Shown one piece after another: positions 1 to 32,213 of a DNA stretch of 32,213 nucleotides. Positions within the stretch are counted from its first letter, which is position 1, and each line of letters opens with the position of its first letter. The notes beneath the pieces are model-generated. The model was not told the origin of the DNA. It ran no database searches and was given only the letters and a program-made list of their open reading frames with translations. The DNA comes from Candidatus Thorarchaeota archaeon (GTDB taxonomy: Archaea; Asgardarchaeota; Thorarchaeia; Thorarchaeales; Thorarchaeaceae), in contig JBHLRQ010000018.1 in NCBI GenBank assembly GCA_048882385.1, positions 9,614 to 41,826 of the forward strand. The letters are read 5' to 3'. The position numbers were made by a program, and so were the translations under genes.

Positions 1-507
1 TTTGCATTTCTTCAGGGAATCGCCACTGTCACAGGCGACATCACCCTGTTATTGCACTCTGATACAGTCCCCCCTCTTGGTTGGGATCAATCGATTCTTA
101 GTGCATTGAAAGATCCGCAGGTGGTCGGCGGAGGGTTTTCCATGAAGTATGCCACACCTAAACCCAACCTAGATCTAGGTGTCTGGGTGATGAATCAGTG
201 GTTTCGAATCTCAGGAGAACTCTATGGTGACCGTGCAATGTTTATTCGCTCACATATTCTAAGACGTTGTCTTTCAGTGCTTGAAGTTCCTCTTTTTGAA
301 GATCTTCAGCTAGTACAATGTATGCATAAACATGGTCGAGTAGTCATGCTTAAGGATAAGGTTGAAACGAGTGATAAAAGTCTGAGAGAATACGGATTAC
401 TTCGGTATATTGGAAGTTTCTTACTTTGTAGATTATGGTATGCTTTGGGAGTTTCCCCATTCCAAATCTATGATTTCTATTATTCAACAAGGAAATCGGA
501 CCGGTAG
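1..507 (+). CDS. Glycosyltransferase family 2 (TIGR04283-like), 5'-truncated by the window edge
   Basis: Frame is open from base 1 (FAFLQGIATVTGDITLLLHSDT). It shows LHSDT (DxD-equivalent), VVGGGF, YGDRAMFI and PLFED, as in the rSAM/selenodomain-associated GT2 family. Confidence 0.75.
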   Translation, partial: FAFLQGIATVTGDITLLLHSDTVPPLGWDQSILSALKDPQVVGGGFSMKYATPKPNLDLGVWVMNQWFRISGELYGDRAMFIRSHILRRCLSVLEVPLFEDLQLVQCMHKHGRVVMLKDKVETSDKSLREYGLLRYIGSFLLCRLWYALGVSPFQIYDFYYSTRKSDR

Positions 508-731
508 ACTAGTACGAGTATTGAGAACCTCCCATGTATAATGGCAAGATAGGGATTTTGCAAGACAAAGAAAAGGAGTGTTGAAGTACGGCTAGTCAGC
601 TATTCGCCATTTCGCCTCCAACCTCAAGATTCAGTCTTTGTCTAATTCACGATAAATCTTGCTGAACGAGTTTCATGAGTTTATGCCATAGGCAATAGCA
701 CTTAACATCAGGATGTTGTATTCGTTGTTTA

Positions 732-1757
732 ATGAACATCAGTCAAGCTATCAGACAACTTCCGAAGGCAGAGTTGCACATCCATATCCTAGGAGCAATA
801 CGCCCCGAAAGGCTACTCTCATTAATCCAAGATGACGAACGAGGTTCAAAATACAGAACATTAGAGGATATCAATCGTCTGTTTCAGTTTCGGACATTCA
901 GGCATTTCATTTTGACCTATACTGAGGTGGTTGACTATGTGACTCAAGAGAGCCAGCTTGAGCAGATCACGTATGATATGCTTGAGGATTGTGCCAACTG
1001 CAATACTCGCTATGTCGAGGCAAGCTTCTCAGCCATAGACCACATCCAGAGGGGACTGGGTTATGAGGAGATGCTTGATGCCATCAATAGAGGTATACGT
1101 AAGGCAACCCGTAAGTTTGGGATAGAATGTAACATCAGAATAGACCTTGTCCGTAATGAGGGACCAAGTGGTTCCATGAGAATCCTCGACCTGATAGAAG
1201 CGAAATCTGACAACATTATCTCAGTTGACATTGGAGGCAGCGAAGATCTTTATCCGCCAAAACCATTTGCGAAAGCCTTTCATCGTGCCAGAAAACTCGG
1301 TCTTCACATGGTAGCGCATGCAGGGGAAGCCGCAGGACCAGAATCCGTATGGGACGCTATCAGGTATTTGAAGGTTGAACGTGTAGGACATGCGGTTTCG
1401 GCAATTAGGGATAAGAAACTCCTTGCACGGATGAAGAAAGATGGTATTGGAATCGAGTCATGCCCAGTGAGTAACGTGAGGACGGGAGCTGTACAATCTC
1501 TGAAAGACCATCCGATAAGAGAGTTCTATGATCAAGGACTCTTAGTATCTGTCAATAGTGACGATCCAACATTCTTTCAGACGGACCTGAACAACGAGTA
1601 CATGCAACTCAATCAGGAGTTGGGATTCTCATTGTCAGAACTGTTTCAGCTGTCTACTAATGCAATTGCTATGTCGTTCCTGTCAGAGAAGAAAAAAGCG
1701 ACGATGCGCGATTCGTTTGTAAAGCAATCAACCAAGATCCTCGATTCACTTGAGTGA
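732..1757 (+). CDS. add: Adenosine/adenine deaminase
   Basis: LPKAELHIH, AHAGE, RVGHA, CPVSN and VNSDDP motifs of the amidohydrolase ADA family; 341 aa. Confidence 0.92.
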   Translation: MNISQAIRQLPKAELHIHILGAIRPERLLSLIQDDERGSKYRTLEDINRLFQFRTFRHFILTYTEVVDYVTQESQLEQITYDMLEDCANCNTRYVEASFSAIDHIQRGLGYEEMLDAINRGIRKATRKFGIECNIRIDLVRNEGPSGSMRILDLIEAKSDNIISVDIGGSEDLYPPKPFAKAFHRARKLGLHMVAHAGEAAGPESVWDAIRYLKVERVGHAVSAIRDKKLLARMKKDGIGIESCPVSNVRTGAVQSLKDHPIREFYDQGLLVSVNSDDPTFFQTDLNNEYMQLNQELGFSLSELFQLSTNAIAMSFLSEKKKATMRDSFVKQSTKILDSLE

Positions 1758-1930
1758 TATCTAGTCAGTCAGAGATGAAATTTCGGAAAATCAACAACAC
1801 TCGTGGGTATCAATTATGGGTGCACACTAATTCCACTCCGAGTTAAAATGTCAGAAGATGCATTGATAATCTCTCACACCAATACGCATTTCAAGGGATT
1901 CTGCAAGACAGACAAAAGGAGTTTCAAATA

Positions 1931-2152
1931 ATGGGAAAAACAGGAGTTGCAGGTGGCGTTCTGGTCTTTATTGCAGGCTTAGCCATATTCCTCGATGATT
2001 TGCATGATTTTTTGCCGGGTACTGAGTTCTTTCAATGGATACCAGGTGCTTCCGATCCATTCATCATTGGTGGATTTCAACTCCACCATCTTTACCTAGG
2101 CATTATCATCATGTTGATTGGACTGGCTATAGCTGTGAAGTATGATGAGTAG
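1931..2152 (+). CDS. Small two-TM membrane protein with LHHLYLG motif
   Basis: AGGAG ribosome-binding site upstream; two hydrophobic segments; 73 aa. Confidence 0.7.
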   Translation: MGKTGVAGGVLVFIAGLAIFLDDLHDFLPGTEFFQWIPGASDPFIIGGFQLHHLYLGIIIMLIGLAIAVKYDE

Positions 2153-2164
2153 TAGGTGCAAACC

Positions 2165-2578
2165 CTACTTCTCACTCTTCACTCGAGGTTCAGCCACAAC
2201 CTGAATTGGATTGCCCTCAGGGTCCTTCATGTTGAAGTATGATACCATGTCAGGAATATCTTCAATGTCAGATGTTTCAATTCCTTTTCCTTCTAGGTAT
2301 GTCTTACATGCATCAAGGTCCTCGACATCCATGGTGAGTGTCCCAGAACCCTGACGGTGTTCGCCCTCTCGAATCAAATTGATTCCAAGTCTGGCACCCT
2401 CAGCAGGAAGAGCAAACTCAGCCCATCCAACCTCTGCTCCACCATCCCAGGTGATTTCAAAACCCATAACATCGGAGTAGAACTTCTTAGCACGGTCGAA
2501 GTCTTTTACTTGATACTGAAAGTACACTGAGCCTTTCTTGTAAGGCATTGGCCATTTCTTATCGCCCATAGCAATCAC
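2165..2578 (-). CDS. VOC/glyoxalase family protein
   Basis: VKDFDRAKKFYSDVMGF and MKDPEGNPIQV are VOC signatures. The true start may be at 2569 or slightly downstream. Confidence 0.88.
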   Translation of the reverse strand: MIAMGDKKWPMPYKKGSVYFQYQVKDFDRAKKFYSDVMGFEITWDGGAEVGWAEFALPAEGARLGINLIREGEHRQGSGTLTMDVEDLDACKTYLEGKGIETSDIEDIPDMVSYFNMKDPEGNPIQVVAEPRVKSEK

Positions 2579-2660
2579 AATACTTAGCAGCTCTATGAGT
2601 ATTTAACTATTGTGAATTCAAAATTGTCTGAGTTCCTGACGACATTTCAATAATCGTGGT

Positions 2661-3587
2661 TCAGAATTGATTACGAAGTGCGCGAATGACTAGAAGAGGA
2701 AAGATGATTGTCGCATCACCGATTACTGTTTCAAAATTAGCCTCAGTCTGCATTTTCTGCCAAGAAACACCCTCTACAAGAGGGGCACCTCCTAGACTAC
2801 CTCCCTCGGGACGATCCAGCGTAATTTGAACGGCCATATCGAGACCACCCCTTAGAATTGTAGAACCCATAGTGAAGTGTTTAGTGAGACCTCCCCCAAG
2901 CATAATTGCTCCCGTCTTCTTCTGTTTTGTAACAATATCACCAAGGATTCGCAAATCCTTCACAAAGTCTAGAACCAGATTCTTGGCTGTACTATAGGTA
3001 TAGAGATGGAATCCTAGCATTGAATCCATGAGTCCTGGTGAGAAGATAGGAATTCCGTATTCAGATGCCTGTTTCACGATAGAATAAGGGTCATCGAAAG
3101 TATTTCCTAGTTGAGCAAGAAATTCACTTGGTGCCAAGGAAGTGAGTTTCTCCTCAGAGAGAGTATCAAGAAAAGAGTAGATGCCCTTCTCAAAGAGTTC
3201 AAAGTCCTTCTCGTGGACAAAGATGTCAGCTATTCGACCCATTCCAGCTTCTCGAAGATCGTGGTCATCTTTCGAGGAGGGGACTCTATAGTGACTACCT
3301 CCGTACGCTTCAACAAGATCATGGACGATGTTAGCTCCACTCGTGACTATTGCATCAACATATCCCTTCTCAATAAGATGACTTACGAGGTTTCGAAGAC
3401 CACCTGGAACCATGGGACCAGACATTGACAGAAATGTAAAACAATCAGAATCTTCAAACATTCGTTTCGTGATGCCTGCGGCTCTACCGAGTCTTCCAGC
3501 TCCGAGAACCCCTACATCTGACATTGCGTCTATGAAATCGGAGATGCTTGCAGTCTTCTTTGGGTCTATGTGATTGACCTTGTCCAA
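2661..3587 (-). CDS. dys: Deoxyhypusine synthase
   Basis: SGPMVPGGLR, VTSGANIVHD, GMGRIAD, LGGGLTKH and GGSLGGAPLVEGVSWQK (catalytic Lys). Start reassigned from 3776 to TTG 3587, which follows GGTGG and gives 308 aa. Confidence 0.93.
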   Translation of the reverse strand: MDKVNHIDPKKTASISDFIDAMSDVGVLGAGRLGRAAGITKRMFEDSDCFTFLSMSGPMVPGGLRNLVSHLIEKGYVDAIVTSGANIVHDLVEAYGGSHYRVPSSKDDHDLREAGMGRIADIFVHEKDFELFEKGIYSFLDTLSEEKLTSLAPSEFLAQLGNTFDDPYSIVKQASEYGIPIFSPGLMDSMLGFHLYTYSTAKNLVLDFVKDLRILGDIVTKQKKTGAIMLGGGLTKHFTMGSTILRGGLDMAVQITLDRPEGGSLGGAPLVEGVSWQKMQTEANFETVIGDATIIFPLLVIRALRNQF

Positions 3588-3640
3588 GATTGCCACCAAC
3601 AGCGAACCATTTGTGATTGATGATAAGTCATTCTGTTGGT

Positions 3641-3810
3641 AAAAAGAGTAGAGGCGAGCCCAGGTCGGTTCCGGGAGGGCATGACCAAGACCCGCAAAAC
3701 CACAATGGATTCTAATGTTATTAGTGGCGGAAAGATGGTTCAGCTTTCCCTTTAGTGAATATCTTATTCCATGCACAATCTGAGTGTAGGGAGTTTACCG
3801 AAAGTAATCA
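3641..3810 (-). ncRNA. Candidate structured ncRNA or long leader upstream of dys
   Basis: Serial hairpins. The terminal stem at 3654-3695 pairs via G-U only on the minus strand and is followed by a U5 tract. A TTTAAA box lies at 3831-3836. Family not recognised. Confidence 0.35.
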
Positions 3811-3828
3811 ATAGGGCGCAGTTCAATA

Positions 3829-3838
3829 CGTTTAAACG
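3829..3838. promoter_or_regulatory. Palindromic TATA-like box (CGTTTAAACG), possibly bidirectional
   Basis: Perfect palindrome between divergent units, about 24 nt before ATG 3860, consistent with a leaderless transcript. Confidence 0.45.
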
Positions 3839-3859
3839 CGTACTGATTTCGGATGTCAT

Positions 3860-4495
3860 ATGCAGCTGTCCGTCTATAGTATGCTTACGTTTGTCATATT
3901 TCTACAAGCCCTCTTGCTTCAAACAGTGTGGTTGTTCATTGGACGACGTGCCAGAGACAGATACTTGTATGACATTATGCATTTCAGAGAACCAACTTCA
4001 GCTATGTCGAGATACTATAAATGGCGTGTGACCCATTTTGTGAATGCAGTGCTAGAAGGAATTCTGTTCCAGTTCATCTTAGTTGGATCCCTAGTTATAG
4101 TTTCAATTCTCTTAGCTGATATTAAATTGTTCATGGATTCGATTCTCTTTGTCGTATTTGTCATGGTTCTCTCATTCATCAGTTCAATGCAGATGGCATA
4201 CCGAGTCAAAGAGATCAATGATCGAGAGCGCAGAATAACAACATCAGTTCGCGGTTCTACAGATAAGTTTGGAATAGCCAAGAATATGGTTGATGATCTC
4301 TATGTTCAAGGTGCCATGGGCGATGGAAGAGTATGGTTTGCACTCTATAGACTTGCACAAGAGCCCAATCCAGTTGGATACATCATTAGAGATGTACTCC
4401 TTGAGAAGAGTAGAGAAGCTGCTCGTTCAAGAAAATATGCCAAGACTGATGACCCATTTTCAAGTTCAGACAAGGGTCCAGGAATCGAGTCCTAA
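3860..4495 (+). CDS. Hypothetical membrane protein (about 3 TM plus soluble C-terminus)
   Basis: 211 aa ORF with clear hydrophobic helices; no family recognised. Confidence 0.75.
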   Translation: MQLSVYSMLTFVIFLQALLLQTVWLFIGRRARDRYLYDIMHFREPTSAMSRYYKWRVTHFVNAVLEGILFQFILVGSLVIVSILLADIKLFMDSILFVVFVMVLSFISSMQMAYRVKEINDRERRITTSVRGSTDKFGIAKNMVDDLYVQGAMGDGRVWFALYRLAQEPNPVGYIIRDVLLEKSREAARSRKYAKTDDPFSSSDKGPGIES

Positions 4496-4574
4496 AAGAT
4501 TCGGAGTCTATTCAGTAAGTCTTATATCCAATTCCTTGAGGCGTTCACGAGAACTCCCATAGGAGGAACTCCGC

Positions 4575-4859
4575 ATGTCAAAGAGTGACGTCAAGAAGGG
4601 CCGAAAAGGCGTTGTCACAAGTTATCGTAGGGGTAAACACCTACAACATACTAATCAGGTGATATTGGTTTTTGAGGATGTAAAGACACGAGCGGAGGCT
4701 TCAGCGCTTGTCAGCCGTCAGGTGAAATGGATTTCACCAGAGGAAAGAGAGTTCTTGGGTAAGATTCTCGGAGCTCATGGTAACAGTGGTGCAGTTCGTG
4801 CAAAATTCCGAACTAATCTTCCCGGACAGGCAATCGGAACTCCAGTAGTCCTGATGTAG
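4575..4859 (+). CDS. rpl35ae: 50S ribosomal protein L35Ae
   Basis: KGVVTSYRRG and GKILGAHGNSGAVRAKFRTNLPGQAIG; AGGAGG RBS. Confidence 0.96.
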   Translation: MSKSDVKKGRKGVVTSYRRGKHLQHTNQVILVFEDVKTRAEASALVSRQVKWISPEEREFLGKILGAHGNSGAVRAKFRTNLPGQAIGTPVVLM

Positions 4860-4957
4860 ACAATCACCAAGTTTTATCAAGACATCAGTGGACAAGTAAC
4901 AGGTTCCTGCGTACTAGTATAAGTTCGTGACGTGTGTTTTAGGTAGACAAGGAGAGA

Positions 4958-5425
4958 TTGATGTCAACAGTCAGGATAGAATTGGTCAGATGGATCATGT
5001 GTTTCACTACACTGCTGGCACCATTTGGTGTGTATTTCTACTCTTTGAAAGACTCCACTATCACCGTGTCAATACACTCGATACTATGGGGCATAATGCC
5101 TGAAGAAGTGGTAAGTTCGGGATCTCTATTTCTTGATGCCTATATTATTCTAGGGAGAGGCTTTTTTTATGGCATCTTCAATATCTGGTTTGGTATTGAA
5201 GTCATCAGGTTTAGCACAGACTATACAAGAAAAAGGATGGCTCTGATATCAGCATGCTTGTCAATGTTATTTCCCTTTGCCTTGGCTTTGCTATCATGGC
5301 CATGGCTGATCTACTCTTCTGTACCGGTTTACCTGGGTCCAATTCCAATTCAGCTGGTCATTGGCCTAATGCTGATGAAATTCTATGGTTCATCCGAGCT
5401 TCATGAACCATGGAGTGAAAACTGA
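4958..5425 (+). CDS. Hypothetical multi-pass membrane protein
   Basis: About 4 TM segments; AGGAG upstream; C-terminal GPIPIQLVIG...EPW. Confidence 0.7.
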   Translation: MMSTVRIELVRWIMCFTTLLAPFGVYFYSLKDSTITVSIHSILWGIMPEEVVSSGSLFLDAYIILGRGFFYGIFNIWFGIEVIRFSTDYTRKRMALISACLSMLFPFALALLSWPWLIYSSVPVYLGPIPIQLVIGLMLMKFYGSSELHEPWSEN

Positions 5426-5590
5426 ATCATATTGATTCCATTTTGGGAAGCTATAAGTTGACAGCTCTATCTCTCAAGTATGGCTCCAATGATGTTATTG
5501 GCTATCTGAGGACAGAAATGTCCAGCGAAGAGTCATAGTTAGACTGAGGAGCCACATCTTGAGTTAACTACTTGTGGATGTCAGATAGGG

Positions 5591-6142
5591 ATGCTGGAGT
5601 GGGTGATGTATTTCTTAGCATATCTGTTGGCTGGATTCACCTTGAAGTTGGGTGATGATCTGTTAGACGAGCTGGACAGACCGCATTTGGCATGGTATCC
5701 ATTTGCTCTTTCTGGATTCCTTTTTGGATATCTTATGACCCTCTCGGAATGGGACTTGGTGCTTCTAACCAGTATTTTGATAGCTGTAACCGCTTCTGGA
5801 AAAGTAAACAAACCTCAGTTCATTGTTGGATTTATACTGATTTTCGTTACTATTGCGATACTGGGTGGAGTGCCTCTTTCAACAGACTGGCTTGGATGGT
5901 TCACTCTTCTCATCATTCTTTTCCTTGCTGCGGTTTTGGATGAGAAAGGGAATGACTGGTCAGACAAAGAGAGATCTCCAAGGGCGTATTGGATATTCAA
6001 GTATAGATTCACTCTCAAGCTGGTTTCACTTGGGCTAATCATTCCATGGCCAATGTTTCTCGCTACCGCACTCGGACTGTGGTTCTTTGATTTTGGCTAT
6101 GAGCTCTCAGGTTGGCTTGTAAGGGGTCGTTTCACTTCATAG
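5591..6142 (+). CDS. Archaeal membrane protein with two acidic motifs
   Basis: About 6 TM; LKLGDDLLDE and AAVLDEKGND motifs. Confidence 0.75.
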   Translation: MLEWVMYFLAYLLAGFTLKLGDDLLDELDRPHLAWYPFALSGFLFGYLMTLSEWDLVLLTSILIAVTASGKVNKPQFIVGFILIFVTIAILGGVPLSTDWLGWFTLLIILFLAAVLDEKGNDWSDKERSPRAYWIFKYRFTLKLVSLGLIIPWPMFLATALGLWFFDFGYELSGWLVRGRFTS

Positions 6143-7139
6143 TCTTGTAGGCAAGACTACAGCAAACATCCAAAAAGATGGGTTCTAAATCCATTGTTCT
6201 TGCTAAATCAACACCTTCTTGGCTGATTAGTGCGACCCCATTTGTACCACTCTTGAGTGCAAACTTATCCGTGTCAATCTTGTGTCGACCCATGGGACGA
6301 GCACACCCAAGAAGTATGGGAATTTCTGGCATTCCGAGCCTAGCAATGGTCAAGATACGACCGATGTCTTCAGGGAGAGGTGGATTCACGCCCTCCATAG
6401 CAGTCCTACGAATTGGACTCAGGGCTATAATGACCACAGCAGCTGGTGATCCACGCGCTATCATATCCAGCGCTTCAAGCTCCCCGCCAAGCCTACCATA
6501 GTTCAAACCAACAAGAACGTGTGGAACAGTGGGGATATTTAATGACTCCAAGATATCCAGAGAACGACGCATCTTTTCGGGGCCATTTTTGATGTGATAC
6601 ACATCTTGTGAAACTTGTTCATCTCCAATAATGTCAAGCATTGCTGCATCAATCTGTGCATCAGCAAGAGCCTTGGCAGTCTGTTCATTCACAAGACCAG
6701 TATGAACAACGACTTCAAGATTCAGTTCAGACTTAATTTGCCCAATTACATTCCCAAATCGCTCAAGAGGAACATGTCCTTCTGAGTCAGAGCCACCGCT
6801 GATTAAAACACCTTCTCCCCCATGGCTCTTGATCTGACTACAGCGATCAAAGAGCGTTTCTGGAGTAACTGTGGATTCCATTCCCTTCAAGAGGTGACCA
6901 TCACAATGTTCGCAGTTCAATGAGCATGATGTACCTGTCACACTCAGTGATACAAAATTGTGTGGACCAATCTGTTTGTGATCTTTGATTCTATACGGAT
7001 ATGCAGTTGGACTATAGCAGAAGAGTTTGTTTCCAAAGGTTTTCAGACGCGTGCTCAAACCTCTTCTCATCCATTCCTCTAGCTGACTAGATGATGCCTG
7101 TAAGACCGAATTCCCATCTGGGATGATTTCAAAGCTCAC
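6132..7139 (-). CDS. lipS1: Radical SAM protein, archaeal lipoyl synthase LipS1-like
   Basis: CSLNCEHC (CxxxCxxC), LISGG, plus LGCARP (GC(M/A)R) and C-terminal CC, the motifs described for Thermococcus LipS1. Confidence 0.75.
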   Translation of the reverse strand: MSFEIIPDGNSVLQASSSQLEEWMRRGLSTRLKTFGNKLFCYSPTAYPYRIKDHKQIGPHNFVSLSVTGTSCSLNCEHCDGHLLKGMESTVTPETLFDRCSQIKSHGGEGVLISGGSDSEGHVPLERFGNVIGQIKSELNLEVVVHTGLVNEQTAKALADAQIDAAMLDIIGDEQVSQDVYHIKNGPEKMRRSLDILESLNIPTVPHVLVGLNYGRLGGELEALDMIARGSPAAVVIIALSPIRRTAMEGVNPPLPEDIGRILTIARLGMPEIPILLGCARPMGRHKIDTDKFALKSGTNGVALISQEGVDLARTMDLEPIFLDVCCSLAYKTMK

Positions 7140-7262
7140 GTGGGTGCCTCTCGTGAACTCAGAACTATCACGCTTTTAGCGTTATCATCTGGAACAGATG
7201 GGAACAAACAAGTACTAATTGGGCCTCAAATTGCATGTCTTAGTGAGCTGGATGTGTGAAAA

Positions 7263-8702
7263 TTGTCCTCAATAAAGACTGAATCAATAGACCTGTTCTT
7301 TGATGCTAAGAGCGTTGCAATATATGGAGCTTCTACGAGTCAGAACAGTGTTGGTCAGGCAATAGTCCAGAACTTCATCAAACCTCAATATACTGGAAAG
7401 GTCTATGGTGTCAATCCAAAATATGACCAAGTTCTAGGAATTCCTTGTTACCCGACCCTACAAGATATCGATGGCCCAGTGGACTTGGTTGTCGTTGCTG
7501 TTCCAGCCAGAATCACACCCCGAGTGTTTGAGGACATTGCAGCGAAGGGCTCAAAGGCAGTTATCGTGATATCTGGTGGATTCTCAGAAACTGGGCCCAA
7601 GGGAGCTGAGATAGAAGATGAGATTGTGGAGATAGCTAAGAAGCACAATATACGCATTATCGGTCCAAACTGTGTTGGTGTAGTAGATACGAACAGCCAT
7701 ATTGACACCTTCTTCTTGCCAGAGTATCGATGTGGACGACCTAAACCCAGTAATGTAGCAAATATCTCGTTGGTTTCTCAGTCGGGAGCATTTGCAGCAG
7801 CAATATCAGATTGGACCGCAGAGCTTGGTTTGGGTATTAGCAAGCTCATTAGTCTTGGAAACAAGAGTGATGTTGATGACGATGACCTCCTATGCTATCT
7901 CGGAGAGGATTCAACAACACAGGTCATCTGTTACTACACAGAAGGCTATGATGGATCAAAAGGACGGACCTTCTTCGATACCGCACGAACAGTGACTCCG
8001 AACAAGCCAGTTCTAGTGGTGAAGTCTGGAAGAGGGCAGAGAGCACGAGCCGCATCTATGTCACATACAGGGTCTCTTGCGGGCTCTGACAATATTGTCA
8101 ATGCAGCCTACAGACAAGCGGGAATAATCAGACCAGACAACTTCGAGCAGATGTTTGACATGGCCAAAGCGCTAGCCATGCAGCCTCCAGCAAAAGGCGA
8201 CAGAGTCCTTATGATAACCAACGGAGGAGGGCTCGGGGTCATGACGACTGATGCTCTTGAAGCCCTTGGGCTAAACATTCCTTGTCCCTCACCTGAACTT
8301 GAACAGAGATTCAATGAGATTCTGCCTGCATACTGTGCAGTCGGAAATCCAATCGATGTCGTTGGAGACGCAGGCTCAAGTAGATATGATGTTGTATTAG
8401 AAGAGGCTATCGTCAGTGGTGAATACGACATCTTTGTCATTGGAATGCTGCTGCAGACCCCGAGTCTCGATATGGATGTGACTAATGTTATTGCGAATCA
8501 TCAGCGAGCTTCTGGACTTCCATTTGTGGTTGTATCAATGGGTGGGGGATTCACAACTAAAGCAGGTGAAATCATGGCCTTGATGGGAGTACCAACGTAT
8601 GCAACTGGAGAGAAGGCAGCTCTTGCAGTAAAAGCACTTGCTCAGTATGGTGAAATTAAGTACGGCAGAGCATTCAACAAGACACTGTCGTCTGACAAAT
8701 GA
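7263..8702 (+). CDS. acdA: ADP-forming acyl/acetyl-CoA synthetase, alpha subunit
   Basis: SVAIYGAS, ISGGFSE, IIGPNCVG, VSQSGA, SHTGSLAG (phospho-His), TNGGGLG and NPIDVVGD. Confidence 0.93.
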   Translation: MSSIKTESIDLFFDAKSVAIYGASTSQNSVGQAIVQNFIKPQYTGKVYGVNPKYDQVLGIPCYPTLQDIDGPVDLVVVAVPARITPRVFEDIAAKGSKAVIVISGGFSETGPKGAEIEDEIVEIAKKHNIRIIGPNCVGVVDTNSHIDTFFLPEYRCGRPKPSNVANISLVSQSGAFAAAISDWTAELGLGISKLISLGNKSDVDDDDLLCYLGEDSTTQVICYYTEGYDGSKGRTFFDTARTVTPNKPVLVVKSGRGQRARAASMSHTGSLAGSDNIVNAAYRQAGIIRPDNFEQMFDMAKALAMQPPAKGDRVLMITNGGGLGVMTTDALEALGLNIPCPSPELEQRFNEILPAYCAVGNPIDVVGDAGSSRYDVVLEEAIVSGEYDIFVIGMLLQTPSLDMDVTNVIANHQRASGLPFVVVSMGGGFTTKAGEIMALMGVPTYATGEKAALAVKALAQYGEIKYGRAFNKTLSSDK

Positions 8703-8751
8703 TAAAAAGGATGAACAAATCAGCAACAAGTGAGAGAGGCTTGAATCAGAG

Positions 8752-9492
8752 ATGAAAGAAGCTAAAAAGATCTTCAAAAATGCCCTTGATGAGGGTAGAA
8801 CCTTCGTCTTGGAACATGAAGCTAAGGACATAATGAAATCATATGGTATTCCAATCCCAGCATATGCAACAGCAGCTACAGCTGACGAGGCGGTTGCAAA
8901 ATCGAAAGAGATTGGCTTTCCCGTTGTTCTCAAAATACTCTCTAAAGACATCCTACACAAATCAGATGCTGGTGGAGTCAAAATCAATCTCAAGGACGAG
9001 GATTCTGTTCGCAAGGCATTCGATGAGATTATGGTCAATGCGAGAAATTACGGAAAAGAGAAGGGTATAGAAGTTGATCTTAGCCGAGGTGTGTTCATCT
9101 CTGACTTTGCAGAACTGGGTACGGAGATCATTGTTGGAGTAACAAAAGACCCTCAGTTTGGTCATGCTCTGATGGCAGGACTGGGAGGCATATTTGTTGA
9201 GGTCCTCAAGGACGTGTCCTTCAGGTTGATTCCTTTCACAGAAACAGATGCGAGAGAAATGCTGAGTGAGCTCAAGGCGTACAAAATACTCGAAGGTGTT
9301 CGTGGAGAACCACCTCGAGATGTTGATTCCTTAGTCAAAGTCATGTTAGCAATTTCCAAAATGATTGAAGATAATCCTGAGATTACAGAATTGGATTGTA
9401 ATCCCACTTTTGTGTATGAAAAAGGAAAGGGCTCACTGGTTGTAGATGCCAGGATATTGATTGGCAGTTCTGATTCAGACACTAGTCACTGA
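8752..9492 (+). CDS. acdB: ADP-forming acyl/acetyl-CoA synthetase, beta subunit (ATP-grasp)
   Basis: GFPVVLK, ILHKSDAGGV, DPQFG, GLGGIFVEVLKDV, ELDCNP and VDARI. Confidence 0.93.
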   Translation: MKEAKKIFKNALDEGRTFVLEHEAKDIMKSYGIPIPAYATAATADEAVAKSKEIGFPVVLKILSKDILHKSDAGGVKINLKDEDSVRKAFDEIMVNARNYGKEKGIEVDLSRGVFISDFAELGTEIIVGVTKDPQFGHALMAGLGGIFVEVLKDVSFRLIPFTETDAREMLSELKAYKILEGVRGEPPRDVDSLVKVMLAISKMIEDNPEITELDCNPTFVYEKGKGSLVVDARILIGSSDSDTSH

Positions 9493-10678
9493 TCAAATAA
9501 TTGAGAAGAATTACTCCTCTCTTTAGGTCAAGATCTGTGAGTGGGGAGTCAGATGAGACTTTTGCCTTACTCGCCAATAGAAGTAATAGAGCCACTAGTC
9601 TGGGGACTAAGCGAGCATATTGCAGTAGGAAATCTTTGTTACCAGTAGAGTCTACGACAAGACCTTCTAATCTCCTTGTCAGAAGCTGAATTCTTTCTTC
9701 AACACCTTCTGCTGGTCTAAGACCCTGAAATATCTCGACCGCAGCTGATTCATCCTGAAGAAACTCGGAAGAGATACCTACCTTTTCAAACATTTCAAGT
9801 GCACCAACAATTGTAGAATCATAATGTTCCGCTTCAAGTCGATTGAGTCCTTTCCTTACTGCTTGAATCTGTCCTAACAGACGTAGTGAATTTGTTAGTA
9901 GTGTACGAGATGCGCCTGATGTCGAGGATGCCATTTCTGCTAAATGTTCTTCGTGAACTTTCTCAAGATTTGCAGCTAATGATGAATTGAGTTTTCGATC
10001 AAAGCCAGGAGAAAATCCAACACTGGCTGCTTGAGGGAGCAGCGTATGAGTTCCGAGTCTACGAATCGCAGTAAGCGTTGTAAAGTCTTCAAGAGGGACA
10101 TAGAAGAGGAGAATACGAACAATGTCGTATCCGGTTTCGAAATCAGCCTCTGTCGTAACATTTCTACCTTGTGCCTTACATGAGAAAGCGCTTAGTAAAA
10201 CCCAAGATGATAGGATATCTTCACGAAGCTCCTTTCGCAATCTTGGAGTAGCAAGCTCATGTTCTTCAAGAAAACGAGACAGCTTATCTGCTGCAACGCT
10301 TGCTCTCTGAAGACTTGGTCCACTGAGTTGTAAATCTGCAATTGATTTGATGAATTCCCTTGGTTCGCGTGATGGGGGACGGAGGACAAATCCAGGGTCA
10401 TTTCTTGACATCTGCCACCATTTTGAAGATGAGGTAAAGTAATCTAGAACGTCAATTGCCACTGTAACATCAGAAAGTGTGGCAACCTCTCTTCCGTCAA
10501 GATATCCTACAAGTCGAGTAAACAGTCTGATAAAACGCGTAAGGTGCACTGAAATCTTCTCTTCCACAAATTGACTGTCAGTGAATCTCGAAACCACCGT
10601 TTCAATCTGAGTTGGTATAGATTTCTCTAGACCAGTGCGTAGTAATCCACTGTAGACATCTACGGGAGTCCTAGACAA
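9482..10678 (-). CDS. Hypothetical all-alpha protein with four tandem AAA+ lid-like repeats
   Basis: 398 aa. Four roughly 100-aa units end in GREVATLSD, GRNVTTEAD, GLNRLEAEH and SPLTDLD; no Walker A motif. The CDS is confident; the fold call is inference. Confidence 0.6.
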   Translation of the reverse strand: MSRTPVDVYSGLLRTGLEKSIPTQIETVVSRFTDSQFVEEKISVHLTRFIRLFTRLVGYLDGREVATLSDVTVAIDVLDYFTSSSKWWQMSRNDPGFVLRPPSREPREFIKSIADLQLSGPSLQRASVAADKLSRFLEEHELATPRLRKELREDILSSWVLLSAFSCKAQGRNVTTEADFETGYDIVRILLFYVPLEDFTTLTAIRRLGTHTLLPQAASVGFSPGFDRKLNSSLAANLEKVHEEHLAEMASSTSGASRTLLTNSLRLLGQIQAVRKGLNRLEAEHYDSTIVGALEMFEKVGISSEFLQDESAAVEIFQGLRPAEGVEERIQLLTRRLEGLVVDSTGNKDFLLQYARLVPRLVALLLLLASKAKVSSDSPLTDLDLKRGVILLNYLISD

Positions 10679-10750
10679 AGCCCTGTAATCTCCTGTTGTG
10701 TCAAAGCTCTGTTTTTGATTTATAAAAGACTGGATTACGTGTTATTTACA

Positions 10751-11527
10751 CTACTTCCCAAACCTTCGAGATCGTTCACCATAGGAACGCAACGCACGCC
10801 ATATATCGATACGTCTCACAGCAGGCCAGTAAATCTGTGCGAAATAGAGCTCTGAATAGGCTGATTGCCATAAAAGAAAACCTGAGAGGCGTTCCTCGCC
10901 AGAGGTCCGAATTATGAGATCAGGATCTGGTACACCATCTGTGTAAAGATGGCCTTCAATTATATCTTCATCAATTTGAGATGGCGCCATCTCACCAGAT
11001 GCAATTTTCTCACCAATCGCCTTCACAGCATCAACAAGTTCAGCTCGACCTGAATAGCCAATGGCTACATTGAGGATATGTTCATTATAATCACGGGTTT
11101 CCTCTTCTGCGGCCCTTATTGCTTGTTGTACTTTTTCAGGTAGAAGGTCCACTCTACCAATTGCTCTGATTCTCACTCTATGGCGATGAACATCAGGATT
11201 ACCAACAACCTCTGAAAATTTCTCTTCTGCAAGTGTCATTATTTGCTCTATTTCAGCTTTCTTTCTTTGAAAATTCTCGATCGAGAAAGCGTACAGAGTG
11301 CAGACTTTGACATTGGCCTCCCATAGGATTCGTAGAACCTCCATGACCTTTGCAGCGCCTTTTTGATGTCCAAACCAAGGAACTTCAAGTCCGTGTTTTC
11401 GTGCATAGCGGCGGTTTCCATCTAGAATGATACCAACATGTCTAGGTGCCCAGTCCTTGTCTAACTGACGGTACAAGTAGTATTCATATAATCTGTACAC
11501 AGGGCCGGATAAGTTCAATTCTAACAC
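10751..11527 (-). CDS. uppS: Cis-prenyltransferase (polyprenyl/undecaprenyl diphosphate synthase)
   Basis: PRHVGIILDGNRRYA, YAFSIENF, PDLIIRTSGEERLSGFLLWQSAYSE and C-terminal RRFG. Confidence 0.96.
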   Translation of the reverse strand: MLELNLSGPVYRLYEYYLYRQLDKDWAPRHVGIILDGNRRYARKHGLEVPWFGHQKGAAKVMEVLRILWEANVKVCTLYAFSIENFQRKKAEIEQIMTLAEEKFSEVVGNPDVHRHRVRIRAIGRVDLLPEKVQQAIRAAEEETRDYNEHILNVAIGYSGRAELVDAVKAIGEKIASGEMAPSQIDEDIIEGHLYTDGVPDPDLIIRTSGEERLSGFLLWQSAYSELYFAQIYWPAVRRIDIWRALRSYGERSRRFGK

Positions 11528-11591
11528 ACTCTATTTTGTCGACGATTGAATGTTTTTCCCTAATAGAGTTGATGTTTCAACTGTAGATGTA

Positions 11592-11963
11592 CTAAATCAT
11601 TCCTGCAACTTTTTCAGCAGCTCGTTTCATGTCGAGGAAGATAAGGCCCAGTTTTGCATTGGCAGTCGTAGAAACTGTGAGACATGCATTCATTCCCGCC
11701 TGAACAACTAGCAACCATCCATCTACACCCTTGATGTTGACCTGTTCTAGATTTCCTTTTCCAAGTTCTATTGCAGCCTTTTCACCAAGGGTCAGCATTG
11801 CAGCAGTCATTGCTGCTACTTTTGCCTCATCAACATCTGTTGGCAAAGCTGATACGATTGGAAGTCCTTCAACACTGACTATTGCACATGCCTCAATTTC
11901 TGGAATGCTTCCCTGCAGCTCATTTAGAACGCCTTCAAGTGTATTTTCGCGGGATTCTCCCAT
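11592..11963 (-). CDS. Roadblock/LC7 (MglB-like) protein
   Basis: IVSVEGLPIVS, VAAMTAAML and AKLGLIFLDMK. ATG 11963 follows AGGTGAGG; the gene is directly downstream of the GTPase. Confidence 0.92.
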   Translation of the reverse strand: MGESRENTLEGVLNELQGSIPEIEACAIVSVEGLPIVSALPTDVDEAKVAAMTAAMLTLGEKAAIELGKGNLEQVNIKGVDGWLLVVQAGMNACLTVSTTANAKLGLIFLDMKRAAEKVAGMI

Positions 11964-11978
11964 TGGCCTCACCTGTAT

Positions 11979-12551
11979 TTACTTGTACATCCTTTTCAAA
12001 ATGACTTCTCTAGCTATTGCTTGAAATGCCCTCTTAACTCCTACGCCTTGTACAGCAATGGTTTCATAGATGGGGACATTTCCACCTAGACCGAGTAGAT
12101 CGAGCATCTCATCACGTGACATTCTGTTGGGGAGGTCTCGCTTGTTGAGCATGACCACAATTGGAATCTCACGACCCAGAGCATCTCCAAGAAACAGCTT
12201 CAATTCTTCAAAACTCTCAGTGTTCTCATCACGCTGATCTGGTGATGAGTCTGCAACAAAGAGAATTCCATCAGTACCCTGTAGAACTACTTTCCTCTGA
12301 TGCCTGTGTCTCTTCTGTCCAGCCACTGTAAAGACATCAAACAGAACTCGCCCACCAGCACTCATAGGCACATAGTCAAAAAACAGTGTACGATTTGTTT
12401 CATCCTCTATCGCAGTGAACTCACCTTTCTGTAGCCCTTCTACTTTGCCGTATAGCCAACGGAGTGCGGTTGTTTTACCACCTAGGGACGGGCCATAGAA
12501 TACTAGCTTGAGATGAATGCGTCCCTTGTCGTCTTTTCGAATTGTAAACAC
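11979..12551 (-). CDS. MglA-family small GTPase
   Basis: KLVFYGPSLGGKTT (G1), ETNRTLFFD (switch I with intrinsic Arg), FTVAGQ (G3), NKRDL (G4) and TIAVQG (G5). Confidence 0.92.
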   Translation of the reverse strand: MFTIRKDDKGRIHLKLVFYGPSLGGKTTALRWLYGKVEGLQKGEFTAIEDETNRTLFFDYVPMSAGGRVLFDVFTVAGQKRHRHQRKVVLQGTDGILFVADSSPDQRDENTESFEELKLFLGDALGREIPIVVMLNKRDLPNRMSRDEMLDLLGLGGNVPIYETIAVQGVGVKRAFQAIAREVILKRMYK

Positions 12552-12821
12552 CTCATTGTGTCACTGCAGAGGTCCCTGTATTGGGAGTTGATTGAGTAAA
12601 AGTTCAGTCTAATAAAAGCCTTTGTGGCACGGGAGGGTCATTCTGGACGCCTCTCTTTATAGATTGAACTCTTCATCTCAATATGCACTGACTGACAGCT
12701 CTGCCAGATGCAATACAACTGTGTGTGTTATGTTTGGCTTGCAAATACTGAGTTCAGCGTCATGAAGAAGCCAAAGCATTATCTACCAGCGGAGAGAGAG
12801 TATACAGAGGGAGATCACTTG

Positions 12822-13151
12822 ATGGATAATCAGGAACACAAAACCTGCCCATCGTGCGGCAAAGGGATGGAGAAGGGATATCTCATCAGTAAAATGGGAG
12901 TATATTGGGATACCCATGTCCCAAGATTCATTGCACCAGGAACTCTCTTGTCACCAAATACAACAGAGGTGTTCAAGATGCATTATATTCCATCGCACAG
13001 GTGTCAATCCTGCAAAATCATTCAATATGGTGAACCATCTGACCTTGTTCATCTTGCATGTCCTCATTGTGAAGCTAAATACCAATACGAGGTGACTAAG
13101 GAATCGAAACAGTTTGTCTGTCAGAACTGCAATAAAACCTTCACCAAATGA
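12822..13151 (+). CDS. Double zinc-ribbon protein (DUF6487/PF20097-like N-terminal part)
   Basis: CPSCGKGMEKGYL...RCQSCKII, followed by CPHC...CQNC. Start reassigned from 12708 to ATG 12822, which follows GAGGGAG. Confidence 0.7.
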   Translation: MDNQEHKTCPSCGKGMEKGYLISKMGVYWDTHVPRFIAPGTLLSPNTTEVFKMHYIPSHRCQSCKIIQYGEPSDLVHLACPHCEAKYQYEVTKESKQFVCQNCNKTFTK

Positions 13152-13226
13152 ATGGCATGTGTTTGTTCTCTAGAACTAACACTCACTAAAGTGCTAATCT
13201 ACCAGATGTAAATACAACTACTGAAC

Positions 13227-13691
13227 TCAAACTCGTTCAAGTTCGGCCAGAGCTGACTTGAGATCCTCCTCGTCCAGCTCACTCTCTTTGGGAGATAGTG
13301 GCTCTACTGCAAGGAACTTGTCAAGCTCATCTGCAAGTTGTACGCCCTGCTTCTTCATCACAAGCCGGATCAGACCAATGTTTACCTCTGCTTCTGAAAC
13401 AACACAGAGTACACCTTTCCCACAGGCTGAGGCGAAGATTTTGCCCTCCGAGAACTCAGAAGTGACTATCTCAAGCTCCCCAATCTGCAGGTTTTTGCCC
13501 TGCTCCTCACTTGCGCAGAAGACCGCACTGGCTATAGCTCCGATTGAATCTACGTCGACAGGATAGTAGCTCAGTTTACTTACGTTGGCTATTGTAAGAC
13601 CGGTCTTGTCTACAAGGATTACCTTCTTGATGCCCTTATCTTGTCTGATTATCTCGGTCAATATCTTGTCGAAGGCTTTTGGATCACTCAC
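13227..13691 (-). CDS. Roadblock/LC7 protein with acidic C-terminal extension
   Basis: ILVDKTGLTIA, IGAIASAVF and VNIGLIRLVMK; tail ELDEEDLKSALAELERV; GAGGTG RBS. Confidence 0.9.
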   Translation of the reverse strand: MSDPKAFDKILTEIIRQDKGIKKVILVDKTGLTIANVSKLSYYPVDVDSIGAIASAVFCASEEQGKNLQIGELEIVTSEFSEGKIFASACGKGVLCVVSEAEVNIGLIRLVMKKQGVQLADELDKFLAVEPLSPKESELDEEDLKSALAELERV

Positions 13692-13709
13692 TTCCAGTAC
13701 ACCTCATTC

Positions 13710-14009
13710 TCATTCATTATTCTTGAGGACAACCAATATGAGGCCCTCGCTCACTTCCGGTGCGATGTTTATCTGACCCTTTGTGGTATCAAGAGTCAGG
13801 AATGACAGTGACCCCTCTCGAAGTTCACGCACTGCGTCTAGTGCCTTTCCTACGAGGGAGGTGATAATTGCAGCGACATTCTCTGTGGTATCAGGGTCCA
13901 GATCACTACTAAGCGGAAGACCCTCCATATTTGTTACAACAACTCCACGGACGCCTTCCTGTGACTTCAGTTTTGAAAGAATCCCTTGAAGTTTTTCTTG
14001 GCTAATCAA
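13710..14009 (-). CDS. Short roadblock/LC7 (DYNLRB-like) protein
   Basis: KLKSQEGVRGVVVTNMEGLPLSS...LSFLTLDTTKGQINIAP...LILVV. Start reassigned from 14168 to TTG 14009, which follows GGGGA; 99 aa. Confidence 0.88.
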   Translation of the reverse strand: MISQEKLQGILSKLKSQEGVRGVVVTNMEGLPLSSDLDPDTTENVAAIITSLVGKALDAVRELREGSLSFLTLDTTKGQINIAPEVSEGLILVVLKNNE

Positions 14010-14144
14010 CGTACAGTATCCCCGCTGCGTCAACTGTTCATTAACATCTACGCCGCAGTTGACTATTTTAGACTTGTGGAGATATGTTACCACTCCACAC
14101 GCACCAATTGCGCATTCGGTGAATATTTGGGGTTGTGTTACATC

Positions 14145-14184
14145 AAAAAATGGGTGCGGCCGTGTCAAGGAGTAGACACGACCG
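14145..14184 (-). terminator. Hairpin plus U6 tract downstream of the Sec23/24-like gene
   Basis: Minus strand CGGTCGTGTC-8 nt-GACACGGCCG (10 bp with one G-U), then TTTTTT, about 20 nt after the stop codon. Confidence 0.55.
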
Positions 14185-14203
14185 ATTAATGAAACATTAA
14201 GAG

Positions 14204-15826
14204 CTATTCTTCTTCTTCGTCATCAAAGAGTTTCTTCGAGCTTCTTTTCATCTGAGCCAGACTGCCAGTAAACGCTTTGTCTGCAGCTCCTGAGGGAGCT
14301 GCTGCGGGAGCTTCCGCAAGCATCTCCTCCTGACGGGCAATCTCCTCTTCTTCGTTGTTCAAAACATTGTCAGTCTTGTCAAGCATTGCTTGAACAGCTT
14401 TCGGAGCATCCTTTGCTTTGGTCTTCAGAGCCTTCCTAAATGATGCTATTCTCTTTCGACCCTTCTCTCTGTCACCCCTGAATGACTCTTCACCGGCTTT
14501 CTGAGTCACAAAAGTGGCACCAACCGTTGGATCGAGTGTTTCCATGATTTCTTCTTCATTCTTGGAAACTCTGAGTTTGGTAGTCACTGCGCGCACCCTT
14601 CGAGCGCCTTCTTCGTCAGTATATGTGACTTGAACCTGAATAGGAACCTCGCTTTCCTTGATCTCTTTCTCGGGCTCAACCTCGAAGTAGAGCTCGTGAT
14701 CTTCTCCAACGACTCCGATCTTACTCTCGCTCTTCTTCTTGAGTTGGTCAACTACAGCTCGAGAAACTCCTGAAGCATCCTTGACCTTCACGCCTGGAGG
14801 TGTTACAAGACGAACTTCAACATCTCTTCCGAGAAGTGAAGCTCCTGCAAGTTCCGAGAGACTTCTGTCAAGCTCGTTTGGAGTGACATAATACATCTGC
14901 CCTCCTGTAGCCTCAGGCAAAAGTCCAAGTGTCTGAAGCTCCATACCTGCTCCTGATGCAATACCAACAACATCTACAGCTGTACCTAACTCCATGAACA
15001 TCTTTCCTAGGTCCTCATAGTACTTACTTGCCGGAGTGACCTGATATCCTTCAAGGGCGCCAATTCCTTCATTTGCCAGCCCATCAGTAAGAAGAACTAC
15101 TCTTCCAACATTTCGATGTTTGGCAATTACAAAAGCCATGCCCACTGCAGGACCAAGCGCTGTTCCGCCTTGGTCACGGAGCGCCTGTACATGTTTCTTC
15201 AGCTTGTCCTGATTCTTACCAACTCCTATCAACTTGACATCATCGAGGAGTTTCTTTGTTGCATTCATGATATCATTGAGACTTGCGAAGGAGTTTCTTG
15301 GAAGTTCGACGGGGTTTCCATTTTCGAGATTACGAGCCACAACCGAGCTCTCAAACTCTATCAGACCGAACATTGTATCCGGTGCATTTGCTGCAAGACT
15401 ATCAATAGATGTGTTTAGACTGCGTTTTACTGCTGCTAAGTTTGCTCCAGCCATAGATCCTGATACATCAATGAGCCCTAAGAAGGACTTTCCACCCACA
15501 GCAATTGTTTCAGTAGCAGTTTCTGGATCAGGTGGTCCTTCTATAACAAAATCGGTATCATCACCAGCAACAACTACTTCACCCTCTATGATATTTAGAG
15601 TTCCACAAAACGGACACACAAAGTGCTTGCCCACCTTTGGATCCTCTTGGATTTGGTCTACACTAAGAAGGAAACCATTACACTTGTGGCATGCAATTGG
15701 TTTTCCTACAATCTTTGTTGTTTCATGCGCTAGATGACCAAATTCTACACGCAAAACGTAAGGAATGTCGCTCAGTACTTTCTTGGATGCTGGAAAAGAT
15801 TCTGAGCTAGTTCTCAACATAGGCAA
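14204..15826 (-). CDS. Sec23/Sec24-like protein (Zn finger, vWA trunk, beta-sandwich, helical tail)
   Basis: PIACHKCNGFL...FVCPFCGTLN (zf-Sec23/24 pattern); LIDVSGSM, GGTALGPA and LLTDGLANEGIGAL (vWA); IQVQVTYTDEEGARRVRAVT (Sec23/24 beta-sandwich). Confidence 0.82.
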   Translation of the reverse strand: MPMLRTSSESFPASKKVLSDIPYVLRVEFGHLAHETTKIVGKPIACHKCNGFLLSVDQIQEDPKVGKHFVCPFCGTLNIIEGEVVVAGDDTDFVIEGPPDPETATETIAVGGKSFLGLIDVSGSMAGANLAAVKRSLNTSIDSLAANAPDTMFGLIEFESSVVARNLENGNPVELPRNSFASLNDIMNATKKLLDDVKLIGVGKNQDKLKKHVQALRDQGGTALGPAVGMAFVIAKHRNVGRVVLLTDGLANEGIGALEGYQVTPASKYYEDLGKMFMELGTAVDVVGIASGAGMELQTLGLLPEATGGQMYYVTPNELDRSLSELAGASLLGRDVEVRLVTPPGVKVKDASGVSRAVVDQLKKKSESKIGVVGEDHELYFEVEPEKEIKESEVPIQVQVTYTDEEGARRVRAVTTKLRVSKNEEEIMETLDPTVGATFVTQKAGEESFRGDREKGRKRIASFRKALKTKAKDAPKAVQAMLDKTDNVLNNEEEEIARQEEMLAEAPAAAPSGAADKAFTGSLAQMKRSSKKLFDDEEEE

Positions 15827-16008
15827 TTAATATCCGTCTCCAAAATTTATTGGCTGACTTTTACGTGAGCGGTTTTAAGTGAATCGACGAAGAATACTGG
15901 AGACCTATTCTAAAAAATGGAATACCAGACCGACGCGTAAGATATTTACGGGCAATGGGTTAGAACTGAGGATAGTCTAATCAGACCTCTCGGGAGGATA
16001 ACTCACAA

Positions 16009-16374
16009 ATGGTGGATCAAGCAAAGATAGAACAAGTTGTACAGGAAACAATGGCTGCTAATGCAGATCTGGAAGGCATTGTAATCTGCGATGCTAAAGG
16101 CAATGTGCTCTTTGGCCACACTATTAGTGGTGGCACCAAACACTCAGATGTCGCAAATCTTTCCGTTAAGATAGCTGCTAATTCCTCCCAACTTTCTGCA
16201 GGTCTAGACAAGGGCGGCCTAAAGGAAGTCAGTATTGCATCAGATAACGGTTTCATTATCATCCTCGGAGATGTGAAAATAGTACTGGCTGGAATAGCAG
16301 GGGAAGGCGCACGAGAATCACTGGGTCTTCTTAGAATGGCTCTACGACGAGCACTATTATCGATAATCAAGTAA
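16009..16374 (+). CDS. Roadblock/LC7 protein, divergent from the Sec23/24-like gene
   Basis: LEGIVICDAKGNVL, GGLKEVSI and SLGLLRMALRR; GGAGG RBS. Confidence 0.82.
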   Translation: MVDQAKIEQVVQETMAANADLEGIVICDAKGNVLFGHTISGGTKHSDVANLSVKIAANSSQLSAGLDKGGLKEVSIASDNGFIIILGDVKIVLAGIAGEGARESLGLLRMALRRALLSIIK

Positions 16375-16573
16375 GACCGCGCCTATAAAAGTCAACAGAG
16401 TTACACTTTTCAAGACAACAGAGGATGCCCTGTTGGCCTGAATACATTATTCAGACATAGCTGGGGTAATACTTGGGTCATACCAACCGTATTTAGGCCT
16501 GTGTAAAATCAGAATAACACACTCGGACACGCCGTGGCTGATCTGACTATAAATTGCCGGAAGGGAACGGGAC

Positions 16574-19500
16574 TTGGTTCACATTGAGAAGCTTGTATGC
16601 AAGGGCTTCAAATCGTTTGGAAGAGAATCAGTCAGTATCAAGCTAAATCCGGGATTCACTTGTATTGTGGGACCAAATGGTTCAGGTAAGTCAAATGTTG
16701 TCGATGCTATTCTTTTCGTACTGGGACAACTCAGTGCTAAAACTCTAAGGGCTACAGTCTTCTCAGATCTGCTATACTCACCTCCTAAACCAAACATGCC
16801 GCCAAAAGCAAAATCAGCAATTGTTGAGCTTCATTTCGATAACAAGGATCGTGCGCTACAAATTGATGCTGATCGTGTTGTAATTGAAAGAGAGTTAGAT
16901 GACACTGGAAAATCAGTATGTCGAATAAATGGAAAAGTCGTCACGCGGACTGCAGTTCTTGATGTATTGGGCGCTATTGGAGTGGATCCGAATGGCTACA
17001 ATCTCGTTCTGCAAGGAGAAATTGCACAGATGGTCAAAGTAAGTCCAACAGAACGAAGAAAATTAATTGAAGAAATTGCAGGTATTTCAGCTTACGATGA
17101 ACAGAAAGAGCGCGCACTGAAGAAGCTCCAAGAGAGTGAAGGAAACCTTGGAAAAGTGGAAATGCAGCTCCAAGAACGACGTCGCCAGTTAGAGAAACTT
17201 GAGGAAGATATGTCTGATGCACGTCGATATCAGAATCTAAATGGTCAGATAAGAAAGCTCAGAATCGATATTCTTGCATGGAGTACGATCAAAGGAAAAT
17301 CAAGAATTGATACAATCAACGAAACACTTGCTCTAAGAGCAGAAGAAGCTGAGAGCTTGGTCAAGGAATTCGTTGAGGTGGAGAACGGAATTGTTACCAC
17401 TGAGACTGAGATTGAAAGAATAGATCACGATATTGATGAAATAACTGGAGGAGACTCGACGCGGGTATCTGAACAATATGGTATAGTATCTGCAGCAGTG
17501 AGTCATGTAAAAGCCGATCTTGAAAGAGCACAATCAGAGTTTGATAGAGCATCAGGCGAACGGAGAACTATCAATGAGGAATTAGAAACAACCCAAGACG
17601 AGATTAGTCACTACGAGCAAATGTTGAAAGAAAAGAATAGTGAACTTACCGATCTTGAGAAAGAGATTGCTAGTACAACAGCTGAGATAATACGGTTGGA
17701 GGATATGTCTGAGAAAGCTCAAGCCGCTTACTATGAAACTACGCTACGACTGCAGGACCTGAATAATCAGATGCGTCATCTCGACGAAGGAGTTTCTGAA
17801 ATCAGGTCAACAATAAAATCAGATAACAGAGAACTAGGACTAGCATATGAAGAAGTGCGAGATGCTACGGAAAGCCTTCAGACTGCTGAGAATGAGCTTG
17901 CAGAATTGAATGAGAGCATTCCTGAAAAGAGATCCGAGTTGGAACAGTCTATTGAAATTGAAAAGAGCAAGCAGGTCGAAATTACCAGTTTGACAAAGCA
18001 ACTGTCAACGGTAGATGCAGAGGTTGCAGAGAGCTCAAAGATTGTTGCACAGACAAGAGAAGAGCTCATCAAGGTGCAGGCACGTCAAGATGCTCTAAAG
18101 GAGGCTGAAGATGCGTTTCTTAAGAGACGCCAAGCAATAGCTATGGTTTTGAAACTCAGGGATGCAAATGTGATCAGCGGAATTCATGGCACTGTTGCAG
18201 AACTTGGAACCATTGACCCGGACTATTCAGTGGCATTAGAGATTGCAGGAGGAAACAGACTTTCTTACATTGTCGTTGAAAATGAACAGATTGCGACTGA
18301 ATGTGTGGAGATTTTGAAGAAAGAACAAATTGGAAGAGCCTCATTTATCCCTCTTGATAAGATAAAGACGAGTCCACCAGGAAAGCTGCCAAAGGATGAA
18401 GGCGTCATAGATTTTGCATTGAACTTGGTCAAGTTTGAACCAAAGATGAAACCAGCATTTGAATTCGTATTCTCTGACACGATTGTGACCGAAGATTTTG
18501 ATACAGCGAAGCGCCAAGGATTTCGTGGACAGAGAGCTGTATCTCTTGAGGGAGACCTAGTCGAACGGTCAGGCCTAATGACAGGGGGGTTCTTTCAAAA
18601 GGCTGCAGCTGGACTATCACTCCAGGTTGAAGACACTAGCCCTCAGATTGTAGAACGTCTTCAAGGTCTTGAAGAAATACTTACAGACCTGCAAGAAAAA
18701 CAGACATCCCTTCGTAAAGAAAGAAGCGAACTTGAGAAGGAAGTTCAAGGTCTAGAAAAGACAAATTATCGTCTTCAGATGGAATTGAACAGACTCATTG
18801 AACGTCTTGAAGAACAGGAATCAAGATCAGAGATTCTTAGAGATAGAATTGCTAAGGCTAACCTTACGATTAGTGAACTGGAGGACCAGGTAAAAGAACT
18901 TCAAGAGAGGGATGACGAACTCAGCATCCAACGTGAGAGAGTTCGAGCACAGCGGGATGATGCAAATCAGGCTCTGGTATCATCAGATGCGAACAAAATC
19001 AATCAAGAAATCAAAGATCTGAAAGAAGTCCAAGATCAGTACCAGAAGAACAGAGAGAAACTACAGAGTGAAATTACTTCAGTACGAGTGGCTCTGGATG
19101 AAAGACTTGGACCAAAAGCGATTGATTTGGAAACTAAGATTCAATCCCAAGACGCAATAATCCCAGGACTTGAAGAAGAGCTGAAACGATTACAGATGGG
19201 GCTCTCTGAGAGAGAGGAGGAGTTTGAAAAACTCAAAGAAGAGAGAGAACGCATAGATGATGCGGTAAAGGACAAGCGTGTTCGCCAATTCGAATTGAAA
19301 GAGGATCTCCGTAATCTTAGATTGAGACATGAGGAGATTCGAGAAGCGCAGACTTCCAATGAAAAAGCTGTCTACAGACTTCAGACCGAGCAAAATAGAC
19401 TGGAAAATGATGTTGTTGCATACGAAGCTGAGTTGAAAACTGTTGCAGATGTTCAAACGGCTCTTGAAGATAGAGCAGAGGAACGTGAACTCACATACAA

Positions 19501-20164
19501 AGAGATTGAAGAATTGGAAGAGAAAATCAAAGAGATAGAACGTGAGCTCGAAGCCATGGGTCCAGTCAATCTCAAGTCACTCACAGATTACGATATTGAG
19601 AAGGACAAATACGAAGAGATTGTTGACAAGAAGACTAGACTAGAGAATGAACGCAATGAGATTCTTGCATTCATGGAGGAGTTAGAGGCGGAGAAGACTC
19701 AGAAATTCTTGACCGTCTACAATGAGATTGCTGATAACTTCTCTAAAGTATTCGCAAAACTCTCTCCAGATGGAGAAGCAAACCTGATGCTTGAAAATCC
19801 AGAGCACCCTTTGATGGGTGGCATAACAGTCAGATCCAAGCCAAGAGGGAAAGAGCTAGTCACATTGGATGCAATGAGCGGTGGGGAAAAGACTCTAACT
19901 GGTCTTGCACTCATCTTTGCAATCCAGATGTACAGCCCAGCAAGCTTCTACATCTTTGATGAAATTGATGCTGCTCTTGACAACGTAAATGCTCACAATG
20001 TTGCTCTACTTATTTCAGAGATGTCAAAGAACTCACAATTTGTGGTTGTTTCACTTAGAGATACAACTGTTCGAAAAGCTGATTTATTGGTGGGAGTATC
20101 TAACCAAGATGGCATCTCAAGGATTGTTGCAGTCGATTTGGAGGAGGTCGCAGCATCGTCATGA
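16574..20164 (+). CDS. smc: Chromosome segregation protein SMC
   Basis: GFKSF, Walker A GPNGSGKS, VLQG Q-loop, coiled coils, hinge (GTVAEL...GRASFIPL), MSGGEK signature and FDEIDAALD. Confidence 0.98.
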   Translation: MVHIEKLVCKGFKSFGRESVSIKLNPGFTCIVGPNGSGKSNVVDAILFVLGQLSAKTLRATVFSDLLYSPPKPNMPPKAKSAIVELHFDNKDRALQIDADRVVIERELDDTGKSVCRINGKVVTRTAVLDVLGAIGVDPNGYNLVLQGEIAQMVKVSPTERRKLIEEIAGISAYDEQKERALKKLQESEGNLGKVEMQLQERRRQLEKLEEDMSDARRYQNLNGQIRKLRIDILAWSTIKGKSRIDTINETLALRAEEAESLVKEFVEVENGIVTTETEIERIDHDIDEITGGDSTRVSEQYGIVSAAVSHVKADLERAQSEFDRASGERRTINEELETTQDEISHYEQMLKEKNSELTDLEKEIASTTAEIIRLEDMSEKAQAAYYETTLRLQDLNNQMRHLDEGVSEIRSTIKSDNRELGLAYEEVRDATESLQTAENELAELNESIPEKRSELEQSIEIEKSKQVEITSLTKQLSTVDAEVAESSKIVAQTREELIKVQARQDALKEAEDAFLKRRQAIAMVLKLRDANVISGIHGTVAELGTIDPDYSVALEIAGGNRLSYIVVENEQIATECVEILKKEQIGRASFIPLDKIKTSPPGKLPKDEGVIDFALNLVKFEPKMKPAFEFVFSDTIVTEDFDTAKRQGFRGQRAVSLEGDLVERSGLMTGGFFQKAAAGLSLQVEDTSPQIVERLQGLEEILTDLQEKQTSLRKERSELEKEVQGLEKTNYRLQMELNRLIERLEEQESRSEILRDRIAKANLTISELEDQVKELQERDDELSIQRERVRAQRDDANQALVSSDANKINQEIKDLKEVQDQYQKNREKLQSEITSVRVALDERLGPKAIDLETKIQSQDAIIPGLEEELKRLQMGLSEREEEFEKLKEERERIDDAVKDKRVRQFELKEDLRNLRLRHEEIREAQTSNEKAVYRLQTEQNRLENDVVAYEAELKTVADVQTALEDRAEERELTYKEIEELEEKIKEIERELEAMGPVNLKSLTDYDIEKDKYEEIVDKKTRLENERNEILAFMEELEAEKTQKFLTVYNEIADNFSKVFAKLSPDGEANLMLENPEHPLMGGITVRSKPRGKELVTLDAMSGGEKTLTGLALIFAIQMYSPASFYIFDEIDAALDNVNAHNVALLISEMSKNSQFVVVSLRDTTVRKADLLVGVSNQDGISRIVAVDLEEVAASS

Positions 20165-20880
20165 TGGATGATGACTCACCTTTCTGGGCAACTCCGCCCT
20201 ATATTCTTCTTACAGATGTTCTTCAATTAGACAAAGTAGAACCATGGAATGTAGATGTTGGTAAGCTTGTTGCAGGATTTCTCGATGAAATGAAACGGCT
20301 TGGTGACATAGATTTCAGGATCTCAGGGAACGCATTGTATTCTGCTTCCGTGATTTTTATGAGAAAAACCAGAGAACTGGTTCAACTTGGTCTTTTGCCG
20401 CCCGAAGAAGACGAGGGTGAAGGAGAACTAGAAATTCCCCTTATTCGACCTCCATTCAGATTGACAAACAGAAGAGTGACAATTGAAGAGCTGCTTATTG
20501 CCATGGACCATGTTCTGAGCAAGGGAGATAGACAACGATCTACTCCAATCAAACAGAGATACAGAGCAAAATCGAGTCCATTGACCTTTCAAGTAAATAT
20601 TGACCAAGCAAACATCGAGGAAACCATCGCAGATGTCTATCATGATGTCTGTAAAATCATGAAGATTGGTGAAGTCACAAAATTCGTGGATATATTGATG
20701 AACAATACAAGACAAGAGATTGTGCGGGTCTTCTTCTCACTATTGTTTCTATTTGCTCGGGCGTACATTGACATCTGGATGGATGAGAAGAGCGTGATTT
20801 GGGTGAAACTCGTAGAGCCACCTGAAATTACAGATGATGAACCATCCGAAGAGGAGATTCAGCCAGGAATCGAAACATAG
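20161..20880 (+). CDS. scpA: Kleisin ScpA
   Basis: ATGA overlap with smc; VEPWNVDV, IDFRISGNAL, RRVTIEELL and VRVFFSLLFL. Confidence 0.9.
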   Translation: MMDDDSPFWATPPYILLTDVLQLDKVEPWNVDVGKLVAGFLDEMKRLGDIDFRISGNALYSASVIFMRKTRELVQLGLLPPEEDEGEGELEIPLIRPPFRLTNRRVTIEELLIAMDHVLSKGDRQRSTPIKQRYRAKSSPLTFQVNIDQANIEETIADVYHDVCKIMKIGEVTKFVDILMNNTRQEIVRVFFSLLFLFARAYIDIWMDEKSVIWVKLVEPPEITDDEPSEEEIQPGIET

Positions 20881-20890
20881 GGTGATTTGA

Positions 20891-21445
20891 TTGGAAGAAG
20901 ACATGATAACACTAGAAGCTGCACTCTATGTATCTGGAAGAGCATTGACTCTAGAAGAATTGTCTGATATCATTGGAAAGTCTCAATCTACTACACAGAA
21001 ATTACTTGACGACTTGAGTTTTGAATACAACCAGAAAGAAGGAGCACTGGAGGTTGTTGTTTTGCCTAAGGACCGATACGTGATGCAGCTAAAACCAGAG
21101 CTGACTCCGAGGGTTGGAAAACTAATACCAGGAGGGCTCCTTTCCTTTGCAACCCTTCAGACCCTTGTATACATCGCACTAAAACAACCGATTATCCAGT
21201 CAGATCTTGTAGCACAACGAGGAACACATTCATACGACCACATCAGAGACCTTGTTGACAAGAAATTCGTGGATGCAGTGCCAGAAGGTCGCTCCAAACT
21301 GCTTACGACAACCAAGCTATTTGCCGACTATTTTGGCCTAGACAGTGATCGTGTGAAGCTGAAAGCACAGCTCAAGTTCAAGATGAAGAAGATTCTTGAT
21401 GATCAACGAGAGGCTGAAGAGGCTGCAGGTTTGACTCCAGATTAG
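20891..21445 (+). CDS. scpB: SMC-Scp complex subunit ScpB (kite)
   Basis: LEAALYVSG, LQTLVYIALKQPI, RG...YDHIRDL and TTKLFADYFGL; GGTGA RBS. Confidence 0.93.
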   Translation: MEEDMITLEAALYVSGRALTLEELSDIIGKSQSTTQKLLDDLSFEYNQKEGALEVVVLPKDRYVMQLKPELTPRVGKLIPGGLLSFATLQTLVYIALKQPIIQSDLVAQRGTHSYDHIRDLVDKKFVDAVPEGRSKLLTTTKLFADYFGLDSDRVKLKAQLKFKMKKILDDQREAEEAAGLTPD

Positions 21446-21984
21446 TATCCGAACGGTATGAAGACTGATGTCCATAACAGGATTCCAAATACCAATAGGA
21501 ATAGTCCAGACACAAATCCTGTGTTTCTTTTGAACTTGATTAAAAGAGCTGTATGAACAACCCCATTCAATATTCCATTAAGCGAGATTCCTAGGCCATA
21601 GATCAATGCCCAAGGTGTTTGCGTGGCTATGGGAAAATAGAACAGAAAACTGAGCAATACAAGCACATGACTGAATAGAACCAGAAAATCACGACCCGAG
21701 ATTGGATCCTTTGGCGTCCCATCTTTGTGCTTCCTTAGCTGGGCTTCGACTTCCCAAGCCCTTGTGTAATTCTCTTCCAAGAAATGACCAGCCTGAGCAA
21801 AGCAGACCAAGAGGTACATCAAAGGTGAATAGGCAAATTCTACCACCTGCACAGGAAAGAGAATACCTGCAAGTATTGAAACTAATATCAGAAGCACGAG
21901 GAATATAACAAGTGGTTTGAATACCTTCATGACTAGCCACGGACACAACGCAAAAATTAGGATATTAGCGTATTGAATTATCAA
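21442..21984 (-). CDS. HXXEE-domain membrane protein
   Basis: HFLEE motif, NGVVH and NTGFVSG with several TM helices. The start may be ATG 21930. Confidence 0.72.
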   Translation of the reverse strand: MIIQYANILIFALCPWLVMKVFKPLVIFLVLLILVSILAGILFPVQVVEFAYSPLMYLLVCFAQAGHFLEENYTRAWEVEAQLRKHKDGTPKDPISGRDFLVLFSHVLVLLSFLFYFPIATQTPWALIYGLGISLNGILNGVVHTALLIKFKRNTGFVSGLFLLVFGILLWTSVFIPFGY

Positions 21985-22998
21985 TTAACATACTCGCGGA
22001 ATTGGTTCGCCGTATGGAACTTGAATGATTTTGCGTCCGCCAATTGTTGTTTTTAAAAGGACTCGTGCTTTCCCTTTCTGTACTTTGCCAACTACCTGAG
22101 CGTGTTTTGTGGTTTTGTGCCTAGCTAGTGCTGAAAGCAACTCATCTGTGCTGTCAGGGTTGGCAGTCATAACCACAGTCCCCTCGCAACTCATGTTTAA
22201 CGGATCTAGTCCTAATACATTGCAAAGAGATTGAACTGCGGGACGTATAGGTATCTTATCTTCCTGAAGTTCAAATTCAAGTCCTGATTTCGATGCAATC
22301 TCGTTGAGAGCAACTGCAGTTCCTCCCCTAGTAGGGTCTTTCATGGCATTGATCCCTCCCACATCGAGACAGTCACGAATAGGAATCCATAGAGGCGCAA
22401 CATCACTGATCAAATCAGTTTCAAACTGGAGACCTTCACGATGGGCAAGTAGAGATGTACCATGATCCCCGATTGGTCCGGAGAAAATAATATCATCTCC
22501 AACTTTTGCCCCACTGTCAGTTATTGGTTGTTCGAGATAGGGCACTCCTATTCCAGTTGTAGACATGACAACTCCATCGAGAGTTCCAGGTGGCATGACC
22601 TTTGTATCACCAGCAATCATTGCTACTCCAAGAGGTTCAATGATACTATCTAATGACTTCAAGACTGCCTGTAGTGTTTTTATCTCAACACCTTCCTCTA
22701 TGATGATCGTGTTTGTCATTGCTATGGGTTGAGATCCCATGACGGCTAGATCATTTATTGTACCGCAGGCTGTCAGAATACCAAGGTCACCACCCGGAAA
22801 GAAGACAGGATGGATTGTATGAGCATCTGTACAAACAATTAGATTGGCTCCTGCGATGTTTAGCGTCGCACCGTCATCCATCTCATCAAGACCAATTTCT
22901 CCAATCTTTCTATGACTGAAGGAAGGGATTATGACTTCTTCAAGGAGACGCTGCATAATCTTGCCACCAGCACCATGGGCAGACTCAATCTTAGGCAT
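21985..22998 (-). CDS. hypE: Hydrogenase maturation protein HypE
   Basis: AHGAGG, FFPGGDLG, GTINDLAVMG, GDTKV, MKDPTRGG and C-terminal PRVC; GGAGG RBS. Confidence 0.96.
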   Translation of the reverse strand: MPKIESAHGAGGKIMQRLLEEVIIPSFSHRKIGEIGLDEMDDGATLNIAGANLIVCTDAHTIHPVFFPGGDLGILTACGTINDLAVMGSQPIAMTNTIIIEEGVEIKTLQAVLKSLDSIIEPLGVAMIAGDTKVMPPGTLDGVVMSTTGIGVPYLEQPITDSGAKVGDDIIFSGPIGDHGTSLLAHREGLQFETDLISDVAPLWIPIRDCLDVGGINAMKDPTRGGTAVALNEIASKSGLEFELQEDKIPIRPAVQSLCNVLGLDPLNMSCEGTVVMTANPDSTDELLSALARHKTTKHAQVVGKVQKGKARVLLKTTIGGRKIIQVPYGEPIPRVC

Positions 22999-23149
22999 AT
23001 GTTATCCTCCTGCAGTACCGTATTTTGGTGCACACCTTTGAAGTATTTGAAGAGGATGCTTCGTACATGAAACAAGAAGTTGGCCACGAGGTAAGACTTA
23101 AAACGAATCTACATTGAGCGTCATTGACCAAACCAAGAGGTAGTCAGAA

Positions 23150-23527
23150 ATGGGTATCTGGCATAGAAGATCAACACGTACTTTCACTGGTGCTCGACTA
23201 GGACAACTAAGAAGTAAGAGAAAGCATCAGTTAGGGCGTGATCCAACTGAAACCCTAATGGGAGAAGCAAAGAGGATTACAATTGATAGTAGACGGAAAG
23301 CCAAGAAGATGCCAGCCCTTCGACTCACTCAAGTGAATGTCACAGATCCATCAAAGAATGTAACTTTTCGTGCTGAACTTCAGGATGTTGAAAAGAATCC
23401 AGCCAACATGGATTATCAGCGTAGAAAAGTCATTACACGAGGTACTATCATCAAGACCTCAAAGGGTCGCGCCAGAGTGACTAGTAGACCGGGTCAAGAT
23501 GGCATTCTCAATGCTGTTCTAATTTAG
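23150..23527 (+). CDS. rps8e: 30S ribosomal protein S8e
   Basis: KRKHQLGR, NPAN..YQRRKVITRGTII and ARVTSRPGQDG. Confidence 0.96.
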   Translation: MGIWHRRSTRTFTGARLGQLRSKRKHQLGRDPTETLMGEAKRITIDSRRKAKKMPALRLTQVNVTDPSKNVTFRAELQDVEKNPANMDYQRRKVITRGTIIKTSKGRARVTSRPGQDGILNAVLI

Positions 23528-23556
23528 AAAATCTGTTTTGATGCATCGGATTTCCA

Positions 23557-23949
23557 TTATGCAGGAGATTGTGAAACTTCGGCTTCAATACTTGTGATTA
23601 CGAATTCTTTTCCACCAGTGATTTTTGTAGAACTACCTCCACATTGGGGACATTTCATTGGTGCAAAAACAGCAACTTGAGATGGTATATCTGAGTTGAC
23701 CTCTGACGCACCCTCAAAGCCACAGTCGTCACATTTCAGACGACCTTTAGTCATTTTTATTCTGAGTTCAGCACCCTCTAGCAACGAGTTTCTACTTGCA
23801 ATCTCAAAATTGAAAACAAGTTGCTCAGGAACAAGAAAAGTGAATTCTCCAACCTCAACATGAACCACAGAGACTCTCGTGGCATTGTTGTTTTTTGCGG
23901 CTTCAACTGCTGTATCGACGATTGAACAAGCAGCTGAGAATTCGTGCAA
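23557..23949 (-). CDS. hypA: Hydrogenase nickel metallochaperone HypA
   Basis: N-terminal MHE, CDDC and CPQC, and GGKEFVITSIE. Confidence 0.95.
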   Translation of the reverse strand: MHEFSAACSIVDTAVEAAKNNNATRVSVVHVEVGEFTFLVPEQLVFNFEIASRNSLLEGAELRIKMTKGRLKCDDCGFEGASEVNSDIPSQVAVFAPMKCPQCGGSSTKITGGKEFVITSIEAEVSQSPA

Positions 23950-24079
23950 CCAATACCACCAGAACAGGAGTGGATTAATTCTAGTTAAGGCATTTCCGCT
24001 GTGGCAACTAGTTCAGACTCTTTATATGAATCATTGTTCATCCAAAGGGTATTCTGTTACTATTTGAGAGGGAGTAAAT

Positions 24080-24688
24080 TTGTCAAAGAGTACAAAGACC
24101 CCGAAAAAGAAAGGGACCACAAAGATGACTTCCTCAACAAAGAAAAAGGCTACAAAAAAGGCATCTGCTGAGAAGAAAGTTACTTCCAAGAAGAAGACAA
24201 AGGAAAAGAAGACGCCTAAGAAAACTCCTGCAAAAAAGAAAGTAGTAGAAAAGAAAGAGAAACCTCCAAAAAAGAAGACTAGTAAAACATCTACAAGTAC
24301 TACTACCCGTGTTAACAACAAAGCAATGCTTGAAGAATTGATGGTAGAAATTCAAAGCGATGATCAGCAAGTTAGTCTTGGCTCAATTGAACGATTGGGT
24401 GTACTTGATCATCCACAAGCTACTCAAGTTTTGATTGGAGCATTGTCTGATTCACGATATATGGTACGAATTCATGCTGCAGCACAACTCGGTGAGAGAA
24501 AAGACAAGAAATCTGTTGATGCATTGATTGCCTCACTAAATGATGAATCAGTTTTTGTCAGACAAACTGTTGCTGGTGCACTTGATAATATTGGAAGTAC
24601 AAAAGCAAAGAAAGCAGTAGCAAAGGCAGAAAAAGATGGTCTGCTTCTAGATGAGCTACCTGAGGGTAGAAGATTGATGGAGAAGTGA
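24080..24688 (+). CDS. HEAT (PBS-lyase-like) repeat protein with Lys-rich N-terminal tail
   Basis: About 75 aa K/T/P/A-rich N-terminus; repeats ALSDSRYMVRIHAAAQLG and SLNDESVFVRQTVAGALD. Confidence 0.82.
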   Translation: MSKSTKTPKKKGTTKMTSSTKKKATKKASAEKKVTSKKKTKEKKTPKKTPAKKKVVEKKEKPPKKKTSKTSTSTTTRVNNKAMLEELMVEIQSDDQQVSLGSIERLGVLDHPQATQVLIGALSDSRYMVRIHAAAQLGERKDKKSVDALIASLNDESVFVRQTVAGALDNIGSTKAKKAVAKAEKDGLLLDELPEGRRLMEK

Positions 24689-24782
24689 GAATCAGTTCTC
24701 AGTTTAGGGGGGGTATTCGACTACATTCTGCTTATATTGAAAGGTGTCTGGAATCAGATAGGAACTCAAGGAGATTTACACT

Positions 24783-25319
24783 TTGAATGACGAGATTTCT
24801 AGAATCGAGTCTAAGATTAAGGACCTTGACCTAGATTATATGAGGGGTCTTGTTTCAGAAGAGGATTACAATAAGCAGATTGTAGACTTGAGGAGTAAAT
24901 TGGAGATGGCTGGTGGGTCAGTTGAGGAAATATCATCAGTCCATCAAATTCAACCGGCAGAACTCCGAGCTGCAAAACTGCAACCTCCGCCATCCAAGAA
25001 GCCAGCAACAGTAGATCCTGTTACAGCAGTAAAAAGAACTGTTCAAGATATGAGACGAATTGCATTGGAGCGGATTGCTCAAGAGTCAGGTGTGTCAATC
25101 ATGAACGTGACAAAAATACTGAATGACCTTCTTGATGGGCGAGAGTTATCCGGGAGAATTGATCATGATCTGGGTGACTTCATTCTGGGAACTGGAACGG
25201 GTCCTGCTCCCAAGACTATTGCAGTTTGTCCATTCTGTAGAAACGACCTTAAGCGTATAGCAGTGAGAGGAGAAACGGTTACTTGTAGCATGTGTAAGGA
25301 ATCGTTCATTATATCATGA
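24783..25319 (+). CDS. PCI/winged-helix-like protein with C-terminal zinc ribbon
   Basis: IALERIAQESGVS...VTKILNDLL...LSGRIDHDLG matches the PCI C-terminal pattern; CPFC...CSMC; AGGAG RBS. Confidence 0.65.
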   Translation: MNDEISRIESKIKDLDLDYMRGLVSEEDYNKQIVDLRSKLEMAGGSVEEISSVHQIQPAELRAAKLQPPPSKKPATVDPVTAVKRTVQDMRRIALERIAQESGVSIMNVTKILNDLLDGRELSGRIDHDLGDFILGTGTGPAPKTIAVCPFCRNDLKRIAVRGETVTCSMCKESFIIS

Positions 25320-25334
25320 TGTCTTGCAAGAGGA

Positions 25335-26612
25335 ATGCACATGGACTTCTTTCAGGCATGTCTGAAAGCAGATGGCCGCACAGCTGTCAATGCAATTTGG
25401 AAAATGAGTTCTTCATCCCGTTCATCTGCGATTTGGGCAGTTTTAATGCATGGCGCTTCATGGCACGAGCAACGTACATACGATACACCGCATTCAACAA
25501 TTGTTGTTAACTCAATACACAGGATGATTGAAAACTTTGGAAATCATCCAAGACTTACACCAGACACGTCAGTAGAATCAATCATCACACAAATTGATGA
25601 AGAGCAAAGAATGGAATTACAAGAACTACTTATTCAACGTCTAGCTCTGTATTTAACAGATATTGATCATTGGGTCCCAGAGAAAGGACCAAGGTATAAT
25701 GTGGACAAAGGAATCGACTCACCAGATAACGCACTAAGGAAATTTTCTACTTCGATTAGGCAGAAAAGTGATGTTGGAGCCTGGGAAGCGGCTGTTATTC
25801 TTGCTTCAAAGGAGAATCCTGTGAGGTTGAAACGTATTGTTGCTTCACTCACAGCAGAAGAACCTGATCGACTGGGACATGGATATATCATGCCATATTC
25901 GCTCATCGCTGAACTTCCAGCTGCTGAATATACACGACCTCAGATTGCAGTCCTTTGGCACCTCATGGAATATCTCGTGAGGAAAGTTCCTTCGAAATCA
26001 CCAGATGGTTTCATGAAAGATGACAAGTTGTCTAAACTAACAAAACCGACTGATTTGACCAGATACGAAGATGTTTTCCCAAACGCTGTTGTGAACTTTG
26101 GAATTCTTGGACATAATGCAATATTCGCACAGCGAATTGCAGAATCCAATAATCAAGGGCTGCTGACACGAGCTAACGTTGAGTGGCTTATCCGTATTCT
26201 GAAACAGAATATTGGCAGTCCCATACAACCTAAGGAGAAGATATCTTTTGATATCATATTGGAGAAAAAATCTGAGAATGATTGGGACCAAGAACCAGTT
26301 GCAATTAGACTTCCTCACACAAAGAGTGTTGAGGATTGGCTTTCGAATGAACCTTCAGGGCTCTGGACTAAGATGATACACAAAGAATCAGCCGTGTTCG
26401 AAAGAGCGATTACTCAGCTCAATGACGAGGATTGGCCTCTGGTGAGAACGTTTCAATACCTCATGTCGACACTTCTTGGAAATCCAGGCTCTACTCACGT
26501 GATAATATTCACACAATCAGTCTGGAATTTGGTGGATTATGGTCTAGTCCCTCAAGATTTGGCCACTCTTCAGGTTCACAGAATGTTACGTAAGTACCTC
26601 TATGACTGGTGA
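25335..26612 (+). CDS. Hypothetical helical protein with four His-x-x-Ile motifs
   Basis: 425 aa ORF containing PHSTI, GHGYI, GHNAI and THVII. Confidence 0.7.
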   Translation: MHMDFFQACLKADGRTAVNAIWKMSSSSRSSAIWAVLMHGASWHEQRTYDTPHSTIVVNSIHRMIENFGNHPRLTPDTSVESIITQIDEEQRMELQELLIQRLALYLTDIDHWVPEKGPRYNVDKGIDSPDNALRKFSTSIRQKSDVGAWEAAVILASKENPVRLKRIVASLTAEEPDRLGHGYIMPYSLIAELPAAEYTRPQIAVLWHLMEYLVRKVPSKSPDGFMKDDKLSKLTKPTDLTRYEDVFPNAVVNFGILGHNAIFAQRIAESNNQGLLTRANVEWLIRILKQNIGSPIQPKEKISFDIILEKKSENDWDQEPVAIRLPHTKSVEDWLSNEPSGLWTKMIHKESAVFERAITQLNDEDWPLVRTFQYLMSTLLGNPGSTHVIIFTQSVWNLVDYGLVPQDLATLQVHRMLRKYLYDW

Positions 26613-26701
26613 AACTTCTGTTTTTTCAGAATGTTCCATTCTTTATAATGATAAGAGAGTGGGGAGAAAAATGGAACCTCTATGATTGCTAGAAGAATTG
26701 A

Positions 26702-26724
26702 TTGAGAGGGACTAGCCCTCTCAA
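26702..26724. terminator. Perfect 9-bp hairpin immediately downstream of tfrB
   Basis: TTGAGAGGG-ACTAG-CCCTCTCAA, located between convergent genes. Confidence 0.5.
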
Positions 26725-26727
26725 GGA

Positions 26728-28290
26728 TTACTTTTCGTCACCCTTCCTATAGGACTCAGCTAGTAAGTCAGGAATATACCGAACCTTCATCTCTGTGTCC
26801 TTCATCATATCGTTGATTTGGATTGTGCAGAAGGGGCATTCCGTGGTCACCATGTCAGCACCAGTAGCCTGAATGTACTCTTTCTTCGTATTGGCTATCT
26901 TTTGTGACAGTTCACGTTGACCAGCACGAACTCCACCGCCAGCACCACAGCAACGATTCTTGTAAGGATCATCGATGTACTCTACACCAGGGATCATCTT
27001 GAGCAACTCTATTGGTTCGTCGAAGACATGCTGCCCTCTCCCAAGGTGACATGGTTCATGGTAGGTGATTTTCATTTTGATCTCACCCTTTGGAGGTACT
27101 ATATTTTCCTTACCAATCACCTGAATCATATATTCAGCCATGTCATGGACCTTGTAGAGCGGGGGTTCGCCACGCTCTTCCTCAATGAATGGTCGATGGT
27201 CCTCGCGGAGTGTCTTACCACATCCAGCACATGCAACTACAACTGTGTCACAGTCGTACTTCTTGCACGCTTCCTCAAATATCTCAGTGACTCTTCGTGC
27301 TGCCGCATGGGCAGTATTAAGGTCGCCAGTCCTGAAAGCTGGACTTGCGCAACACCACTGTTCCTTCGGAACCACTACATCTACGTGATTACGGTTAAGG
27401 ACATCGATCAAAGCCTTTCCAGTGCTCTGCATCCGGTAGTCAATAAGGCAACCTGTGAAGAAGGCGACTCGACCACGGGGATTTTCCACAAAAAATGTGG
27501 CATCCTCGATCTGTTTGAGAAGAGGTGCTTCCTTGACAGGTACGGCTCTGCCGGTTTCATTGATTGAGTCGAGAAAGGCTTGTTGACCTTCAGCAAGTGG
27601 ATATCCAGCCTCTACAGCCTTTGCTCTGAGAAGTTCCACAGCTAAGGCAGGAATGTCAATCTTCTTTGGACAGATGTCAGTACACATCTTACAGGTTGTA
27701 CATGAATAGACTGACTCATTCATTGCCATTGCAACACGGTCTTCTACATCTCTTGGGTCAAGCTCCAAACGTGCAATTTGACGGATAATCATTGGACCTG
27801 GATAATCCCAAGTTTCGTGAACAATAGGGCAATTTGACAGACATGCACTACACTCGATGCATTTACGAATCTCACGTAGTTTTTCAATTTCTTCAGCATG
27901 AATGATTTCAGGATGCTGGGCTGGCTTATCACGTGCAACATATGGACGGATTCTTCTGATTCGAAATGATGTCTGTGCCATGTCTGTGACTAGATCCTTG
28001 ATGATAGGCATCTTCTCTAAAGGTTCCAGAAGCAGATTATCATCAGGGTCGACTTTTGTTCGACACGCAATCCGAGCTGTGTGATTGACTTTCACTGCGC
28101 AAGACCCACATTGGCCTCCTCTACATTCCCATCTGAATGCTAGGCTTGAATCAAATTTGTCCTGAATATAGAGTAAAGCATCTAGAACCGTCATACCGGG
28201 TTCGTATTCTACCTTAAAGTCCTGAAAATACGGTGCATCATCACTGTCAGGATTGTATCGCTGCACACTTGCTTTGATTGTCTTTGCCAT
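26728..28290 (-). CDS. tfrB: Thiol:fumarate reductase subunit B (2Fe-2S, 2x4Fe-4S, HdrD-like CCG domains)
   Basis: CRGGQCGSC, CIECSAC...CP, CTTCKMC...CP, FFTGC, WCCASP, YHEPCHLGR, RCCGAGGG and ECPFC. Confidence 0.9.
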   Translation of the reverse strand: MAKTIKASVQRYNPDSDDAPYFQDFKVEYEPGMTVLDALLYIQDKFDSSLAFRWECRGGQCGSCAVKVNHTARIACRTKVDPDDNLLLEPLEKMPIIKDLVTDMAQTSFRIRRIRPYVARDKPAQHPEIIHAEEIEKLREIRKCIECSACLSNCPIVHETWDYPGPMIIRQIARLELDPRDVEDRVAMAMNESVYSCTTCKMCTDICPKKIDIPALAVELLRAKAVEAGYPLAEGQQAFLDSINETGRAVPVKEAPLLKQIEDATFFVENPRGRVAFFTGCLIDYRMQSTGKALIDVLNRNHVDVVVPKEQWCCASPAFRTGDLNTAHAAARRVTEIFEEACKKYDCDTVVVACAGCGKTLREDHRPFIEEERGEPPLYKVHDMAEYMIQVIGKENIVPPKGEIKMKITYHEPCHLGRGQHVFDEPIELLKMIPGVEYIDDPYKNRCCGAGGGVRAGQRELSQKIANTKKEYIQATGADMVTTECPFCTIQINDMMKDTEMKVRYIPDLLAESYRKGDEK

Positions 28291-28302
28291 CTTATAGCCT
28301 CC

Positions 28303-29991
28303 TTATGGTGGCGTGATCTTAGTAATCACGAGGTCTTCCTTTCGCAGCTCCATCTCGCCGTCCTTTCCCTTGCGGATGATGATATTGTAATAGCCCTTAT
28401 CATTGGGGTCTGCATCTACTCGATAGTGAGCGCCTCTGCTTCCCTTTCTCATAACAGCAGCTTCAGCAACCATTCTGGCAGTTGTGACCATATGGGCAAA
28501 CTCTATTGCCTGATGCCAGCCCGGATTGAAACGCTTGACAGGGACATCAACCTTGATCTTGGGCACGACTTCCTTCTCTATTCTTTTGAGTTCCTTTACT
28601 GCGTGTTGCATTTCATCTTCCTTTCTGAAGATTTGCACTTTGGACCACATGAGCTCTGTCAGTTCTTCTCGAGCATCAGCAGGAGAAATTCCCTCCTTTC
28701 TTCTGAGCATTGCTTCAAGTCTTACAAACTCATTCTTGATTTCGTCTCGGTCTACACCCAAGTGGTTTATACTCTTGCCATACTTCGCAGCATTCTCACC
28801 CGAGAGCGCACCGTACACCTGAGTATCCGCAAGTGCATTTCCACCTAATCTATTACCTCCATGGACACCACCAGTACATTCACCAGCAGCAAAGAGTCCG
28901 GGAATGTTAGTACTAGAATTCTCGTCTATCTTAATGCCACCCATGAAGTGGTGTGCAGTCGGTGACACCTGCATTGGTTCATCTCGAATGTCGACTCCAG
29001 CATCTTCAAACTGCTCAATCATACTCTCCAGTCTGAATTCAATTATCGAACGTGGGAGGTGCGAAATGCTCAGATAGACACCGCCATCAGGTGAACCTCT
29101 TCCCTCAAGGACTTCGGTCATGATTGATCTTGCAACCTGGTCGCGACCAGCCAGCTCCATAACTTCTGGATAGTACTTATTCATGAAACGCTCACCTTTG
29201 TTGTTCAGAAGGATACCACCCTCGCCTCGAACGGCCTCTGTGACTAGGCGACCTTTAGCTGATTCGGGTTTGACCATTCCTGTGGGATGAAACTGAATCA
29301 TTTCCATGTCTATCATCTCACAACCGGCCTCGTAAGCCATGCCATACCCATCACCTACATCAAGCTGAGCGTTGCTGGTGACACTAAAGATTCTACCAGC
29401 CCCGCCTGTAGCCATGACAACAGACTTTGCCCGGAATACTAGATAATCACCGTACTTCAAGTCAACTGCACATACACCAGCGATTTTGCCATCTGTGACT
29501 AGAAGTCGTGTAGCAAACACCTCATCAAACACTCTTACAGAGGTACTACGAATAGCTTCTGTGAGAGTGACCATGATTTCAGAACCTGTTCTGTCAGATG
29601 CATAGGCGGTTCTGCGCCAGCTCTGTTTTCCAAACGTTCTCTGAGCTATTTTTCCCTCAGGTGTCCTATCGAAAACGGCGCCCATATCTTCAAGGTCAAA
29701 GATCCGTTGAGGTGCATCCCTCACAAGAATTTCTGCAAGATTCTGGTTGTTGAGATAGTTGCCACCCACGATAGTATCTTTGAAGTGAGTTTCTGGATTA
29801 TCATCTGGGTCAACATTGCCCAGGGATACATTATAACCACCCTCGGCCATGGCTGTGTGTGCCTTTCCGAGTAGTTCTTTGCTAAGCATGATGACGTCTA
29901 GGTTGTGTTTTGAGGCTTCAATTGCCGCACGACAGCCGGCACCACCGGCACCCACAACGAGCACGTCGCACATGATTGTCTTGTAGTCCAA
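28303..29991 (-). CDS. tfrA: Thiol:fumarate reductase flavoprotein subunit A
   Basis: GAGGAG, AHTAMAEGG, QFHPTG, TEAVRGEGG, HHFMGG, GVHGGNRLGGNAL and SRGAHYR; adjacent to tfrB with no membrane-anchor gene. Confidence 0.9.
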   Translation of the reverse strand: MDYKTIMCDVLVVGAGGAGCRAAIEASKHNLDVIMLSKELLGKAHTAMAEGGYNVSLGNVDPDDNPETHFKDTIVGGNYLNNQNLAEILVRDAPQRIFDLEDMGAVFDRTPEGKIAQRTFGKQSWRRTAYASDRTGSEIMVTLTEAIRSTSVRVFDEVFATRLLVTDGKIAGVCAVDLKYGDYLVFRAKSVVMATGGAGRIFSVTSNAQLDVGDGYGMAYEAGCEMIDMEMIQFHPTGMVKPESAKGRLVTEAVRGEGGILLNNKGERFMNKYYPEVMELAGRDQVARSIMTEVLEGRGSPDGGVYLSISHLPRSIIEFRLESMIEQFEDAGVDIRDEPMQVSPTAHHFMGGIKIDENSSTNIPGLFAAGECTGGVHGGNRLGGNALADTQVYGALSGENAAKYGKSINHLGVDRDEIKNEFVRLEAMLRRKEGISPADAREELTELMWSKVQIFRKEDEMQHAVKELKRIEKEVVPKIKVDVPVKRFNPGWHQAIEFAHMVTTARMVAEAAVMRKGSRGAHYRVDADPNDKGYYNIIIRKGKDGEMELRKEDLVITKITPP

Positions 29992-30109
29992 CTACAGTCC
30001 TCCAGTGGAGAGCATTCTCCTTGGCTAAGCCGTCGGGGCTGGTGCCTCTCTTTAAGAGTTACTGTTGAGCTACAAAGAACAAACACCGAGGTTTCTAATT
30101 CTGTGAAGA

Positions 30110-30529
30110 ATGTTTATGTTGTTACAAGAGAAATATGGTTCGGAGTTTCAAGTGGCATTCACAACAATGACAATAACTGTACTGGCTTGCTTTTTTTCGA
30201 TGATTATAGCAATTATCTCTGGTCATTATATCGGTCGAAATATGAATACAGGAATGGAATCTATTCTCGTATCTATCGTTGTCGTACCAATTCTAGCTGC
30301 TATTCTGTCAACTCCTATGTACAATCTTGTTACGCTTGATGATTGGCCAAATAACCCCTTTGTGTTACCTCCAATATTCGCGATTTGGATGGCTGCTGCC
30401 GTAGGTGTGTTTCTCGGTTTCAAATCTGGAACGATATGGAACCAGGGGGAGGCCAGCTGTATCTATTGTCTACTATCCTTCGTTTCATTGTTAGCAGGAG
30501 TTTCTCTTGTCGTAGTCCTCTTTCTATAG
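30110..30529 (+). CDS. Hypothetical four-TM membrane protein
   Basis: 139 aa hydrophobic ORF on the opposite strand between the fum and tfr genes. Confidence 0.6.
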   Translation: MFMLLQEKYGSEFQVAFTTMTITVLACFFSMIIAIISGHYIGRNMNTGMESILVSIVVVPILAAILSTPMYNLVTLDDWPNNPFVLPPIFAIWMAAAVGVFLGFKSGTIWNQGEASCIYCLLSFVSLLAGVSLVVVLFL

Positions 30530-30531
30530 AT

Positions 30532-31140
30532 TCATTCATTGATTCCTATTTTTGCATAGACATCAGCCTTTCGACTTTCAACGAGCTTGTCCATGTCGTC
30601 GTGCATACTGTTTCCATGGGAGTCCATCGTTACCAGTAATGGACCAAATTCCTCAGCTGTGATGACCCAAAGCGCTTCTGGCATTCCCAGATCATCCCAA
30701 AGGTACGCTCTAACTTCTTTCAAACCTTTGGCAGCTAGTGCTCCGCAACCCCCTGTGTAGCTACAGTACACTGAACCAACTTCTTTCAAAGCGCCAAGTG
30801 TTTTCTTTCCCATTCCGCCTTTGCCAACAATGATTCGAGCCTTGTATTTTCTAAGGAATTCATCCTCAAAGAGCTCCATTCTGATACTTGTCGTAGGTCC
30901 AGCGGATACAATCTTCCACTTACCATCTTTCTGCCATGCTACAGGGCCGACATGATAGATTACACTTCCTTCAAAGTCTACAGGGGGCTTTTCACCCTTC
31001 TCGAACAGATGAAGTGCTCGCTCATGCGCCTCGTCACGAGCGGTGTATACATGCTCACCTGTAACATAGACAACATCGCCAACCTTTAGCTTTCGAGCAT
31101 CCTCTTCAGAAATTGGAGTTGTCAAATGAAATTCTACCAT
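30532..31140 (-). CDS. Class I fumarate hydratase beta subunit (Fe-S type)
   Basis: LKVGDVVYVTG, TARDEAH, AGPTTSIRM, IVGKGGM, DLGMPEA and VTMDSHGNS. Confidence 0.92.
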   Translation of the reverse strand: MVEFHLTTPISEEDARKLKVGDVVYVTGEHVYTARDEAHERALHLFEKGEKPPVDFEGSVIYHVGPVAWQKDGKWKIVSAGPTTSIRMELFEDEFLRKYKARIIVGKGGMGKKTLGALKEVGSVYCSYTGGCGALAAKGLKEVRAYLWDDLGMPEALWVITAEEFGPLLVTMDSHGNSMHDDMDKLVESRKADVYAKIGINE

Positions 31141-31141
31141 C

Positions 31142-32029
31142 TTAGTTTCCCTCCATTGGATGCGTTAGATATGTTACCTTCAGGTCTTTTGTGATCACTG
31201 CTGTACTTCGTCTAGCCGCCCAGCACTGGACTGCAACACCAACAGGTAGACTTGCAGGATGACGCATCGCATAGTCGACTTTTACACCAAGTACAGTGGT
31301 CTTTCCTCCAAGACCCATTGGACCAATACCTGTTGAGTTGATTGCATCAAAGAGTTCCTCCTCAATCTTAGCAACTTCAGGTTCAGGATGTTTATCATCT
31401 AATGGTCGGAGAAGTTGTTGTTTTGCTATTTTGATAGCAATATCTGAGCCGCCTCCAATACCCACACCGATGATGTTAGGCGCGCAAGCCTTACCCATGT
31501 AGGAGAGTGCATTATCAACTACAAGCTTCTTGACACCAGTCAAACCAACACCAGGTTTGAGCATCCCGACGATGCTGACGTTCTCACTACCACCTCCCTT
31601 TGGAAACGCAGTGATTTCGACAGAATCACCATCTACAATCTCCCAGTTTATCCACGGAATCTTTACGCCAGTATTATCACCTGAATTTCCCCCCACAATT
31701 GGATTAACTGCATTAGGTCTGATTGGGATCTCTTTAGTGGCTTTTCTGCTGGCATTAGTGAGAGCTTCCTTGATTTCACCCATATAGGGGAATTTGGCTC
31801 CAACCTTAACGTAAAAAATCATGATTCCTGTGTCTTGACACATTGGAACACCAGCTTCAGCTATCTCTAGATTTGTTAAAATAGCAGAGAGCTGGGTCTT
31901 AGCAGTTTCATCTGTTTCATTCTTGTTTGCTTTCTCAAGAGCTGTCTTGATGTCCGAGGGTAACTCCGTGACAGCCTTCTTCAACAGACGAAATGTTGTA
32001 TCATGAATTACTTGATAGGGATCTTCCAT
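31142..32029 (-). CDS. Class I fumarate hydratase alpha subunit (Fe-S type)
   Basis: PMCQDTG, PKGGGSEN, GKACAP, GIGPMGLGG and QCWAARR. Start reassigned from 32131 to ATG 32029. Confidence 0.92.
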   Translation of the reverse strand: MEDPYQVIHDTTFRLLKKAVTELPSDIKTALEKANKNETDETAKTQLSAILTNLEIAEAGVPMCQDTGIMIFYVKVGAKFPYMGEIKEALTNASRKATKEIPIRPNAVNPIVGGNSGDNTGVKIPWINWEIVDGDSVEITAFPKGGGSENVSIVGMLKPGVGLTGVKKLVVDNALSYMGKACAPNIIGVGIGGGSDIAIKIAKQQLLRPLDDKHPEPEVAKIEEELFDAINSTGIGPMGLGGKTTVLGVKVDYAMRHPASLPVGVAVQCWAARRSTAVITKDLKVTYLTHPMEGN

Positions 32030-32213
32030 TTGATCAGCTTCTGAATCGTGGGTTAGTGTGGCACGAAGTTTGTCCCACACACAGGCCGCGAAAATCAAGG
32101 GGTGCTTAATCTGTGTTCCTATCAAGACCAAAGGCTATGACTATATACAGGTGCGTCTAGAGGAAGATGTGGAGTCTGGTTCGTGATGGGTTTCGATTTG
32201 ACAGTGATGTCCA

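What the first reader, a model, noticed from the sequence alone, without database searches (positions are those of the whole stretch)
11592..16374. Sec23/24-like gene clustered with an MglA-type GTPase and four roadblock proteins: candidate proto-coat/GTPase switch module
Seen: within 4.8 kb lie a Sec23/24-like gene, three co-oriented roadblock genes, a small GTPase and a fourth, divergent roadblock gene. Known: in eukaryotes Sec23/24 is the effector and GAP of Sar1 (COPII), roadblock dimers form Ragulator/Rag scaffolds, and bacterial MglB roadblocks are GAPs for MglA. Sec23/24 homologues and roadblocks have each been reported in Asgard archaea. Inference: the genes act as one system in which an MglA-type GTPase, rather than a Sar/Arf, is regulated by roadblock heterodimers and uses the Sec23/24-like protein as effector. 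The parts fit together: the GTPase carries its own Arg finger (RTLFFD), while the Sec23/24-like protein lacks the gelsolin domain that supplies the Arg finger in Sec23.
Basis: partly seen in the sequence, partly recalled or inferred. Interest (0 to 1): 0.85.

Follow-up and report, generated by a model that had tools for sequence, protein, structure and literature searches.

The report
Thor Sec23-like gene beside MglA-roadblock cluster
A Thorarchaeota genome places a relative of the eukaryotic COPII coat proteins Sec23/24 next to an old switch module made of one MglA-type GTPase and four roadblock proteins, but the coat-like gene joined this neighbourhood only in one archaeal family and nothing yet shows that the two work together.

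Summary
Within 4.8 kb lie a Sec23/24-like gene, four Roadblock/LC7 genes and one GTPase that is clearly MglA-type.

The 'one system' reading is only partly supported.
- The GTPase with the four roadblocks is an old module. RblC-RblB-GTPase-RblA recurs in 12 of 32 GTPase-centred loci from 9 Asgard families, and none of the 32 holds a Sec23-like gene.
- The Sec23-like gene is an orthologous Asgard family, found in 148 of 400 genomes. It lies beside the GTPase in 60 of 75 genomes of the window's own family, Thorarchaeota by record titles, and in 0 of 28 genomes of other families.
- One family member keeps the module but carries the Sec23-like gene elsewhere. Another has a 1.6-kb deletion of it.
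- In this family Sec23L, RblC-RblB and GTPase-RblA each have their own promoter-like element.

My reading: an MglA/MglB-like switch with several roadblock platforms, and a Sec23-like gene that is a lineage-specific neighbour.

This scan reached the same reading earlier on other genomes. Interest is moderate.

The parts
11592..11972 (-). RblA. A roadblock/LC7 protein of 126 aa, 6 nt downstream of the GTPase gene.
   Evidence: Pfam Robl_LC7 2.9e-16. The closest solved chain is 7f8m, a Robl_LC7 protein, at 1e-23. An orthologue follows the GTPase gene in 12 loci of 9 families.
11979..12551 (-). MglA-type small GTPase, 190 aa.
   Evidence: Solved MglA chains match at 3e-38, Arf at 6.5e-12. The P-loop, R54-T55, T75, G78-Q79 and NKxD are invariant in 38 of 38 orthologues. 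It is found in 370 of 400 Asgard genomes at E<=1e-25.
12607..12627 (-). Promoter-like element CCACAAAGGCTTTTAT(TAGAC) upstream of the GTPase gene (inferred BRE/TATA).
   Evidence: Present, with up to 3 mismatches, upstream of the GTPase in 19 of 22 loci of the window's family and in 0 of 16 loci of other families. Sequence read.
12708..13151 (+). Double zinc-ribbon gene (DUF6487). It is a lineage-specific insert in the variable spacer and not part of the module.
   Evidence: Pfam DUF6487 7.1e-9. Among the fetched loci it was found only in the window and in L208. The spacer it sits in varies from 144 to 3925 nt within the family.
13227..13691 (-). RblB. A long roadblock protein of 154 aa with an acidic C-terminal extension; the most MglB-like of the four.
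   Evidence: Robl_LC7 1.4e-9 and MAPKK1_Int 1.5e-7. The best solved matches are MglB at 2.9e-4 and LAMTOR2 at 4e-3. NCBIfam's MglB model gives a weak hit, 22 bits against a cutoff of 200.
13710..14009 (-). RblC. A short roadblock of about 99 aa, LC7/LAMTOR5-like, with a TTG start. The ORF as listed runs to 14168.
   Evidence: Robl_LC7 2e-16 and LAMTOR5 2.1e-7. Solved chain 7f8f matches at 3e-25 and dynein light chain roadblock at 4e-14. Orthologues are 96-99 aa.
14061..14079 (-). Promoter-like element CCACAAGTCTAAAATA(GTC) upstream of RblC (inferred BRE/TATA).
   Evidence: Present in 22 of 23 loci of the window's family, among them the two that lack Sec23L at this place (L110, L207), and in 0 of 16 loci of other families.
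14204..15826 (-). Sec23/24-like protein, 540 aa: zinc ribbon, vWA-type trunk with an intact MIDAS motif, beta-sandwich and helical domain. No gelsolin domain.
   Evidence: Pfam trunk and beta-sandwich hits are above cutoff. AlphaFold2 model: pLDDT 87.3, pTM 0.88. Foldseek's top hits are Sec23/24 at E 4e-30. VIA gives Z 29.6 with 492 residues aligned. The Cys4 and DxSxS..T..D residues are invariant in 53 of 53 sequences.
15872..15885 (-). Promoter-like element GATTCACTTAAAAC upstream of Sec23L (inferred). It differs from the RblC and GTPase element.
   Evidence: Present in 10 of 21 loci of the family, 61-99 nt upstream of the anchor.
16009..16374 (+). RblD. A divergently transcribed roadblock of 121 aa.
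   Evidence: LAMTOR5 24.5 and Robl_LC7 19.5 bits, both below cutoff. Solved roadblock chain 9jq8 matches at 1.9e-8. An orthologue lies divergent to RblC in 9 loci outside the window (L095, L097, L099, L102, L105, L106, L108, L110, L201).

Best explanation
Two separate things lie side by side.

(1) An old Asgard module. It is the operon rblC-rblB-mglA-rblA with a divergent rblD, usually between uppS and smc.

(2) The Asgard Sec23/24-like gene. In the ancestor of the window's family it moved into the divergent intergenic region between rblC and rblD. Records of this family are titled Thorarchaeota. The gene is read from its own promoter.

How the module most likely works (inferred by homology, not shown): like MglA/MglB. 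The GTPase supplies its own catalytic Arg54 and Gln79. Roadblock dimers bind over the switch regions and set the rates of GTP hydrolysis and nucleotide exchange. With four old paralogues there is room for two different dimeric platforms, one GAP-like and one GEF-like or scaffold-like.

The Sec23-like protein most likely acts independently, as a zinc-ribbon/vWA adaptor that binds its ligand through its intact MIDAS site (inferred). It is not an obligate part of the switch.
For: Shown here:
- The GTPase belongs to the MglA family, with all catalytic motifs invariant.
- RblC-RblB-GTPase-RblA recurs in 12 of 32 GTPase-centred loci from 9 families. RblD lies divergent in 9 of them. None of the 32 holds a Sec23-like gene within about 7 kb.
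- Sec23L and the GTPase lie on one contig within 10 kb in 60 of 75 genomes of the window's family and in 0 of 28 genomes of other families. In G149 they are 860 kb apart on one contig.
- The Sec23L tree follows the families. The family clade has SH-aLRT support of 100. Its sister is the same-order genome, in which the cluster has no Sec23L. So one relocation explains the data.
- G341 keeps the cluster, with RblC directly facing RblD, and has its Sec23L on another contig.
- G394 is 96% complete. It lacks about 1.6 kb of Sec23L compared with a 94-95% identical congener. Only the last 30 codons remain, and all five module genes are intact.
- Within the family the GTPase is 91-100% identical, against 46-91% for Sec23L.
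- Family-wide promoter-like elements stand in front of RblC (22 of 23 loci) and the GTPase (19 of 22). Sec23L has a different one (10 of 21).
- In other lineages the neighbours of Sec23L are unrelated metabolic and transport genes.
Against: - The adjacency has lasted through the whole diversification of the family, while Sec23L identity fell to 55%. Sec23L is co-oriented with RblC-RblB at a spacer of 135-306 nt, so read-through transcription cannot be excluded.
- In this same family the old four-gene operon is split. The RblB-to-GTPase spacer has a median of 254 nt, against 63.5 nt elsewhere. That leaves RblC-RblB nearer to Sec23L than to the GTPase, which could reflect new coupling.
- Elsewhere Sec23L sometimes lies next to other small GTPases or roadblocks. 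A Ras-family GTPase lies 0.8-1.6 kb upstream in 7 loci of one genus. An Arf/Ras-like GTPase lies 126 nt upstream in L075. A roadblock gene lies directly upstream in L063.
- The G394 deletion comes from a metagenome bin and could be an assembly or population variant.
- The promoter elements are inferred from conservation alone; no transcript data exist.
Confidence: 0.72

Rival explanations
1. After its relocation the Sec23-like protein was recruited as effector or membrane adaptor of the MglA-roadblock switch. The GTPase's own Arg finger would make up for the missing gelsolin domain.
For: - The adjacency is kept in 60 of 75 family genomes, and most of the other 15 are contig breaks.
- Sec23L is co-oriented with RblC-RblB.
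- The operon split in the same family leaves RblC-RblB next to Sec23L.
- The published work found that Asgard Sec23-like proteins did not bind an Asgard Arf in a nucleotide-dependent way, so their GTPase partner, if there is one, is open (PMC11914678, passages).
Against: - No linkage in 0 of 28 genomes of other families that have both genes.
- The module exists without Sec23L in most Asgard genomes: 370 against 148 of 400.
- G341 (relocated) and G394 (deleted) keep an intact module.
- Sec23L has its own promoter-like element, unlike the one shared by RblC and the GTPase.
- The whole block, including uppS and smc, is syntenic in this family, so retention needs no selection.
Confidence: 0.15
2. 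The Sec23-like protein is a general partner of small GTPase/roadblock systems across Asgard archaea. Which GTPase it uses differs by lineage: MglA in Thor, and Ras-like or Arf-like in Loki-type genera. Hence the recurring but changing adjacency.
For: Outside the family, a GTPase or roadblock gene lies within two genes of Sec23L in several lineages.
- Ras-family GTPase, Pfam 3.4e-44, in 7 loci of genus g9.
- Arf/Ras-like GTPase 126 nt upstream in L075.
- Robl_LC7 gene 210 nt upstream in L063.
- A 500-aa roadblock-containing protein near L067.

Against: - Most lineages show nothing of the kind. No roadblock or GTPase was found in the fetched flanks in f2, f12, f21, f25, f27, f32, three of five genera of f9 and four of five loci of f26.
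- The immediate neighbours scanned are beta-lactamase-fold, PhoU-like, MFS, ABC-2, enoyl-CoA hydratase, AsnC, homoserine dehydrogenase and the like.
- Asgard genomes hold tens of small GTPase candidates each: the first look gave 20-70 per genome. Some chance adjacency is therefore expected. I did not compute a formal background.
- The g9 loci are close kin and count as one event.
Confidence: 0.08
3. The Sec23-like protein works like the crenarchaeal ArnA/ArnB pair: a zinc-finger plus vWA/beta-sandwich/helical regulator that switches on phosphorylation. It would have no link to GTPases or membranes.
For: - ArnB chains are strong fold matches: 8s05_A at Z 25.4 with 364 residues aligned, and 5a8j at Z 23.1.
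- The MIDAS residues are invariant.
- PMC12852372 (passages) describes ArnB-like proteins across archaea and notes their Sec23/24-like core.
Against: - Sec23/24 chains match better and over the whole length: Z 29.6, 492-503 residues aligned, including the N-terminal strand and the zinc finger.
- No FHA-domain or kinase gene lies next to it in the window.
- This is compatible with the best explanation rather than opposed to it.
Confidence: 0.05

Closest known systems
MglA-MglB polarity switch of Myxococcus xanthus and Thermus thermophilus
   Same: - The GTPase matches solved MglA at 3e-38.
- It has the switch-I Arg (R54, matching MglA R53), TxxGQ in place of DxxGQ, and the catalytic Gln.
- Roadblock genes lie directly beside it.
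- RblB's best solved matches are MglB, and it has a C-terminal extension.
   Different: - There are four old, distinct roadblock paralogues in place of one MglB, among them a short LC7-type one (RblC) and a divergently transcribed one (RblD).
- The host is archaeal.
- No RomR/RomX or MglC relatives were looked for.
- The function in Asgard cells is unknown.
- An AlphaFold3 model of a Thorarchaeota MglA-MglB-like pair is mentioned in PMC13408092 (passage). Which genes were used is in a supplement that I could not see.
Asgard Sec23-like proteins (PMC11914678, Nat Commun 2025)
   Same: Same family and same architecture: all Sec23 domains except gelsolin, and eukaryotic Sec23/24 as the best structural match.
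   Different: The passages I read contain no neighbourhood analysis: the word 'neighbo' occurs 0 times. The Thor-family position inside the MglA/roadblock cluster and the invariant MIDAS motif are added here. Their supplementary datasets were not visible to me.
Eukaryotic COPII inner coat: Sec23/Sec24 with Sar1
   Same: Zinc finger, trunk, beta-sandwich and helical domains in the same order and arrangement (TM 0.69-0.74, Z 26-30).
   Different: - No gelsolin domain, so no Sec23-type Arg finger.
- One copy per genome, so no Sec23/Sec24 pair of paralogues.
- The neighbouring GTPase is MglA-type, not Sar1/Arf.
- The intact MIDAS motif is kept; from memory, not tested here, eukaryotic trunks have largely lost it.
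Ragulator-Rag (LAMTOR roadblock heterodimers scaffolding Rag GTPases)
   Same: Several distinct roadblock proteins are encoded around one GTPase. RblB hits LAMTOR2 and MP1 (LAMTOR3) models; RblC and RblD hit LAMTOR5.
   Different: - The GTPase has no C-terminal roadblock domain and is not Rag-type.
- No LAMTOR1-like gene was seen.
- The pairing of the four roadblocks is unknown.
ArnA/ArnB archaellum regulators of Sulfolobus
   Same: A vWA, beta-sandwich and helical core (Z 25.4), with a zinc finger in the system.
   Different: Here the zinc ribbon is fused in cis. There is no FHA partner nearby, and the overall match to Sec23/24 is better.

Membership tests
Sec23/Sec24 (COPII inner coat) | N-terminal Cys4 zinc finger | tested here: met
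   C46, C49, C71 and C74 are invariant in 53 of 53 sequences, and the region is inside the alignment to Sec23/24 chains. The Pfam zf-Sec23_Sec24 hit alone is below cutoff, 16.7 against 25 bits.
Sec23/Sec24 (COPII inner coat) | Trunk (vWA-like) and beta-sandwich domains | tested here: met
   PF04811 at 41.4 bits (cutoff 27) and PF08033 at 36.5 bits (cutoff 33.5).
Sec23/Sec24 (COPII inner coat) | Helical domain after the beta-sandwich | tested here: met
   The AlphaFold2 model has confident helices at 433-539. They align to Sec23 up to residue 623-630. There is no Pfam Sec23_helical hit, so the evidence is structural only.
Sec23/Sec24 (COPII inner coat) | C-terminal gelsolin-like domain (carries the Arg finger in Sec23) | tested here: not met
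   The protein ends at residue 540. The alignments stop at Sec23 residue 623-630, in chains of 705-733 residues. PMC11914678 reports the same for all Asgard Sec23-like proteins.
Sec23/Sec24 (COPII inner coat) | Two paralogues that form a heterodimer | tested here: not met
   One match in the window's own genome, which is 95% complete. Most genomes of the family also show one.
Sec23/Sec24 (COPII inner coat) | GTP-dependent binding of a Sar1/Arf-type GTPase | not testable with these tools
   Needs binding assays. PMC11914678 reports weak binding of three Asgard Sec23-like proteins to one Asgard Arf in yeast, insensitive to nucleotide state (passage).
MglA family GTPase | Intrinsic switch-I arginine (MglA R53) and catalytic Gln (Q82) | tested here: met
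   R54 and Q79 align with them and are invariant in 38 of 38 orthologues. The role of R53 is as stated in PMC10933270 (passage).
MglA family GTPase | TxxGQ in place of the Ras DxxGQ motif | tested here: met
   T75-V-A-G78-Q79 aligns with MglA TVPGQ. T75, G78 and Q79 are invariant. That this motif defines MglA is recalled, not taken from a call.
MglA family GTPase | Closer to MglA than to any other small GTPase family | tested here: met
   Four distinct solved MglA sequences match at 3e-38 to 9e-38; the next is Arf4 at 6.5e-12. Pfam has no MglA model and gives Arf at 3.8e-14.
MglA family GTPase | Roadblock (MglB-type) partner gene adjacent | tested here: met
   RblA starts 6 nt after the GTPase stop. 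In other families RblB ends 40-185 nt before the GTPase start.
MglA family GTPase | GTP hydrolysis stimulated by the roadblock partner | not testable with these tools
   Needs enzyme assays.
Roadblock/LC7 | Robl_LC7 domain | tested here: met
   RblA 59.4, RblB 37.9 and RblC 59.9 bits, against a cutoff of 23. For RblD the Pfam result is inconclusive (19.5 bits), but a solved roadblock chain matches at 1.9e-8.
Ragulator-Rag | Rag-type GTPase with a C-terminal roadblock domain | tested here: not met
   The GTPase is 190 aa, a G domain only, and MglA-type.
Ragulator-Rag | Two roadblock heterodimers held by a LAMTOR1-like subunit | not tested
   Four paralogues exist, but their pairing was not modelled and no LAMTOR1 search was made.
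ArnA/ArnB | vWA, beta-sandwich and helical core with a separate ZnF-FHA partner | tested here: not met
   The core fold matches (8s05_A, Z 25.4). But the zinc ribbon is fused in cis, and no FHA gene lies in the neighbourhood.

The most novel reading that the evidence does not exclude
In Thorarchaeota the relocated Sec23-like protein has been captured by the module. The RblB/RblC roadblock pair was uncoupled from the GTPase operon in this same family. It would dock on the Sec23-like protein much as the longin domain of Sec22 docks on Sec23/24. MglA-GTP would then control where this zinc-ribbon/vWA adaptor assembles on the membrane. That would be a GTPase-switched proto-coat built on an MglA rather than an Arf.
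Probability: 0.1. Interest if true: 0.85.

Novelty: new variant of a known kind. Interest (0 to 1): 0.4.

Why it matters
The partner GTPase of the Asgard Sec23-like proteins is an open question. The published work found no nucleotide-dependent binding to an Asgard Arf (PMC11914678). Gene position in Thorarchaeota names a candidate, the MglA-type GTPase and its roadblocks. The comparative evidence here says that position alone is weak support.

The more solid product is a matched set of one GTPase and four roadblock regulators, conserved across at least nine Asgard families. Matching Asgard GTPases to their regulators is otherwise hard (PMC10933270 says so). This set can go straight into biochemical tests of how multi-roadblock GTPase platforms such as Ragulator may have begun.

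Tried and rejected
- **Complex prediction.** Sec23L (alignment A1) with the GTPase (A2), GTP and Mg riding along, gave 'no answer': score 0.02, mark 0.32, controls not run. It is no evidence either way. The single job is spent, so the roadblock pairings and Sec23L with RblB/RblC were not modelled.
- **Expression.** No RNA holder is listed for window:11500-16400. Co-transcription could not be tested, and read laying was not used.
- **Intron lead.** In this window all four roadblock ORFs are whole and cover the local roadblock profile, so none is seen here.
- **Literature.** I searched for the cluster with these term sets:
  - Sec23, Asgard, roadblock and GTPase
  - Sec23, Asgard and MglA
  - Sec23 and Thorarchaeota
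  - Asgard, roadblock, Sec23, Sec24, vWA and longin
  - MglA, MglB and Asgard

  No paper in the library was found that places a Sec23-like gene in an MglA/roadblock cluster. One search was too loose and gave nothing useful.
- **Liu et al.** The 2021 paper is not held under its PMC id. The passages I read of its 2020 preprint name an ESCRT and a LAMTOR1-like/Rab-like/DENN neighbourhood, but not this one. Its supplementary tables were not visible.
- **Single-sequence searches.** Single-sequence phmmer searches for roadblocks around Sec23L in other families found one roadblock gene, in L063. Iterated local profiles added only L067.
- **Enrichment.** I considered whether GTPase or roadblock genes are enriched next to Sec23L across lineages. 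About 4 of 16 lineages show one. I did not compute a background, so I draw no conclusion.

Full report
**Observation**

The region 11592-16374 holds, on the minus strand, RblA (11592-11972), a small GTPase (11979-12551), RblB (13227-13691), RblC (ORF 13710-14168) and a 540-aa Sec23/24-like gene (14204-15826). RblD (16009-16374) is on the plus strand.
- Pfam gives Robl_LC7 above cutoff for RblA, RblB and RblC, and just below for RblD.
- For the large protein it gives Sec23_trunk and Sec23_BS above cutoff, and the Sec23/24 zinc finger below it.
- RblD matches a solved roadblock chain at 1.9e-8.
- RblC orthologues are 96-99 aa, and the alignment of upstream regions puts its start at the TTG at 14009.
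- A profile scan of the whole window finds only these four roadblocks and this one GTPase.

**The GTPase**

- Solved MglA chains match at 3e-38 to 9e-38, and the next family, Arf, at 6.5e-12.
- NRTLFFD aligns with MglA DRTLFFD, whose Arg53 is the intrinsic arginine finger (PMC10933270, passage). TVAGQ aligns with TVPGQ.
- In 38 orthologues the P-loop, R54-T55, T75, G78-Q79 and NKxD are invariant.

**The Sec23-like protein**

- An AlphaFold2 model built on 53 homologues is confident: pLDDT 87.3, pTM 0.88.
- Foldseek's top matches are all Sec23 or Sec24 chains (E 4e-30 down to about 1e-25, TM 0.63-0.74). Bacterial vWA and ArnB follow far below.
- VIA-align gives Z 29.6 with 492-503 residues aligned. 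The alignment covers Sec23 residues 8/13 to 623/630, so it stops where the gelsolin domain would begin. ArnB (8s05_A) reaches Z 25.4 over 364 residues.
- The four zinc-ribbon cysteines and a complete MIDAS signature (D120, S122, S124, T222, D248) are invariant in 53 of 53 sequences.
- The own genome holds one copy.
- The lack of a gelsolin domain in all Asgard Sec23-like proteins, and their failure to bind an Asgard Arf in a nucleotide-dependent way, are already published (PMC11914678, passages).

**Distribution and synteny of the Sec23-like gene**

- It matches in 148 of 400 Asgard genomes (E<=1e-5), and in 78 of 85 genomes of the window's family f1.
- Record titles for the closest relatives read Candidatus Thorarchaeota. 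More distant ones read Hermod-, Frey-, Heimdall-, Odin- or Promethearchaeota.
- I fetched 58 loci around it.
- In 20 of 21 fetched f1 loci, from 15 genera besides the window's own, the order is unk398-UPPS-RblA-GTPase-[variable spacer]-RblB-RblC-Sec23L-<RblD>-SMC. The exception is L038.
- I also fetched 37 loci from 10 other families; two of them are halves of one gene. None has RblB or RblC next to Sec23L. What does lie near it in some:
  - A roadblock gene is adjacent in L063. A 500-aa roadblock-containing protein lies near L067.
  - A Ras-family GTPase lies 0.8-1.6 kb upstream in 7 loci of one genus. An Arf/Ras-like GTPase lies 126 nt upstream in L075.
  - A non-orthologous GTPase lies 4 kb away on the other strand in three loci of f20.
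- Otherwise the neighbours are unrelated transport and metabolic genes.

**Distribution and synteny of the GTPase**

- It matches in 370 of 400 Asgard genomes at E<=1e-25. It is 91-100% identical within f1 and 57-67% in other families.
- I fetched 32 loci centred on the best GTPase hit, from 23 families.
- RblC-RblB-GTPase-RblA is complete in 12 of them, from 9 families (f1, f2, f4, f7, f12, f13, f15, f21, f32).
  - RblD is divergent in 9 of these.
  - UPPS and/or SMC is alongside in most.
- Partial sets occur in f5, f14, f16, f17, f18, f19 and f33. The f33 locus (L113) is cut at a contig end.
- The GTPase stands alone in f3, f9, f20, f24, f26, f27 and f30.
- None of the 32 loci contains a Sec23-like gene.
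- From the coordinates listed:
  - Sec23L and the GTPase lie on one contig within 10 kb in 60 of 75 f1 genomes, 1.7-5.7 kb start to start.
  - They do so in 0 of 28 genomes of other families. In G149 they are 860 kb apart on one contig.
- The 15 f1 exceptions break down as follows:
  - nine have Sec23L at or within about 800 nt of a contig end;
  - one (G355) has the GTPase split over a contig end;
  - four (G019, G352, G357, G385) I could not resolve;
  - one (G341) is a true separation.

**History**

- A quick maximum-likelihood tree of 53 Sec23-like proteins follows the families.
- The f1 sequences form one clade (SH-aLRT 100) that includes the relocated G341 copy.
- Its sister is the copy of the same-order genome G025 (support 97; a long branch, so the placement is less sure).
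- In G025 the cluster is RblA-GTPase-RblB-RblC-<RblD>-SMC with no Sec23L, and its Sec23L lies on another contig.
- The simplest history is one move of an existing Sec23-like gene into the divergent rblC/rblD intergenic region at the base of f1, followed by one move out (G341).
- G394 (f1, 96% complete) gave no Sec23L match.
  - Its cluster aligns at 94-95% DNA identity with that of a congener.
  - The exception is a gap of about 1.6 kb that removes all of Sec23L except its last 30 codons.
  - SMC, RblD, RblC, RblB, GTPase, RblA, UPPS and unk398 are all intact.

**Transcription units (inferred from conservation only)**

- Outside f1, RblB ends 40-185 nt (median 63.5, n=16) before the GTPase start. 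In f1 the spacer is 144-3925 nt (median 254, n=22). In the window it holds the zinc-ribbon gene.
- A 16-nt element, CCACAAGTCTAAAATA, lies 65-101 nt before the RblC anchor in 22 of 23 f1 loci, among them the two without Sec23L at this place.
- A similar element, CCACAAAGGCTTTTAT, lies upstream of the GTPase in 19 of 22 f1 loci.
- Neither occurs in 16 loci of other families.
- Sec23L has a different element, GATTCACTTAAAAC, in 10 of 21 loci.
- The Sec23L-to-RblC spacer is 135-306 nt. In the window it holds a T-run after the stop codon.
- I read this as three units in Thorarchaeota: Sec23L, RblC-RblB and GTPase-RblA. The last two share a promoter type.

**Reading**

The GTPase and its four roadblocks are a real, old module, and the closest known system is MglA/MglB. 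By homology the GTPase brings its own catalytic Arg and Gln, and roadblock dimers act as GAP and/or GEF platforms. Four conserved paralogues suggest two different platforms, which recalls Ragulator. But the GTPase is not Rag-type and has no roadblock domain of its own. All of this is inferred.

The Sec23-like gene is a family-specific neighbour with its own promoter-like element. It is absent from the ancestral cluster, unlinked wherever else both genes exist, and lost or moved in two family members without damage to the module. That does not exclude recruitment in Thorarchaeota, which I put at about 0.15. The operon split in this same family leaves RblC-RblB closest to Sec23L, and that deserves a binding test.

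**Prior work**

- The library searches listed under Tried and rejected found no paper that describes a Sec23-like gene in an MglA/roadblock cluster.
- A Thorarchaeota MglA-MglB-like pair modelled with AlphaFold3 is mentioned in PMC13408092 (passage).
- Thor and Loki roadblock structures and the remark that Asgard GTPases are rarely in operons with roadblocks are in PMC10933270 (passages).
- Earlier agents of this scan reached the same reading on other Thorarchaeota and Asgard genomes. My tests were made independently, before I read those notes.

Noticed in passing
L207 (G394:C34) about 6410-7037, compared with L053 5424-7180: A natural deletion of about 1.6 kb removes the Sec23-like gene in one Thorarchaeota genome and leaves its last 30 codons. 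About 360 nt of unrelated sequence sit at the junction. The congener is 94-95% identical on both sides.
   Followed up: partly
window 12708-13151 (+): A double zinc-ribbon gene (DUF6487 plus a C-terminal CxxC ribbon) is inserted on the opposite strand in the RblB-GTPase spacer. It was seen again only in L208 (G005). Within the family the spacer is a hot spot for inserts of up to 3.9 kb.
   Followed up: partly
window 12607-12627 and 14061-14079 (-): The promoter-like elements of the GTPase and of RblC share a CCACAA(A)G core before an A/T-rich box. This may be a common regulator site special to this family.
   Followed up: partly
window 9482-10678 (-): A 398-aa protein with no Pfam or NCBIfam hit is a constant neighbour of UPPS in the window's family. 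This query did not find it next to the cluster in other families.
   Followed up: no
L099 (G152:C5) 7616-8114 (-): The RblB orthologue is split into two overlapping ORFs (7616-7966 and 7941-8114). This could be a frameshift, a sequencing error or a small intron. An earlier scan note reports a 28-base intron in a roadblock gene of another genome.
   Followed up: no
L071-L074, L078, L089, L090 (one genus of family f9): A Ras-family GTPase (Pfam Ras 3.4e-44 in L072) lies 0.8-1.6 kb upstream of the Sec23-like gene on the same strand, in a block of shared genes. In L075, from another genus, a 223-aa Arf/Ras-like GTPase ends 126 nt before it.
   Followed up: partly
window 10751-11527 and 16574-20164; loci L095, L099, L102, L105, L106, L110: The undecaprenyl-diphosphate-synthase-like gene and SMC flank the GTPase/roadblock cluster in several distant Asgard families. 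Synteny that deep is unusual for housekeeping genes.
   Followed up: no
L178, L185 (bacterial records): Some bacterial vWA proteins (Thermomicrobiales, Clostridia) align to residues 118-477/507 of the Sec23-like protein. That goes beyond the vWA domain into the beta-sandwich and helical part.
   Followed up: no
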